A stretch of 64,000 bases of DNA, from IMG/VR virus record IMGVR_UViG_3300045256_000058, positions 32,001 through 96,000 of that record. One strand, 5' to 3'. Position numbers and translations under genes: made by a program. The stretch comes from a virus. Below are positions 1-64,000 of this stretch, one piece after another; position 1 is the first letter of the stretch, and every line of letters begins with the position of its first letter. A model generated the notes under the pieces. The model searched no databases and was not told the origin of the DNA. It saw only the letters and a program-made list of their open reading frames with translations.

Positions 1-1769
1 GAATAAGCAAATAATAATTCATTTTGTCTACCTTGAGCAGTACTATCCGCACCAGCTTCTCCTCCTACAAATGCTCCTTCTGCTGCTGCACCTGTCGCTG
101 CAATTGAAGAGTCAAATTCTCGGTCAGCAGAGGTACTTCCAATACCTACTCTTGGAGGGTTCAGATGATAGTAGTAAACTCCATCATGCCCAGTAAGCGG
201 AGGATTCAAATACTGGACAATAAAACTTAATCTACCCTCAGTAGTACCAAAAAACCCAGTCTCAGGAAATGGAGGTGCATCCCAAGTAGTAAGTACACGA
301 TTTGCCCATTCAGGGTCTTGCTTAAGCTCCCCATAATCGAACATACTTCCTACTTCAGAACGTAACCCAGTAGATTTAGCTCGATGATACCTTTTTGTAT
401 CTCCGTAGGCATATACAGCAAGTACTTGACCATATCCCCACCAATATTTATATGGTTCAAAATACGAGTATGCCCGTGAACCTCCTGTACTCTTTACTTC
501 ATATCCGTGTGTAATTGAACCTTTTGCAACACCGAAATTTACTCGTATATAATGTCCCATTGAAGGGTCAGCACACATAATTGGTATAAATCCAGGTGCT
601 TGATAGCTAACTTTATTTGCAGTTAAATCATAAGTATCTTCTTCATAAGTAGGACGAATAATATTTGTCTCAGAAGTATAGTTTGCAATAGAAAGTCTTG
701 CTGAATCAGTATTGTAATCAGGACATTGATAGGTAGAACAAACAGTACGATTAGTATTACCGACATAGTTAGCAGTCCCAGTTACATATTCCTGTTTAGT
801 TACTCTTTCAAGATTATATAAAGCATTTTTAATCTCAGGTCTTTCTACCAAATCAAGTTTATAGTCATGAGTACGAGTAACTCGAATTACTCTAGTGCCA
901 ATATATTCAGGTTCTTGAAAATTAATCTCAGCGCTACGTTCTCTATGATTTTTTTCTAACTTACCTCTGCACCATGTAAAAGAATAGGTTGGAGTACACG
1001 AATATGCCACTAGAGACATAGAACGAGTTTCTCCATAGGCTCTAAAAGGCTGACCTACAGAAATATATCTACCATTATTAGGGGCAGGCGCATAAATAGG
1101 AATTCTATCAGTTGGTTCTATCGCTAAGGATGCCCAGCAACCCCCTCCTAAATATACAATGCTGGATATATCAAATTGATGTTCAAAACACGGTGGTAAG
1201 TCATTGGAGTCCAGTACATAAGATACTGGAGATGCTAGTGTTCCTAGTCTATTATCCAGAGTATAAAGTCTCCATTTTGTACGTACTGTTTTATCTGCAT
1301 TAGTAATTTCGTCTACTACGTGACATACATGAATACTCCAATCTTCTTTACCGTCACCATTAGCGGTAATAAAACAACGGATATTGCTAGAAGGACTGTA
1401 GAAAGTGTATACAGGTATGTCTGTACCGTATAAATCTTCATCTACAAATATTCCGTAATACTGAGCAAGTTTATCAGTAGTAGGTGCAGGACTAGGATAA
1501 GGTATAGGACTACCTTGACGTAATGCGGCACTTTCTAAATTTTTCTGGGAATCTGCTAGTTTTTTATTTACTTGTTCAAGAGTATATTTTGTTAGTCGTC
1601 TTACAGTAACTAACTTAAACTGATTCTTTTTAAGAGTAGTAGGTCTTCTAGCAGTAGAAATAGTTGTTTTCTTAATTAGGTCAGGATTTACTAACCTTTC
1701 TATGTCATCTCTACCTCGAATATATGACTTACCTGTGTTCTCAGTTCTAATCGTATTAGATTGACTCAT
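1..1769 (-). CDS. Large virion/tail-associated protein, truncated at window edge (missing from the ORF track)
   Basis: ATG at 1769 (MSQSNTIRTENTGKSYIRG...). The frame appears open toward the left edge, on the same strand as the tail module. Confidence 0.65.
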   Translation of the reverse strand, partial: MSQSNTIRTENTGKSYIRGRDDIERLVNPDLIKKTTISTARRPTTLKKNQFKLVTVRRLTKYTLEQVNKKLADSQKNLESAALRQGSPIPYPSPAPTTDKLAQYYGIFVDEDLYGTDIPVYTFYSPSSNIRCFITANGDGKEDWSIHVCHVVDEITNADKTVRTKWRLYTLDNRLGTLASPVSYVLDSNDLPPCFEHQFDISSIVYLGGGCWASLAIEPTDRIPIYAPAPNNGRYISVGQPFRAYGETRSMSLVAYSCTPTYSFTWCRGKLEKNHRERSAEINFQEPEYIGTRVIRVTRTHDYKLDLVERPEIKNALYNLERVTKQEYVTGTANYVGNTNRTVCSTYQCPDYNTDSARLSIANYTSETNIIRPTYEEDTYDLTANKVSYQAPGFIPIMCADPSMGHYIRVNFGVAKGSITHGYEVKSTGGSRAYSYFEPYKYWWGYGQVLAVYAYGDTKRYHRAKSTGLRSEVGSMFDYGELKQDPEWANRVLTTWDAPPFPETGFFGTTEGRLSFIVQYLNPPLTGHDGVYYYHLNPPRVGIGSTSADREFDSSIAATGAAAEGAFVGGEAGADSTAQGRQNELLFAY

Positions 1770-1816
1770 GAATATGACATAATTAATAATAGATACATAC
1801 CAATTTTAGTATAGAT

Positions 1817-2116
1817 ATGAAACAAATTATCACCAAACCTAAAGATGACGGAACTAAGGAAGGTTCTATCTATCTGAAAATGAATAAGGTAATTAGTACC
1901 TCCAATGAATTTCCTGTAAATAGTAAGGCAGCAGGGGGAGAGCAACCTAAAAAGAAAAAAGGATTGCTAAGAACAGTCGATGACGAAATTTCAGATAATC
2001 CTGCGATTCCTTATATGAGTTCGTATACTAAGCCAATACAAGTAAATAAACACTTGTTTACAAATGCAAAGAACGAAGTAGATAAATTTAAGAACACAAA
2101 AGGCTGGGAAAAGTAA
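1817..2116 (+). CDS. Hypothetical basic protein
   Basis: 99 aa ORF that fills the gap between minus-strand tail genes. Confidence 0.55.
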   Translation: MKQIITKPKDDGTKEGSIYLKMNKVISTSNEFPVNSKAAGGEQPKKKKGLLRTVDDEISDNPAIPYMSSYTKPIQVNKHLFTNAKNEVDKFKNTKGWEK

Positions 2117-2117
2117 T

Positions 2118-5100
2118 TTAATCTTTCGAATACGGCAATAAGGGTGGTAAGAATTCAGTAATGTATCTTGCCACTCCTTTTGTTATGCGTAATCCAGTAA
2201 TATAACCATAAAAGTGACCAATACTGTATCCAATGTCAAAATCAGTACTAAATCCCACGTTTCTAACTTTATCCTCTAACTTACCATTTACATATAGATA
2301 AGTATATTTAACTGTGTTGACTATTGCAATATGTAGCCACTCATTTGTGTCTATGTCTTCTGCAATAGCAGGTAGAGTATAGTTGTCATTTTTGTATAGT
2401 CGAATCGTACTTTCTTCAAGGAAGTAATAAAGCTTAGGATAGCTGTTATTACTAAGTAATCCTGTTAATACTACTCCTTGACCCGGATGTAACGTAGTAT
2501 CTGAAGTATCTTCATCGTCACTGTAGACTTGAGACAATCCGTATTTTAAGTTACCTACTACCTTATAAGGAACAACAGTGAATCGGGTATCGTAATTATA
2601 AAGTTTAGAACTAAAATTAGAATCCAATGCTACATCAATTACATAGCCTATTTTATCCGTATTGTTATAATCCCAATCAAATGCAAATCCTTTTGGAGCA
2701 ATAATCTTAGCTTTATTAGCTTCTGGTAAAAATGCTAATTTCTCACTAAAAATATTAAACGAAGTAGTATCACCAACGTAGAGATTCTTATAGCCAGGTA
2801 CAAATGTATTAAAACTACTCTCCATTGCTACATCTAAAGTATACCCATTTGCTTCGTCTACTTCATCCCAATTAGCATCAAATGAGTTAGAAGTAACACT
2901 GGATGCTGGTAAAGCTGTTGGTCTAGCTAATCTAAACACTGTAGAGCTTTTACTATTCATATAAAACTCAATCGTATATTCTGAGTTGCTTTGAAGAGTA
3001 TCACTTAGATTAAAAGATAGCGAAGAATCTTTACCGTTAAAATAAATAGATTTAGCCAATCCAATTGGACTCGTATCATTTACGACACTTACATTAGTAG
3101 CTGTAATATCAAGATTATGAATCGATTCATCGACAATGTTTACATCTTCTGGTTGTAGTAATACAAGTACATTTGAGTAATTAGTATCAGGAATATAATC
3201 AGGTACTTCTGCTGCTCTAGTTAAAGATGTACCAGCCGTATTATATGTACCTGCTAAATCTTGAATAGTATGAGTAGGTAATTCTACTGTTACATCCCCA
3301 GTGCTTAAAGCAGTTACATAAAAGCTATATTTAGACTCATTAGGGTATTTAAGAAGATTACTTACCTTACAATTTGTGAGGGTTAATTTATCTAATGTAA
3401 ATAACTGTATTGGCTCACTAAATGTTAGTAGTACAGGAAAAGTATAAGAGTTATCATCCGGTTGACTTGTACTTAATGTTGCAGTAACACTGGTATTGTC
3501 TATAAATACGGCACTATTGTTAGTAGTTGCAGTAAATGTTTTATCAGGTATTCCTGGTTGGTCACTAATTGCGATACTGAAATTGCATTGACCATCACTA
3601 AAACTATCTGTAATATCAAGGGTTGCAATGTATTCGTTATATGGCTTTGCAACTACATCTGCTGTATGACCTGCAATCAATACCGTTGGTAGACCTACTA
3701 ATGGAATAATAGATGTGAACTTAAGTGTAATTTTATTACCTGCTGTTGCTACTGAAGAAATATTGTTATTTGAGTATATAGAGATATAGCTAAGTAATTG
3801 TGTCTCATCTGTAATATTCGGTACTTCTTCAAATGGTAATCCTGGCACATTTACTGAGTATGCAGTATATAATGCTTTTCCGAGAGTAAATCGAATGTTA
3901 GAAATGAAGAAATCTACATCATCTACCCGATTTGGATAATATCCAATAAATAAATCACCTTTAGTAATATCGATTGCAGTATTACTTTGAACAATACCCA
4001 CTCTAATACCATTTCGATAAAAACGATACACATTATCTTTTTTAGTAATTGCAAAATGCGGATATTTACGAAGCTGGCTATACGAGTCATTATCCCAAGC
4101 AATAAAATCTGTAGTATCCCGGTCATTCCATGTAATAGAAGGAAATAAATTGCTTATGTTTGTAGCACTACGTTGAAACTTAAGTTGTCCGTTATCAGCA
4201 AATAGAGCAAAACCAGTCTGAGCATTTTCTACTGATAGAATATGAGATTTTTTAGTTGTTGTATTTTGTGTAGAGTTAATTCGTAAAAAGAACTCTATTG
4301 TCCAATCTTGATTGATAGCAGTAGTATATGTGCTTGCTACCGCATTAAAATTGTCATATGTTAGCCCACTTTGTTCAAGTAGTGGACTTACAGCTAATGA
4401 AGATGTCTCACCTAATGGAGCAATTGCATTAGAAAATGAAGTGTTATTTGATATAACCTCAAATAATAATAATTTTGAAGGACTTAAATCATTCAGTGTC
4501 GTACTTATTGATAGCGGAGTCTGAAGTATTGGAAATGAGTCTGAGTAAATACGAACAAGAGGAGCCGATTTTGTTGAAAAAATACCAGTTGATGTACTTG
4601 CACAACCTTCCATTACTTGTACAATTACTGGGTCTTGTTTAATAGGTTCAATATCTAATTCATAAATATGATTGTCTTCATCAATAAATCGAAGCTGAGA
4701 TAACTTACCATTTACAATGCCAATCTTACTTGGGTCAAAATTGGCAATTGCGGCATCAAATCTAAGAGTAACCGTAAAGATGTCTGCGATATAAGGTGAA
4801 CTTCCAGAGCTTAAAAGCGGTACTGGTGCATTCTTATTAACTCTATATGCCTCGCCTTCAAAACTTAATTCTCCTATAGCATAAGAAATATAAGTATTTG
4901 TATCCGCATATCTAACTGTTTTTCTATCTACAAAATTTGCTTGTAACGTACCATTTCCAGTACCCGTACTTGCTTTAAGAGAATAAACATAATTATTTAT
5001 CTTTGTTAAAGATGTAAGACTTGCTCCTGATATACCATCTAATTGAGTGAGACTAAAATCTGCAAGAACTAGATTATCTATTGGTTGAGTCACATAAACA

Positions 5101-7109
5101 TACCATTCTGCTTCATCTGATGAGATAGAAGAAGAAATATCTTTCTTTAGGATTGCTAGTATTCTCGCTCTAGGAGGGGCTAGTTTATTAGCAGCTAATG
5201 GCAGAGGTTGCAATGAATTTTCGTAGAAATAATTATTACTTGACACTAGATTGTATCTAACTTCATTAGTGACTCTGACTCCTTTTATCCCGAATGATAT
5301 TAGAGAATTAATAGTATCTCCTGATTTTCTACCTGCAATTTTATTATATGTACCACCAATCTTTAGACTTAGATTGTTAGTGTATTGATACAAGTCATAG
5401 GCAAATGGAATTGTTTTTTGTACAACTCCGTTTACTAACACATAAATATTATCGTTGTAGCGACAAATGGCAATATGAGTATTTGGTTCGTCATATCCAG
5501 CATTGTACTTAATACTGTCATAGTCAGTTAATCCACTAATACTTGCTCCTCTTTGCATGAAAAATTTAATTTCATTATCGGGAAGTATTTTAGAAGGAGT
5601 TCCACCAAATCCACCAGATAACCCTTCATTCCAATTAATATTTGCTTCAGAAGGATATGTAAGCCAATCCGTACCATTACTAGAAGTTAAAAGAGAGTAA
5701 TATACGCCAGGAGTATTTTTAGTAAGTACGTTTAGATTTACTTTGAGTATTTTTTTGTTATTGCTGTCTAATTCAATGAGAGGTACTTGTTCATATACTT
5801 CATCAGTATTTATGTATTGAATACCATATACATCAGTAAGAAATGACCGTAAACTTCTTCTATTTTCAGCTAAATAATCTCTACTTGGTATTCCATTGAT
5901 AAAAGTAGAAATATAAAACTCAATTGTCCAAGCATCTCCTAATTCAGCACCTATAGTTTTAGTGATGTATTCATTTACACCATCTAGCTCAATAAAACCA
6001 GTTGAAGTATTAGGTACTGTTCTTAGTAACTCTTTATTTGTAAAGTGAGCAGAATAAGAAGAATAATCGTAAACATCATATAAAGCTGGGATGTTAAATA
6101 ATACGTCTTCATAATAACTATCAATTTTATTTCCTATCGGAGTAACTAACGGTAACGGTAAGTTTACTGTATAGAAGGACTGTAAATATCTCGCAGCTTT
6201 AGTAATTCTAAAGTTTGAGATACCTCCTGAAAAAGAAGTATCAATAATATTCTCAGTTGTATCATATGGAGTGAATCCAGAAAAAGGAAACTGAGTATGA
6301 TGAACGTGTGCCCCTATTACCAGCGTATCTCGTAAAGTAGAAGCCGAATTATACCCATTACTTAATGTAAAGTTATAACTAAAAGTATTAATTAGTTGAC
6401 CGTTTTGATAGTAATATAGAGTATTTCCTCGTCTTTCTAACGAAATTGTATACCAAGTATTTTTTACTAAGGGTGCAGAAGTAAGTGTAATTAGATTTCC
6501 AGCAGCAGTATGTACTAATTGACCAGCTACTAGAAATAAACCAAACCCACCCAAATATCCGTTGTAATTAATTGAAGTTGCTACACTAGCTAAATCAGAA
6601 ATACTTCCTTTAGATAAAGCCGACCCTATACAGAATAATGTCTGCCATCTCCAAGGTAATGCAGTCTCATCAGTATAAAAAGTAAGGTCAATTGTAAACT
6701 CATCTGTTCCTAAACTGAAATCAGGATTACCACCATAAAGTACTTCAAAATAAGAAGGATTTACAATAGATGTCCATTGACTTGAGTTAATTTCTGCAAG
6801 TCTTAGAGTATGATTTCGTTTGTTTGGTAGTGTTAGAAAAGTATCTACATTAATGTCTCCAGTACTAGGTAATATTGGATAATCCGTATTTCCATTACTA
6901 ATTACTGTAGGAGCAGAGTCAGAATCAGTACCAGTAAAACTACGTACTTGATACTGATATTTTGAATAATCTCTATATACTGGTAAACCTCTTGAATTTG
7001 TAGACCCATCTAGTCTTAAACATAAAACAACATCATTCCAATACGGGTCTTCGACTATTGGTGCAGAAGCACTGTTCAATAGATATTGTATAAACGTATT
7101 CTTATTCAT
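2118..7109 (-). CDS. Large tail fibre/receptor-binding protein with multiple LamG (concanavalin-like) and Ig-like domains
   Basis: Repeated 'DPYWNDVVLCL/DTNYSNVLVLL', 'FTIDL/WTIEF' and 'GYITGLRITKGVARY' LamG motifs typical of phage tail proteins; Ig-like 'FTVTLRFD' and 'PVLLTFSEP' segments. Confidence 0.8.
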   Translation of the reverse strand: MNKNTFIQYLLNSASAPIVEDPYWNDVVLCLRLDGSTNSRGLPVYRDYSKYQYQVRSFTGTDSDSAPTVISNGNTDYPILPSTGDINVDTFLTLPNKRNHTLRLAEINSSQWTSIVNPSYFEVLYGGNPDFSLGTDEFTIDLTFYTDETALPWRWQTLFCIGSALSKGSISDLASVATSINYNGYLGGFGLFLVAGQLVHTAAGNLITLTSAPLVKNTWYTISLERRGNTLYYYQNGQLINTFSYNFTLSNGYNSASTLRDTLVIGAHVHHTQFPFSGFTPYDTTENIIDTSFSGGISNFRITKAARYLQSFYTVNLPLPLVTPIGNKIDSYYEDVLFNIPALYDVYDYSSYSAHFTNKELLRTVPNTSTGFIELDGVNEYITKTIGAELGDAWTIEFYISTFINGIPSRDYLAENRRSLRSFLTDVYGIQYINTDEVYEQVPLIELDSNNKKILKVNLNVLTKNTPGVYYSLLTSSNGTDWLTYPSEANINWNEGLSGGFGGTPSKILPDNEIKFFMQRGASISGLTDYDSIKYNAGYDEPNTHIAICRYNDNIYVLVNGVVQKTIPFAYDLYQYTNNLSLKIGGTYNKIAGRKSGDTINSLISFGIKGVRVTNEVRYNLVSSNNYFYENSLQPLPLAANKLAPPRARILAILKKDISSSISSDEAEWYVYVTQPIDNLVLADFSLTQLDGISGASLTSLTKINNYVYSLKASTGTGNGTLQANFVDRKTVRYADTNTYISYAIGELSFEGEAYRVNKNAPVPLLSSGSSPYIADIFTVTLRFDAAIANFDPSKIGIVNGKLSQLRFIDEDNHIYELDIEPIKQDPVIVQVMEGCASTSTGIFSTKSAPLVRIYSDSFPILQTPLSISTTLNDLSPSKLLLFEVISNNTSFSNAIAPLGETSSLAVSPLLEQSGLTYDNFNAVASTYTTAINQDWTIEFFLRINSTQNTTTKKSHILSVENAQTGFALFADNGQLKFQRSATNISNLFPSITWNDRDTTDFIAWDNDSYSQLRKYPHFAITKKDNVYRFYRNGIRVGIVQSNTAIDITKGDLFIGYYPNRVDDVDFFISNIRFTLGKALYTAYSVNVPGLPFEEVPNITDETQLLSYISIYSNNNISSVATAGNKITLKFTSIIPLVGLPTVLIAGHTADVVAKPYNEYIATLDITDSFSDGQCNFSIAISDQPGIPDKTFTATTNNSAVFIDNTSVTATLSTSQPDDNSYTFPVLLTFSEPIQLFTLDKLTLTNCKVSNLLKYPNESKYSFYVTALSTGDVTVELPTHTIQDLAGTYNTAGTSLTRAAEVPDYIPDTNYSNVLVLLQPEDVNIVDESIHNLDITATNVSVVNDTSPIGLAKSIYFNGKDSSLSFNLSDTLQSNSEYTIEFYMNSKSSTVFRLARPTALPASSVTSNSFDANWDEVDEANGYTLDVAMESSFNTFVPGYKNLYVGDTTSFNIFSEKLAFLPEANKAKIIAPKGFAFDWDYNNTDKIGYVIDVALDSNFSSKLYNYDTRFTVVPYKVVGNLKYGLSQVYSDDEDTSDTTLHPGQGVVLTGLLSNNSYPKLYYFLEESTIRLYKNDNYTLPAIAEDIDTNEWLHIAIVNTVKYTYLYVNGKLEDKVRNVGFSTDFDIGYSIGHFYGYITGLRITKGVARYITEFLPPLLPYSKD

Positions 7110-7114
7110 TCAGA

Positions 7115-8728
7115 TTAGCCGATGTCTTTTTGTACCATAAAGCCTCTCTTTTTAAGAGTGCCTGTGCTATCTTTTATTATACTCAAGACAAACAAATCAT
7201 TCTTACCATTACCGCTTAATAGAGGTATATTACCACCAGGAAATAGAATACTTGAATGAAACTCTACTGTACCTGTATTTTGTCTTAACTCAATAATTAC
7301 GGCTTTAGATGTATTGTTACTTAGTGTCCCAGTTAGGTTAATAATAGTAGATGAACCATCATCTGTAGGCGTATTAACCACATAGTAATCGTAAACTGAT
7401 ACCGAATCCAAATTGATTGCATAAGTTTGGCTAGTTGTAATATTTACTGTAGTAGTTTTAATGTTCGGAGTAAATGCAAGGACTACTTCATTCGATAACT
7501 TAGCTAAAGTAATACTTTCTGCTGGTACACTGCTTGATTTAACTATCCATCTACCGCTTACTGGATTTGAATTAGGTGTAATTACCGTGTCACCATCATC
7601 ATCCGTTGTACTATCCGGGTCAAATACATAGTCTTGCCGTTGTGTAGTTACATAACGTGATTGACCTGCAATATATGAACCACTAGGTAATGCTCTCAGC
7701 GCATCTAAGTCAGCAACAGGTTCACCAACATAAGCGAGAGATTCAATCGTTGTATACGCACTAATCTTTGGATATAGTGATACATAAGTACCTTTTGTAA
7801 TTGCTGAAATAAGCGCTACATTAGGTGTTACTTTAAGTACGAATACTGAGTTTGCTGGAAGTGTTTTACTTAATCGAATTTTAGTATCAGGATATGTAAC
7901 AACAGTATTTACATAATCGATACCAGTTGTGTCTAATAAAAACGTATCTAAACTTAAATACCCAAGTACTTCGACATCAAATGTACAATCAAGAGTACTA
8001 TCTGATACATATGCGTTTAACTGTAACTCTCCTGCTTCTAATCCAGCTACCGCATTATTATGAATGTAATATTTAATAGCTACAGGGTCTTGTGTCACAG
8101 ACGGTAAAGCAGCATTTAGAAACTCATCTTTAGTGACTTGATAAATTTCTTTAGTAGCATTTGTATCGGTTTCATTCAAAGAATTAGAACTAACTAGTTT
8201 CCAGATTCCCTCTGAGCCAGCAATTACTGTAATATTGTCTACTGTTAATACTTCAGTAGATGTAAACTCATATATCTTATTTACGGCGGTTACTTTAATG
8301 CGATAGCCATCAGATGCGCCAAGTGAGTTTAAGTCTGTAATAGCAGCAACTTCAGTAGACCCATTTAATACTCTGTCTGAATTAATAATGACATCACTAA
8401 TAGTAATTGGAGTTACTTGGTCATCTTCATAAAGTCTTTGTTTATAGATAATATGACCTGTATTGAAATTATTTGTAGTATTTGCAACCACATAAATATA
8501 ACGCCAATCTTCATATCCAAAAGTAGCAAATGAACTAGCCGAAATTGTAATCTGTTTATTATTTGGAATAGAGATAGAAGTAGGTTCAGAAGCACTGTTA
8601 CATCCTACTCTGTTTCTAGCCTTTAACCAAAAATAGTAAGTAGTATTACCACCTTGAATAGTTCCTGATTGAAGAGTAATAGTAGGAGCGGGTAAAGTAC
8701 TTCTACCGTGAGCATATGTTGACTTCAT
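7115..8728 (-). CDS. Tail/baseplate-associated structural protein
   Basis: Located in the tail module; 'DDGDTVITP..GRW' motif common in tail spikes; C-terminal domain shared with 44336..46234. Confidence 0.6.
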   Translation of the reverse strand: MKSTYAHGRSTLPAPTITLQSGTIQGGNTTYYFWLKARNRVGCNSASEPTSISIPNNKQITISASSFATFGYEDWRYIYVVANTTNNFNTGHIIYKQRLYEDDQVTPITISDVIINSDRVLNGSTEVAAITDLNSLGASDGYRIKVTAVNKIYEFTSTEVLTVDNITVIAGSEGIWKLVSSNSLNETDTNATKEIYQVTKDEFLNAALPSVTQDPVAIKYYIHNNAVAGLEAGELQLNAYVSDSTLDCTFDVEVLGYLSLDTFLLDTTGIDYVNTVVTYPDTKIRLSKTLPANSVFVLKVTPNVALISAITKGTYVSLYPKISAYTTIESLAYVGEPVADLDALRALPSGSYIAGQSRYVTTQRQDYVFDPDSTTDDDGDTVITPNSNPVSGRWIVKSSSVPAESITLAKLSNEVVLAFTPNIKTTTVNITTSQTYAINLDSVSVYDYYVVNTPTDDGSSTIINLTGTLSNNTSKAVIIELRQNTGTVEFHSSILFPGGNIPLLSGNGKNDLFVLSIIKDSTGTLKKRGFMVQKDIG

Positions 8729-8919
8729 CTACAAAATCCCGATGTTATTTTTGATTGTTTAGATAAAGGAATACTAATTTCAACACCTTTATGCGTAACC
8801 TTGTATCTATCGCCTTCACTAATTATAACAGGGCGTAAATTCTTAAAGGCTTGTTGAAAGTTCGTCATAGTCTGCGAACTAATGTTGTTAATTCTAATCG
8901 TTGTAGGAAATGATGCCAT
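8725..8919 (-). CDS. Small hypothetical tail-module protein
   Basis: Start/stop overlaps with both neighbouring genes. Confidence 0.55.
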   Translation of the reverse strand: MASFPTTIRINNISSQTMTNFQQAFKNLRPVIISEGDRYKVTHKGVEISIPLSKQSKITSGFCR

Positions 8920-11558
8920 TATGAGTTACTATCCAACCATCTAGAGAAGTTTGCAGGAATTTGATTTAGAGGAGTACCGTATGTTTGACCAAGTATAGGA
9001 TTAATGAGTACTTTTACTGACTCTTGATTGTTATTTTCATCAGCAATCTGTACTGTTCGTGAACTTATCCCTACACCTACTAATGCTCCACATTCTACTT
9101 GAATATTTTGAGGAAAAGGTATTCCATTAGAGTATTGAACAACTTGTGTAGCTCTTTTTACCACCCAAGCCCCAGGTGTTCCCGGTAGATTACATCCTGT
9201 ATTTATAATACTGCGACCAGAGAAGCTAGTAAATGATAGCTCTGCTGATGCTGTACTTCCACTCATGAGTACATCTAGTCTAAGCTTATTTGCGGCTCCT
9301 CTTAGTGCTTCATCGATGTTTTGAGCAGCAGATACACTTACTGAACCCATAATTTCAGCACCATTGGCAATATTAGAGGTTACATAAGTAATGCTGTTAG
9401 AAAGAGGATTATTTTCATTGCCGTTCTTTACTTCTTCATATACAGGTTTTCTAAGTGTCGCTTTTGGAGGTCTACCATCAGCCAGTGTAAATGTAGTAGT
9501 AGTTAAATGCGATTTATATGAATGGTCTTGAGCGACTCTTAAAGATATCAAGCTAGTATACTGGTCATCTCTTTCTATTCGTTTTGCAGGATATGAAGCA
9601 GCTACTTTTGATGTGTCTACTTTTTGTACTGGAATACTTTTGATACCATAATCTCCAATGGTCATATAATCATGCGACTTATAATACGTACCAGGGGCAC
9701 TTTGTCCTGTTTCCACAGCAGCAATAATCTCATTAATATCCGCATACGCAGTATAACTAAGACCAATCGTATCTCTAGTATTCTTTGATGGTAATACGCT
9801 ATATTTTGTTAGTTCATATTCATCACTACCAGTAAGTACGGTAAGAGGATTAGAGCCAAAGTAATTTCTAGCGTTGATATTGTAGTTTGGGTTCCCAGAT
9901 ATACCTACTGAACTCTTAAATCTACTTCTAGCAATAATCATTAGATTAGGCATCCAATTAGGGTCAGGAAACAATACAGGTACAGGAGTATCATCTCCCT
10001 CTCCTGATTTATTATCTAATTGACTCTTTGGAATATACTGTACTTCCCAATCAATTTCATCTTCGTCTTTATAGTACTTAGAATAAGGTTCAAGAGCATA
10101 ATCTACCTGCTCCCATAGTGGAATCTTTCTATATAGATACTGTTCTAGGTTTACTTTCGCATAGTAAAGTGTCCAGAAGTACTGTTGTCTAGTTAGAAAA
10201 TCAGTGCCTAGTAATAAATCTTTAGTTTGAATAAGAGTCTTTAATGCTAACCAAGCGGCAATACTTCCATTAGCCCAGTTACTAGGGTCTTCTTGAGCAA
10301 ATCTTTTAATTTCCCATCCGGTACTAATTTCTCTTTTTAGATATTGAAGATTAGTATTTAGATACTTTTGATACTCAGGAGGTATAATTACAGGTTCTAA
10401 TGTACCATCCTCTTTTTTTAGCATCGGAGAAATGTTAGGAGTAAAAGATTCATAAACATAAGTAGTTGACTTAATACTTAATAGTCTCCAAACCATAGGA
10501 CGACTGAAATTAGCTTCATCTGGATACCCTAACTTATCTGCTTTTAATGCATTGAGTACATCTTGATAAGCATTATCACTCTCTTGAATATTATCTTTCA
10601 TTAGAGCGAGAACCACATCAGTTTGACTATTAGGTTTTTCGGGGTCTTCTACAAGCTCCAAAGCTGTATGTGCAAATCCAAACACACCAGATAATTCGTA
10701 TGCTGGTTCTCCCCATTTATACTTAGTAATCTTAAATTCTTTTACTGTTCCAGAATTGTCTATCATAATACTCAAATCTCTGGGAAAGATGTCAGCATTT
10801 TGAGCTTCTGGAGGGGGTAAATGAGGTTGATATGCACCTTCGTAGATTACATACTCTTGGTCTTTAATCTCTTGATATTTTTTTTGATTTAGACTATTAT
10901 CGTATTCTTGTTTCTTTGACCACTCTAGAATAGTGTTCTTGTAACAGGGGATAGTATTATATCCGTAAGTAATATTACTAACTACTTTTCCGTTAGTTCC
11001 TCCACCACCTAATCCTCGAAAAGTAAGTGTTGACCCAGAGAATGAATATACTAACCCAAGAATTTCAATTTTATCGTCTACAAATTGTTTAATTGTGGCT
11101 GTTTCTTCTGGAGAAGGTACTTTAGATGTTTCAAATATAAAACCAGGAGGAGCGACATTTCCGGGTAATCCTGCTCTACCTGTAGCAAATGATACCAGAG
11201 AACCGATATTGAAGAATAAAGATGTTTGAGTCTTTTTTACAGCACTTCCTTTATGAGAATCCACAAAATCTTTCATATTAATTGGATACTCGTAAATAAG
11301 CTTAGACACATGAGTACAGCTATATGTTACTTCATTAGTCTTACCTTGATATTCAATTAAATTTTTATTAATCGTTACACCATCTACATAAAATGTAAGA
11401 CCACCAATAGAAATAAGACTACGTACAGGTCTAGTTACTGGTGAATCTGTGTACTCTATGATATTTAATTTAGGGTAATCGTTTATACCCTCTTCTAAAG
11501 TAATAGCTCCGTGTTGGATTTTTAGTCCAAAATCGGCACTTTTATAATTGGTTTTCAC
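8919..11558 (-). CDS. Putative tail tip/hub protein
   Basis: 879 aa, downstream of tape measure and the small distal-tail-like genes; function inferred from position only. Confidence 0.5.
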   Translation of the reverse strand: MKTNYKSADFGLKIQHGAITLEEGINDYPKLNIIEYTDSPVTRPVRSLISIGGLTFYVDGVTINKNLIEYQGKTNEVTYSCTHVSKLIYEYPINMKDFVDSHKGSAVKKTQTSLFFNIGSLVSFATGRAGLPGNVAPPGFIFETSKVPSPEETATIKQFVDDKIEILGLVYSFSGSTLTFRGLGGGGTNGKVVSNITYGYNTIPCYKNTILEWSKKQEYDNSLNQKKYQEIKDQEYVIYEGAYQPHLPPPEAQNADIFPRDLSIMIDNSGTVKEFKITKYKWGEPAYELSGVFGFAHTALELVEDPEKPNSQTDVVLALMKDNIQESDNAYQDVLNALKADKLGYPDEANFSRPMVWRLLSIKSTTYVYESFTPNISPMLKKEDGTLEPVIIPPEYQKYLNTNLQYLKREISTGWEIKRFAQEDPSNWANGSIAAWLALKTLIQTKDLLLGTDFLTRQQYFWTLYYAKVNLEQYLYRKIPLWEQVDYALEPYSKYYKDEDEIDWEVQYIPKSQLDNKSGEGDDTPVPVLFPDPNWMPNLMIIARSRFKSSVGISGNPNYNINARNYFGSNPLTVLTGSDEYELTKYSVLPSKNTRDTIGLSYTAYADINEIIAAVETGQSAPGTYYKSHDYMTIGDYGIKSIPVQKVDTSKVAASYPAKRIERDDQYTSLISLRVAQDHSYKSHLTTTTFTLADGRPPKATLRKPVYEEVKNGNENNPLSNSITYVTSNIANGAEIMGSVSVSAAQNIDEALRGAANKLRLDVLMSGSTASAELSFTSFSGRSIINTGCNLPGTPGAWVVKRATQVVQYSNGIPFPQNIQVECGALVGVGISSRTVQIADENNNQESVKVLINPILGQTYGTPLNQIPANFSRWLDSNS

Positions 11559-12329
11559 TTATAAAACTTGGTAAATATAACTACTATTAATTATAAACCC
11601 TGTTTTATCTATGGCTGTAAAGAAGTCATTTCGATAATACTCTTGACCTCTTTCGGTAATAAGCATATCAATATCTGACCAATTACTAATAGTATGTGTG
11701 TATGTATTTACTGTTTTTCTACTTACACTTAGATGATTATTAAACACATAAGTAATCGCATCCGTAGAATCAATGAGTTTATATCTTAGATGTACTTTTA
11801 CGGATGTAGAGGGTGTAATTGTAGCAGCTAAGAGAAATTCTTTAGTGACCACTTGATAATCATTTTCAAAGGCACTCTTAAATTGTAACTGAGTAACAAT
11901 ATCGTTGTTCCCAATAAAAGGATAAATGTCCTTAAGTGTAGACATATTACTAATCTCATACTCAACCTCTAAATAAATATCTTCATTGATAGGGCTGAAA
12001 ATATAGATAGCGTCTAAAGTGTTCTTTTGATAGAAACTAATCGGAGAGATATACTGACGTTCAGTATTTAATGTCTCTAATGTCGCATCTTCATATGTAT
12101 CTGTATCAGAAGTAATACTAACAATGCGAGTATTAGCATTTATGCTTGCAAATAAATTGCTTTCAAATGAAGGTGTAAACTCAATCTTAAATAAATAGAT
12201 TGGAGTACTATCTAGAGTATTGACAGTATATGAATCATAGTCATCTATAGATACAAAGTCTTCTGGCTCAATATCTGTAGTAACAAATACGGGTTGTATT
12301 TTAGAAACTGTAGTGTCAGTAGTCCACAT
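11559..12329 (-). CDS. Hypothetical tail-module protein
   Basis: 256 aa, tightly packed in the operon. Confidence 0.55.
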   Translation of the reverse strand: MWTTDTTVSKIQPVFVTTDIEPEDFVSIDDYDSYTVNTLDSTPIYLFKIEFTPSFESNLFASINANTRIVSITSDTDTYEDATLETLNTERQYISPISFYQKNTLDAIYIFSPINEDIYLEVEYEISNMSTLKDIYPFIGNNDIVTQLQFKSAFENDYQVVTKEFLLAATITPSTSVKVHLRYKLIDSTDAITYVFNNHLSVSRKTVNTYTHTISNWSDIDMLITERGQEYYRNDFFTAIDKTGFIINSSYIYQVL

Positions 12330-12335
12330 TGTTCT

Positions 12336-12692
12336 CTAAATCTTAATTACTGGATTGTCTAAGTCTACACCTGTCACTGACCACGAACTATACTTTTCTA
12401 CATCAGCTATTCTAAATTTAGCTCCTTGTTGAGTATCTATTACCTTCCATGTTCTACCTCTAAACGAAAAACTACTACTACCAAAAGAAGTAGGAGTAGG
12501 TTTCGGAATAGGTGGATTAGTAATACCTTTTAGAGTAATAGTAACTGTTTCGAATGAATAGCTACCACTAACCACTACGTTATTTATTTCAACAAGAGTA
12601 GTAATGTTGTTAGCTGAGATTTGTCCAAAAGATACTCCGTCATCAGGTATAGGTATTCCGAGAAGCTTCTCGTTAGAATAACGGATAGTCAT
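12336..12692 (-). CDS. Small tail protein (paralogue of 12714..13169)
   Basis: N-terminus MTIRYSNEKLLGIPIPDDGVSFG resembles MTLSIKYQKVFGVPVAPDAISQG. Confidence 0.6.
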   Translation of the reverse strand: MTIRYSNEKLLGIPIPDDGVSFGQISANNITTLVEINNVVVSGSYSFETVTITLKGITNPPIPKPTPTSFGSSSFSFRGRTWKVIDTQQGAKFRIADVEKYSSWSVTGVDLDNPVIKI

Positions 12693-12713
12693 ATCTTTAG
12701 TCTGCTAGTTAGT

Positions 12714-13169
12714 TTAGACGCTTGCTACAACCTTATCAGTTAAGCAAGTAACCTGGAATGAGGTATAGTTTCTAGTAGTACCGCCAATATCAAGAGTACC
12801 TCCATCTTGATAGCCAATAGGTACGCACTTAGCATCTCTGTACGTGAAGATTCCTTCTCCACTTGGGTTAGTCATATCGATTTCACCCTTAGCTAGAGAT
12901 TCAGCATTTGCGTCACATACTGCAACGATTTCTGCTGCCTTAGCTTCGTTAATACCTCTAAGGTCGAAAGTGTATGTCTTCATGTTCAAGTTAATATTTT
13001 GAACATAATCTCCCGTAATAGCCGGATAAGACGCTAAACTTGTTGACCCTTGTGAGATAGCATCAGGAGCTACAGGTACACCAAATACTTTTTGATATTT
13101 AATACTTAAAGTCATGTTTAGTTTTAGTTCCTTTGAGTGTAGAAATAGATAGGTCTGAAGTATAGACAC
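12714..13169 (-). CDS. Small tail protein, distal-tail-like position (likely true start MTLSIKY at 13114)
   Basis: Immediately downstream of tape measure; paralogous to the next gene. Confidence 0.6.
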   Translation of the reverse strand: MSILQTYLFLHSKELKLNMTLSIKYQKVFGVPVAPDAISQGSTSLASYPAITGDYVQNINLNMKTYTFDLRGINEAKAAEIVAVCDANAESLAKGEIDMTNPSGEGIFTYRDAKCVPIGYQDGGTLDIGGTTRNYTSFQVTCLTDKVVASV

Positions 13170-13220
13170 TAGCTATCTTTTAGTATGATAATACTATTAA
13201 TATAATACCAGATGTAAATA

Positions 13221-16200
13221 TTACACTCCTCTAGCGTATTTTAGGAGTTGTTGAGACATCTGAGTACTTGTAATTTCAAGTCCTTTATTAATTTGTGTTT
13301 TAACTTGATTTGTAATATCGCCTAGTTTTGCAGCATCTTCTTTGCTTACATTAATATTGACTTGAACATTAGGACTTAAAGCTACGTTGGGTGATGATGT
13401 ACCTTGTGTAGCAGGATTAGAATTAGGTAGCCCTCTTAATCCTCCACCATCTCTAATTGAGTTAAGAGTATCAAGCATTTGACCGAAACTTTTATCTTGA
13501 CGTAATGGAGTTGAATCATAATTAATTTCTTTACTATTACGTAGAAGATTCTTAGTATCCAACAGTGCTTCTTTTTGTAAATCAAAATTAGCAGGACTAC
13601 GATTTTGACCTAGAATACCCAATCTATTCTTAGCACCTTCTCTACGAATATTTAGTTCTGTTAAGTCTTGATTAGTAAATACACTGTCTATCTTCTGTCT
13701 GTTTAGCTGTTGTCTAGCAGCAGTGAACTGTTGACCTTCCTTAAATGCAGCAGGTAAACCTTGTAATTGTTTTTTAATTTCATCAGATGCATTAAATTGT
13801 GCTTTACCGCCTGATGCAACACTAACTAAATCACTTAACAATGCTGTCTGAGTAAGCGAATTCTCATAAGCTTTTTGTTCTAACTCAAGCTGTAAATCCA
13901 TTACTTTTAAGTCAATAATTTCTTTCTTAGACTCAGTACGACTTTGGGCTAATTTAATCTTGTCATCTTCTTTAGATTGCTTTACATCTAAACGTTGTTG
14001 GACGATATTAGCAGCAGGATTATTCTGACCTAGAAAACCAAGTAATCCAGACTGTAGTGAAGATATTGATTTGTTGTTTTCAGAGGCTACTTCACGTTGC
14101 TTTTGGTCAAAATCCAATTTATCTTTGAATAAGTCAGCTTGCTTACCAATCTTGTCTGTTACTTCAGCTACTCTAGAAGCAAATACTGTTAGTTTTTGAT
14201 TTACAGTTTCTAATGCTAGACTTTGTGCTGCTGCTGATTTTTGAGCTTCACCTTCTACTCTTGTTCTTTCCGCAATTGCTTGAGCTTCACGTACAGTCTC
14301 ATCAGAAGCGCCACTTTTTTTAATACCCTCTGCCGCTTTTTGTGCTGCATCAATACGTGCATCTATTGTTCGTACTTCTTTATCATATTCCGCACCAGGC
14401 TTATTTAGAGAAGCTGTAGCAGTAGTAGAAATGCGGCTTAGAGTAGAACCAACACTTGATGTCTTAAATAAACTTCCAGCAGTAGATGATAGATTGTTAA
14501 AGCTAGTAATTACTCGTTCATTTGCTGCAATTTGATTATCTCTAACTTGATTTTCTTCTTCAATCTTTAATGCTGCGGCTTCTGCTGCTGCATTTACTTT
14601 CTTTAGTGCGGCTTCAGTTTTAATTGAAGAAACTTCGCTAGGTAACTCTTTCTTTGCGGCATCTAATGCTTTACCAATTTGTTCAGCTTGCTCACCACTT
14701 GCAGAAGCTAGAGCATCTTCTAATGCTTTTACCTTCGCATTAGCCTTATCGATAGCTTGATTTGCTTCTGTATCAATTTGTCTATCTGGATTCTTAATTT
14801 GAGTAGCTAATCTCTTAAATCCACTTGAGGCAATTGAGCCAGAAAATAGTGAGTTACTAGCTAGTGATTCAAATTGGTCAGCAACTTTATTTGTTTGCTC
14901 AATCAATTTGTTTCTAGCTGCGTATTCTTCATCTACTGATGCTGCTGCATTTTCAAGTGCAGTTGATAGTTTTTGAGCTTGTAACTCAGCTACTTTTGAT
15001 TGCAATTCAGCTTTTCTAGGTGCAGCAGTTGCAGGGTCTTCTAATTCTTTTTTAATGTTGTCAATTTGAGCAGTTAGATTCTTTTGTAGAAGTTCATCTA
15101 ATTGCTTTGTTAACCCACCTCTTGCTACTCCACTAGACTTAAGTACATTTAGAATAGCTGTGTCTGAGGATTGTTGAAACTGTAGAACACTTTGATTTGC
15201 TTCAGTAATTGCTGTCTTTAATTCTGTATATCTCTTTCTAAGTCCTGGGTCAGAGGCAAGTAACTTATTAAAATCAGCACCAGCAGCATTTAATGTACCT
15301 TCTAAATCAGAAAGTAGTTTGTTAGCTGATGCAGGGTCTAGAGATACTTGTGTTTCAATAGCTCCTAGTGAATTACTAATTTGAGGAATTAAATCATAAA
15401 ACTTACTAGGGTCAAGTAATTTACCGCTAAATACCTCACTAGCTTTCTTTCCTACATCAGAAATTTGAGATAGAACAGCAGATTCATTTTGCTTAGATAT
15501 ACTTAATGCAAGAGGTACGCTAGTATCAATAGAATTAAACTTCTTAATTAAGTTAGTACCTAGTGTAGCTTTTAATCTTTCCTCTCTAAATTTCTTTTGC
15601 TGTTCAACTTCACCTTTAGTTACTTTTAACGCAGCTTCAGCATCGGCAATATCTTTTTGACCACCACTAGCTTTGGCAGCATCATATTTTTGTTGAGCAA
15701 TTGCTACTCTCGCATCAAGTAACTCTTTTTCTAACCCAAGTTCTTTTTGTAGAGCTTGTTCATCTTGAGGTGTAATAATTTGACCTTTATCTAACTTAGC
15801 TTTAGCTGCTGTACCTTCAAGACTTAACTTACCCGAACCTGTTTCTTTACCAGAGAAACTGCTAATCTTGCTATTTAATGCTGTTTGAGCTTTATCTGCT
15901 TCCGCAGCTACCATACCGTACTTAGCCATTCCTCCAGTTACAAATCGCATAGAGTCACTGAAGTTTTTACCTACTTGTCCTGCAAAGTCTAGAAAACCAT
16001 TACCTGTCTTTGCTGTTGCGCTATTTAATCCTTCTAAATCATCTGCTAACAGTTTTAGATTAGGTGAGCTATCTAAAATTTCTTTATTTAGACCATTAAT
16101 AGCTTCACCCATAGCTTTGATGTTAGGGTTGGTACTCTTGTTCAGCATTTCACTAAACGTGCTTGCCCAACCAGTAACTACTTGGATACCAAAGGCAGCA

Positions 16201-18554
16201 GCAATACCAACTACACCTAATCCGGCTAATCCTTTTGCAACTACTCCAATACCACCAGCTAAACCTTTCATTACTGCTCCGCCAGCTTTAATAGGAGAGC
16301 TACTTAAAAATTTAGTTAGACCTTCAGGTGCTTTTAACGGTACAGATAGTGATTGATTTAGAAAACCACCAATACCACCTTTAGATAGAACATCCTTTTG
16401 ACTAGATATTAATTTACTTGCAGATTCTCTTACTGACCCTGCTCTATCACCTAATCCTTCGCGTAATGATTTAGCTCTAGCGGAAAAACTTTCCTTAAAG
16501 TCAGAAATAGCACCACCAGCTCTATCTTTGAAACCACTTCTCATGGCTTTAGATTGAGCCGCTTTTACCTTCTTAGACTGAGCTTCTTCAATATCTTTAA
16601 TATCACTTTCAGAAAAACCAATATCTCGATACTTTTGTTTTTGCTTATCTACACCGCTTTCTAAATCTCTTACAAAATCAGGATTAGAATAAGTACTATC
16701 TTCCAAGTCTTTTACTAAATCACCAGATTGACCTTTCTTAGGATTAAGTAATTGTTCTTTATCTAAATCTCTTTGCTTCGCTTTTGCATACTCAGGTGTT
16801 TTAGCAGCCGCAGCAGTAAATTGTTGCTCAAATGATGTTCGGTCAAGCTCACTTTGAATCTTTCTAACTTCAGCTACAGCTAACTTTGCAGCTTCAATAA
16901 TCTTCTCTTTAATTGTAGTAATCGATTCAACAGCTTTACGTTTGATAGTATCCCAGATACTTTCTCCGTCCTTTCTCGCATTACCAAAGGTCTTCTTAAA
17001 TTCTCCTCCAATCTTGCCAATTGCGGCGATTAATATTAGAGGAGCAGCAGCGCTAAACACACTTCCAAAGAAACCACCAATAGCGCTAAATTTAGTTTGT
17101 AGTCCTTGTAACGCACCAGCTACTTTACCAATACCCTCAGCAGCACCAGTAGTAAATGCTTCGGTAACTTCATTAGTTTTTGCAATACTCTCTACTACCG
17201 AAGGTGCAACTCCTTTACCAAAATCTTCTACACCCTCTTGAGATTTAATTCGAGCTTGCTCAAAAGCACCAGTAACAGTTTGACTTCTACCTTTTGCTTC
17301 TTCTTCTAACTTACCTGGGTCAGCTTCTTTAATTTGACCAGAATATTGTTGAAGAGTTTTCTTACCTAACGAACTAAACAATTGCACAGCTTCGACTGAC
17401 ATTTGATTAGTAAAGATTTTTTGAATATTTTCAGGTCTACCACCAGTAGCCTTTTGAAGGTCATCAAGTACTCCAGCTAATCCTTTGTCTTTTAGAACAG
17501 TGGCATTAATTTGAATTGGTTTACCAGCCTCATCTCTAAACTTAGAGAGATACAGGTTGGCTTCTTGTGAACCAGCAGTAATATCACTTAGTAAGCTGGT
17601 TAAACGGTTAGCAGCTTCATCAGCACTTACCCCCTGTGTGGTTAAACCAGCGATAGCTCCAAGCATTTCAGAGAAATCAATACCTAGTTGTTTCGATTGA
17701 ACAGCAAGTCCACCAACACTAGGAGTTAATTGGTCAAGAGTAAGTAGACCAACTTTTGTAGTTTCAAATAACTGAGCCGCTCTTTTATCTGCTGCTTCTG
17801 AACTATCTCCTAAAGCTCTTAAAGCTCTAACTACAGCATTTGTAGAACCACCTAAGTCACCGAAACCAGCTTGACCTAGATTAATAGCAGCTTTACCTAC
17901 GTTTAGATTATCTTTCTTGTTACCAAAACCAGCAGAAGCAATATCATATTGAGCATTAAGAATTTGTACAGAACCTAATGCATCATTAGTAGCTTTTTGT
18001 AGCTCTTTCATTGACTTGATATTTTTATCTATCGAGTCAATACTCTTTTCATTTCCTGTAACGCTAACAGTACCTAAACGATAAGCAGCTTGTTCTACAT
18101 CGGCGTATGCCTTTACTGATTTAGCAGCAAACTTATTGAAATTATCATTATCAAATAGAACACTAAAACCTTGTTGAATGCTACCAATTACACTATTAGA
18201 TGTCGCTTCTAGTGTTTCTAAATTATCTTTAAGCTCACTGCTACCTTGAATAGCTTCTTCAAATGTAACGGTTTTAGTAACACTACCAAACTCTTTCCAC
18301 GCTTTGAATCCAGCCTCACCAATCTTGGTAAGTACATCGAGTTTGAAAGATATGTCAGAAAGGGCTAGTAATGTTCCTACTACACCCTTTGCAGATACTC
18401 CAATAACTTGTAAAGATTTACCAAATTTATCAGCACTATTAGAAGCTAGTTTGAATTGTGCTGTTGAGATTTTTAAGTCAGTATTAAGACCCTTAACACT
18501 TTTTTTAATATCAGTTAAATTTTGGTCTAAATCAAGTAATAATGATGCTGTCAT
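13221..18554 (-). CDS. Tail tape measure protein
   Basis: 1777 aa, Ala/Lys/Gln-rich and helical; TP901-type core (YDIASAGF...LTPSVGGLAVQSKQLGIDFSEMLGAIAGLTTQG); central hydrophobic Gly-rich segments. Confidence 0.9.
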   Translation of the reverse strand: MTASLLLDLDQNLTDIKKSVKGLNTDLKISTAQFKLASNSADKFGKSLQVIGVSAKGVVGTLLALSDISFKLDVLTKIGEAGFKAWKEFGSVTKTVTFEEAIQGSSELKDNLETLEATSNSVIGSIQQGFSVLFDNDNFNKFAAKSVKAYADVEQAAYRLGTVSVTGNEKSIDSIDKNIKSMKELQKATNDALGSVQILNAQYDIASAGFGNKKDNLNVGKAAINLGQAGFGDLGGSTNAVVRALRALGDSSEAADKRAAQLFETTKVGLLTLDQLTPSVGGLAVQSKQLGIDFSEMLGAIAGLTTQGVSADEAANRLTSLLSDITAGSQEANLYLSKFRDEAGKPIQINATVLKDKGLAGVLDDLQKATGGRPENIQKIFTNQMSVEAVQLFSSLGKKTLQQYSGQIKEADPGKLEEEAKGRSQTVTGAFEQARIKSQEGVEDFGKGVAPSVVESIAKTNEVTEAFTTGAAEGIGKVAGALQGLQTKFSAIGGFFGSVFSAAAPLILIAAIGKIGGEFKKTFGNARKDGESIWDTIKRKAVESITTIKEKIIEAAKLAVAEVRKIQSELDRTSFEQQFTAAAAKTPEYAKAKQRDLDKEQLLNPKKGQSGDLVKDLEDSTYSNPDFVRDLESGVDKQKQKYRDIGFSESDIKDIEEAQSKKVKAAQSKAMRSGFKDRAGGAISDFKESFSARAKSLREGLGDRAGSVRESASKLISSQKDVLSKGGIGGFLNQSLSVPLKAPEGLTKFLSSSPIKAGGAVMKGLAGGIGVVAKGLAGLGVVGIAAAFGIQVVTGWASTFSEMLNKSTNPNIKAMGEAINGLNKEILDSSPNLKLLADDLEGLNSATAKTGNGFLDFAGQVGKNFSDSMRFVTGGMAKYGMVAAEADKAQTALNSKISSFSGKETGSGKLSLEGTAAKAKLDKGQIITPQDEQALQKELGLEKELLDARVAIAQQKYDAAKASGGQKDIADAEAALKVTKGEVEQQKKFREERLKATLGTNLIKKFNSIDTSVPLALSISKQNESAVLSQISDVGKKASEVFSGKLLDPSKFYDLIPQISNSLGAIETQVSLDPASANKLLSDLEGTLNAAGADFNKLLASDPGLRKRYTELKTAITEANQSVLQFQQSSDTAILNVLKSSGVARGGLTKQLDELLQKNLTAQIDNIKKELEDPATAAPRKAELQSKVAELQAQKLSTALENAAASVDEEYAARNKLIEQTNKVADQFESLASNSLFSGSIASSGFKRLATQIKNPDRQIDTEANQAIDKANAKVKALEDALASASGEQAEQIGKALDAAKKELPSEVSSIKTEAALKKVNAAAEAAALKIEEENQVRDNQIAANERVITSFNNLSSTAGSLFKTSSVGSTLSRISTTATASLNKPGAEYDKEVRTIDARIDAAQKAAEGIKKSGASDETVREAQAIAERTRVEGEAQKSAAAQSLALETVNQKLTVFASRVAEVTDKIGKQADLFKDKLDFDQKQREVASENNKSISSLQSGLLGFLGQNNPAANIVQQRLDVKQSKEDDKIKLAQSRTESKKEIIDLKVMDLQLELEQKAYENSLTQTALLSDLVSVASGGKAQFNASDEIKKQLQGLPAAFKEGQQFTAARQQLNRQKIDSVFTNQDLTELNIRREGAKNRLGILGQNRSPANFDLQKEALLDTKNLLRNSKEINYDSTPLRQDKSFGQMLDTLNSIRDGGGLRGLPNSNPATQGTSSPNVALSPNVQVNINVSKEDAAKLGDITNQVKTQINKGLEITSTQMSQQLLKYARGV

Positions 18555-18563
18555 TTATGAAAA

Positions 18564-18959
18564 CTACTCATTGTTAGAATCATCGTTAGAGAATATGTTT
18601 TCAGACCGCTTTTTAATTTGCCATAAGTTAAACTTGTCAGAAAGATGTTCCCATTCATGTTTTCTGTAGGAAATATCATCTAAAAACTTATTAAACTTAG
18701 TATTTTCAGCTACTTGTAATTTATCCTCTGGATTAATTCTACCACTACTAGCAATATCAATTAACTCCCGACACTTCCAGTAATCGAGAGTTTTAACTAG
18801 CGTCATCGCATTTTCTGCGTAGTAGCTTAATAGAGATGAGTAAAGAAGAGAAATACCCTCATAATTATTTGAATGTAAATTAGGGTAATTTAACTCTGTT
18901 AACGATTTTCTTTTTCTTTTTCTTTTTCTTCTTTCAGTATCGCTAGATACTTGTTCCAC
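18564..18959 (-). CDS. Putative tail assembly chaperone, frameshift (T-like) part
   Basis: Overlaps the upstream ORF in the -1 frame and lies directly before tape measure. Confidence 0.5.
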   Translation of the reverse strand: MEQVSSDTERRKRKRKRKSLTELNYPNLHSNNYEGISLLYSSLLSYYAENAMTLVKTLDYWKCRELIDIASSGRINPEDKLQVAENTKFNKFLDDISYRKHEWEHLSDKFNLWQIKKRSENIFSNDDSNNE

Positions 18960-19372
18960 ATCTCCATGTACGGTAAAAAATGGAGTTGACTAATCTTACA
19001 TGGGGACATTGAAGTTAGATTTCGACTTTCTTCATTAATATCACCATTAAAGAATAGAGAAATAAGTTGTTCCCAGTTTTCTTTAATTAAATCATAGTCA
19101 AGATATTGTGTTTCTCCTGACTTAGTTTTTTCAACTAAAGGAATAATAGAACAAATGGCTCTTAAATCTGCTTCGAGGTCATCTCGATACTCAGAAGTAA
19201 AGTATTTACCGATTGCACCATCTGCCATTACATATCTTTCTACTAGCTTATCTTGTAAATCCATAAGCTTGTCCATGTCTTCAGCAGCGCAACGCATTAT
19301 ATTGACTACTTTGCCATCATCATATACAACTTTTTCAGTCTTGTAAGATGGTCTTGATTTTGTCGTACTCAT
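18899..19372 (-). CDS. Putative tail assembly chaperone (G-like)
   Basis: 157 aa acidic protein two genes upstream of tape measure. Confidence 0.55.
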   Translation of the reverse strand: MSTTKSRPSYKTEKVVYDDGKVVNIMRCAAEDMDKLMDLQDKLVERYVMADGAIGKYFTSEYRDDLEADLRAICSIIPLVEKTKSGETQYLDYDLIKENWEQLISLFFNGDINEESRNLTSMSPCKISQLHFLPYMEMWNKYLAILKEEKEKEKENR

Positions 19373-19733
19373 CGTATATCTCAGTCTTTCCGATATTCAT
19401 CATCACGTTATCATTACTGAAAGAGAAGGTTCCTTTATATCCATATGACTCACTCGAAGTATTTGTTTTCATTAGGCTTGCTATATACAAAGTATCAATT
19501 GTGTAGTCAAATGTTAGCAAATAAGTAAATATAGAGAAGTTGTAAGTTAGAGGTAATATTGAGTCTAAATAAGAACTTACTCTAAATTCAATCATGTTTT
19601 TAAGGTTCTTCCTTTCATCCTCTATAGTAGCATAAATGTCTATAGGGGCAGGATATGTGTATTTATGCCCCTCATGTGTCTCAACAAATATATTGCTAAT
19701 TGCTTTGTAGTGTTTATCAAATACGTGTATCAT
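19335..19733 (-). CDS. Hypothetical protein
   Basis: 132 aa ORF in the operon. Confidence 0.5.
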   Translation of the reverse strand: MIHVFDKHYKAISNIFVETHEGHKYTYPAPIDIYATIEDERKNLKNMIEFRVSSYLDSILPLTYNFSIFTYLLTFDYTIDTLYIASLMKTNTSSESYGYKGTFSFSNDNVMMNIGKTEIYDEYDKIKTILQD

Positions 19734-20310
19734 TCGAATACTTCAATTTGGTTGGCATTACAATCTTTTTACTCCAATCTACTTGTTGTTCCCATTCAAA
19801 GTATTTAATATCTTGATGTTTAAGAAGATTGCATACATCTCTAAACACCATACAAGCATATTTATGAGTATGTTCATGCTCTTTACCTAGAAAATCATAG
19901 AGTTTGTGATAGATGATATTTGATTTATAGTTTCCATCTTTATCTACCCATCTTGATGCTTCTAATACTGTAATAGAGTGACTAGGCTCTCCGTATTTAA
20001 TTCTACGTGCTTTCTTCTCTCTACTTTTTGGGTCAATAACAACTTGATTGTCTAATAAACCCAAATAGTCAAGACAAATGTGATAATCTTTTTGATTATA
20101 TACTTTGTTTCCTTTAATTACTGGTCGAGGAGTAAAAATATACGTCATTACAGCTCTAGGTGTATCTCTTTCAACTAATTTAAGTTGACCATAAACCCCG
20201 TCAAATGTATCTATTACTGCATACGGCTTTTTTTTGGTACTAAGTTTCTTAGACCAAAGGACTCTTCGTATCCAATCTAAAATATCTAATAGAATTTGAT
20301 TAAGCTGCAT
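19717..20310 (-). CDS. Hypothetical protein
   Basis: 197 aa basic ORF in the operon. Confidence 0.55.
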   Translation of the reverse strand: MQLNQILLDILDWIRRVLWSKKLSTKKKPYAVIDTFDGVYGQLKLVERDTPRAVMTYIFTPRPVIKGNKVYNQKDYHICLDYLGLLDNQVVIDPKSREKKARRIKYGEPSHSITVLEASRWVDKDGNYKSNIIYHKLYDFLGKEHEHTHKYACMVFRDVCNLLKHQDIKYFEWEQQVDWSKKIVMPTKLKYSNDTRI

Positions 20311-20325
20311 TTAATTACTCTCTAA

Positions 20326-20727
20326 TTATTTATTATCCTCATCGTCATCATCCGCAACCTCATCTTTTTCAGCACGTTTCTTTAATCGAATTGTGGTTTC
20401 AGTACGCTCTTTTGAGTCAGTGTACATTTTTACACCAACAGCAACAATACCACCACCTGTAACGATAGTAGTTAGAAACTTTTCTGCTAATTCATCTTGT
20501 TTTTTATTATCTAACGCATAGAAAGCACCACCAACTGCGACAAGTGCTAATCCTAATACAACTACATCTCGTAATTTATTAGCAATAGGCAATATTTCTT
20601 GTACAATAGCTTTTCTAGTACGTTGTAATTCTCTGCGGACTTGCTTTTGCTCACCTTTAATTTCTCGTAATAAGGAAATTATCTCGGTTTTCTCTTCGTC
20701 CATATTATCAATCAATTCCAAAAACAA
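20326..20727 (-). CDS. Membrane protein, holin-like
   Basis: N-terminal coiled coil, two hydrophobic segments (VVVLGLALVAVGGAFY; FLTTIVTGGGIVAVGV) and a highly charged C-terminus. Confidence 0.45.
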   Translation of the reverse strand: MFLELIDNMDEEKTEIISLLREIKGEQKQVRRELQRTRKAIVQEILPIANKLRDVVVLGLALVAVGGAFYALDNKKQDELAEKFLTTIVTGGGIVAVGVKMYTDSKERTETTIRLKKRAEKDEVADDDDEDNK

Positions 20728-20787
20728 ATACTCCTTTATTATATAGCTAAAGGAGTAAGTGTACTTGTATCTATAACTTAGGTGGTG

Positions 20788-21627
20788 TTATGCAGTAGTC
20801 GGGCTTGGCACTCTAGCATTTGTAATGAATAAATCACCATCAACACTTAGGCTAGTTAAACCAATATAAGTAAGTGCTGTTACATCAATACCGTTAAGTC
20901 CATTAGCACTTCCTTGTACTAACTTACCGTCAAGATAAGCAACTGCGGCATTAATTAATAACTTACTTCCTGTTTCGTTGTCAACGGGTTCAAGTCTTAG
21001 TACCGCAAATACGGCTTCCTTAGCCCCATTGTTAAATACAACAGTCGAACTAGCTCCTGCTGAAGATACTGTACTATCGATGTCAACTTCATTTGGATTG
21101 ACAGTAGCAGTACTTTTTCTAACAGCAGTTACTCTTGTTGGAGGAGTAAAATCTAAGTCAGCAACAGCAGATGCGGTTAAGTTCTTATCTAGGAAGATTC
21201 TGCGTGTATCGTAGTCAATACGGTCTACCACACTATTTGCAGCTACTCCATCACCAGATACAGCATCTCCAGCTTTTACACCAATAGTACTTGAGTTAAA
21301 AGTATCAGCATAAACCACATACTTCTGTCCTTTGACAGTATATACAGTTCTTGTAACAGCGGACTTAGCTGTGATACCACCAGTGCTAGTAGAAGCTACT
21401 ATATCACCAACACGAATATTATCGAATGCGCCAGCAGAACCCACAAGCTTAGTAGCTCCATTTGAAAGAGTTACGCCGCTAACTGAGATGTCTGGTGCAG
21501 AGAAATCATCGAAAGTAAGAGGAAGATAAAACTTACCAGCAGCTTCAGCTACATATCCAGCAGAGATAACTCCGTCGAATTCACTTACTACTGATTGTAG
21601 TTTTCTTTGAAACGCAATATTTACCAT
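20788..21627 (-). CDS. Virion structural protein (possible major tail protein)
   Basis: 279 aa, beta-rich, follows neck genes; 'VKAGDAVSGDGVAANSVVDRID' repeat-type module. Confidence 0.45.
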   Translation of the reverse strand: MVNIAFQRKLQSVVSEFDGVISAGYVAEAAGKFYLPLTFDDFSAPDISVSGVTLSNGATKLVGSAGAFDNIRVGDIVASTSTGGITAKSAVTRTVYTVKGQKYVVYADTFNSSTIGVKAGDAVSGDGVAANSVVDRIDYDTRRIFLDKNLTASAVADLDFTPPTRVTAVRKSTATVNPNEVDIDSTVSSAGASSTVVFNNGAKEAVFAVLRLEPVDNETGSKLLINAAVAYLDGKLVQGSANGLNGIDVTALTYIGLTSLSVDGDLFITNARVPSPTTA

Positions 21628-21688
21628 AGAAATATATCTCTTGTTATTTAGTTATCGTATACGTCTAAATGTATTATATAACAGATTT

Positions 21689-22222
21689 TTATACGTTGTC
21701 GTCATCACCGTCAAGAGTAAAAATAGGACACGTAACAGTTACATACTTATAAACAGTGTTATCAGGTGCAATAAAATCTTCGTACTCAATATCAATAGTA
21801 TTCTCTCCACTATTACCCCAATCAATTTGATAGAGATTATCTAAAGAACCAGTAGACAGTACTCGTCTAATTTCTCTACCTACAAATGAAGATATATCGG
21901 CTACTTTAGTTTTTTGTGTGAAAGCAAGAGCATAAATAATCTTAAATTTAGTACTGATTTCGACTTCATTAAAACTATTAGTTTCAGAAGACCTATATAC
22001 TTTTAATACTGGAAAGTCAGTTAAAGGTACAAATAAATCATTAAAAGTACGTATACTCTTAATTACATTATATCTAAGAGCATCATAAAAAGTTTCATTT
22101 ACTTCATTAGCTATGTAATTAGCAATAAACTCACAATCTTTATCAATAAATTTATATCCAAAAGGATAAATAGGACGAGGTGCATACAAGCTTTCGTCAC
22201 TAGCCATCATGATATTTGTCAT
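21689..22222 (-). CDS. Putative tail terminator/neck protein
   Basis: Size, 'FPVLKVY' strand and position after the head-tail adaptor. Confidence 0.45.
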   Translation of the reverse strand: MTNIMMASDESLYAPRPIYPFGYKFIDKDCEFIANYIANEVNETFYDALRYNVIKSIRTFNDLFVPLTDFPVLKVYRSSETNSFNEVEISTKFKIIYALAFTQKTKVADISSFVGREIRRVLSTGSLDNLYQIDWGNSGENTIDIEYEDFIAPDNTVYKYVTVTCPIFTLDGDDDNV

Positions 22223-22377
22223 TTGACCATAATTCCATTCTTCTTAATCTTTTTGAATCCCATTGCAGCAGTAGAAGGGTCAATTAAATCACTGGGTTTC
22301 ATTTCTTTTATTGCAGCAGGAATAGTTTTATTGAGATTCTTAATGATTATTTTTTCAATCTCATTACCTAAGTCCAT
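22219..22377 (-). CDS. Small hypothetical protein, 52 aa (not in the ORF track)
   Basis: MDLGNEIEKIIIKNLNKTIP...GIMVK*; fills the gap and overlaps the next start (ATGA). Confidence 0.55.
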   Translation of the reverse strand: MDLGNEIEKIIIKNLNKTIPAAIKEMKPSDLIDPSTAAMGFKKIKKNGIMVK

Positions 22378-22382
22378 ATTAG

Positions 22383-23063
22383 TTACCAGAAATCAATCTC
22401 TGCTCTGCTTGGATTGTAATAAGTGCGGCGCTGTCGTACTCGAACACCATTACGTACTCCATAATCCCCTTCTTCTAACTTCTCAAAATTACCTGGCATG
22501 TAAAAAGACGGTTGAACATTTGCATTTAACTTATACAAATCAGTATCAGTAATACTATCACCATCAAAGTCATAACCAATTGAATCTTTCAGTGTTTCTC
22601 CTCTAAGAATGAGAGGACGAACTGTTAGCTGTTGTTTGCTCTCATCGTTTTGTAATTGATTCGAAGCATTACTGGCTCCAGGTACAAAAATACCTAAGCC
22701 ATCAAATAATACTTGAAACTCATTTAATGCTTGCTGTCTAAGTACGCTTGAATAGCTATCCGTACTATCAGAAGCTTCAGATTGAGTAGGAAAGTAAGTA
22801 ATATAAATATCACTAACGATAAGTTTTTCTACAATTGATTGAAGATATGGATGCTCGTTTACTAACGGCATTTGATAAATCATACCGAGAAACATATCTG
22901 CAAATTCTTCAATACCTGACCCCACAATGTAAATAAGGTCAGTACCAATCTGAGTACCAGTAATACCTGTAAGACCGTAATCCGTAGAATCTACAACACT
23001 AATCCTACTTTCTAATCTCTTAGAAATACTAGCAATTTTTCCATACTTAAGTGTATTACTCAT
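22383..23063 (-). CDS. Head-tail adaptor (Mu gp36/DUF1320-like)
   Basis: 'YQMPLVNEHPYLQSIVEKLIVSDIY' resembles the Y..PL...P..L adaptor motif; position after capsid. Confidence 0.55.
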   Translation of the reverse strand: MSNTLKYGKIASISKRLESRISVVDSTDYGLTGITGTQIGTDLIYIVGSGIEEFADMFLGMIYQMPLVNEHPYLQSIVEKLIVSDIYITYFPTQSEASDSTDSYSSVLRQQALNEFQVLFDGLGIFVPGASNASNQLQNDESKQQLTVRPLILRGETLKDSIGYDFDGDSITDTDLYKLNANVQPSFYMPGNFEKLEEGDYGVRNGVRVRQRRTYYNPSRAEIDFW

Positions 23064-23649
23064 TACCTAGCCCTAATCCACTTCTTACACTACGTTGCAA
23101 TTCTTTATCTAGTCCTAATGCTTTCGCACTACTTCTAGCTTCTCTTAGCACTCCAGTACTTGTGTTTACCCATCCTCTAGCTTCTCTAATGGATGCTAAC
23201 CCAAGCTCACGTTGTTTACGTTGTTCTTGAATTTTACGTCTAGTTTCAGGGTCTACATTAATTAAGTTAATCTCATTACGTTTAGCTCTTGTAGTGGCTA
23301 GTGGAGGATTCATCATATCCTCATACTGTGACTGAAGGGTAGAAAACTGCTCAGGAGATAGTCGTTGTAAATCCTCATAGCTCATATATTGAAAAGGATG
23401 TAATGGAGGTGAAGCAACCATATTATCCTGTGGTATCGGCATATTTGCATTAGGAGCAAAATTAGCTAGGTTAGTTAAACTATTCGCAAAAGTCATTTTT
23501 CTATTTGTATTAAGTAGATTAGGAACTACACCAATTCGTTTAGCACCCATTTTTCTAATCTTACCTCCTAATGGACGTTGCACTTTAATACCCGGAGAAT
23601 AGTTTCTCCAATTTTGTTCAAGCTGATTTACAAGTACGTTTCCTGGCAT
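23056..23649 (-). CDS. Hypothetical head-associated protein carrying the ANF motif
   Basis: 197 aa; contains 'LANFAPN'. Confidence 0.55.
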   Translation of the reverse strand: MPGNVLVNQLEQNWRNYSPGIKVQRPLGGKIRKMGAKRIGVVPNLLNTNRKMTFANSLTNLANFAPNANMPIPQDNMVASPPLHPFQYMSYEDLQRLSPEQFSTLQSQYEDMMNPPLATTRAKRNEINLINVDPETRRKIQEQRKQRELGLASIREARGWVNTSTGVLREARSSAKALGLDKELQRSVRSGLGLGNE

Positions 23650-24137
23650 TATAAATACTTAATAGCGTTGTCGTTAGAATAGGGGACTACTGTTTCAAAA
23701 TCTATATCAAATATATCTTGCCAATGTCTTCCACCTTTTAGAGGAACTCTTTTATCTAGTTCCATTTCAGTTGTAAATCTCTCTTTAGCTCTTTCAGCAA
23801 CTACTTTATTAGCAGTAATCTTACCGATGTATTTTAATGCTGCAATTTCTTCAAGCGTAGCTGAGTTAATCTTCAAACTCTCTTTTACAACTGTCTCTGT
23901 TACTGGCTCTAATACTTTTTCAGTAATATCAAAACTATTGTCAGGTGTGGCGCTAAATTTCTTCTCAACCACTTTATCTACTTCAGGTACTTTCTTTGTC
24001 GGAATTTCAATGTCTGCTAGAGTAACAATACTTTTTCTTCTTGCTTCTGCTAGGTCAATATCTTTTTCATCATGTACACCAGCAGGAACCACTGTTCCGT
24101 GAAAGTTAACGTATGCTGTATGTAATTTATATTTCAT
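23649..24137 (-). CDS. Helix-hairpin-helix (ComEA-like) DNA-binding protein
   Basis: 'KINSATLEEIAALKYIGKITANKVVAER...F' matches the ComEA/HhH pattern. Confidence 0.75.
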   Translation of the reverse strand: MKYKLHTAYVNFHGTVVPAGVHDEKDIDLAEARRKSIVTLADIEIPTKKVPEVDKVVEKKFSATPDNSFDITEKVLEPVTETVVKESLKINSATLEEIAALKYIGKITANKVVAERAKERFTTEMELDKRVPLKGGRHWQDIFDIDFETVVPYSNDNAIKYL

Positions 24138-24188
24138 AACTACTCTTAAATAACTATTCTTATTCTACTATAAGATTACCTAAGACAC

Positions 24189-24214
24189 TAAAAAACCTCC
24201 CATAAAGAGAGGTT
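24189..24214 (-). terminator. Intrinsic terminator after major capsid gene
   Basis: Minus strand AACCTCTC-TTTAT-GGGAGGTT followed by a T run. Confidence 0.75.
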
Positions 24215-24251
24215 AATTAGTTTTATTCCGACTTATTTATTCGCGTCTAGT

Positions 24252-25424
24252 TTACGCAAAGTTAAAGTCTTCAAGGTGCATTGCTGTTTCTAGGTCGTTC
24301 AGGTCACATACCTTACGTGCCATACCTTGCTTAGAAATAGTTGGTGCAGTAACAATCATCATACTTGCTGTTGCTGAAATATCTAGAGGTGGTTCCTTAG
24401 ACTTTTCATAAGTACGTTGATACACACCAGCTTTTCCATTGTTTTCTAGAGTTCCACCCAAGCAACGTTCAGCCATTCCCTTCTTCAGGAATACGATGCG
24501 AGTAGGGTCTAGATAACGAGTAGGAATATTATTACCAGTGTTGTCACCATCTAGTTCAAAGTGGTCATCAACAGTTGTAATTGCAGGAAGGAATCTACGA
24601 CGCATTACTTCATTAAGTTGCTCGATAGATACTGTACCTGTCATTGTGCTACCAACAGTTAAGCTGGCAACAACTGCTTCCTTCACAGACTTTTGACGAA
24701 GTAAACAATGTAGAAGTTGTTCTGACATTGCAATTTCATCAGCAGGGAATCCATTCGTGTACTTGTACACATAATGCATGTCCACCAAGTCTTGAATACC
24801 ATCAGCAGTTTCAAACTCAGTCCATTGACGGTCGCCTGTCAAAGGAGCAGGGTAGTGATTGTAAGGAGCATCAAGTGCTTTCTTCCAATCTAGGTTGATG
24901 TTAAGACCAGTACGACTATCCGTGTACTGCATCGAACCTGTTTGAAGTACCTGCCATGCAAGGTAATCTAGAAGGTTAATATGCCCTCTTACTAGAGCAG
25001 AAAGAGTACCAAAAATCAATTCTGCAAGTGAGTTGTCTTGTCCAACTTGAATCTTATCTGTACCAACAGAGATGTTTTGAACAGTGATGCCCTTAGCTCT
25101 TGCGAACTCTTGAACATCCTTCATTCTCCATTGTAAGTCTTCATTCCATTCGTGGCGCAGAGCAGCCTTGAATAGCTTTGCTTGGACTTGACTGAACTTA
25201 CCTTTGGCAATTGATGGGTATTCAGCACCCGTTGCGACTAGAGACGCGATTGGGTCTACTTGCTCAGTAATGTATGCCAACCAATCACGACCATCTTTAG
25301 TCTTCATTGGTACATATTTATCGAGAACTCTAGAACGTTCTTTAAGCTGACGAAGAGTAGTATCAACTACCATATCGGCTGTTCTAGATTCTCTTTGCCC
25401 TTTTAGCCAAGTTTCAATATACAT
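24252..25424 (-). CDS. Major capsid protein (HK97 fold, phage major capsid E-like)
   Basis: 390 aa; 'EQVDPIASLVATGAEYP', 'WQVLQTG', 'DGIQDL'; follows decoration and scaffold genes and is followed by a terminator. Confidence 0.8.
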   Translation of the reverse strand: MYIETWLKGQRESRTADMVVDTTLRQLKERSRVLDKYVPMKTKDGRDWLAYITEQVDPIASLVATGAEYPSIAKGKFSQVQAKLFKAALRHEWNEDLQWRMKDVQEFARAKGITVQNISVGTDKIQVGQDNSLAELIFGTLSALVRGHINLLDYLAWQVLQTGSMQYTDSRTGLNINLDWKKALDAPYNHYPAPLTGDRQWTEFETADGIQDLVDMHYVYKYTNGFPADEIAMSEQLLHCLLRQKSVKEAVVASLTVGSTMTGTVSIEQLNEVMRRRFLPAITTVDDHFELDGDNTGNNIPTRYLDPTRIVFLKKGMAERCLGGTLENNGKAGVYQRTYEKSKEPPLDISATASMMIVTAPTISKQGMARKVCDLNDLETAMHLEDFNFA

Positions 25425-25440
25425 TTTTTTCTATATCTCC

Positions 25441-26331
25441 TTAAGCGTTGCGGTAGAATCTCTTGTAAATACGCAAATCACTTAATTTACGTTTAATTTG
25501 TAGGTCGATATATGGTAGATTTTGTTCATACACACCATCGGCTTCAGCAATAGGTGCAATGTGTTCCATTGGCACTTCACTAAAGTCTAGGTTATGCGGG
25601 TAAATACCCAAGAATTCATCTACTCTTGTACCTACAGGTGAGCCACTAGGTAGTGCATAAGCAGCGTTAGCAGCTAGAGTTGCTACTCTTTCACCAGCAT
25701 TGTTAGGTGCAGCGATAGAAAGAATAGTTCCAAGAGGAATAATGCAATCACCTAAGTATCCAGGTTCAGTTGTATTAACGGTTAGAGTAGCTCCACCCGC
25801 TGAACTAAAGGTACTAATTGAATAAGCATCATTAGCTCTAAACAGCAGAGTTCCTGTGCTTCCGATTTGAGTGACGGTTACACCAGCGGCAAGAAGTGCT
25901 GCTGCGTTAGCAGTTACAAATGCTGCGGCTGTGTTGTTTCCAGTCGGAGTTGCAGGTGCAGTTACACTGTAAACTGTGTTTCCAATCTTGATTGAATACA
26001 CGTCATCTTGTGTAAGTGTTCCACCAATAGTTACTTTTGCGTAACCAGCAACACCATAAAGAACATCCCCTACCTTGAATTGGTAAGAAGGATATCCTAA
26101 GCTAACTGCGGTTGAGTTTGTAGCTGTAGCAGCAGTTAGTCTTGTACGAGGAAGGAATCTAACTGCATCATCGATACCGACAATGAAGCTTCCTTCTGGT
26201 ACTAATTTTCTAGCATCGATATTAGGAAGTACATCTTCTCCTTTAAGGACAACTGAAAATGGTGTACGCACCATTGTTTGCCCAAAGAGAATTGGCTTAC
26301 CAGCACCGAATTGTTTTACTTTAATAAACAT
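25441..26331 (-). CDS. Capsid decoration/cement protein with inserted beta domain
   Basis: Immediately upstream of MCP; 'RKLVPEGSFI' and 'GVYEQNLPY' resemble head decoration proteins. Confidence 0.6.
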   Translation of the reverse strand: MFIKVKQFGAGKPILFGQTMVRTPFSVVLKGEDVLPNIDARKLVPEGSFIVGIDDAVRFLPRTRLTAATATNSTAVSLGYPSYQFKVGDVLYGVAGYAKVTIGGTLTQDDVYSIKIGNTVYSVTAPATPTGNNTAAAFVTANAAALLAAGVTVTQIGSTGTLLFRANDAYSISTFSSAGGATLTVNTTEPGYLGDCIIPLGTILSIAAPNNAGERVATLAANAAYALPSGSPVGTRVDEFLGIYPHNLDFSEVPMEHIAPIAEADGVYEQNLPYIDLQIKRKLSDLRIYKRFYRNA

Positions 26332-26353
26332 TTGTGTTATACCTCGTTATCTC

Positions 26354-27172
26354 TTAGTTACCAAAAATAGCATCGAGGTCGCTCTTAACTACTTCATCAA
26401 GTGAAGCTGAGAAGTTAGCTACTGCTGCTTCATCTTCAGTGATGCTATAGTCTTTGAACTCTACGAAATCAGAAGCACTTGTTAGCATTCCTAGTGCATA
26501 ACGTGTAGCAAACAACATTGTGTCAACGTCTACACCATTGTCAGTAGCAATCTTTGCAAATCTAGCAACTCTTTGATTTTCATCAGCAAAGTCACCGATA
26601 AGCATTGCTTTGTATGACGGAGGTAGCAATTGAGCGTCTACATATCTTGAAGCTAATGTATCTAGATTCTTTAGTTCGCTAGAAAGAGCATTAGTGTATT
26701 CAAAAGATGCAAGACGGCTGTTTACGTTCGAAATTTGATTCTTTAATTGGTTATTCTCATTTTGGATATATGAGAAGTATGCTGAAGGTACAGCACCGTA
26801 ACCATATGCAGCCGCAGCCATGTCTTCGGTTTCTCCCATTCCCATGTTGTCTTCATCAGCTTGACCAGCACCTAATTCGTCACTTTCAAGTTGACCAATT
26901 AAGTCTTGACGGTCTTGTGCGTCAACAGAAGTAGCCACATTAACGATTACTTCTAGGTCTTCATCATCTGCTTCTGGAAAGCTTTCAACGATTCCAGCAA
27001 GTAGATTTTCATCTTCTACGATTGTGTCGCCTTGGATAATTGCAACAACTTCTTCTTCAGATAGTCCTGTAGAGTCCATAATTGCTTGAATACCACTATC
27101 CATGTCGCCATATTGGGCTTCAATTAAGTCTAGTAGTAGTTCTCCAAAAGCATTAGTAGGATTAAGTTCCAT
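26354..27172 (-). CDS. Capsid scaffolding protein
   Basis: Very acidic N-half and coiled coil, upstream of decoration/MCP; contains AYFSY, LASF and VANF motifs. Confidence 0.6.
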   Translation of the reverse strand: MELNPTNAFGELLLDLIEAQYGDMDSGIQAIMDSTGLSEEEVVAIIQGDTIVEDENLLAGIVESFPEADDEDLEVIVNVATSVDAQDRQDLIGQLESDELGAGQADEDNMGMGETEDMAAAAYGYGAVPSAYFSYIQNENNQLKNQISNVNSRLASFEYTNALSSELKNLDTLASRYVDAQLLPPSYKAMLIGDFADENQRVARFAKIATDNGVDVDTMLFATRYALGMLTSASDFVEFKDYSITEDEAAVANFSASLDEVVKSDLDAIFGN

Positions 27173-27202
27173 ATTTTTTACTGTCTCCTATTCATGTATT
27201 TT

Positions 27203-27769
27203 CTAATACATTCCGGGTTGTTTGTTTTGATTCATCAATGCGTTAGCTCCCATTCCAGCACCTAATGCACCTACACCAATTGCTCCAGCCCCGGCAATAT
27301 TCTTAGCGGTATCACTTCCTAGCTTTTGACCTACGTTACCCCAGCGTTGTACTCCTCTTGTACCTTGGTTATATTGATTAATACCTTGGTTTAGATTACC
27401 CCAACGTTGTCCGAACGCTTCTTGTTGTTGAGCTAGTTGTTGCGCTCTTGATGCACTATCTCCGACTTGTCCAGCACGTTGTTGTAACTGTCCCGCCTGC
27501 TTTTGATACATCTGATTGCCGCGCTTGTTTAGAGCCATCATGCCGTCTTCACCCGCTTGTACTAGACCTCTACCTTGTTTATTGATAATTTGTCCAGCAG
27601 CAGCAGCTTGATTTCCAGCACGATTACCTAAATACTGCACACCTTTTTGTAATGGATTAAGAATTGCTTCTCCAAGTCCAGCTACAAAGAAGTTAGCTGT
27701 ATTAGGATTTTGTCCTGTGCGGTAGCTAAAATAAGCGTTAGCACTGTTATATCTATATCCTCTTTTCAT
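27203..27769 (-). CDS. Putative internal head protein (AxF family)
   Basis: N-terminal 'AYFSYRTGQNPNTANFF', Gln/Gly-rich body, C-terminal glycine-zipper segment. Confidence 0.55.
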   Translation of the reverse strand: MKRGYRYNSANAYFSYRTGQNPNTANFFVAGLGEAILNPLQKGVQYLGNRAGNQAAAAGQIINKQGRGLVQAGEDGMMALNKRGNQMYQKQAGQLQQRAGQVGDSASRAQQLAQQQEAFGQRWGNLNQGINQYNQGTRGVQRWGNVGQKLGSDTAKNIAGAGAIGVGALGAGMGANALMNQNKQPGMY

Positions 27770-27796
27770 GCTTGTTTTTAAGCCTATATATAAAAG

Positions 27797-27828
27797 AAAA
27801 ATATTAGATTACAATCTCTAATATTTTT
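27797..27828. terminator. AT-rich palindromic hairpin, possible bidirectional terminator
   Basis: AAAAATATTAGA-N8-TCTAATATTTTT. Confidence 0.45.
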
Positions 27829-27878
27829 ACTTTAGGGTATTTAATTGAGTTAGAAAATATAAATACGCTACTTAGTCG

Positions 27879-28451
27879 TTAAGCGCTTACAATTGGTTGA
27901 TTTTCTATATTTTGTGAAGAATCAGGTAATTCATTTAACTTACGTAATGCTAACCCTGCCCCTGCGCCTAATGCTCCAAGTCCTCCAACAGTACCCGCAG
28001 TTCCTAATAAAAATCTATTTGCAGCTTGTCTTTGCTCTACTGGTGATGAAAGTATTTGTACTCCTCGTTGTTTTAGTTGAGTACCTCTTACATATTTAGA
28101 GCTAGTAGGTACATTGGTAGTTCTTAAAGCTGCTCCTTTTACAACACTACCTAATCCAACACCCGCACCAATATCTTCTTGCACGCCTCTTAAATATTGA
28201 CCGGGAGTATTTGATACGCGAGGTAAATATCTATCCTTAAACTGCTTTAGCTGCATTGCATGATTTTCTATCACATCAGGATTATCAGGTATCATATTGC
28301 CTACCATACCCATCATTGGAGATGTAGGACTATTACCAGATGCTAAACCTAATGTATTCCAGAGTTGTTGTTTCGCTTGCCCCATAAAGGCAAAGTTAGA
28401 AAACCTAGTTGTATGTAACATTGACTTGTGGCATTCTTGCAAGAGCATCAT
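27879..28451 (-). CDS. Putative internal head protein (AxF family)
   Basis: 'TTRFSNFAF' near the N-terminus; glycine-zipper C-terminal segment. Confidence 0.55.
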   Translation of the reverse strand: MMLLQECHKSMLHTTRFSNFAFMGQAKQQLWNTLGLASGNSPTSPMMGMVGNMIPDNPDVIENHAMQLKQFKDRYLPRVSNTPGQYLRGVQEDIGAGVGLGSVVKGAALRTTNVPTSSKYVRGTQLKQRGVQILSSPVEQRQAANRFLLGTAGTVGGLGALGAGAGLALRKLNELPDSSQNIENQPIVSA

Positions 28452-29283
28452 TTTTCATAACCTTAATTTTACTAGCAATTGCGGCTCTATTGTTATAAAC
28501 CCTACCTCCTAAATCTCCTGCAATATAACCACCAAGAGCATTAGTCCCTATCTTGTAAAGCCTATCCATCGGTGATACTTCAGGTTCGAGTATATTATCT
28601 GATTGTTCAGTTGCACCTTTTACTACACCTAATCCTAATCCTAATTTACGAGTATATGAAAGAGGGGCTTGCATCGCTCTTTCTACTGGTTGTAATGATG
28701 TAATTCGAGTAGGTATTGCAACAAAAGATGCTATCGAGTTGTGTTTTTTCATAAATTGTAACTGCCCACTATCTGCTATTGCTGTTGGTATGTGTTCTGA
28801 TAACTGAGATACGGTTCCATGTAAATCATTAATTTGCTTTTGAAGTACACCTCTTGTTACTCCAGCACCTACACCTACACCTAGTAATCTAAAAGCATTT
28901 TGTCTTTTATATTTTTTGAAATCATTCTGTAATATTCCGAGTTGTGCCGCTATACCATCATTAGGCTCACCGAATACGTACTTATTTGCATAGTTAAGTG
29001 CATCCGTATTATTAACACCTCTAACTCTATTTAGTAATACTCCACCACTTAATCCAGTTAAAGTACCTAATGTTGCTCCTCCAGCTACATTCAATGCTCC
29101 CTTTGCAATTGCTTTCGGTAAAGGCATTCCTTCATCTTGAGCATCTTGTATAGTTTTTTCTAATCCCATACCTCCGCCGATAACCGCACCAATTTGAGAA
29201 CCTCTAACTAATGGAGATACACCACTAGGAGCATTAGCTAGAGGAATAGAAGGAATAGGAGAATGTAGAGTTAGATTAGCCAT
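28405..29283 (-). CDS. Putative internal head polyprotein (glycine zipper)
   Basis: Several GxxxG segments; internal 'FMKKHNSIASF' linker. Confidence 0.55.
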   Translation of the reverse strand: MANLTLHSPIPSIPLANAPSGVSPLVRGSQIGAVIGGGMGLEKTIQDAQDEGMPLPKAIAKGALNVAGGATLGTLTGLSGGVLLNRVRGVNNTDALNYANKYVFGEPNDGIAAQLGILQNDFKKYKRQNAFRLLGVGVGAGVTRGVLQKQINDLHGTVSQLSEHIPTAIADSGQLQFMKKHNSIASFVAIPTRITSLQPVERAMQAPLSYTRKLGLGLGVVKGATEQSDNILEPEVSPMDRLYKIGTNALGGYIAGDLGGRVYNNRAAIASKIKVMKNDALARMPQVNVTYN

Positions 29284-30823
29284 AGATAAGTGTATTAATA
29301 GCTCTCGAAATACGAGGTGGTTTTGGTTTACCGTAGTATAGATTTTGCCAAGTCATAGGATTAGCAAGTTTGTTATAAGCTATAACACCAGCTCCGCCTA
29401 ATGCTGCTCCAGCACCAGCCCCTAATCCCGCAGCTAATGCAGCATTTCCAGCAGTATTTGTAATATTAGATGCCGTTTTTCCTAGTCGAGTTAAGTCACT
29501 ATTGTAAATTTCATATTGACGTAATCTTTGATAAGGGTCAGGAATAGCTGCAATAGTATTTAATCTCTCTTCATCGGCATCTCGTTGACTTGCTAGTGCT
29601 GATGCAGTTCCAGCTACACCCCCACCAACAGCACCAGCTAAAGCACCATACTTAAGCCCCTCTACATAAGGAGGTGCGGGCATTGGTCTTGGTACTTCAA
29701 ATCCAAAGTTAGCTGTGTCACCCATATAAGAAAAAGGAAGTATTCCACGAAGTTTAGTGGCAGCTTGACTACCTGTTCTAAGAATATTTCTAGTACCATC
29801 AACAATACTATCTACAGGTCTACTTGTTAAATTCTTTAAGTCCGCTTGTGCCCGTGCCTGTACATATGCAGCAGGATTAGCTCTAAACCCTTGCTGTAAT
29901 GCTTGTTGCTGCGCTTGTTGTTGTCTAAATGCTTGCGCTCTTTTTTGAACTTCAAGTGAACGGTCAGCTTTACGTTGTGCCCTACCAATATCTGCTACTG
30001 CTTGTTGACGTGCTAATTTTTGTTGTTCAGCTTCTTGTAATTTACCTAACTTATCATTAGTCTTTTCTAAGCTACCAAGTCTAGCATTTAAGTTTTCATC
30101 AGTACCCGGAATAAGAGTTTTAATTCCAGTAATACCACCATTAACTGTACCTGCAATAGTACCTGAGATACCTCCAAGTGTACCTCCAAGACCTTGACCA
30201 ATAATTCCACCTAAGCCAGGTAATACAGCTTCACCAGCTACGTGACCAATACCAGAACCAATTAAACTTCCAGCACCTCCACCAATAATAGCCCCAGTAC
30301 CTTTATCAATATAACCAGGAGCAGTTTCTAACACTCTCTTTGCTTTACCGATTGTGTCGTCCACATCCATCTTTCCGATAGATAGAACATCTTTTGCTTG
30401 ATTATATAGCCCAGGCTTCTTAATACCTATCGCACCTTGAGTAGCTCTTTGACGTAAAATTCGTTGTCTTAAGGGTTCATTTACTCCAGGTAAACCAGTA
30501 GCAGATGCTAACTGATTGATTTGTGAGGGATAATCTTTTCTAATAGCGTCAGTAACTAATCCTGCTCCAGTTCCAAGTAATGCACCAGCACCACTATTGG
30601 TCATTACTTTCAACAGTCTTTCGTCTACCGGAACTTCTCGATTATCATCTTGCTCTAATCCACCTTTGGCTAATCCAAGACTTCCTCCCAGTGCTGCTCC
30701 TGCAAGTGCCGGATTAAGAAACTGTGCAGTATCTTTTTTAGAGCCAAGAAAGTATCTTAGGTTTTGTTTTGTACTTTTGTTTTTATACAGGTCAAACTGT
30801 TTTGCTATAAGACTTTCTTTCAT
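29276..30823 (-). CDS. Putative internal head polyprotein (glycine zipper)
   Basis: 'DTAQF' and 'FSYMGDTANF' motifs; long GxxxG tracts. Confidence 0.6.
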   Translation of the reverse strand: MKESLIAKQFDLYKNKSTKQNLRYFLGSKKDTAQFLNPALAGAALGGSLGLAKGGLEQDDNREVPVDERLLKVMTNSGAGALLGTGAGLVTDAIRKDYPSQINQLASATGLPGVNEPLRQRILRQRATQGAIGIKKPGLYNQAKDVLSIGKMDVDDTIGKAKRVLETAPGYIDKGTGAIIGGGAGSLIGSGIGHVAGEAVLPGLGGIIGQGLGGTLGGISGTIAGTVNGGITGIKTLIPGTDENLNARLGSLEKTNDKLGKLQEAEQQKLARQQAVADIGRAQRKADRSLEVQKRAQAFRQQQAQQQALQQGFRANPAAYVQARAQADLKNLTSRPVDSIVDGTRNILRTGSQAATKLRGILPFSYMGDTANFGFEVPRPMPAPPYVEGLKYGALAGAVGGGVAGTASALASQRDADEERLNTIAAIPDPYQRLRQYEIYNSDLTRLGKTASNITNTAGNAALAAGLGAGAGAALGGAGVIAYNKLANPMTWQNLYYGKPKPPRISRAINTLIYG

Positions 30824-30866
30824 GATTAGTTTTCTATACTTAATATAAGTATACCGTTAGATTGAA

Positions 30867-32735
30867 TTAGACATATGGATAAGGAGGATAACCAGGATAG
30901 ACACTAGGAGCGGGTATAGTAGGTGTCGGAACTGTATCTTTTTTTCTCATTGAGTTAGCTAACATATTACCTCCAAGTAATACACCTCCAGCACCAGCAA
31001 TTGCGGCTCCCGCTTTTAGTAATCCATTATCAGATGAACCAAGTGTTCTTAATTTATTAATTAAATTAGCTCTACCCGCTTGCTCTACTACTTGTTCTCC
31101 CTTTTTGGCAGTAGATGCAGCTTTAGTTCCAACATTAGGTAAATTAGCTGGTATATCAACTGTTCTACCTGTACTTGGTACTTGTGCGGGTGTACCGTCT
31201 GGCATTGTAATGTTAATAGTCAAAGACTTATCTTGAGGAGTAGCTTTACCCCCAGTTTTTATACGTCCTTGTCTAGGTTGTCTTCTACTTGTTGTAGTTG
31301 GTTCTGGAGTTGAAATACTAGAAGCACCTGTAAGTGGGTCTTGTGTAGCAGTATAGTCAATATCAAATGCTGGTTGAGTAGCATTAGGGTCTACTGTTTG
31401 TTGTGTAATTTCACCATTAGTTGATTTAATAGATTTCTCTCCTACAGGTGGTAATCTATTAGGAGCATTAATAAATTCATCTAGCTTCTGTCCAGCATTA
31501 TCACGAAGTCTAGCTAATCGTTGTCCACCAATAGAAGCTAATTGCTTTAATCTATCTGGTGTTAATTGAGATTGAAGTAATTCAGTATCTTGTTTAGCCT
31601 TATCTAATAGATTTGTCTTGCCGTAAACATCATTACCTCCTTCATTATCAAGTAGTCTAATTACTCTACGAATTTTATCTCTACGAGTACGTAAACCAGC
31701 TTGCTTACCTGTAGGAGTGTATTGAATCTCTACAGGTGTTTTTGCTTTAATACCAGTAGGTGAATTATTATCTCTAGCACTAGGAGCAATGTAACTAGGA
31801 GCTACGCTTACTTTGGGATTTACTCCTCTTTGTACAGCGACATCTCTATCGTATATTTGACCTGATGCGATACGGTCAGCTTCTCTTTTATTTCTATCGG
31901 TAACAACTTCTTTAATACTATCTCCAAGACTTCCTTCTGGTAATGCTTCTTTAGTAGTTGGATTCTTACCAGCTAGTACATCAGTAGCAGGTCTAGCATT
32001 ATCAAGCATGTTAGCTAATACATTTGATGTACCTTCAAGTCTTTGAGCTAATTCTCTATTTGTTCGTTGTTGAACAGTAGGTACATTGGTTCCAGCAGCA
32101 CCATAGAAAGGTCTACCTTCACTTTTAGTTAGAAACTGTTGTGCTTGTTTTCTTTCTGACCGAGTAGGTAAACTTAACTTGCCTGCATTAATGTCTGCAA
32201 GTTCTTGAGGAGTTAACTTACCTCTCATCCAACGCTCATATCTATCTACAGTATTTACTGCATCTTGTGTTTGACGCGCAGATGGGTCTGTCCATGTACC
32301 AATAGCGTTTGTTAATATATTTGCATTACTAAACGTTTGAGGTACTCCATCTACAGTAAACTGCTCACCATTGGGCATCATAATAGGTACTTGGTCACGA
32401 AGATTCAAAGCTTGCGCTCTTAACGCATTCTTTCGTCTTACTGCTACCTTTTGAGATGTTTTATATTCTTTTCTAGCTCTAGCACCTAAACGTTTTCTAG
32501 TTTTTACACCTTCTGCATCGTTCTTTGATACTCTTTTCTCTCTTAAATATCCACGAAGACTACGTTCATCAGGAGGTGGATAAATATCTTCTCCAACTAA
32601 TGACTTTTTCTCTTCTGGGTTAGGAGCCGCATAAGGTGGTGTACCTCTCCAGTTAGGGTCTTCTCGCCCGAATGTAGATAGCATACCAGACGTATATGCC
32701 CATGCTACATATGAAGGCTTAACACATAATTTCAT
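30867..32735 (-). CDS. Putative internal head/ejection protein
   Basis: 622 aa, basic and low complexity, with C-terminal hydrophobic Gly segment; lies between protease and scaffold. Confidence 0.5.
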   Translation of the reverse strand: MKLCVKPSYVAWAYTSGMLSTFGREDPNWRGTPPYAAPNPEEKKSLVGEDIYPPPDERSLRGYLREKRVSKNDAEGVKTRKRLGARARKEYKTSQKVAVRRKNALRAQALNLRDQVPIMMPNGEQFTVDGVPQTFSNANILTNAIGTWTDPSARQTQDAVNTVDRYERWMRGKLTPQELADINAGKLSLPTRSERKQAQQFLTKSEGRPFYGAAGTNVPTVQQRTNRELAQRLEGTSNVLANMLDNARPATDVLAGKNPTTKEALPEGSLGDSIKEVVTDRNKREADRIASGQIYDRDVAVQRGVNPKVSVAPSYIAPSARDNNSPTGIKAKTPVEIQYTPTGKQAGLRTRRDKIRRVIRLLDNEGGNDVYGKTNLLDKAKQDTELLQSQLTPDRLKQLASIGGQRLARLRDNAGQKLDEFINAPNRLPPVGEKSIKSTNGEITQQTVDPNATQPAFDIDYTATQDPLTGASSISTPEPTTTSRRQPRQGRIKTGGKATPQDKSLTINITMPDGTPAQVPSTGRTVDIPANLPNVGTKAASTAKKGEQVVEQAGRANLINKLRTLGSSDNGLLKAGAAIAGAGGVLLGGNMLANSMRKKDTVPTPTIPAPSVYPGYPPYPYV

Positions 32736-32772
32736 TCGTTATTACCACTTCACTTATAAGGAGACGGACAGT

Positions 32773-33888
32773 TTAGATATACAGAGTTGAATACTTATAT
32801 TGTTTTGCGAAGTTAAGTAATCCTTTTGTATTTCTCTTGTAAGATACAGGTTGTTGTGTTGATGGGTCTTGCATACTTGGGTCTGCTACACCTTGCATTT
32901 GAGTTTGTGTTTGCTGCATTTGTTGGTCAGCAGTCATTGTAGCCATTGGGTCATTAGGGTCAGCACCTTGAGACATATCATCGGGTACATCAGTAAGTCC
33001 AAGTAAGTCAACAACTCTAAGTGAGAATCCATTTAATGCTGTGTATACATACTGCTTAAGCATTGTTACATCAGTAATATCAATAGATTCAGAAGTATAG
33101 ATATTATTTAGAAGCTTCCATAACTTTTCATTTAAGTCATCGTATTCTTCTTTTAGGTCTTCGAGTGTTTGTTCATTAGATTCAAGGTCTTCCCAAGTAA
33201 ATACGTTATTGTCATCCATTGAGTTAAAGTTGAATGACGCAGTATTACCAAAACCTGCATATTGAAATAGACCCATGTTAGGGATAGCAGGGATGGGTAC
33301 TAATGATAGCTCAATAATACGATGTTCTTTAGGGTCTAAGTTAAGTCCCATAGAAACAGAAGTAACGATACCATTTCTAACTTTGTCTACGGCATCTTTA
33401 GCTTTTACAACTACATCATCTAGAAATAGACCTAGCTTACCTACTAGATGTTTAGCTCTTGGATTGGGTAAATCGCTTTCTTGAATTACTTTCGTGTAAG
33501 CTTTACCTTCTACCCCACCAACTGTATTAGACACCTTCTTTTCATGGTCAGTACATAAAGGTACAATTTGACCTTCTTCTAATGCTCGATTAGTATGCTC
33601 CGCAATAGTCTCTAATCTATCAGGACTAAAGCTATGAGGTCTACCATCACTATCCTTAAACTCTCCTTCTACCGCAACCAATGCCTTCTTAATTTCTACC
33701 GCAGAGTCACCACTATCATCACCATCTTCAGCGAAGAATAGAGAAGTTTTTGGGTTCCATCCAATAGGTTGAAAGAATGCTACTTTAGGTTGTGACTTTG
33801 AGAAGTTTGCTTTTTGTCTTCTTTTTGTTTGTGCAAGACTCAGTGGTGCTGAAGTTGCGATATTTGTTTTTGTTATTAACATTTGCAA
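32773..33888 (-). CDS. Prohead maturation protease (HK97/Mu-type serine protease) with acidic C-terminal extension
   Basis: 'LCTDH', 'SVSMG' and 'IIELSLVPIPAIP' catalytic-fold motifs. Confidence 0.85.
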   Translation of the reverse strand: MQMLITKTNIATSAPLSLAQTKRRQKANFSKSQPKVAFFQPIGWNPKTSLFFAEDGDDSGDSAVEIKKALVAVEGEFKDSDGRPHSFSPDRLETIAEHTNRALEEGQIVPLCTDHEKKVSNTVGGVEGKAYTKVIQESDLPNPRAKHLVGKLGLFLDDVVVKAKDAVDKVRNGIVTSVSMGLNLDPKEHRIIELSLVPIPAIPNMGLFQYAGFGNTASFNFNSMDDNNVFTWEDLESNEQTLEDLKEEYDDLNEKLWKLLNNIYTSESIDITDVTMLKQYVYTALNGFSLRVVDLLGLTDVPDDMSQGADPNDPMATMTADQQMQQTQTQMQGVADPSMQDPSTQQPVSYKRNTKGLLNFAKQYKYSTLYI

Positions 33889-33982
33889 TACTCTAATGGT
33901 ATATAATCATGACATTTCCTAAATCTATTGTATACTAAAAGAAGTAAATACTTGATTGTACCACTATTACTAATACTTTTTC

Positions 33983-34243
33983 ATGCCAACAAGAGAAGTT
34001 GTTTTCAAAGAGAAACTTGGAACTTTATTAAAGAAAGCAAGAACCTCTGTAAATCTATCTCAAGAACAAGTTGCCGCTCATTTCGGTGTCTCTCAAGATA
34101 CTATATCTAAATACGAAAGAGGAAAAGCTAATATTAGCCCGTACAAACTATTAGAATTTTCTAGACTCTACGAAAAACCAGTAACTTTCTTTTTCATGAC
34201 TAATGTGAGTGAGATTAAAGTTGCTCCTAGAAATACTCTCTAA
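33983..34243 (+). CDS. XRE-family HTH transcriptional regulator
   Basis: 'LKKARTSVNLSQEQVAAHFGVSQDTISKYERG' is a classic XRE HTH. Confidence 0.9.
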   Translation: MPTREVVFKEKLGTLLKKARTSVNLSQEQVAAHFGVSQDTISKYERGKANISPYKLLEFSRLYEKPVTFFFMTNVSEIKVAPRNTL

Positions 34244-36027
34244 ATACGAGCAGTAGTTGCACCAACATTCTGACCACTAATAGTATTTACAAGTACGTCC
34301 TCGAACTCATCAAAGAGTTGGGGATTTTTAATCTCTATCTTAATCGTTCTACCTACTCTAGTTACATCTTGAACTATATCGGTAGCAGTGGGTTGTACTA
34401 CTTCTGGTATAGCCCGGTCTACCTTTTGTAATGTTCTAAAGAATGTTCTCCATGCATTACTGCGAGACATAAGAAATGCACCTCCAACAAGTAATCCAGT
34501 ACCTAATAATGTAGGTAATACATTCTCTTGTGATTGACGTTGTGCCTGTACTTGTGCAAGACTACCTGGATAATTTACATCCTGTATATATTGTTGCTGT
34601 TTAGCCACTGCATCTAAATAACGTTGTCTTCTTAACCAATTAGGTTGAGTCTGAATAGGTGTAATTTCACTTATTTCTTCTTGTACTTCTTCCTCTGTAT
34701 CTAGTGGCTCAATAGTCCAGTAACAACTACAGTTTGGATGGAATGGAATCATTGGATGAGCAGGATTTTTGAAGTCAGTAGAATTACCACTACCTGATTC
34801 ATATCCAAGAATGCCTCGGTCTAAGTTTACCCCTAGAATAAGTAACTCTTTTACTGTAAATACTTTCCCATCCATAAGGGCACAAGCTTTACAAACTTCG
34901 TACCCATCAATCGGTACTACCTTCTTGGTTTGTCTATCTCTTGAATGCTCTAACTCCCAGTCTGCATTCCACCTAACCTTACGAGTTTCATCTGCGGGAC
35001 TGGTAAAACCTGCAAGCTTACCAAAGTTATAAGCAATAGCTAACTCAGTACGAAGAATATTTCTAGCTTTAGCTATTTCACTGTTGTTTTTAATATCCAT
35101 GCCCGCATCTACTAACGTCTCACTAATGTCTCGTCTTAATGTAGTTACCCTAGATGGATTAGTACGTATTTGTCTTACCCCTTCAATGTTCTTGTTTACA
35201 TACGCTGCTAGTTCCTCTTTAATAATGTCGTCATATCTACGAGCATAATCAGCACTAAGGATAGTAATACGTTGATTTAGATAGTTATCCCCAAGAAAAG
35301 TTTTACGAGATGCTTCAGCCTTTTTAGAGTAGTCAGAAATTTCTTGAACTGCACGTAGAAATTCAATACGTTGTTTAATTGTGTATCTAGATGCTTTTGA
35401 TTCAGAGTTAAGTAATTTATTTCTATTAAATATATCTTCTTGAGCTACTAATTTATTTACATTACGTTGAAGAATAGTTAGGTTTCTTCTAGCCCTACCA
35501 ATGATGTACGCAGAGTTATCACTTTCATCTCCGTTTGCAAATTCGGCAGTATTTTCCTCTAAACCAAAATGCGATACTAATGAATCGGATAGTAATGATG
35601 AGAAATTACTAGATGTTTGCTTATCGAAAGTCTTAAACATACCTGTAACATACAGCATATCTTCTATCTGATGATTGATACCTAGTTGATAACTATTTGA
35701 CCATAGTTCTTTTAACAATGAACGAAATTTGTTCATTAGAATATAGTTAACACTTTTGTAAAACTCATCAAACTTTCGCTTAAAGTAAGATTCGGGTAAC
35801 ACTTTTAATTTAGTAAACTCATCTTCACTTAATTTCTTTATGAATTCAATAAACCTGTCAAGGATTAAATCAAATGCAAGCTTACGAATCTCAGGTTTTT
35901 CTAATGTAACTAAAGTCTGACTAATAAGCTTGTAAAAATCATCTTTCTTTCGAGTAGTGTAAACTTTGGAAAACTTCATGATATAGGTAGAAGATACGAT
36001 ATACTTAGGTATATATTGAGTATACAA
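34240..36027 (-). CDS. Minor head morphogenesis protein (Mu gpF/SPP1 gp7-like domain)
   Basis: 'ARNILRTELAIAYN', 'CKACALMDGKVF' and 'PFHPNCSC' motifs. Confidence 0.85.
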   Translation of the reverse strand: MYTQYIPKYIVSSTYIMKFSKVYTTRKKDDFYKLISQTLVTLEKPEIRKLAFDLILDRFIEFIKKLSEDEFTKLKVLPESYFKRKFDEFYKSVNYILMNKFRSLLKELWSNSYQLGINHQIEDMLYVTGMFKTFDKQTSSNFSSLLSDSLVSHFGLEENTAEFANGDESDNSAYIIGRARRNLTILQRNVNKLVAQEDIFNRNKLLNSESKASRYTIKQRIEFLRAVQEISDYSKKAEASRKTFLGDNYLNQRITILSADYARRYDDIIKEELAAYVNKNIEGVRQIRTNPSRVTTLRRDISETLVDAGMDIKNNSEIAKARNILRTELAIAYNFGKLAGFTSPADETRKVRWNADWELEHSRDRQTKKVVPIDGYEVCKACALMDGKVFTVKELLILGVNLDRGILGYESGSGNSTDFKNPAHPMIPFHPNCSCYWTIEPLDTEEEVQEEISEITPIQTQPNWLRRQRYLDAVAKQQQYIQDVNYPGSLAQVQAQRQSQENVLPTLLGTGLLVGGAFLMSRSNAWRTFFRTLQKVDRAIPEVVQPTATDIVQDVTRVGRTIKIEIKNPQLFDEFEDVLVNTISGQNVGATTARI

Positions 36028-36043
36028 CTAATGTACATATTCT

Positions 36044-36523
36044 ATGGCTAATAAAGTAAACGTGGGCAGATATGGAAGCCCTAAATATATAGAACCAATT
36101 AGAAAGAAGTTCGAAGAAGCATTTCCAAACACAGTACCAACTGATTTCATTATCGACCACTGCCTTAAGTATTTCTGGCAGCATGTAGAAGAACAACTAA
36201 AGAATGAAGAAGAAGTTCAAATCTTTGCTTACGGAACATTCTTTGTAAAATCAGGTATCAGTGAAAGGACTAAGAAGTTTCAGTACTATCCTAAATTTAA
36301 GTTCTCTAGACACTTTGTTCTTCGACTAAGAGATGCTAAAGGTACAACTACTGAGGCGGAACAAAGAGAGATTCAAAAGAAACAAGAATTCATGGCTTCT
36401 ATCTGGGAAAAACGCAAAGACTACATGATTCGCACTAGAGGTAAAATCCCTCAACGTATTCTAGACATTCAAGAAGACTTAAATAAGATTAAAGAGCTTC
36501 AAGAAAAGAACGAAGGTAATTAA
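36044..36523 (+). CDS. HU/IHF-like DNA-binding protein with helical extension
   Basis: 'EEVQIFAYGTFFVK...YPKFKFS' fits the HU/IHF beta-arm pattern. Confidence 0.6.
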   Translation: MANKVNVGRYGSPKYIEPIRKKFEEAFPNTVPTDFIIDHCLKYFWQHVEEQLKNEEEVQIFAYGTFFVKSGISERTKKFQYYPKFKFSRHFVLRLRDAKGTTTEAEQREIQKKQEFMASIWEKRKDYMIRTRGKIPQRILDIQEDLNKIKELQEKNEGN

Positions 36524-36538
36524 ATATAATCAAGGTAC

Positions 36539-39500
36539 TTAAATATAAGGACTACTTGGTGGAGTAAAGCTAGATGTATGCAATGCTGTACGTCTATACA
36601 CTAATAGCTCATCAAGATAACAGTTATACCCAGTCGTATTTAATAGATTAGTTCGTTGACCTAGAAGAATTGGGCTATTGTAATCTGAATACTCTAAAGT
36701 ATCTGCAATTGCATTACCTAGCACACCATCTATAAAATAGTAAAGTATTCCATTGCTCTTAGTAATCTCAATGTGATGAAATACACCGCTTGAATTAAAG
36801 AATGTATTTGACAAAATACTAAAGAATAACGCAGCTTCAGGTATATTGTTTCTACCAATGTATAGTGAACTTCCTTTTAGATATATTTGTAAATCAGATT
36901 GTGAATATAAACTTTGTATGTCCCCAGTGGATAATGCTTTGTTTACATTTAACCAGAATGAAATAGTAAAGTCTTCATTTAGAAAAGCATAGTCAGTTTC
37001 ATTGGGTATTTCAATATACTTGCAGATTGAATTAGCAGTTAATATTAGACTAGATGCTCCGAATTTCTTAATAGATGTAGATACACTTGCATTAGTAGTA
37101 AGTGTTTTGTTTGCTGGAGAACTATCAGTAATAACTGAATCAAAATGTAATAGAGTCACATATCTTGCAGGGTCATAGTAGTCTCTAATATATGTATTTA
37201 TCTGTACCGCTTCGTCAAATGTAATGTTTCTATTTAACACAAGTACACAACCGATATATCCTTTTACACTTCGGTCATTAAACAATCTATCTTTTGCAAT
37301 ACTATTAAAGCTTAACGTGCTTGAACTATTAAATACAATCGTATTTAGTACTTTAGGTTTAAGTAAATAAGAATTAGTGACTTCTTTACCATTTACATAT
37401 TTATGACTAGATAGTATCGATGTCGCTGTAATACCTGAATCAAATAGAATACCGTTATTACCAGAACTAAAATCATTAGTACTTGCCTGTCCAAATAGAA
37501 AAGCACGGTCAATACTGCTCTCTTTTCTAACATATCCAACTATAAATCCTTTACCTGAGATAGTAGTTGACCCTTCAAGATAACTACTACCATCAATGTC
37601 AAACTCTGCTACTGATTTATTGTTTAGTGAGGGTAACGTGGATAGAATTACGTCATGTCCTATATACTCATTAGTGTTTAATCTATAATCAGACCAATGA
37701 GTAATATTAGTTGAGCTAAGGGTAAGAGTATCTAAGTCTGGTAATAGTATTAATGTAAATGAATTAGTACCTAATAAACTCTTTAGATTCAAATAAAGAG
37801 GATTAGTACGTAACGTAATATCTACATCAAAATTGAACGTAGAATCTAATGGGATAGTATTTGTAGCTTTTACTGCAAATGTAAGTATTTCATCTCGTTC
37901 ACCAGTAAAACTTAATATGCCATTACTGTCTATTGCAGCATCATAAATGGGTGTGAGTAATTCGTAAGTAAGAGGAAGAGATTGTAAATCAACCACCTTC
38001 TTAGTTAGGTCAATAGTAATATTAGATAAAAAGCGATATTCAGTTTCCGTAGAGAATACATAAGGGGCTAATGATGAGAAATATCGATTTGCTAATACTG
38101 ATACCACTGTATTTAATTCACTATCACTTAATTTAATATTCCAGCTAGTAAAGAAAGCTAACTTACCTCTTAGTTTTTCTAACCCACTAAAGCTAATTGC
38201 AACATCATCAGGTTGTACAGCAGTAATTATGTATAGTCTGTTTAAGTCTAATTTGTAATTAAGTGTGTTAACCAGTACCTTATTACTTCTGGTAGTTAAT
38301 TTAGTAATAGGTGTTTGACCATGAATCTGACTAATAGTAGAAACTGTCCATAGTTGACCTTCTCCTTTTATATCGGAAAAGTCTTTAAGCATTGGTCGAG
38401 TACCATATGAGTCTTGAATATAAACCCATACAAATGTCTTACCAGATACACCAGCAGCTAAGTCTAATTTTTGTATTGCATTAAATTGAACAGCATCATG
38501 GCTATTGAACAAACTAACTGCATCTAACCAATTAGGCTCAAATCCAGTAGTAGCTAGAAGATAGTTAACTTCATTATTAGTAACACCAGCATTAGTTACT
38601 CGTCTAGCATCTTCCCATCTAGTGACTCTATTAGATGAATCCTTAGTAATACCATAAAAACTAGAGTCGATAGGGCTATTTTCGGCACTTAATGCAAGAG
38701 TAATATTAGTTTGCTTAGGTAATAAGGCTACTATAGGGTCAGGTCTACATACCTTTAAGCTAAACTCAAAAGTGCTAGTCATACTTGCTGAGTTAGTTAC
38801 AGCAATCTTTATAGTTCCTTCGTAAGGTGTGGTAATTGAACCACTTAATACTGAACCTGTAAAACTAAGTCCCATATCTAATGGAGTTAATAGCTCATAT
38901 GATGCAATATCAAAAAACTCATCTAATAGAATAGTAGAAAAGTCATAGCTAAAAGCTGCATCAACTAATACTTTGAATGCTGGTGTTGCAGTAGCTACAA
39001 TACCTTGATAGTTAATATACATTTCCACAAGTAATGTTTCTATCTGTTGCGTCAGCGTATTATCAATATCATTCTCAAATGTAATGATTGCAGCTATCTT
39101 ACCTTGCACACTTTGTCTAATACTTTTATTTTCTGCTCCACCTAGTTCTCCACTCTTACCACCATATCCTTGTATTACTTCTTTTTGCTCTGGATTAGAT
39201 ATGTTCTTTACTGTAAGTACTCGTACTCTATTTAACGGAACGAATGTACTAGGTGTAACTACCCTACTGTTAATACGAGACGTAGCATTATAAATAGAAC
39301 TTCCAGTATATAGTTCGTTAGACCACAAAGCATTACCTGTTCTCGGAAATGCATCATAAAATAATACCGATGGACTAGGTGTATTACGCGGAGCATAGAT
39401 AAGATAGGAGTCAGACTGTCTAGTTAGATAAACAATAATAATAGTGCCCACACTAACTGGAAACTTATAGAATAGTTGCTGTAAACTACTATCGTCAAAG

Positions 39501-39805
39501 TTTAATGAGGGGTAATTATTAAATTGTGTGTCGTTAGTAACTATACTCGGAGATGATGAATTATCTGAGCTATATAGATAGTTACCATCCGCCAATAAGT
39601 TATACCAAGTACGTACAATATTGTTAGTGGGACTAAGCGCACCGATATGACTCTCAGTAATATACTCAGGTAATGCTATATAAAATCCATTTAGACTTTC
39701 ATCTGTTCTAACTAAATTCCACAGTTGTCTTAGTTTGGTACTTTGACTGTCGGAAAGAGAGTAACCTGTAGAAAATACGTGATTAAATACTGAGAATAAT
39801 TTCAT
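36539..39805 (-). CDS. Tail fibre/adhesin with lectin-like repeats, Ig-like segments and C-terminal LamG
   Basis: Three repeated lectin-like units and C-terminal 'EDFTISFW...YLDELLVYR' LamG. Confidence 0.7.
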   Translation of the reverse strand: MKLFSVFNHVFSTGYSLSDSQSTKLRQLWNLVRTDESLNGFYIALPEYITESHIGALSPTNNIVRTWYNLLADGNYLYSSDNSSSPSIVTNDTQFNNYPSLNFDDSSLQQLFYKFPVSVGTIIIVYLTRQSDSYLIYAPRNTPSPSVLFYDAFPRTGNALWSNELYTGSSIYNATSRINSRVVTPSTFVPLNRVRVLTVKNISNPEQKEVIQGYGGKSGELGGAENKSIRQSVQGKIAAIITFENDIDNTLTQQIETLLVEMYINYQGIVATATPAFKVLVDAAFSYDFSTILLDEFFDIASYELLTPLDMGLSFTGSVLSGSITTPYEGTIKIAVTNSASMTSTFEFSLKVCRPDPIVALLPKQTNITLALSAENSPIDSSFYGITKDSSNRVTRWEDARRVTNAGVTNNEVNYLLATTGFEPNWLDAVSLFNSHDAVQFNAIQKLDLAAGVSGKTFVWVYIQDSYGTRPMLKDFSDIKGEGQLWTVSTISQIHGQTPITKLTTRSNKVLVNTLNYKLDLNRLYIITAVQPDDVAISFSGLEKLRGKLAFFTSWNIKLSDSELNTVVSVLANRYFSSLAPYVFSTETEYRFLSNITIDLTKKVVDLQSLPLTYELLTPIYDAAIDSNGILSFTGERDEILTFAVKATNTIPLDSTFNFDVDITLRTNPLYLNLKSLLGTNSFTLILLPDLDTLTLSSTNITHWSDYRLNTNEYIGHDVILSTLPSLNNKSVAEFDIDGSSYLEGSTTISGKGFIVGYVRKESSIDRAFLFGQASTNDFSSGNNGILFDSGITATSILSSHKYVNGKEVTNSYLLKPKVLNTIVFNSSSTLSFNSIAKDRLFNDRSVKGYIGCVLVLNRNITFDEAVQINTYIRDYYDPARYVTLLHFDSVITDSSPANKTLTTNASVSTSIKKFGASSLILTANSICKYIEIPNETDYAFLNEDFTISFWLNVNKALSTGDIQSLYSQSDLQIYLKGSSLYIGRNNIPEAALFFSILSNTFFNSSGVFHHIEITKSNGILYYFIDGVLGNAIADTLEYSDYNSPILLGQRTNLLNTTGYNCYLDELLVYRRTALHTSSFTPPSSPYI

Positions 39806-39819
39806 TTGTAATACTACTA

Positions 39820-40602
39820 TTAGACAGGCATTGCTGCTAGTATCTCATTCAAATCAAAATCTGTATTTATGTTAAGAAGATTAGCAACAAATTGTTTTCT
39901 ATTAGTAAAATTATAACTTTTCCAAAGCATTAGAAACTGAAACCAACTCAGTGTTTTGTCTGTAGGTTTATAATCTTTGAGATATGCAATTTGTGTGTCA
40001 CTTAAAATCTCATTGTTCGCATTTCTAAGACTTTCAGTATAAATAATAGTCGGAGCTTCAGGAAATGTAACCATATGAGGATACAAAGAGAAATTAATAC
40101 TATCTCGAAGTATCTGTCTATAGAGTTTATACTTTTGTTGAGTTTGAGTAGAAACAATATCACTGCTTTCTATCCAATCAGTATCAGTAAGCAACTTGTT
40201 TCTCTCCGCTCTTTTTGTTTCCCATTCAGTATCTAACTTTTGTTGATTAACAGAGTAACTAACTTTTACTTTCCAACTACTACTATTTGAATCATAATAA
40301 GGACTCGACAATTCTTTGCTCACATACTTAAAAAACTCATTAATATCAATAGTGTCTATGCTGCTATCAACTTCGATAGAAAATGGTTCAATTACATAAT
40401 CAACGACAAAGAAATTAAAGTATCCAAATACCTCATCAGTAATAGTCGCAGAAAAAATAGTACTAGGGAATAATTGTTTCAGATACTCTTTAGCTTGTGC
40501 ATACAAATATAAAGTTGGTGAGACGCTTTGAATATTAGGAGCATACACGTATAGTTTTGGCAGAGTTTCATTAAATATTAATGTAATAGTTTTAGTTGTC
40601 AT
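39820..40602 (-). CDS. Tail fibre assembly chaperone-like protein
   Basis: 'RAERNKLLTDTDW...YRQILRD...FPEAP' motif of tail assembly chaperones. Confidence 0.75.
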   Translation of the reverse strand: MTTKTITLIFNETLPKLYVYAPNIQSVSPTLYLYAQAKEYLKQLFPSTIFSATITDEVFGYFNFFVVDYVIEPFSIEVDSSIDTIDINEFFKYVSKELSSPYYDSNSSSWKVKVSYSVNQQKLDTEWETKRAERNKLLTDTDWIESSDIVSTQTQQKYKLYRQILRDSINFSLYPHMVTFPEAPTIIYTESLRNANNEILSDTQIAYLKDYKPTDKTLSWFQFLMLWKSYNFTNRKQFVANLLNINTDFDLNEILAAMPV

Positions 40603-41687
40603 GTTACTTTGGCAAGATTTGTAGCTTTCTGAAATAGATAAATAGTAGGTGTAGTAGATTGAGCAGGATAAACAAGATAACCTGTAAGTATGTGATTCTT
40701 ACCTTCTAAGATTGGCGGTATACCATTCTCAAATTGAATAGTATTAGTAAAATTAAGTACTCCAGTAAAATCTTGTATAAAGATAGAGAATGGTTTGAAT
40801 TTACCATACTCCGCATTTGCTTCATTAAAACTACTGCTGACATCGATACTTAAATAATAAACAGTGTTATTACATTTAATAGTAAAAGCATTGTTTAATG
40901 TAACATCTAAACTAGCAGAATCAGAAGCCTCAGTTAAATTCAATAACTGTGTCCCATAAAGTTCATTGACTATAGCATATCCTGATGCATTTAAGTCACC
41001 ACCTAATGTTGGCTTACTATCTCCAACAATAAGTAAAGGTTCAATGTATACGACTCCACCAGATGTTTCATTACTTCTTCGTCTACGTAGTATCTTATAA
41101 GGTGCAGGAGTACCAGTTACATCATCTAATGTAGAAACTCTAGTTGCTTCGGGACGTAATATCCATCGTGCCCACCAATGTCCGTTACGTGATGCAAGTA
41201 TATCTTTAGTAGGGTCATACTCTCCTGCAATAGATGTGAGTGCAAAATTATGATAATCGGCATCTAATGCTGGAAGATTTACATCAGTTAAATCTCCCAC
41301 ATTAAACTCAGGTGCAGCTATATTCTTTAATTTACTTACATCAGAGTCATAACCTAAATAAGTATTATCCAATGGGTCAGTGAACTGTATACCATTGAGT
41401 GCATTTAGATAAAGAAAAGGTAATGAAGTAGTTAAATACAACCTTCTAGCATTACCTTTCTCTTCTATTAATACTCGTAAAAACGCAAAGTTAGAGTTAG
41501 TAGATACTCTGTCAAATCTAAAATCACTGAACTCTACTAATTTTCTTAATGAATTACCTACTATACTTACCTTTGATGTTAAGGTCTTTGTATAAATATG
41601 TTTATTTCTAAAGTTAATAGCAAGCTCACCTATTCTTAAATCAATAGGGTTAGGTGATTTAAGAGAGTCAGAGTGTTTAATAAACAT
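40599..41687 (-). CDS. Tail fibre protein
   Basis: N-terminal 'IKHS...P..L.IGELAIN...IYTK' fibre motif; 'DSKPTLGGDLNASG'. Confidence 0.7.
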   Translation of the reverse strand: MFIKHSDSLKSPNPIDLRIGELAINFRNKHIYTKTLTSKVSIVGNSLRKLVEFSDFRFDRVSTNSNFAFLRVLIEEKGNARRLYLTTSLPFLYLNALNGIQFTDPLDNTYLGYDSDVSKLKNIAAPEFNVGDLTDVNLPALDADYHNFALTSIAGEYDPTKDILASRNGHWWARWILRPEATRVSTLDDVTGTPAPYKILRRRRSNETSGGVVYIEPLLIVGDSKPTLGGDLNASGYAIVNELYGTQLLNLTEASDSASLDVTLNNAFTIKCNNTVYYLSIDVSSSFNEANAEYGKFKPFSIFIQDFTGVLNFTNTIQFENGIPPILEGKNHILTGYLVYPAQSTTPTIYLFQKATNLAKVT

Positions 41688-41698
41688 GAATGCAATCG

Positions 41699-42850
41699 TT
41701 AGTTAAATCTTGTCGGTCTAACGTTTGTCATTCTTTCAGCACTCTTTACATTGCTTAAAGCCTCTCCTGCTCTTTTTCTAAGTTTAGGATTAGAACTAGC
41801 CAGATTTCCACCTTTAGCTAGTGCATTCTTCACTTTACCTAGTTTATTCGGCATTAATGGTTTGAAGCCAAAGTTAACCATAAATTCAGGTTTTGTGTTA
41901 AATGAATAGTCTGCCATATCATTTCCTCTATTATTAATTGCCGATATTGATGCTCCTACTGCTAAACCAGTTCCAGTTGCAGCAGCACCGATAGCGTATT
42001 TTTGCTGATTTTGATGTATGTGGTCTGCTAGTGTACCTACTTGTGTTGTCTTATGCATTGGATTAGGTGGAACAGGGATAGGAGTTGCCCCTCTTAAGGC
42101 TCTTTTATATCCTACGCCAGCACCCGCAGCAGCAGCACTACCTGCGATAGCTGCATCTGTACCCGCTCTATGAATTATTCTACTTCTAGCTTCTGGGTCT
42201 TCTTGAAATAAATCAATCGCATTATTAGTGGCTTCACTTACATTATGATAAGCATCTTTAATTCCACGTCCAGCACTATTCCATGCCCCTTGAATTGCAT
42301 CAGGTGTTACACTCCACAAGTCTTTGGCATTATCAGCTAGTCCTCTACCAGCATTTATTCCAGTGTTGTATCCATTTCTGGCTACATTAGATACAGCTTC
42401 ACCAATACTACTAGCACCTCGTTGAATAGGGGCAGCAATGTCTCTAGCTGTCTGACCAATTTGATAACCTAGTGGAGCATGAAGGTCAGGTAATGGGGCA
42501 GGATAGGGAACACCAATAGGACGGTCAACATTTCTGTTAAACATATCTTGCACAGTACCACCAATATTATCGGCGGCACTTCTAAATGCATCGGGTAGCC
42601 CAGTAGGAGCAGATAGTACTTGTCTACCTGTATTATATGCACCTTCTAATGCTCGTCCTCCTTGAACACCAATTTCACGAATACCGTGTGCTAACGCTCT
42701 ACCGCCTTGAATAGCGGCATCGTTATATTGTTGACCAGAATCTAAGTATTGATATAGACCGTCAAAAGCTGGGTTAAAGTTTGCTACGCCTCTTCCCTTA
42801 TTAGAATATAAAGCTTCTTTATGAAATCTTGTGTTGCCTACTAACTTCAT
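41699..42850 (-). CDS. Putative internal head protein (AxF family)
   Basis: 'GVANFN' near the N-terminus and 'YSFNTKPEFMVNFG' near the C-terminus; Ala/Gly-rich. Confidence 0.55.
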   Translation of the reverse strand: MKLVGNTRFHKEALYSNKGRGVANFNPAFDGLYQYLDSGQQYNDAAIQGGRALAHGIREIGVQGGRALEGAYNTGRQVLSAPTGLPDAFRSAADNIGGTVQDMFNRNVDRPIGVPYPAPLPDLHAPLGYQIGQTARDIAAPIQRGASSIGEAVSNVARNGYNTGINAGRGLADNAKDLWSVTPDAIQGAWNSAGRGIKDAYHNVSEATNNAIDLFQEDPEARSRIIHRAGTDAAIAGSAAAAGAGVGYKRALRGATPIPVPPNPMHKTTQVGTLADHIHQNQQKYAIGAAATGTGLAVGASISAINNRGNDMADYSFNTKPEFMVNFGFKPLMPNKLGKVKNALAKGGNLASSNPKLRKRAGEALSNVKSAERMTNVRPTRFN

Positions 42851-42908
42851 GATATTATGTTACGTTTACTTTGCTACTAACATTATACATAATCATGTCT
42901 GTAAACAT

Positions 42909-42938
42909 AAAAAATCCCCAATATTTCTATCGGAGATT
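42909..42938 (-). terminator. Intrinsic terminator
   Basis: Minus strand AATCTCCGATA-GAAA-TATTGGGGATT plus a T run. Confidence 0.8.
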
Positions 42939-42962
42939 CTTTATTTATTTAACGTATGGGGC

Positions 42963-43787
42963 TTATCTACCGCGTGAAGAAAAACGTGTTCCGTTTCCTC
43001 TACTAAATGAAGCTACGTATTGATTTAGAGTTGTACGAGCATATTGTGCTTGCTCATCATCTTGTCCTTGTAGTGCATTCATTCCGGCAACACCAGCACC
43101 AAGACCACCAAGAGCTAATGCTCCGAGTCCTACTCTACGAGCCATTGGGTTAGCAGCTAAAGCTTGCGCTCTTTGCATTAAACCAGGAGCTTGTGCAGCA
43201 GCTTGTTGTTGAAGTTGTCTATTTCTAGCAGCATTGCGTAGTCCGAGTCCGCCAGCACCAGCAGCAGCGACACCACCAGCAGCGGCAGCATCAACACCCG
43301 GATGTCCCATTACATATCCTTTAGCTGAATTGAACGCATCACCAATGGCTCCACCAGCTCTTTGAAGGAAACCTTGATTTTGACCAGGCATAATTTCAGA
43401 AATACTTTGAATACCTGAAGTAGAAGGTGCAGGAGGTGGTGCAAAGTTCTCTGCAATATTTTGAATACCTTGATAGATACCTGAAGGTTGTGTAGCACCT
43501 GGGTTATATGGTACAGGAGGACGACCACCTTGTAGTAATCCACCTAGTCTGTTACCTAAACCTTGTAGTTGGTCTACACCAGTAGGAGCAGCTTGTGGAG
43601 CGCCACCAGGAAACATACCTCTAACATTTTGCCATGCTTGACCAGCAGCGTCCATATATGCGCTTGGGTCAGTAGGGTCAAAGAAGTTAGCGATACTAGC
43701 TTGTGGTGCAATAAAGCTCGCAGACCCTCTGTTGGCATGACGGTAGAGTGCGTATCTTGAAGCTTTTTGTCTTGAATACTTATTCAT
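42963..43787 (-). CDS. Putative internal head protein (AxF family)
   Basis: 'SASF..SIANFFDP' at the N-terminus and 'YVASFSRG' at the C-terminus; Gly/Ala/Gln-rich. Confidence 0.6.
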   Translation of the reverse strand: MNKYSRQKASRYALYRHANRGSASFIAPQASIANFFDPTDPSAYMDAAGQAWQNVRGMFPGGAPQAAPTGVDQLQGLGNRLGGLLQGGRPPVPYNPGATQPSGIYQGIQNIAENFAPPPAPSTSGIQSISEIMPGQNQGFLQRAGGAIGDAFNSAKGYVMGHPGVDAAAAGGVAAAGAGGLGLRNAARNRQLQQQAAAQAPGLMQRAQALAANPMARRVGLGALALGGLGAGVAGMNALQGQDDEQAQYARTTLNQYVASFSRGNGTRFSSRGR

Positions 43788-43910
43788 ATTGATTTTGTAT
43801 ATTCCTTATCAATCGATTGATGTTGAATTTGAAGTCCACTAATTCGAATTACTTCTATACATAAGTATATACTATCATGAGAATATACGATTTTAGTTCA
43901 ACTATAACTC

Positions 43911-44339
43911 ATGAAATTACTACAAAACAGCAATATCGCTAAATTCAACTTTGCCCAAGGTGCTGCAATTGGTGGAACTCTTGGTACATCACTAGGAATG
44001 GTAGGTGGTGGAGTACTAAATAGACAGCATATTATGAATAGTCTTACTCCAGAAGAACAACAACAGTATGATGATTCAGCTAATAGATTTAATACAGCTA
44101 CCGATGCTTTTCTGGCTAAAAATAGATTTAATATAGGAATTGCTACTCCAAATAGTGATGACCCATTAGCCAGAGACTTCGTAAATAGTGGTCAAGAGTT
44201 TTTAGATAACGACCAAGCAGTGACAAACAAATACTCTAATCCATACTTAACAATGGGATTACCTTTAGCTGGTGCAGCAGTGGGTGGAACACTAGGAGCA
44301 ATGGGTGCTGGTAAATATATTCGTGGATTGAAACGCTAA
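43911..44339 (+). CDS. Glycine-zipper protein (AxF family)
   Basis: 'NIAKFNFAQGAAIGGTLG...'; two GxxxG segments. Confidence 0.6.
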   Translation: MKLLQNSNIAKFNFAQGAAIGGTLGTSLGMVGGGVLNRQHIMNSLTPEEQQQYDDSANRFNTATDAFLAKNRFNIGIATPNSDDPLARDFVNSGQEFLDNDQAVTNKYSNPYLTMGLPLAGAAVGGTLGAMGAGKYIRGLKR

Positions 44340-46234
44340 CAGAATAGAGTATATTCAAATTCTCTATCTAACTGCCAGTAGTAATCCCATACCTGGGCAT
44401 CGAGTATATCATTTGCCCCACCTATGAGTCCAAATCTCATTGCAGGTAGAATAAAGTTTTTATGATAACGTGCATATTCTGTAACACGTACACTGTTTAC
44501 TATGCCTTTTAGATTTATATCGATAGTATTGATGTCAATTGTAGTAATAGGGTCATCTGCTGTATAAGTAATAGGAGTCTGAGCAATACCGTTTACAAAG
44601 AATAATACTGTATGACCGTTGCGTACTAAAGCTAAATGATTATACTCAGTCTCCCTGTCAATAAAGTAGTTAAAAGCATTTGGATACACATAAGTATTAC
44701 TACCTAATGTAATTGTAATAGCTGTATTTTGAAAGATTGTGGGGTTATCTGTTTCGTAAGCAGCTATTTCACCAGTATAAGTAATCGATAAATCATCATC
44801 AGTTAGAAAATAATTATGAGTAATCGAGCTATCGCTTACAAAGTCTGATTTAAGCGGATAGTTAACAAATAGTTCAATAGTAAAATTGCTATCTAAAGTA
44901 ATCGGAGTACTGGCTGCAACATGAATGTAATTGCTATCACTAGAGAACTCAGCTACTTTTTCTTGAATACCAAATGTATATACTGGAATAGCTCGATTTG
45001 TAGTAGTTGTTGTAACTGTATTGGTGTCTAAATCTGATTTATCAGCACTCCATATTCTACTCGTTGAAACTTCTGGTTCAAAGTTAAGTAATAGCTGCAC
45101 ATAATCAAAGTAATCATCGTACAGCCCAGCTTTATCAAAGGTCTGTACTCTAGGATAACGACTTTTATCGTATCGATAAGCAGGTATACCACCTTCACCT
45201 ACTGCTGCCATATTAAGAGCTGTCGCAGTAATGTAACTTGTAGTTGTAATTACTGGAGATAGTCCAGTAGTAGCAGTTTTTTGTACAGTAATGGTTATTA
45301 AATCTGTTTTACCTGTTCCAGATAGTAATATAGACTTACCATCCTCGTACTTAATATTTTCTAACCCACCGATTAATATCACACCAGTATCTTGACGTAT
45401 CTCAAGTATCATTACTGCCGTTGTATTGTTCTTTAGATTAAAGATTGGAGTAAGTATGCATGTCGCATTAGTACCTAGTGGTACACCATTTACTATGTAA
45501 TAGTCTGCCTCAGCATAATCTAATTCAAGTATCGGTGTATTTGCGATAACAGTTTTTACTCGGTAAGAGCTATTGTATATGTAATTGCTATTAGCATTTA
45601 GATTTCCACCTAATGCAGGAGATGTATCTCTTACAATTTGCAAATCCATATTCTCCCAGACTAAATCCTCGTTTAGCATCAGTAATTGGTACTTAGTTTC
45701 TGGGTCTGTAATATTTACATCATCTAAATTTTGTAATTGATTGACTCTTAAACGAGTACTAAACTTTCCTGTGTCATGGTTGTAAACAAGAGTATGATTA
45801 TCCTGTGCTTCTGACTCTAACTCATGTAATGGATTAGCTATATCTACATCTAGTAACTCAAATAATGAGTAAGTAGGATGAAAATTTCTAAATGATAAAT
45901 ACAATGGGTCGTATCTAACATAATCACCAGATGCAGGATTATTGATTTCTACGTCAGCAAGACTACTAATACTACCGATGGTGTTAGTAGCTACAAACTT
46001 ATTACCTTGTTGAATAATGAAACTACCATCTACTGCATTCGTAAGGTCTAAATCTTCTAGCTCAGATAACTTAGTTACACCTTTACCTAACTCTACTATC
46101 TTCCCATCTAACGTTTTGGTATATAACGTACCTACCTCACCAGCAATTGAAAGACATAGTTCACCTACTGCTACTTCATGAGGTAGAGGTGCATCTGTAG
46201 AAAAACCGTGTTTAATAATTTGATTGGTAGTCAT
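44336..46234 (-). CDS. Tail fibre protein with C-terminal LamG domain
   Basis: 'AVGELCL...LYTK' N-terminal motif, 'L.DV.I.NP' repeats, 'DTSPALGGNLNAN' and 'NFTIELF...SVRVTEYARY'. Confidence 0.75.
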   Translation of the reverse strand: MTTNQIIKHGFSTDAPLPHEVAVGELCLSIAGEVGTLYTKTLDGKIVELGKGVTKLSELEDLDLTNAVDGSFIIQQGNKFVATNTIGSISSLADVEINNPASGDYVRYDPLYLSFRNFHPTYSLFELLDVDIANPLHELESEAQDNHTLVYNHDTGKFSTRLRVNQLQNLDDVNITDPETKYQLLMLNEDLVWENMDLQIVRDTSPALGGNLNANSNYIYNSSYRVKTVIANTPILELDYAEADYYIVNGVPLGTNATCILTPIFNLKNNTTAVMILEIRQDTGVILIGGLENIKYEDGKSILLSGTGKTDLITITVQKTATTGLSPVITTTSYITATALNMAAVGEGGIPAYRYDKSRYPRVQTFDKAGLYDDYFDYVQLLLNFEPEVSTSRIWSADKSDLDTNTVTTTTTNRAIPVYTFGIQEKVAEFSSDSNYIHVAASTPITLDSNFTIELFVNYPLKSDFVSDSSITHNYFLTDDDLSITYTGEIAAYETDNPTIFQNTAITITLGSNTYVYPNAFNYFIDRETEYNHLALVRNGHTVLFFVNGIAQTPITYTADDPITTIDINTIDINLKGIVNSVRVTEYARYHKNFILPAMRFGLIGGANDILDAQVWDYYWQLDREFEYTLFC

Positions 46235-46235
46235 G

Positions 46236-47810
46236 TTAATCAGCTAATACATCTTTACCGTATTTTTGTAGTAGATAACTATTCTGTGAGTTAGATGTAT
46301 TACCCCTTACTGCTCGGTCAATTAAATCTAAATCAGTAGCATCACTTATTTGTTTTCGTCTATCACCAAGCTTTAGAATATTATCGGCTGCCATTTGTTG
46401 AGTACTAAATCCTTTACGTGCTTTACGTCCTTTCCAATATCCTTCATCAAAAGGTCTAGCTGCTTTAGATTGTTGGTAATCATCTTTAATTATCTTTCTA
46501 CCTTCAAGACCAGTTACCGTATCTTCAAGTATCAAATTGTTTTTATTATATGGTGAATGTATTGATTCTCTAAAGCCCTCGATACTCTGTCTACGACTTT
46601 GACCCTTTAAGTTTTGTAATCTAGGTCTTGTTGATATGAATTCATAATAATCAGACATCTTTGGTTGTTGAAGTGGTTCAACCATATCATGTAACGAGTG
46701 ATGTTGTAGTCCAATATTTGTAGTATCTAAGTCACGTCTTACATTTGCTTGCAACTTACTTCTTTTTAACCAATTTATAGCCGAATCCTTGAGTGCTGGT
46801 AGCCATTCTTGAGTACTAATAATTCCTCTTCGTCTAGCAAAGTTAGCAGTATCAGACATATAGCTAAATAATCCCCCTCTCATCTTTATATTGAAAGGTG
46901 TACGACTATACTTTCTAGCTAACTCGGTAATACGGTCTTTGAATCTGCCTCTTTCAGAGTATAACTCATTACCTTCTGCAATACTATCTAATAATGGATT
47001 TACCATATGTTCAGGTATAGGACGAATACTTAACTCATCACTAATTACATCTGGTTCACTATGTTCTGCAATTTGAGACAGTATATTTTTTGCTGATTGT
47101 TTATGTGCGGTAATTTCAGGGGCTATACCTTTTAATCTTCTTTGCCAATACTTGTTACCTGTTACATCAAAATGTTGAGTAGGTACAGTTTTATACTTAG
47201 GAGGAGTCAATGGAGCATCTATATTACTTAGGTCAATAATATCTAAAGGCTGTAGCTCTTGTCTTGTTCCATGAGTAGGTAAGACTAAGTTCGGTGCAAT
47301 GGGTCTACCTTTATCTATATCTTCACCTAGAGTAGAAAAGTTAGCAGTTTTAGACATATAACTATATGAAAATTTGTTTAACATAACTTTAGACATAGGA
47401 TAACTACCTGGAGCTAATCCATTCTTTTTCTCTACACTATATTTGCCTAAACCTAGTAACGATTGATAGGCTTGTTGAGCAATGGGGTCAGTATTATGTG
47501 CCGCCATTGTATCTCCAACTACACCTGTTTGAACAGATTTAGGTAAAGGTAATCCTTGTAGTATGCCATCCTCTAAATATCGAGCAGCAGCTTCACCTTC
47601 ATTAGATAGAGAGATAGGGTTTTGGCGGCTTAATGAAATCGGGGCACTATGAGAGTAGTCATGAAATGAAGTCTTAAATAAAGGCTTGCCACTACGGTTA
47701 AGAGATGCTTCATTCTCAGCAGTAAACCATCTTTTCTTATCTTTATTGATTTGTATTAGTTTATTTCTAACTTCGGGAGCTAAGTCTCGAATACGAGGCA
47801 TTATAGGCAT
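46236..47810 (-). CDS. Putative three-module internal head polyprotein
   Basis: Two near-identical linkers, FSYSYMSKTANF and FSYMSDTANF. Confidence 0.6.
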   Translation of the reverse strand: MPIMPRIRDLAPEVRNKLIQINKDKKRWFTAENEASLNRSGKPLFKTSFHDYSHSAPISLSRQNPISLSNEGEAAARYLEDGILQGLPLPKSVQTGVVGDTMAAHNTDPIAQQAYQSLLGLGKYSVEKKNGLAPGSYPMSKVMLNKFSYSYMSKTANFSTLGEDIDKGRPIAPNLVLPTHGTRQELQPLDIIDLSNIDAPLTPPKYKTVPTQHFDVTGNKYWQRRLKGIAPEITAHKQSAKNILSQIAEHSEPDVISDELSIRPIPEHMVNPLLDSIAEGNELYSERGRFKDRITELARKYSRTPFNIKMRGGLFSYMSDTANFARRRGIISTQEWLPALKDSAINWLKRSKLQANVRRDLDTTNIGLQHHSLHDMVEPLQQPKMSDYYEFISTRPRLQNLKGQSRRQSIEGFRESIHSPYNKNNLILEDTVTGLEGRKIIKDDYQQSKAARPFDEGYWKGRKARKGFSTQQMAADNILKLGDRRKQISDATDLDLIDRAVRGNTSNSQNSYLLQKYGKDVLAD

Positions 47811-48943
47811 TAAATTATATCCTCTAAGTCTTCTAAATCTCGTAAGTTATGTTGTAGATTTCTTGGTCTATTAGGTACATTAAGTCTTCTATTTGCTACA
47901 TAAGCACCAGCTTCAGTAAGCGCATTCTGGTCATCGAACATACGAGTACCCATGTAGTTACCTAGAGGTACTTCCATAAATCCATTTACTTTAGGAAATC
48001 CTACATATTGATTAGCAGATGGGTCAAATCTAATATCTGTGTAGTTTTCAAATCTTTGTTTGTTCTTAATTGTATCCAGATTTCGACGTGATTGCTCCTC
48101 GGCTAGTTCTCCGGCATTATTTAGTTGGTAGTCAATAGCACCTCTACCTCTACCTCTGAGTACACCTCTGAAACTAGGACTGTTGTTATTGCTTCCATGT
48201 ACTAATTGCTGCCTACCTAAGTTTTCTAACCAGGCATTCTTTTTTATTTTATTTAGAGGATTACCAAATGTAATCGTTCGATGCATGTAGCTAAAAGTTC
48301 GTCTAGAATCGTAACCAACTAAGAAAGCTTTTTCGGCAGGAGTATCTTCAAAATCTTCTTTTAGTAGATTAAATCCTTTGTGCTTATTTAAGTTTGACCT
48401 TGATGCATTTTCAATTGCGTTATTATAGTCAATTAATTGAGACTGAGGTTTTGTTTTACCTACATTAGATACAACTATATTTCTAGGAGCTAAATCTGTA
48501 TGTAATATATTGGCTTCATCAAGCAGTCTATTACGTTGTCTAGCTGTTCTATGTCCTAAATAGTACATTTGTTTTGGTGATAAAGTTTTATCATTCATAA
48601 GATGATTAAGACTTTTACCACCATACTCTTGTACAAAACCATATTCATCTCCATGCTTATGTGTTCCATAAATTTTAGGAGAAATACCTAAATCGGCTGC
48701 TCTTGAAGTTATATCTCTTTCAGTATTTATGTCAGCGATACTGCCATCTCTATATGTCTTGACAGTTTTTTGTACACGATTTTGACTAGGTGAATAATAA
48801 ACATTTCGTGTACCTTGTTGTAACTTGACTGGATAAGGAGATGTGGATACCGTATCCATATAAGGAACACGTCTTCTTACTGCATCGACTCCTGTTTGAA
48901 GTAAACCTCTAAAATTATTTTTTATGTTATCAAAATTAGGCAT
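47810..48943 (-). CDS. Protein kinase-like (RIO/Bud32/APH-type fold) domain fused to a second module
   Basis: 'ISPKIYG', 'FVQEYGG', catalytic loop 'HTDLAPRNIVV' and 'LIDYN'; linker 'FSYMHRTITF'. Confidence 0.7.
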   Translation of the reverse strand: MPNFDNIKNNFRGLLQTGVDAVRRRVPYMDTVSTSPYPVKLQQGTRNVYYSPSQNRVQKTVKTYRDGSIADINTERDITSRAADLGISPKIYGTHKHGDEYGFVQEYGGKSLNHLMNDKTLSPKQMYYLGHRTARQRNRLLDEANILHTDLAPRNIVVSNVGKTKPQSQLIDYNNAIENASRSNLNKHKGFNLLKEDFEDTPAEKAFLVGYDSRRTFSYMHRTITFGNPLNKIKKNAWLENLGRQQLVHGSNNNSPSFRGVLRGRGRGAIDYQLNNAGELAEEQSRRNLDTIKNKQRFENYTDIRFDPSANQYVGFPKVNGFMEVPLGNYMGTRMFDDQNALTEAGAYVANRRLNVPNRPRNLQHNLRDLEDLEDII

Positions 48944-48947
48944 TAGT

Positions 48948-50645
48948 CTACCACTCTAGAGTTCTTAAATCATCTGCATGAGGAAAGTCACTAAAGATTT
49001 CAATACTGTTATGGTCTAATTTATCAATAGTATTTGTATTGATACCCATTTCTTTGAATCTAGCCTTAGTCCAATCATCTTCAGCTATTTTTATTTTAGC
49101 TCCTTTAGTAATGAAACCTACTGACTCATTTCCAAATTCAGCAAGATACTGAACACCATATGCTATACAATCTACGATGTCATCATGAGAACCAATAGGG
49201 AATGACTTAAGTTCAGCTTTAATTGCTGCGGGGTCATATGTAGTTTCAAGCTTTAAGTCTGTTTGAAAAGGATTATAGATAACTATCTTCTTATCTCTGA
49301 AGTAGGTAAGGATGGAACCAAGTCTTTGTTCCTTACTACCACCAAATTTACGTGGGTCAAAAGCATAGATATTGTTTATCTCTCTTTCTAATAGAGACAT
49401 TGCAGCATGACCATTTGCTTTAGCTTCAATACCGATACGACTCTTTGGATACTTCTTCTTTAATTTTCTAATTGCATCTAATTGCTCAGGAATACTACAT
49501 TTGTTTCGATACATATCTACAATGTAGTACTTGTCATCCATCTTACATAGAACTAATCCAACTGTATATGAAGAAGTAGGAGATTCATTAAAGCTTAAAT
49601 CCCATACAGTCATCATCGTACTGTAGTTAATAGGTCTAGCATCTGTTTCTATAAGCCATTCTTCTTTGATTAAGTTACCGTCACCAGTTGCAGTAGGGTC
49701 TTGTTGATAACGAGTGTTATAAATAATTGGATTCTTTGCTTGCGCTGATAGAAAACTGTCAGGTAAACGATGAGGGTCTAGTAATTCGTTACGTACTTTA
49801 CGAATATCATTAAACTTAATCGGACTAACAAATGTTTTCTCAGGTATATATTTAGCAGGAAGACTTAATAGGAACCAACCCTGGTCGCCATAGGTTTCCA
49901 TAATGTAACCAGTAATATCGTTTTCTGCAAGTCTTTGCATTACAAGAATAATTACATCATTGTTTACATCATTTGAACGGTTTAAGAATGTCTGAGTAAA
50001 CCAATCATTAACTCCTTTAATCATGTTTGGATTATTTGATTCTTCAGAGTCAAGTATGTCATCAAGTATTGCAACTGTGTATCCAGTTCCTAGTACTTTC
50101 GATGTAGGAGAACAACCAAGAATATATCCATTCATATCATTATCGATACGCTTCTTGGTATTACTATCTGTAGCTAATGAGTATCTGAAGTAATCTTCAT
50201 TTTTAGGGTCACACCATCTGTCTTTGTAAAGAGGATGCTCAAGAATACGTCTACCATAAATAATGTTCTGCATGAATAGACGTTCAGAGTGAGAAGCTAA
50301 CCAGAATTTCTCTTGAGGATGATTTATCCACCACCATACAGGAGCAGTAATAGAAGCAGTAGTTGATTTACTACTACGTGGAGGAATATTAATGATTAGT
50401 CTTCGTATGTTTCTATTGAGTGCAGCTTGTATATGTTCGCATAAGCATTCAATGTGCCAGTTATTTACAAGAGGTTGAGGGTCAAAGGTATTCCAAAAAT
50501 TAATGAAGAATTGATATAGACTTCTTTCTGATTTTTCATACATTTCTTCTTGAAGTAACTCTTCAAGCATAAAGAGTTCTTCATCAAACTTCTCATCATA
50601 AAAGCCAGGGTCATCAGGTGTAAGTATTTTCTTAGGCATAGTCAA
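48948..50645 (-). CDS. terL: Terminase large subunit
   Basis: 'RLIINIPPRSSKS' P-loop, 'ILDD' Walker B, 'YQQDP', nuclease motifs 'WDLSF', 'IEAKANG' and 'FPIGSHDDIVD'. Confidence 0.93.
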   Translation of the reverse strand: MTMPKKILTPDDPGFYDEKFDEELFMLEELLQEEMYEKSERSLYQFFINFWNTFDPQPLVNNWHIECLCEHIQAALNRNIRRLIINIPPRSSKSTTASITAPVWWWINHPQEKFWLASHSERLFMQNIIYGRRILEHPLYKDRWCDPKNEDYFRYSLATDSNTKKRIDNDMNGYILGCSPTSKVLGTGYTVAILDDILDSEESNNPNMIKGVNDWFTQTFLNRSNDVNNDVIILVMQRLAENDITGYIMETYGDQGWFLLSLPAKYIPEKTFVSPIKFNDIRKVRNELLDPHRLPDSFLSAQAKNPIIYNTRYQQDPTATGDGNLIKEEWLIETDARPINYSTMMTVWDLSFNESPTSSYTVGLVLCKMDDKYYIVDMYRNKCSIPEQLDAIRKLKKKYPKSRIGIEAKANGHAAMSLLEREINNIYAFDPRKFGGSKEQRLGSILTYFRDKKIVIYNPFQTDLKLETTYDPAAIKAELKSFPIGSHDDIVDCIAYGVQYLAEFGNESVGFITKGAKIKIAEDDWTKARFKEMGINTNTIDKLDHNSIEIFSDFPHADDLRTLEW

Positions 50646-50710
50646 TGTTCATAGGTTGTAGTATATCTTATAATATTACTATGAATTTACTTTTAGAGAC
50701 AGAATAGACT

Positions 50711-51304
50711 ATGGTATTACCTCTTTCTTTACCTTTCATGAGTCTTGGCTGGGCAAATCGAGCAAGACTTGTAAAAGAAAACAAAGCATTACAACAACAG
50801 CTAATGCATAATGCAAAAAGCTTACAAGATATTTCCAATCCATTTTCTAACCTACTTCCTAAGTTAGGAGTTGCTGGTGTAGGATTAGCTGGAGCAAAGG
50901 TAGCATCAGATACTATCTCTTCTCCTAAACAAAGACAACAAATGGCTAGTATGGCAGAAGACTTACCTACTGGTTACATACCTAGATATAACTATGCAGC
51001 TAATCGAAGCACTGACTTCTCATTTGCGGCATCAGGTAATGGAGTTACTGCTAACTTCTTTGACCCTCTCACTATGCTTATGGGATTAGAGAATGGTGCA
51101 GCATCTTTGCATTGGAATCTAAAGAATGGTAAGTTACGAAATACTAATAAGATGCTAGAACAAGAGTTACTTCGTAAAAGAGCAAATAGTAACAAAACAT
51201 TAGGTGCAATTGGTATAGGAACTGCGGCACTTGCTACTCCTGCGTTAGCATATATGAATGGCAGAAAACCAAGCAATAGTAATCAGTATTCATCTGCGAT
51301 GTAA
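50711..51304 (+). CDS. Two-repeat putative polyprotein (AxF family)
   Basis: Two homologous units joined by 'YNY...TDFSF...VTANFF'. Confidence 0.6.
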   Translation: MVLPLSLPFMSLGWANRARLVKENKALQQQLMHNAKSLQDISNPFSNLLPKLGVAGVGLAGAKVASDTISSPKQRQQMASMAEDLPTGYIPRYNYAANRSTDFSFAASGNGVTANFFDPLTMLMGLENGAASLHWNLKNGKLRNTNKMLEQELLRKRANSNKTLGAIGIGTAALATPALAYMNGRKPSNSNQYSSAM

Positions 51305-51332
51305 TCAGCAGTATTCATCTGCGATGTAATCA
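51284..51332 (+). repeat. 24-bp tandem duplication spanning the stop codon
   Basis: CAGTATTCATCTGCGATGTAATCA at 51284-51307 and 51309-51332. Confidence 0.9.
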
Positions 51333-51350
51333 ATCTTTACCAACTGAAAC

Positions 51351-51379
51351 TGGATATTAGAGAGTAATGGTGTTAGTAT
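51351..51379 (+). promoter_or_regulatory. Putative sigma70-like promoter for the structured RNA
   Basis: TGGATA-17 bp-TAGTAT with an extended TG. Confidence 0.4.
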
Positions 51380-51384
51380 ATAGA

Positions 51385-51850
51385 TAGGTAGCAAATGAAG
51401 GTGCTAACCTATGGTACTCAGAAATGATACCTAAAGGTCTTAGGTGGGAAGCACATGAAGCATTCAGTTAGGAATAGTCAAGCTAACAAGAATGATATAC
51501 CACTTCCTAAATTAGCAAGTCCTATAGAAAGGATAGAAAACAGATAGCAGCCTAACGCCAGTACATCCTTCACCTCTCTCATGGCATTGAGAAGTAAGAG
51601 GTTTACATAAAATTTTACATCCCCTCTTAGTAAGGGGTTAGGGAAACCTAGTACCTACGATAGGAAATGATACTATATGCGTACCTGTAGCTATTAGGTT
51701 GCTAATGTATTAAGTTGCTTCCGAGGTTACGAGACTACCAGAGAAGGTAGTTGAGTAAGTGAGAGATAGAATGAATGTTTGAAAGAGCATTAAGGAAATA
51801 TACACAGATAAGATGGTAAGATGTTTGCGATATTAGCGAACATCTTTTTA
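51385..51850 (+). ncRNA. Candidate structured ncRNA, ~465 nt
   Basis: ORF-free; many stems, GAAA tetraloops and an 11-bp long-range helix (51545-55/51694-704); ends in a terminator. Confidence 0.65.
51818..51849 (+). terminator. Intrinsic terminator
   Basis: AAGATGTTTGC-N7-GCGAACATCTT-TTT. Confidence 0.7.
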
Positions 51851-51892
51851 GTAAATGTAGGTTTTTCGGCTTTAGATATTCGAATAGCTAGT

Positions 51893-52468
51893 TCAAATAA
51901 TAAAGTGTAAGTTAGACGGTATATTCGGAAACTTATTTCTTTGTATTCTATATAGTCGGTCTAAAGATGATGTAGCTCCAGCAATCATATGATTCTGAGT
52001 TGGATTATTATTAGCATGATTTATCATAGTTTCTATCATTCCTTTAGCTCCGTAATTCTTATATTTAGGATGAGTTACAGTTTCTCCCCACATTTCAAAG
52101 CCATCGGTAGAATGAAGTGAGTAAGGAGTAGAGTAATCTCTCATTCCAGTCATTTTACGTAACCCAATAGTTGTTGGTTTACCTTCTATTGAAGTAGTTA
52201 GAGGTATTGTTTGATGTAATACTCCTCCTCCCATACTTAATGTTGGAGAAACAGGAGAAGTTAGCATACCTTGTGTATACTTTTTAGCTAACTTAGCATT
52301 TTCATATCGAGGATTTAGTGGATGGTTAGGTAAATCTATTCCTGGTTCATTATCACCAAAGTCTCTAAGTATCTCTGTATACTTATTGTCTAATCCTCTA
52401 GCATATTTTCTAACTACTCTGTCATTCATTGGAACGAATGCAAAGGTAGCCATATAATAGTATCTCAT
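51893..52468 (-). CDS. Hypothetical protein, weak GNAT-like C-terminus; AxF-type N-terminus
   Basis: 'YMATFAF' start; 'VTHPKYKNYGAKGMIETMINHA' resembles GNAT motif A. Confidence 0.45.
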   Translation of the reverse strand: MRYYYMATFAFVPMNDRVVRKYARGLDNKYTEILRDFGDNEPGIDLPNHPLNPRYENAKLAKKYTQGMLTSPVSPTLSMGGGVLHQTIPLTTSIEGKPTTIGLRKMTGMRDYSTPYSLHSTDGFEMWGETVTHPKYKNYGAKGMIETMINHANNNPTQNHMIAGATSSLDRLYRIQRNKFPNIPSNLHFII

Positions 52469-52508
52469 TTAGTGTATTTCCTTAGTGTGTAAATAGATGT
52501 ATATGATA

Positions 52509-53495
52509 TTACATGACTTCTTCAGTCTCTCTTTCTAACTCGTATACTACTGGAGCATCTAATACTGCACTCACTTCAATAGTCTCAGGTTCAGATGAAG
52601 GTTTAAGGTCACTAGCATTTAGTTTTCTACCTAGCTTTGCTTCGAGTCTCTTGATAGCTGCTTGTCTTTCTTGAGGAGTTTTGAATTTATGAGACTTAGT
52701 TTCTATTTGGAATAGTTCCATATCTTCTTTTGGAGCATTCTCATAGATTTGTCTTTGTAGCTTATAGATGTTACTAGCTACAGTAATTGCTTCTTTTACT
52801 TCATTTAGAAAGATTGGAGTACCTGTTTTGTTATTTACCATATTCATGTACTCTTTTGTTTCTTCTGATAGATAGTTAGGATTATCTAAGTCTTCAGAGG
52901 CATCTAGTACCTCTCCAAACTTATGTTCGATATATCTATCTAGAACTACACCTAATTTATTACAAGCATTTACAGCAGCTATTTCAGCTTGATAATTCTC
53001 TTGTACATATAAACCTAGCTCTTGTCCTATATTTCTTTCATTTACTCTAGCTAAATAAGCTTTACGAAGATGTTGCCATTTATCTTTATGTACTTTATCT
53101 CTTAGTGTGGTAAAGTTTACTTCAAACTTCTCTGCAAATTCTTTGTAAGTATAATCTTCAGATGCAAATGTACCATCTTCTAACTGAATTCTTTTTCCAA
53201 GTACCCAATGTTTACGTAACTCTGTCCAGTTATACTTCTTAGTTGTTTTACCATAGATATGCTTTAGACGAGGATTTTGTTCAGGAGGTAGAGGTACTTC
53301 ACTAGAACTCTCATAGTTCATGATTGTATTGAGTTCTTTAATTTCTTCTAACTCTTTTGCTACTCTTGAAGTATCCGATAGCTTTACTTTCTTTAGAGTA
53401 GTATATGGTCTAGCATCTGAATCTTTCTTACGAGGATTTGGTCTAGCAATTAATGAATACGTTGTACCTGATTCATTGAATATTTTCTTAGGCAT
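52509..53495 (-). CDS. Putative terminase small subunit
   Basis: 'YNWTELRKHWVLG...YKEFAEKFEVNFTTLRDKVHKDKW' HTH typical of TerS N-termini; upstream of terL. Confidence 0.6.
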   Translation of the reverse strand: MPKKIFNESGTTYSLIARPNPRKKDSDARPYTTLKKVKLSDTSRVAKELEEIKELNTIMNYESSSEVPLPPEQNPRLKHIYGKTTKKYNWTELRKHWVLGKRIQLEDGTFASEDYTYKEFAEKFEVNFTTLRDKVHKDKWQHLRKAYLARVNERNIGQELGLYVQENYQAEIAAVNACNKLGVVLDRYIEHKFGEVLDASEDLDNPNYLSEETKEYMNMVNNKTGTPIFLNEVKEAITVASNIYKLQRQIYENAPKEDMELFQIETKSHKFKTPQERQAAIKRLEAKLGRKLNASDLKPSSEPETIEVSAVLDAPVVYELERETEEVM

Positions 53496-53898
53496 GAGTT
53501 TGCAAGTTGTATAGTGTTTCGTTAGATATAAGAGTGTGTGCAGAAGTAAATATTAGATTGGGTATAGATATTTGACTATATGCACTTGGTAAATTGCGAT
53601 GCTTAAAGTTGTAGGAGAAGTAGATTATTTCTAACTTAGTTGCATCTGGATGAAATAGAAAATAGGATTGTATTTGACCTATTGCATGTTTTATAGAGTT
53701 AAATTCCTTTACTTCTATTAGTCTTTTTTCATTTCTAAATGTTCTCTCACTGTTTGAGTAGAGTGGTTCATCTTTATGTATGATTAGGTCAATTAGTCCT
53801 ACAGGAGTCTTTACTTCTCTAGCAACAGAATACCCTTGGTTAGAAAAATATGCTGCTAGAGCTTTTTGAACTGTAGCTTCGGATAGTTTCGTCTTCAT
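53488..53898 (-). CDS. PD-(D/E)XK nuclease-fold protein
   Basis: 'REVKTPVGLIDL...LIEVK...HAIGQIQSY'. Confidence 0.75.
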   Translation of the reverse strand: MKTKLSEATVQKALAAYFSNQGYSVAREVKTPVGLIDLIIHKDEPLYSNSERTFRNEKRLIEVKEFNSIKHAIGQIQSYFLFHPDATKLEIIYFSYNFKHRNLPSAYSQISIPNLIFTSAHTLISNETLYNLQTHA

Positions 53899-53901
53899 GT
53901 T

Positions 53902-54321
53902 CTAGATAAGTGGACTCATTTCTGTGTTACTGTTAATGTCTTTGTTTCTCTTTATTGTTTTGTTTAGAGAGACAGGAAGGACAGGAACTTTCATTTCTTT
54001 TCTTCTTGAAATTTGATAATCTTTTTCAAGTTTCTTTTGTTCAAGTTTATTGTCTTTTCTTACAATTCGATAACGTTTTACTTCCTGCTCACTGTCTACA
54101 GGAAGATTTAATGCTGCTGAAACTTTTTGTCTGTCTTCAGGTTTCATTGGTTTGATATTATTTCCAACTGTTCCATTATTTCCAGGAGCATTCCCTCTAG
54201 GATTTGCAGGAGTAGGTGTGTTGGTTAGAGAAGCTTGGGCTAATAAGTCTGCTGCTCCGAAGTTAGAAAAAGCTTGTTTAAGAAGTTTCATGTGATTCAA
54301 AATTATCCTTGATGTTTTCAA
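53902..54321 (-). CDS. Hypothetical basic protein (SNF motif variant)
   Basis: 'MKLLKQAFSNFGAAD'. Confidence 0.5.
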   Translation of the reverse strand: MKTSRIILNHMKLLKQAFSNFGAADLLAQASLTNTPTPANPRGNAPGNNGTVGNNIKPMKPEDRQKVSAALNLPVDSEQEVKRYRIVRKDNKLEQKKLEKDYQISRRKEMKVPVLPVSLNKTIKRNKDINSNTEMSPLI

Positions 54322-54812
54322 TAATCTCTTCGTTTACAGTTTTGTGACTGCGTTTACTACAATTAGTTTAGCATTTCGTGCATGAAAAATATGCCGGGAT
54401 TTCTGTGCTTTTTTTATTCTCTTTATGATTTAGGTGAGTTTGAATTATTGGGTTGGAAGCAGCCCCTTAAAAAACATCCTATCACACTCTGAAACCCCTG
54501 TCAAATAAGGCTTTCAGCCATTTTACCTCTCAATCCATAAGCTACACTTATAGTACAGATGTACGGTTAGGTATAGAGTATTCTCTATAGTAACTATAGA
54601 AAACTTTACATAGTAAATAGGTATAAATACTCTATACAATCCTGTTGAAAACTGCGATACTGTTTACAGGTTGGATAAGAGATAAGGAGGTTAAAGGATA
54701 AAACACTATGAACAATTAAATATTCTTATGGGATTGCAAGGGCTATTGCTCTTGACTTTCACAGGATAACTGTGCTTAAAATCCCGGCTAGAAAATTGGG
54801 TATTTATGCCTA

Positions 54813-54841
54813 TTGCGTTTTCTATCCGTATCCCCTAAGAT
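54813..54841 (+). promoter_or_regulatory. Sigma70-like early promoter
   Basis: TTGCGT-17 bp-TAAGAT, followed by GTTTACAAGGTTGG; upstream of the ORF with RBS AAGGAG. Confidence 0.6.
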
Positions 54842-54944
54842 GTTTACAAGGTTGGTTATGAGACAACCGACAATCAAACGATAGATTCCAAGCTATCACC
54901 CTATCAAAATTTATTCGCAGAGTCAAACTGCAAAAGGAGTACCT

Positions 54945-55427
54945 ATGGCTAAAGCCAGAAGTGTAGCTCTCCGTAAGACCTTCGCCTATGGTGTATTGGC
55001 TGTTACAAAGTCAACCGTATGGAAAGAGAAAGGTAATCCCGAAGCGGGTACGGAGGTAGTCTACTCAGTTCGCTTTAAGGTAAAGTCAGAAGTCTTAGAG
55101 CGTCTTAAAGCTCAAGGTGTGAAAAATCCTCTCAAGGATAATCCATTCCTTTTGATGCAAGATGGGGCTTCTTTCAAAAGGTTCTTTTCTAATGGTAGTG
55201 AGAAAATTACTACCTATATAAAGACTACTGACTATGCTAAAGCTGAGGAAGTTTTTAAGCGTGTAGTCTCTAGTATGAGTAGGGGTGTTAAGCCTACTAA
55301 AAAAGCTGTGATTCAAGATGTGCTGCCATCTGGTATGCGTATTGTTGAGCGTTCACAGTCTGAGTTTAGTAAAGCTTTGCTTTCTCCCTCCACACCATCT
55401 AAAAAACTATCCTTTAGCGTGAGATAA
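54945..55427 (+). CDS. Early hypothetical basic protein
   Basis: Strong RBS (AAAAGGAG); 160 aa. Confidence 0.7.
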   Translation: MAKARSVALRKTFAYGVLAVTKSTVWKEKGNPEAGTEVVYSVRFKVKSEVLERLKAQGVKNPLKDNPFLLMQDGASFKRFFSNGSEKITTYIKTTDYAKAEEVFKRVVSSMSRGVKPTKKAVIQDVLPSGMRIVERSQSEFSKALLSPSTPSKKLSFSVR

Positions 55428-55430
55428 GCC

Positions 55431-55691
55431 ATGAAGTATGCTGTCTTAAAAACTGGCAATCACTATGCCCGTATGAATTACGCATATCAACCATGCTGTA
55501 ATACGGGTTTAGTAGAGATTGATGAGTCTATCCCTACGGATGACTATGGCAATCCCATTACTGTTGCAGACTATAAGCTAGTTGATGATTTAGCTCTAGC
55601 TACAGTTTTCCCTAAGAAGTTGGCTAAACGTTTAGTTAGGGCTGATTTATTTCTTGAGGTTATGACTGTTCAGCGTGTAATGTTCGTTTAG
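55431..55691 (+). CDS. Hypothetical protein
   Basis: 86 aa, coupled to the upstream gene. Confidence 0.6.
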   Translation: MKYAVLKTGNHYARMNYAYQPCCNTGLVEIDESIPTDDYGNPITVADYKLVDDLALATVFPKKLAKRLVRADLFLEVMTVQRVMFV

Positions 55692-55704
55692 GTATTTCTT
55701 CTTA

Positions 55705-55733
55705 TTGACTTCTGCCCATATTGGCTGTATTGT
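55705..55733 (+). promoter_or_regulatory. Sigma70-like promoter upstream of the giant RNA
   Basis: TTGACT-17 bp-TATTGT, followed by GTTTATAGGTTGG. Confidence 0.6.
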
Positions 55734-55739
55734 GTTTAT

Positions 55740-57745
55740 AGGTTGGTTTTCTAACCTGTATTCCATGCTCTAGAGTTCGACTCTCTAGTGGGCACTGGGC
55801 TTTACGATGTACTTCGTTTATGCCCTATTAATAGCCTTGCTGTGAGGTTAAACACAGTGACATACTCTCCTGACAGAGAGGATTGGGCGTTCATAGCGCA
55901 AATTTACACTGCTACGGTAGCGGTATTGCTATCTACAGAGTGTTCTACAGTGCTTTCAATGTGCTGTAACATTAAATCGGGCTTAATATACCCGTCAAAT
56001 GTTGACAGTTTGCGATAGCTGTATGATTCACTCGCTTTTGTAGCTAAATGAACCGTAGTTTCTATGTGTAATATTTGCCGTATCTTATAACGATAGGATT
56101 GAATGCTGTGGTTGGTAGTGGTCTATATGACTAAGTAGCTAACGTGTTCCTGATGGCATATCACGGGGTATGAATAGGGGTGAGTTACTATGAACCGTAA
56201 ACTACAAATCTCGATAGCGAGCTAATCGTAACATTCGGTTAGTATATGCTTTCATCTGGCGATAGGTGCTAGTGTCCCCATAGGGGTGCTAGTATTCAAT
56301 AAGCTCGGTAGTACCATGAGGGAACGGGTGTGGAGTGCTGTTAGCCTAACAGTGCATTGATGCGTCCTAGTATGCTTGGGAATCCTAATGCTCAGACTTT
56401 ATCCGGGTAGGTGCGGAATGAGTTGCTTCTAAGGATGACTGTATAGAAAGCTGAGTCTGTAAATGTGAGCTAGAGAGGTTGCGGCTAGGGGTAGAGCTTT
56501 ATGCTACTACTTTCTACCGACTAAGTGTGCCTGCTTGAAACGGTCTTAATAAAACCGTCAAAGCGGATAACGGATGTATATCCTAGCTTAGTTATGGGGA
56601 CTGTAGTGTGTATAAAGTATATGCTGTTAGCCTAGAAGGTGTAGTGAGACTGGGAACTGATTGAAAGGGTTTGTATGATTCCCTTCCCCATTGGGATGAT
56701 TCTTATTTGAGTAGGCAGTTGCATCTTTACAGTTTGGACAGTTGGTAAGTATCGTGTAGCGGAATACACTAGACAATACCCGTATATACAAATATTACTT
56801 CCCGTCATAGTACGGGCTTTTCGGGGTACGTCAGTCACTATCCTAGTCTATGCAATGGAGAATGCGGCAATACAAGCCTTTCCTCGATTCACTATCATAG
56901 CCTATACTTACACCAAAGCGTCCCTAAATGTAAAGATAAATTGTATCCCCGGTATTCCCATATAAACAATATCGTGTTACCGCTTCCTAATGCACAATGA
57001 TGCTGTGGGGGCTGTTTTGTGCTGTCTGGAAGTATTGCACGGTATTGGGGATAAGGTAGACTCTACTACTCTTCACTATGAAGAAAAGTAGGCTCTATGG
57101 AAGGGCAGTAAGTAAGTATCTAGCTATATGTCCTCTCTTTGGACATGGCTCCCTACATAAGCGTAGTATAAGGATTATCTCAAGCATAATTCTTCGACTT
57201 ACCTATGGCTATGGGTTCGAGAATAAGTGTGAAGCGAAGCTAACAAGGAGTACGGCTATTTACGGAAAGCTGCGTCTGTCATTGCGATAGGCTGCAAACT
57301 GACCATAGAGACAAAATGAATCGGAACGCTGAGTGTGTAGTGTTCTATTGAGGTATTGCATTCTAGTTCATGTTACTCCTGACTAGCGTGTAAGTTCCAT
57401 ATCGGGTGATGGCTGTCTCAGTAATTATAAATGCGCGAAGTAACATTCCAATGCGCTATGGAGGGAGGTAGGGTAATGAGAGACAGTCATGGGAGTTCAT
57501 TATACAGATAGTCCCTCTCTTCCAAAAGGGGCTTCTGTTATCTCTTAAGTAATCCCAGTGAGAGAGTATATAGTATGAGTTAGCAATAACTCTAGCTAGT
57601 TAGAAATAGGTTAATAGCTTGTTTCTACCTAGTGAAAGATACTGTGTACTCTCAATATTCTGGTTACGCTTACCTTCTGGTGCAAGTCCAGATAGAGGTA
57701 TGGGTATCGTACCCTATAGAGTCTAGGCTATTACGGCTTAGGCTC
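55740..57745 (+). ncRNA. Candidate giant structured ncRNA (~2.0 kb)
   Basis: No credible ORF; more than 25 hairpins, nested long-range helices, many G-U pairs fixing + orientation, T-arm-like elements at both ends. Confidence 0.75.
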
Positions 57746-57778
57746 AATTTGTCATGCAAACTTATTGAGGTCAGTCTC

Positions 57779-57976
57779 ATGTCTCTTTGGCTTGTTGCTC
57801 CTACTTCTCTAAATGGAATCTTTGCTCACAAGCAATCCGTTTGGAAGGAAGACATCTACGAAATTGTAGAAGGAACAATAGAGGATGATGTTACTTTTCT
57901 ATTGTTCATGGATGGTAAGCCCTATTGTGTGGGTACTGACCTTGATGAATTAAAAGACTATGCTCTAAACGGCTAG
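57779..57976 (+). CDS. Small hypothetical protein (true start likely ATG 57779, not 57632)
   Basis: MSLWLVAPTS... with upstream GAGG; the upstream extension lies in structured RNA. Confidence 0.55.
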   Translation: MSLWLVAPTSLNGIFAHKQSVWKEDIYEIVEGTIEDDVTFLLFMDGKPYCVGTDLDELKDYALNG

Positions 57977-58216
57977 TCTAATTAGTCGAGTAATAGAGAT
58001 TTATAACCTCTATCACTACTATAAGTAATCAATACAGGATGCTGGTTGTAGCTACAAGATTTCGTATGCTCCTAGCTCCTAATTTGTGTTGACTGTAGTG
58101 TGTTAGTTATGTTCTCTGTTGCTCTCTTCTGTATGACTGTTCACCTTATCTAGTCATGCTAGGAGGGGTAATGACTTGTGATGCCTGCTCGTAGTCCACC
58201 TTATTTTCTAACCATC

Positions 58217-58450
58217 ATGGTTGTTCAATTTTACAACGGACACAAAAACATTCATCTTAATGTTGAACTGGATAGGCTGCATCCTGACTGTAATGTAAGA
58301 GCTATTGGAAGAGTGGGTAGAGATAAGTATTCTGAGCTTCCTACTTTTGAATCCGATAATTTTACTAGCTGTCTGGTAAAAGCTTCTCAATGGTGTGCAT
58401 TGAATGGATTCTTTCCGGTAGAAAACGGCAAAGTAGTTGAATACGTCTAG
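58217..58450 (+). CDS. Small hypothetical protein
   Basis: MVVQFYNGHK...; in-frame ATG of track ORF 58178. Confidence 0.55.
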   Translation: MVVQFYNGHKNIHLNVELDRLHPDCNVRAIGRVGRDKYSELPTFESDNFTSCLVKASQWCALNGFFPVENGKVVEYV

Positions 58451-58462
58451 CTAAGGAGAAAC

Positions 58463-58879
58463 ATGGAAGGTAAACCCATCGAACTAAATATCTCAAATGA
58501 GTTTCCTGCTAACGGGGAAATTGTTATTCGAGTTCGATACGTTGCTAAAGATGCAAGACGAAAAGCAATGTTGTCTGTGTACGTTAGTGAGAACTGGTTA
58601 GCTGAGTGGGGATTGCATTCTACCGCTCGTTTCATGAATCAACGGCTCCAAAAAGATTGGGGTAATCCTCCTCTAGAGGTAGAAGCCTCCAATAAAGGCT
58701 ATCGAGTAGCTAGGCAAGCTGTGTTTGGTGATAAAGATAACTCTCCTTGGTCACACATTCAAATTGCGGCTTTTAGAGAGATGGTAGATATACTCTCTGA
58801 GTTTCAAGCTCATACTGCCTATCTAGATGCCCTTCGCAGTTCGGTTCCTGATGAAATGTTCTTTACTCTGGTGAAGTAA
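58463..58879 (+). CDS. Hypothetical protein
   Basis: RBS AAGGAG; 138 aa. Confidence 0.7.
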   Translation: MEGKPIELNISNEFPANGEIVIRVRYVAKDARRKAMLSVYVSENWLAEWGLHSTARFMNQRLQKDWGNPPLEVEASNKGYRVARQAVFGDKDNSPWSHIQIAAFREMVDILSEFQAHTAYLDALRSSVPDEMFFTLVK

Positions 58880-59334
58880 TGCGTGTAATCGGTCAAGAAT
58901 CAAATTCAGCTTTTCAACAAGAAGCTGAACCACTATTAGCGGCAAACGGGATTTTAATTGTCCCTACTGTGTTTGATATGTCTAGCACTGGGTCTAAAGG
59001 TGTAGCAATTCGAGTCTACATTACGAATCACAGTCTGGATATAATTAGTCAACGTCAGAGTCTTTCTGAGCCTCCCATTTTGCCTTTACTTGGTTATGTG
59101 TCTTCTAGCTGGGGTGAAGCATCTCATGTATTTCCAGAGAGTAGAAACATTGCTTTCGAGAAGGATTTTGCTCCTGATGTTCCTGGTCATTTCATTGACC
59201 GTTGGATAAAGAATTTCTCTACTCAAGTCTTAGAAGAGTGGAGTTTCATTCTTTCTCATGTGCAAAAGAACACATCGGTTACGGTCACTCCTTCTGAGTT
59301 CCAAAATGGATTCTTTGGGATTACCTCTGCTTAG
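58879..59334 (+). CDS. Hypothetical protein
   Basis: TAATG coupling with the upstream gene. Confidence 0.65.
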   Translation: MRVIGQESNSAFQQEAEPLLAANGILIVPTVFDMSSTGSKGVAIRVYITNHSLDIISQRQSLSEPPILPLLGYVSSSWGEASHVFPESRNIAFEKDFAPDVPGHFIDRWIKNFSTQVLEEWSFILSHVQKNTSVTVTPSEFQNGFFGITSA

Positions 59335-59371
59335 TTCGTTCATTACGTCCACATCATCAAGGTACAAAATT

Positions 59372-59737
59372 ATGACTTCTGCTACACTTGTACGTCCTGC
59401 CTATACTCCTGTTCTCAAAGCCGACTTAGAACAAGGGGAAGAAAAGATTTCCAAGCTCGTTGATAAGTGGAAAGCTCTAAACCCCGGCAAAAGTGTGAAT
59501 CTCCGAATTACCTTTGCAATGTTTAACTCTGCTGAGAGCCTTACTCAAAAGTATGAGGCTGCAAAAACTCGGCTTCAACATTGGTATCAGGATGCAATCA
59601 TTACTGAGCGTCAAATGAAAGAAGCGCTATCTGAAATCGGTAAACTGTATCGAACATTCATCGGTATCTCTGCTAACTACGCAAATAAGCGTCAGTACAA
59701 CGGCAAAACCGAAAACATTGTTTGGATGGAATTCTAG
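59372..59737 (+). CDS. Hypothetical protein
   Basis: MTSATLVRP...; followed by a terminator. Confidence 0.65.
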   Translation: MTSATLVRPAYTPVLKADLEQGEEKISKLVDKWKALNPGKSVNLRITFAMFNSAESLTQKYEAAKTRLQHWYQDAIITERQMKEALSEIGKLYRTFIGISANYANKRQYNGKTENIVWMEF

Positions 59738-59769
59738 TTTTTGTGTGGGTTACTTCTCCTTACCCTAAT

Positions 59770-59800
59770 GGGGTTGCTCTTAGCGAGTGACCCCTTTTTT
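59770..59800 (+). terminator. Intrinsic terminator
   Basis: GGGGTTGCTC-TTAGC-GAGTGACCCC-TTTTTT. Confidence 0.85.
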
Positions 59801-59851
59801 CTTAAGAGAAAGTTCCTTTTTTCATGCAAACCTTTACCTTTTTCTACCATC

Positions 59852-60241
59852 ATGGCAAGCACTGGAATTACTGACCTTGAAACCCTTCATTCTTTGAAAG
59901 AGGAGTATTTTCCTCACGACACCCCTACTCTTCCTGATTCCGTTATCTATGCGGAAGATGCTGAACTGCTAATGCGTCTTTCAACACACGACCCTGTGCA
60001 TGGTTATCGGATTGTAAATGAATGGAAGCCCGTAGCAGCAGATGAAACCTACTGTCATGTGCAGGAAGTGAATTTCAAGATGTTCACTGTAACCCCTCGC
60101 TTAGATACTTCTGACCGTGCTGCAAGCCACTATCTGACTCCACAAGAGCGGGATATGTTGTTCCGTACTTGGTTATATCGTGGTTTTTCTCCTGCTGTGT
60201 CCATTCATCCGTATCTTCAGCCTGCACAGGATATTCTGTAA
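59852..60241 (+). CDS. Hypothetical protein (start moved downstream of the terminator)
   Basis: MASTGITDLE... Confidence 0.6.
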   Translation: MASTGITDLETLHSLKEEYFPHDTPTLPDSVIYAEDAELLMRLSTHDPVHGYRIVNEWKPVAADETYCHVQEVNFKMFTVTPRLDTSDRAASHYLTPQERDMLFRTWLYRGFSPAVSIHPYLQPAQDIL

Positions 60242-60498
60242 TGTCAGAATCAATACCATCTCACTCTATGAAATATCTCCCTCTTTTTCTGGTGTTTTTA
60301 ACATCTGTAACCATTAGCACGTTCGAGCTATTGGCTATGGGTATTTCAGGATGGCTACTATATGCTCTCCCATTATGGAAAGCCGCAATTGCAGTAGCTC
60401 TAGGGTTGTTATCAACCTACGTCATGATTGATGCTTTCTCCAAGCTTCAGATTCAGCTCAACAAACACATTACTCGGAAATTACAGAATGATTCTTGA
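60241..60498 (+). CDS. Small membrane protein
   Basis: Two hydrophobic helices; coupled start. Confidence 0.55.
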   Translation: MSESIPSHSMKYLPLFLVFLTSVTISTFELLAMGISGWLLYALPLWKAAIAVALGLLSTYVMIDAFSKLQIQLNKHITRKLQNDS

Positions 60499-60613
60499 CT
60501 TCATTGCTGTTGGGTTGGTGGGGATGGTCTTACGTCCCCTATTTGACCGTTATGTAGTCAATCCTATTGCTGCATGGATTACGATTTGTCAAATGAATGA
60601 TTGTGGAGACTAA
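60488..60613 (+). CDS. Small hydrophobic protein
   Basis: MILDFIAVGLVGMVLRP... Confidence 0.45.
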   Translation: MILDFIAVGLVGMVLRPLFDRYVVNPIAAWITICQMNDCGD

Positions 60614-60829
60614 ATGCACTATCACGTTCTTGAGTCTGAAGGTAAGTTCATTGCACACCCTATGATTCGTGTAATTCACGGTGTGCTGACTTCTGATATT
60701 CAAAAGGCACAGGTCTACCCGTTAGAAACTGATGCCATTACCTCAATCGCCTATCTTCAGGAACACTACCCAGAATTAACTGGTAAGCCCTTAGTTCCGA
60801 GAGCTATCTCTATTGGATTGGAGGAATGA
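60614..60829 (+). CDS. Hypothetical protein
   Basis: RBS GGAG; coupled. Confidence 0.6.
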   Translation: MHYHVLESEGKFIAHPMIRVIHGVLTSDIQKAQVYPLETDAITSIAYLQEHYPELTGKPLVPRAISIGLEE

Positions 60830-61047
60830 AATACAACCTTCATCTATACAAACTCGTAGTTGCAAACTACAGCACACAGACTTCTAGAGAGACTTTAATT
60901 ACCGATAAAGCAGAGTATGACAGAGAGGTACTGTCTTACTTGTCTTTGCCGTATTCGGTAAGAGTGTCTTTACAGAAGCTTAATCATCTTGCTTTATGGC
61001 AAACGATTAAGTCGGTTACGGTCAATCACTTTGATGAAACTTTCTAA
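60826..61047 (+). CDS. Hypothetical protein
   Basis: ATGA overlap. Confidence 0.55.
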   Translation: MKYNLHLYKLVVANYSTQTSRETLITDKAEYDREVLSYLSLPYSVRVSLQKLNHLALWQTIKSVTVNHFDETF

Positions 61048-61062
61048 CTTCGGAGGAATCCA

Positions 61063-61341
61063 ATGAGTCTATTTTCTGGTGGATTGCGTACTGCCTTGAA
61101 ACCAATCAAGGTTCGTATTCTATCCAACGGTTCCAACTTTGCTTTACAGCAACAACAAACGTTCTTCGGGTTTCCCTACTGGTCAGTGATGACCCGTTGG
61201 GATATTCACCCAATTACCGGACAAGCTTCCAAGCTTCCGGCTAAGTTCGATACGATTACAGATGCTCAAGAACATCTTGCTGCTCTAAAAGCATCTCGTC
61301 AGTCACTTGTCTGGGATGTAACCGATACGGTTGAAATCTAG
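61063..61341 (+). CDS. Hypothetical protein
   Basis: RBS GGAGG. Confidence 0.65.
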   Translation: MSLFSGGLRTALKPIKVRILSNGSNFALQQQQTFFGFPYWSVMTRWDIHPITGQASKLPAKFDTITDAQEHLAALKASRQSLVWDVTDTVEI

Positions 61342-61348
61342 TCAATCG

Positions 61349-61384
61349 GGGTAGTTAGTGTTTGCTGGCTACCCTTTGCTTTTT
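61349..61384 (+). terminator. Intrinsic terminator
   Basis: GGGTAGTTAG-N6-CTGGCTACCC-TTTGCTTTTT. Confidence 0.65.
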
Positions 61385-61410
61385 CTATCCACCATTATAA
61401 GGAAACAATC

Positions 61411-62466
61411 ATGGCAACTACAACTGCGAAAAAGAAGACTACTTCTCCTACGAAGACTACTAAATCAACTGCAACTAAAGCTAAGGTGACTAAACCTGCT
61501 GAAACTGAAGCACCCCGTGAGCCTGGTAAGCTCCAAGTAAGACTGGATGCGCTCACTGCTGATGTAATCAAAGCAATGGAGCAAGGCACTTTTGGTAGCT
61601 GGGTAAAGAAATGGTCAGAATCACCATTCTCTATCGGTACAAATTTTTCTACTCAACATCAGTACACAGGGTCTAATGCCCTGATTACTGCCTGGTACTC
61701 TATGGCTCAGTCTAAGCCTAATATTTGGGGTACGATGAATGCTGGTTATAGCATGGGATGGAAATTGCGTAAAGGTAGCCAACAAATTCCTTTGCTGCGT
61801 CCCAAACAAGTTGTAATCTCAGCAGAAGAATCAAGTACAGGAAAAGAAGTTCGGTTTACACGGTTTAGTTTATTCGGTGTTTCTAACCTGCTCGACTTCG
61901 ATGCCAATCCAAATGCAAAGATGTCTCCAGTAGAGTTTCTACAGGAGTTAGAAAAGGCTACAAAGAGACTCTCTGAAAAACAGAGAATTGCTCATGCTGA
62001 GAAGTTTCTAAATGCCGCAATTAAGCAATCAGGTGTCAAGATGCTCGGCAATGGTAATCCTTCCTATGCTCCTAAGCTTGATGGAATTTGGATGCCTGAC
62101 TTCAAGACCTTTCATGCTCCTGAGTATTATTACAGCACTCTTGGGCACGAACTCATTCACTCAACTGGTGCGGAATCCCGACTAGCCCGTAAGGGAATTA
62201 CAGAATTTGACCACTTTGGTTCTCCTCAATATGCTCAGGAAGAACTGATTGCTGAGTTGGGTAGCTTATTTCTAATGGCGTACCTCGGTCTTGAGTACGA
62301 TTTAATGCACAAGACTTCATATCTCGCAAGTTGGCTAAACGGATTGAAGGAAAACCCCCAATATCTGTGGAAGTCAGCAGCAAAAGCTCAAGCGGCTTAC
62401 AAGTTTGTTCGTGAAATGGGTGGCGACCCTATTCCTGAAAACAAGAAACAGGAAAACGAAAAATAG
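61411..62466 (+). CDS. ardC: ArdC-like antirestriction/ssDNA-binding protein with zincin metallopeptidase domain
   Basis: N-terminal 'NFSTQHQYTGSN...W.T...GWKLRKGS' and C-terminal 'YYSTLGHELIHSTG...YAQEELIAELGS...SYLASWL'; Lys/Thr-rich N-tail. Confidence 0.88.
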   Translation: MATTTAKKKTTSPTKTTKSTATKAKVTKPAETEAPREPGKLQVRLDALTADVIKAMEQGTFGSWVKKWSESPFSIGTNFSTQHQYTGSNALITAWYSMAQSKPNIWGTMNAGYSMGWKLRKGSQQIPLLRPKQVVISAEESSTGKEVRFTRFSLFGVSNLLDFDANPNAKMSPVEFLQELEKATKRLSEKQRIAHAEKFLNAAIKQSGVKMLGNGNPSYAPKLDGIWMPDFKTFHAPEYYYSTLGHELIHSTGAESRLARKGITEFDHFGSPQYAQEELIAELGSLFLMAYLGLEYDLMHKTSYLASWLNGLKENPQYLWKSAAKAQAAYKFVREMGGDPIPENKKQENEK

Positions 62467-62486
62467 ATTTCCTTGGTGGACTAGAT

Positions 62487-62522
62487 GAGAGTGGGTTTTT
62501 CTCCTTTTCCCACTCTCTTTTT
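62487..62522 (+). terminator. Intrinsic terminator after ardC
   Basis: GAGAGTGGG...CCCACTCTC-TTTTT. Confidence 0.75.
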
Positions 62523-62802
62523 CTTAACTATGAAACCTTTAACTAATCAAAAGCCTTATGTCCTAGTTTGGATACTAGATAACGGTTACATTTACGACAT
62601 AAAAGTTTCTCGTAGATTTAATTAAAACTACTTATTGGCATCCTCAAAGACTCTTCATTCCCTTTGGAGGTATGCACTATTACAGTTTTGAAGACTTTGA
62701 TAGAAAGTATCACAAAGAGTATCCTGCTTTGATTCATGGCATAAAAGCGGCACTTACTAATGGGATTACCAGAATACAGTTTGATTATCCTGTAGTTGCA
62801 CT

Positions 62803-63228
62803 ATGAAGTTTTACGAGTTTATTCTAAAAATAAATAACGAGTTAGTTTTTCCTGCAATACAAAACAAGATAAACATAGACCACTTAGTTGATGACTTTAG
62901 ATTTGAGTCCGATGCAATTTGGGCACTATATCACTTTATTCCTAGAATTATAAAGAGAGTAGTGAACCCAAAATTCAATCTCTCGTATCATCTAAACGGT
63001 GAAAGTAACTACTCTAGATGGTTATTCTATCTCGACCATGAGAATTTCAGTGTTCTAACTCCTGAAACTATGAAAGAGATTAGTTTGCCTAGTATTTATA
63101 ATACCCCTGAAAAAAGAGAGTGGTTCTACAAGTTGGTAAACGGTACTCTTAGTGAGACATACTATTTACGAGAGTTTGAAAGAATGAAAGCATATCTCAA
63201 GGATAGGTATCATGTCGAGATTTACTAA
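62803..63228 (+). CDS. Hypothetical protein (paralogue of the next gene)
   Basis: Shares PRI..., Y.RW and G.LS.TYY.R.F..M..Y with 63212..63664. Confidence 0.65.
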   Translation: MKFYEFILKINNELVFPAIQNKINIDHLVDDFRFESDAIWALYHFIPRIIKRVVNPKFNLSYHLNGESNYSRWLFYLDHENFSVLTPETMKEISLPSIYNTPEKREWFYKLVNGTLSETYYLREFERMKAYLKDRYHVEIY

Positions 63229-63664
63229 ACATCTTTTACATTTCATTGAAAGGTCTAGTCCTATTGTTTTAGTAGGAACTAAAGATGTAACCGATTTTGT
63301 TGACTTTTACGATGTTGCTTTTGACGAAACACATTTAGTGTTTCATTTACATCCTCGAATTATGAGAAAGATAGACCCCTCATTCACAGTGGCAAAGTAT
63401 GTTAGTCGCTATGAACGTTGGCTAGAAGCATTTGGAAACTATTTTCTAACAAATTACTTCACTCCTCATCGTATTGAGGAAACGGGATTTGCTATCCCAT
63501 CTCTTAGGTCGAATATTTACGAAGAATTGTTTGGTCAAATGTCTGATACATACTATCGTCGAAGATTTGACGATATGTTTAAGTACGTCTGCGAGGAATT
63601 CGATTGTGCAACTCAGTTGTCAGAAAGTGAGGGAGAGCAATCCCTTATCTTGTTTGGTAGGTAA
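63212..63664 (+). CDS. Hypothetical protein (paralogue of the previous gene)
   Basis: Shares the same motifs with 62803..63228. Confidence 0.65.
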   Translation: MSRFTKHLLHFIERSSPIVLVGTKDVTDFVDFYDVAFDETHLVFHLHPRIMRKIDPSFTVAKYVSRYERWLEAFGNYFLTNYFTPHRIEETGFAIPSLRSNIYEELFGQMSDTYYRRRFDDMFKYVCEEFDCATQLSESEGEQSLILFGR

Positions 63665-64000
63665 GTTAATTTTAGGAATCAAACACAATTTACTTGACTT
63701 ATATGGTGATGAAAGTACGGTTGTCGATTTCTATGAACTCATCGTAAAGGATATTCTTTCGGGAATCGTAGAAACGGGTTACATTCTGTCCGGTACTTTC
63801 TATAGTAAGGTTTATACCGATAAATCTGAGATAGAAAGTTTGTATCCAGATTCAAAAATTGTGGAGAAATCATAATGCCAGTTTTGCATCAACTCGCAAC
63901 TACCTTCCTACAGACAGACGTTTGCACACTGAAAGCACTTCCTAACCGGGATGTTTTTGTCCTTATCGATGCTCTTAATGATTTGCTTCTAGAACACGAT

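Follow-up and report, generated by a model that had tools for sequence, protein, structure and literature searches.

What is the function, if any, of a stretch of 588 bases without open reading frames (ORFs) that adjoins the packaging genes of a cyanophage-like virus? This stretch (51305-51892, hereafter the gap) lies in a window of 64,000 bases, which is the whole of the DNA analysed here and corresponds to bases 32001-96000 of a virus record of 146,347 bp. The sequence comes from hot-spring and microbial-mat metagenomes. The genome is otherwise packed with genes, and only 13 gaps of at least 300 nt are found in its 146 kb. An earlier reading, made from the letters of the DNA (the sequence-only reading), proposed that the gap holds an independent non-coding RNA of about 465 nt, and raised the possibility of a role in packaging. 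The analysis described below gives a probability of about 0.5 to the reading in which the gap is an orphan non-coding transcription unit of the + strand, whose RNA would act through its fold.

Gene context of the gap

The gap lacks ORFs of at least 60 aa, whether it is translated with code 11, with code 4 (TGA = W) or with TAG read as Q. No pseudogene remnant was detected in it by tblastn with every ORF of at least 40 aa of the relatives and of the virus itself. The features of the locus are listed in Table 1.

The two ORFs that flank the gap are convergent. The upstream one, ORF 50711, has a homologue in a single relative, L006, and the similarity is weak (27% identity, E 1.7e-6). Homologues of ORF 51893, on the other side, are present in L018 and L020 (31-45% identity); a word-indexed protein search returned none. 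The protein encoded at 52509-53495 weakly matches a DNA-binding family (phrog_4151, E 0.001) and a terS family (phrog_509, E 0.026) of the PHROG collection, and its gene is the best candidate for terS. The gap had been placed between terL and terS by the sequence-only reading. This description holds loosely, since it relies on the weak evidence that identifies the 52509 gene as terS, and the direct neighbours of the gap are ORFs 50711 and 51893.

The two genome assemblies begin at different points, which implies a circular or circularly permuted map. There are no tRNA genes within the 64-kb window. The gap has no neighbour encoding a reverse transcriptase, Cas, TnpB or IscB, and a retron, or a guide RNA of the CRISPR or omega-RNA type, was rejected for that reason; the 328-aa protein of the 52509 gene has no more than a weak HNH-like match in PHROG (E 0.001).

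Table 1. Features of the locus (positions in the window) and of the corresponding locus of three relatives (positions in L006, L018 and L020).
Feature	Position	Strand	Remarks
Large terminase subunit gene, terL	48948..50645	-	phrog_38, E 6.5e-77; Terminase_6C
Upstream ORF, 197 aa	50711..51304	+	TAGTATAT promoter of its own at 50659
25-nt tandem duplication across the ORF 50711 stop codon	51277..51326	+	repeat D1, 88% identity
Promoter-like element	51351..51379	+	TGGATA 51351-56, 17-nt spacer, TAGTAT 51374-79; TG 51371-72
Proposed non-coding transcript, ~465 nt	51386..51852	+	inferred ends; no ORF; fold z; strand bias
5' hairpin ATAGGTAGCA/TGCTAACCTAT, one bulged A	51385..51413	+	pair probability 0.72-0.87; -8.9 kcal/mol
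Hairpin GGUA..UACC	51413..51431	+	pair probability 0.83; 3' end overlaps the alternative 51429-51445
Alternative hairpin ACCTAA/TTAGGT	51429..51445	+	read from the sequence
Small ORF, 30 codons	51455..51547	+	sole one preceded, at 7 nt, by a Shine-Dalgarno-like AGGTGG
Hairpin GUCCU/AGGAU	51519..51534	+	pair probability 0.94
Central domain, ~160 nt	51545..51704	+	closed by the 11-bp helix
11-bp long-range helix TAGCAGCCTAA/TTAGGTTGCTA, one G-U	51545-55/51694-704	+	pair probability 0.7-0.92
Hairpins inside the central domain	51572-602, 51621-37, 51638-51 (GAAA loop)	+	folding
Hairpin UAC..GACUACC/GGUAGUU..GUA, one G-U	51728..51757	+	pair probability 0.99-1.00
GAAA-capped hairpin AAUGUUU/GAGCAUU, two G-U	51774..51791	+	pair probability 0.95
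Intrinsic-terminator-like hairpin, 11 bp, one G-U, then UUUUU	51818..51852	+	pair probability 0.97
Convergent ORF, 191 aa	51893..52468	-	converges with the RNA unit, 3' end to 3' end
Best candidate for terS or a DNA-binding packaging partner, 328 aa	52509..53495	-	weak PHROG matches
RNA-X	L006:3500-3930, L018:3990-4410, L020:2090-2530	-	side-by-side reading of gaps

Promoter-like element, terminator and strand bias

The promoter-like element on which the sequence-only reading relied, TGGATA and TAGTAT separated by 17 nt, is indeed present; its -10 word is typical of the genome and its -35 word is weak. Among the 29 TAGTATA sites of the genome, 13 lie within the 9.9% of the DNA that is free of ORFs, which corresponds to a 4-5-fold enrichment. 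In an unbiased count of k-mers, no words are more enriched in the ORF-free DNA of this genome than TTAGTATA and TAGTATAT; 7 of the 9 copies of TTAGTATA are found there. Many of the TAGTATA sites are located 0-45 nt upstream of gene starts, including the TAGTATAT at 50659 ahead of ORF 50711, which probably serves terL too. This enrichment in ORF-free DNA, and the frequent position of the word ahead of genes, mark the TAGTAT at 51374 as a promoter-like word typical of the genome. The reverse complement, TATACT, is -10-like as well, so that the word alone leaves the direction of transcription unset. With 8 of 12 matches to the consensus, the score of the element is too low for it to have been called by a generic promoter scan.

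The other end of the proposed RNA had been described as a terminator, and this feature is found: a hairpin (51818-46) is followed by a T-run on the + strand only. The stem is predicted to be worth -13.6 kcal/mol on the + strand, compared to -8.8 kcal/mol on the - strand. It was omitted by a simple scan because the U-run overlaps the stem. No terminator was found between the stop codon of ORF 50711 (51304) and the RNA unit, and the RNA may therefore also be the 3' part of the ORF 50711 mRNA.

The bias towards the + strand extends to the rest of the gap. The summed energy of ten local hairpins is -69.8 kcal/mol on the + strand versus -55.8 kcal/mol on the - strand, and the robust pairs number 66 on the former (6 of them G-U) versus 52 on the latter (2 G-U). 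The skews of G and A are positive on the + strand across the gap, as they are on the sense strands of the genome.

Predicted fold of the RNA

All the stems named by the sequence-only reading are present in the gap, including the TAGG-GAAA-CCTA stem-loop at 51639-50 and the GACTACC/GGTAGTT stem at 51733-52. Partition-function folding gives probabilities of 0.8-1.0 for the local hairpins at 51386-410, 51413-31, 51519-34, 51577-92, 51728-57 and 51774-91, and for the terminator. The two hairpins that precede the terminator follow the strand bias described above: the one at 51728-51757 has an energy of -11.8 kcal/mol on the + strand and -8.1 kcal/mol on the - strand, and the one at 51774-91 folds on the + strand only (-3.3 versus 0.0 kcal/mol).

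The 11-bp helix that closes the central domain belongs to the centroid structure and is absent from the structure of minimum energy; a fold constrained to include it is 0.1 kcal/mol less stable. Long-range helices of at least 11 bp without interruption form in 30 of 40 dinucleotide shuffles, and the helix is not beyond chance.

When the fold of a 481-nt segment is compared to that of dinucleotide shuffles, the z score is -3.96 for the + strand and -4.21 for the - strand. Five coding controls of the same length give +1.23, +0.50, -1.32, -2.51 and -0.36, and another gap of the genome gives -2.64. That the z score is as strong on the - strand as on the + strand counts against a non-coding RNA. 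Windows of 200 nt within the gap are ordinary once composition is regressed out over the whole genome.

The word TTAGG or its complement CCTAA occurs seven times, whereas the average for the genome is 0.96 per 467 nt; by this statistic, which was arrived at post hoc, the gap is in the top 0.14% of windows. Much of the helical pairing depends on these repeated words, so that many alternative pairings are possible. This is unusual in a finely evolved fold.

Searches for known families and for relatives

No match was obtained with Rfam over the whole window at gathering thresholds. When the region 51200-52000 was searched at E values up to 10, the only match was a terminator-like one to STnc390, of 15.8 bits, which is noise. 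The comparison that had been suggested with the models of ROOL, GOLLD, group I introns and RNase P thus gave nothing up to E 10, and the Rfam searches exclude recognisable forms of group I and group II introns, RNase P, tmRNA, 6S RNA, GOLLD, ROOL, HEARO and pRNA. The CAGCAA motif of the Y-RNA-like module is absent from the gap.

The sequence of the gap is also without detected homologues in INPHARED (blastn), in IMG/VR (exact 32-mers), in the JGI metagenomes, and in 20 loci of relatives selected on TerL (blastn and nhmmer). The TerL proteins of these 20 loci, which were taken from Logan, ENA, JGI, NCBI and IMG/VR, are 29-67% identical to that of the virus. In its own genome, the gap matches only itself. 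The search of 401 cyanobacterial genomes gave only chance matches of 22-53 nt. Eight sequencing runs contain the sequence, all of them DNA runs from one sample or campaign, with no RNA run listed among them, and their contigs are identical to the window, with zero variants.

The complementarity of the gap to the phage genome does not exceed that expected by chance: 11 exact words of at least 12 nt were counted, complementary or identical, versus a mean of 11.0 in shuffles.

RNA-X, a structured RNA at the corresponding position in three relatives

In the relatives, terL is preceded by homologues of two genes of the virus, one of 136 aa (53488) and one of 328 aa (52509). L007 and L033 are compact: nothing but a homing-endonuclease gene of the T5orf172 type separates their 52509-like gene from terL. 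Across the relatives the slot between the 52509-like gene and terL is variable, and is occupied by homing endonucleases, poorly conserved ORFs or ORF-free stretches. The T5orf172 genes are found in the slots of L005, L007 and L033, the ORF-free stretches (457-1180 nt) in those of L005, L006, L018 and L020, and many of the TerL homologues contain inteins. No similarity to the gap studied here is seen in that of L018, whose z scores are -0.9 and -1.7, or in that of L005, whose z scores are -0.7 and -0.2. Rfam detected only a tRNA in the loci of the relatives, and only noise in the L005 gap at E values up to 10.

L006, L018 and L020 share a conserved element of about 350 nt, designated RNA-X, with 66-68% identity. 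It includes invariant blocks of 16-35 nt (TGTTTAAGCCTTAGAG, CTGATAGTTAAGGCACTA and ACAAAACCATAGGATAGnAACCTGGGGATTTCTTGA); these blocks and the consensus helices are defined by alignment A2. RNAalifold predicts 93 pairs in RNA-X, 20 of which are changed on both sides with pairing kept. Only 1-4 compensatory pairs are counted in slid controls, and none of 500 shuffles reaches 20, in a comparison that involves three sequences and a structure taken from the same alignment. The strand of RNA-X is fixed by several invariant G-U pairs. According to tblastn and gene maps, it shares its location with the proposed RNA: it lies in the slot that separates terL from the 52509-like gene, on the strand opposite to that of terL. 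It carries a -10-like box of its own. In L006 it is located downstream of the homologue of ORF 50711, and in L018 it converges with the homologue of ORF 51893, 3' end to 3' end.

RNA-X apparently represents a covarying RNA family that has not been described before. It gives only noise in Rfam up to E 10. Searches for an exact conserved block found no further members in IMG/VR and among the species-representative genomes of GTDB, and the covariance models R1 and R2 found none in the other loci. An nhmmer search of the genome of the virus with the RNA-X profile gave no match. With filters off, R1 and R2 scored 5.2 and 6.5 bits in the virus (E ~0.2 within 800 nt), and at the level of sequence and covariance models the RNA proposed here is not detectably homologous to RNA-X. 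The fold of RNA-X, with a z score of -0.24, is no better than that of shuffles. Since a covarying RNA has such a score, the fold z is of little use as a guide in this lineage, whichever way it points.

That three relatives have a structured RNA of another kind in this slot is the only new argument for an RNA gene in the gap, and it is an argument from position.

Alternative explanations

The gap could be the 3' untranslated region (UTR) of the ORF 50711 mRNA, ended by a strong terminator that insulates transcription. The terminator would prevent a collision with the late genes (51893 onward), the hairpins would merely stabilise the 3' end, and the RNA would have no function of its own. The convergent arrangement of the genes, the lack of a terminator between 51304 and 51374, the ordinary 200-nt windows and the fact that the robust structure consists of local hairpins, apart from one helix, are all consistent with this proposal. 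Against it, 550 nt is very long for a UTR in a genome so packed with genes, the -10 motif typical of this genome lies inside the region, exactly where an independent start is expected, and the relatives have what appears to be a true structured RNA at the same position. We consider a mere UTR rather unlikely.

The gap may also be a non-functional spacer, a decayed or arbitrary leftover of gene turnover, in which promoter and hairpins are incidental. On this view the slot between terS and terL would be a hot spot for insertions. Its content differs in nearly every relative, the adjoining ORFs are orphans or nearly so, the sequence of the gap is unique, and the equivalent gap of L005 folds no better than shuffles. 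However, no remnant of any protein, whether of the relatives or of the virus, is found in the gap, the stability of the hairpins is strand-biased, the terminator is well formed and the z score is about -4. Phage genomes as dense as this one rarely retain 0.6 kb of junk, which also counts against a spacer, and this explanation is unlikely.

If the gap acted as DNA, its stems would be inverted repeats of the duplex, and the array of inverted TTAGG/CCTAA words, bound by a DNA-binding protein, could be a pac or cos site for terS, an origin or a regulatory site. The enrichment of the words (seven copies, top 0.14% of windows), the equal fold z of the two strands, the proximity of the packaging genes and the circular or circularly permuted map would fit such a site. 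However, the enrichment was noticed post hoc, neither the order of the two words nor their spacing (3, 4, 5, 8 and 29 nt) is regular, the imperfections of the repeats are G-T on the + strand (six of them) rather than A-C, and the slots of the relatives have no conserved array. Besides, the RNA-X found in the same slot would act as an RNA because it needs G-U pairs. A DNA-level site is improbable.

The possibility that the gap is the gene of a micro-protein, encoded by the 30-codon ORF at 51455-51547, the remainder being leader and trailer, is very improbable. The spacing of the Shine-Dalgarno-like sequence is good, but the ORF covers one fifth of the unit, it has no recognisable motif or conservation, its start codon lies within a predicted pairing, and further Shine-Dalgarno-like purine runs of the RNA have no ORF behind them.

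A degenerate ribozyme of the group I type, or an orphan intron, is a hardly credible identity for the gap, an idea suggested by GCAGCC and GAGACUA, which recall the Q and R elements, by the GAAA loops, and by the abundance of mobile elements in the terL region (inteins of the TerL homologues and nearby homing endonucleases): there is no match to the Rfam group I model (RF00028) at E values up to 10, no S element, and no interrupted gene or continuing frame on either strand, the neighbours being complete convergent ORFs, and the R-like GAGACUACC pairs with a GGUAGUU at a distance of 6 nt, too short for P3' and P8 to fit in between. The sequence-only reading had itself dismissed a group I intron, and the lack of an Rfam match, the lack of an interrupted gene and the local pairing of GAGACUACC with GGUAGUU bear this out.

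Proposed transcription unit and function of the RNA

The reading retained here is the orphan non-coding transcription unit. From the features described above we infer its transcription, the ends of the RNA and a function. An RNA polymerase of the host type would start about 7 nt past the -10 box (TGn-TAGTAT), near 51386, and read-through from the promoter of ORF 50711 may add to the transcription of the unit, which would stop at the hairpin and U-run at 51818-51852. The product would be an RNA of about 465 nt, with two hairpins at the 5' end, a domain of 160 nt, two strong hairpins near the 3' end (one of which is capped by GAAA) and the terminator. This RNA may work by its fold, as a stable trans-acting RNA that binds a protein or serves as a decoy, rather than as a ribozyme or an intron. 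The unit runs antisense to the packaging genes, and it would also end the transcription of the + strand before the convergent late genes.

It is plausible that this orphan RNA is free-standing, that it and the ORF 50711 mRNA have a common 3' end, or both. The claim of an independent non-coding RNA can therefore be retained in part: a unit from about 51386 to 51852 fits the sequence evidence, but it may be a 3' UTR as well and so is not strictly standalone.

The role in packaging that had been suggested for the RNA has no direct support, and the sole indirect argument is the recurrence of RNA genes at the junction between terS and terL. One may imagine that this junction is a dedicated locus for non-coding RNAs, in which the RNA of the gap and RNA-X are analogues or far-diverged homologues, with the packaging or early-infection machinery as partners. 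The RNAs could, for example, bind the terminase or the procapsid, or act as decoys for a host defence that senses RNA. We regard this as a long shot.

Comparison with known systems

RNA-seq revealed that the lytic phage ICP1 produces a long non-coding RNA of about 800 nt from an ORF-less space (PMC7567579). Phages and prophages also carry the large RNAs GOLLD and ROOL (bioRxiv 10.1101/2024.12.08.627333). The RNA proposed here resembles all of these in that it would come from an ORF-free stretch of a phage, be several hundred nucleotides long and form an apparently discrete RNA. It differs from GOLLD and ROOL in that it matches no known sequence or covariance model and isn't encoded beside tRNA genes. 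It differs from the ICP1 RNA, which was seen by RNA-seq, in that its transcript is predicted from sequence, and no ornate multi-domain fold is evident. The contrast with RNA-X is also clear: the latter has invariant blocks, 20 compensatory pairs and a z score of -0.24, whereas the RNA of the gap has no relatives and a z score of about -4.

In enterobacteria, small RNAs of the DapZ and MicL type are derived from 3' UTRs; they have an internal promoter and share their terminator with the mRNA. They are 80-300 nt long and act with Hfq by pairing through a short seed. The gap would have a similar layout, with a putative promoter downstream of the stop codon, a terminator that the mRNA would share and no ORF. 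On the other hand, the predicted RNA is longer (about 465 nt) and its complementarity to the phage genome is not above chance.

To our knowledge, the phi29-type pRNA is the only precedent for an RNA in a DNA-packaging motor. The gene of pRNA is not known to be linked to that of the packaging ATPase. The RNA of the gap, unlike pRNA, has no Rfam match and shows no sign of the intermolecular loop pairing of pRNA, and the phage, unlike phi29, encodes a large terminase of the classical kind, nuclease domain included.

Significance for the phage lineage

The ORF-free stretches of large phages contain RNAs that are often abundant and whose function is not known. Taken alone, the RNA proposed here is a modest candidate, a singleton that may be an unrelated newcomer among the phage RNAs encoded in ORF-less spaces. 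If it is real, it is an orphan example from a poorly sampled lineage of hot-spring or microbial-mat cyanophages, and it would single out the junction between terS and terL as a site at which phages of this kind have RNA genes time and again.

RNA-X is the more solid by-product of this analysis. Its comparative study is feasible, and it provides a partner with which a function shared by the RNAs of the slot can be tested. If the junction were indeed a dedicated locus, these RNAs would constitute a new class of phage RNAs linked to packaging genes.

An apparent structured RNA in related phages

Three related phage contigs carry, antisense to terL, a non-coding element that we call RNA-X (Table). 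Its three sequences share invariant blocks of 16–35 nt each and, although so few, they hold 20 compensatory pairs, compared to 1–4 in slid controls. Since no match was found in Rfam, RNA-X is apparently an undescribed family of structured RNA.

In L005, a relative of 145 kb, the corresponding slot also holds an ORF-free stretch, with a near-consensus promoter (TTGACT-17-TATATT); its body, about 480 nt long, is richer in GC. The fold of this stretch is no better than those of shuffled sequences (z −0.7), and it shows no resemblance to RNA-X or to the ORF-free gap beside terL in the window.

Features of the terL region and of related contigs
Feature	Location	Strand	Description
RNA-X	L006:3500-3930; L018:3990-4410; L020:2090-2530	−	conserved, ~350–400 nt
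ORF-free stretch	L005:7855-8919	−	1065 nt
Tandem duplication	window 51277-51326		25 nt, 88% identical, spans stop codon of ORF 50711
328-aa protein gene	window 52509-53495	−	conserved directly upstream of terL in relatives
136-aa gene	window 53488-53898		precedes the 328-aa gene; PD-(D/E)XK nuclease (PDDEXK_9, E 6e-6)

A promoter-type word, neighbouring genes and genome map

The word TAGTATA(T/G/A) occurs at 29 sites genome-wide, 13 of which lie within the ORF-free 9.9% of the genome; it is a −10 word of promoter type that recurs across the genome. The reverse complement of this word, TATACT, likewise resembles a −10 box, and therefore one palindrome-like box (window 50659-50666) may drive terL and ORF 50711, the gene upstream of the gap, divergently. 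The second copy of the duplication at the end of ORF 50711 is out of frame; slippage or a recombination scar may be its source.

The weak PHROG matches of the 328-aa protein are to families of DNA-binding proteins, HNH endonucleases and small terminases. Its gene is the best, if unproven, candidate for terS.

The opening 67 nt of the record (genome 1-67) recur 146,152 nt further on, at 146153-146219 (contig ends), and two assemblies made independently, each 146,182 nt long, have different start points. Together, these observations indicate a circular or terminally redundant map; the record is classed as linear.

Mobile elements around terL

Many TerL proteins of the lineage contain inteins (Intein_splicing, LAGLIDADG_3, PT-HINT), namely homologues P0007-P0009, P0011, P0016, P0020, P0027, P0030-P0034, P0038, P0044 and P0047; terL of the window itself has none. 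T5orf172 homing-endonuclease genes lie directly upstream of terL in three relatives (L005, L007 and L033). Mobile elements are concentrated in the packaging region, a hot spot for them.
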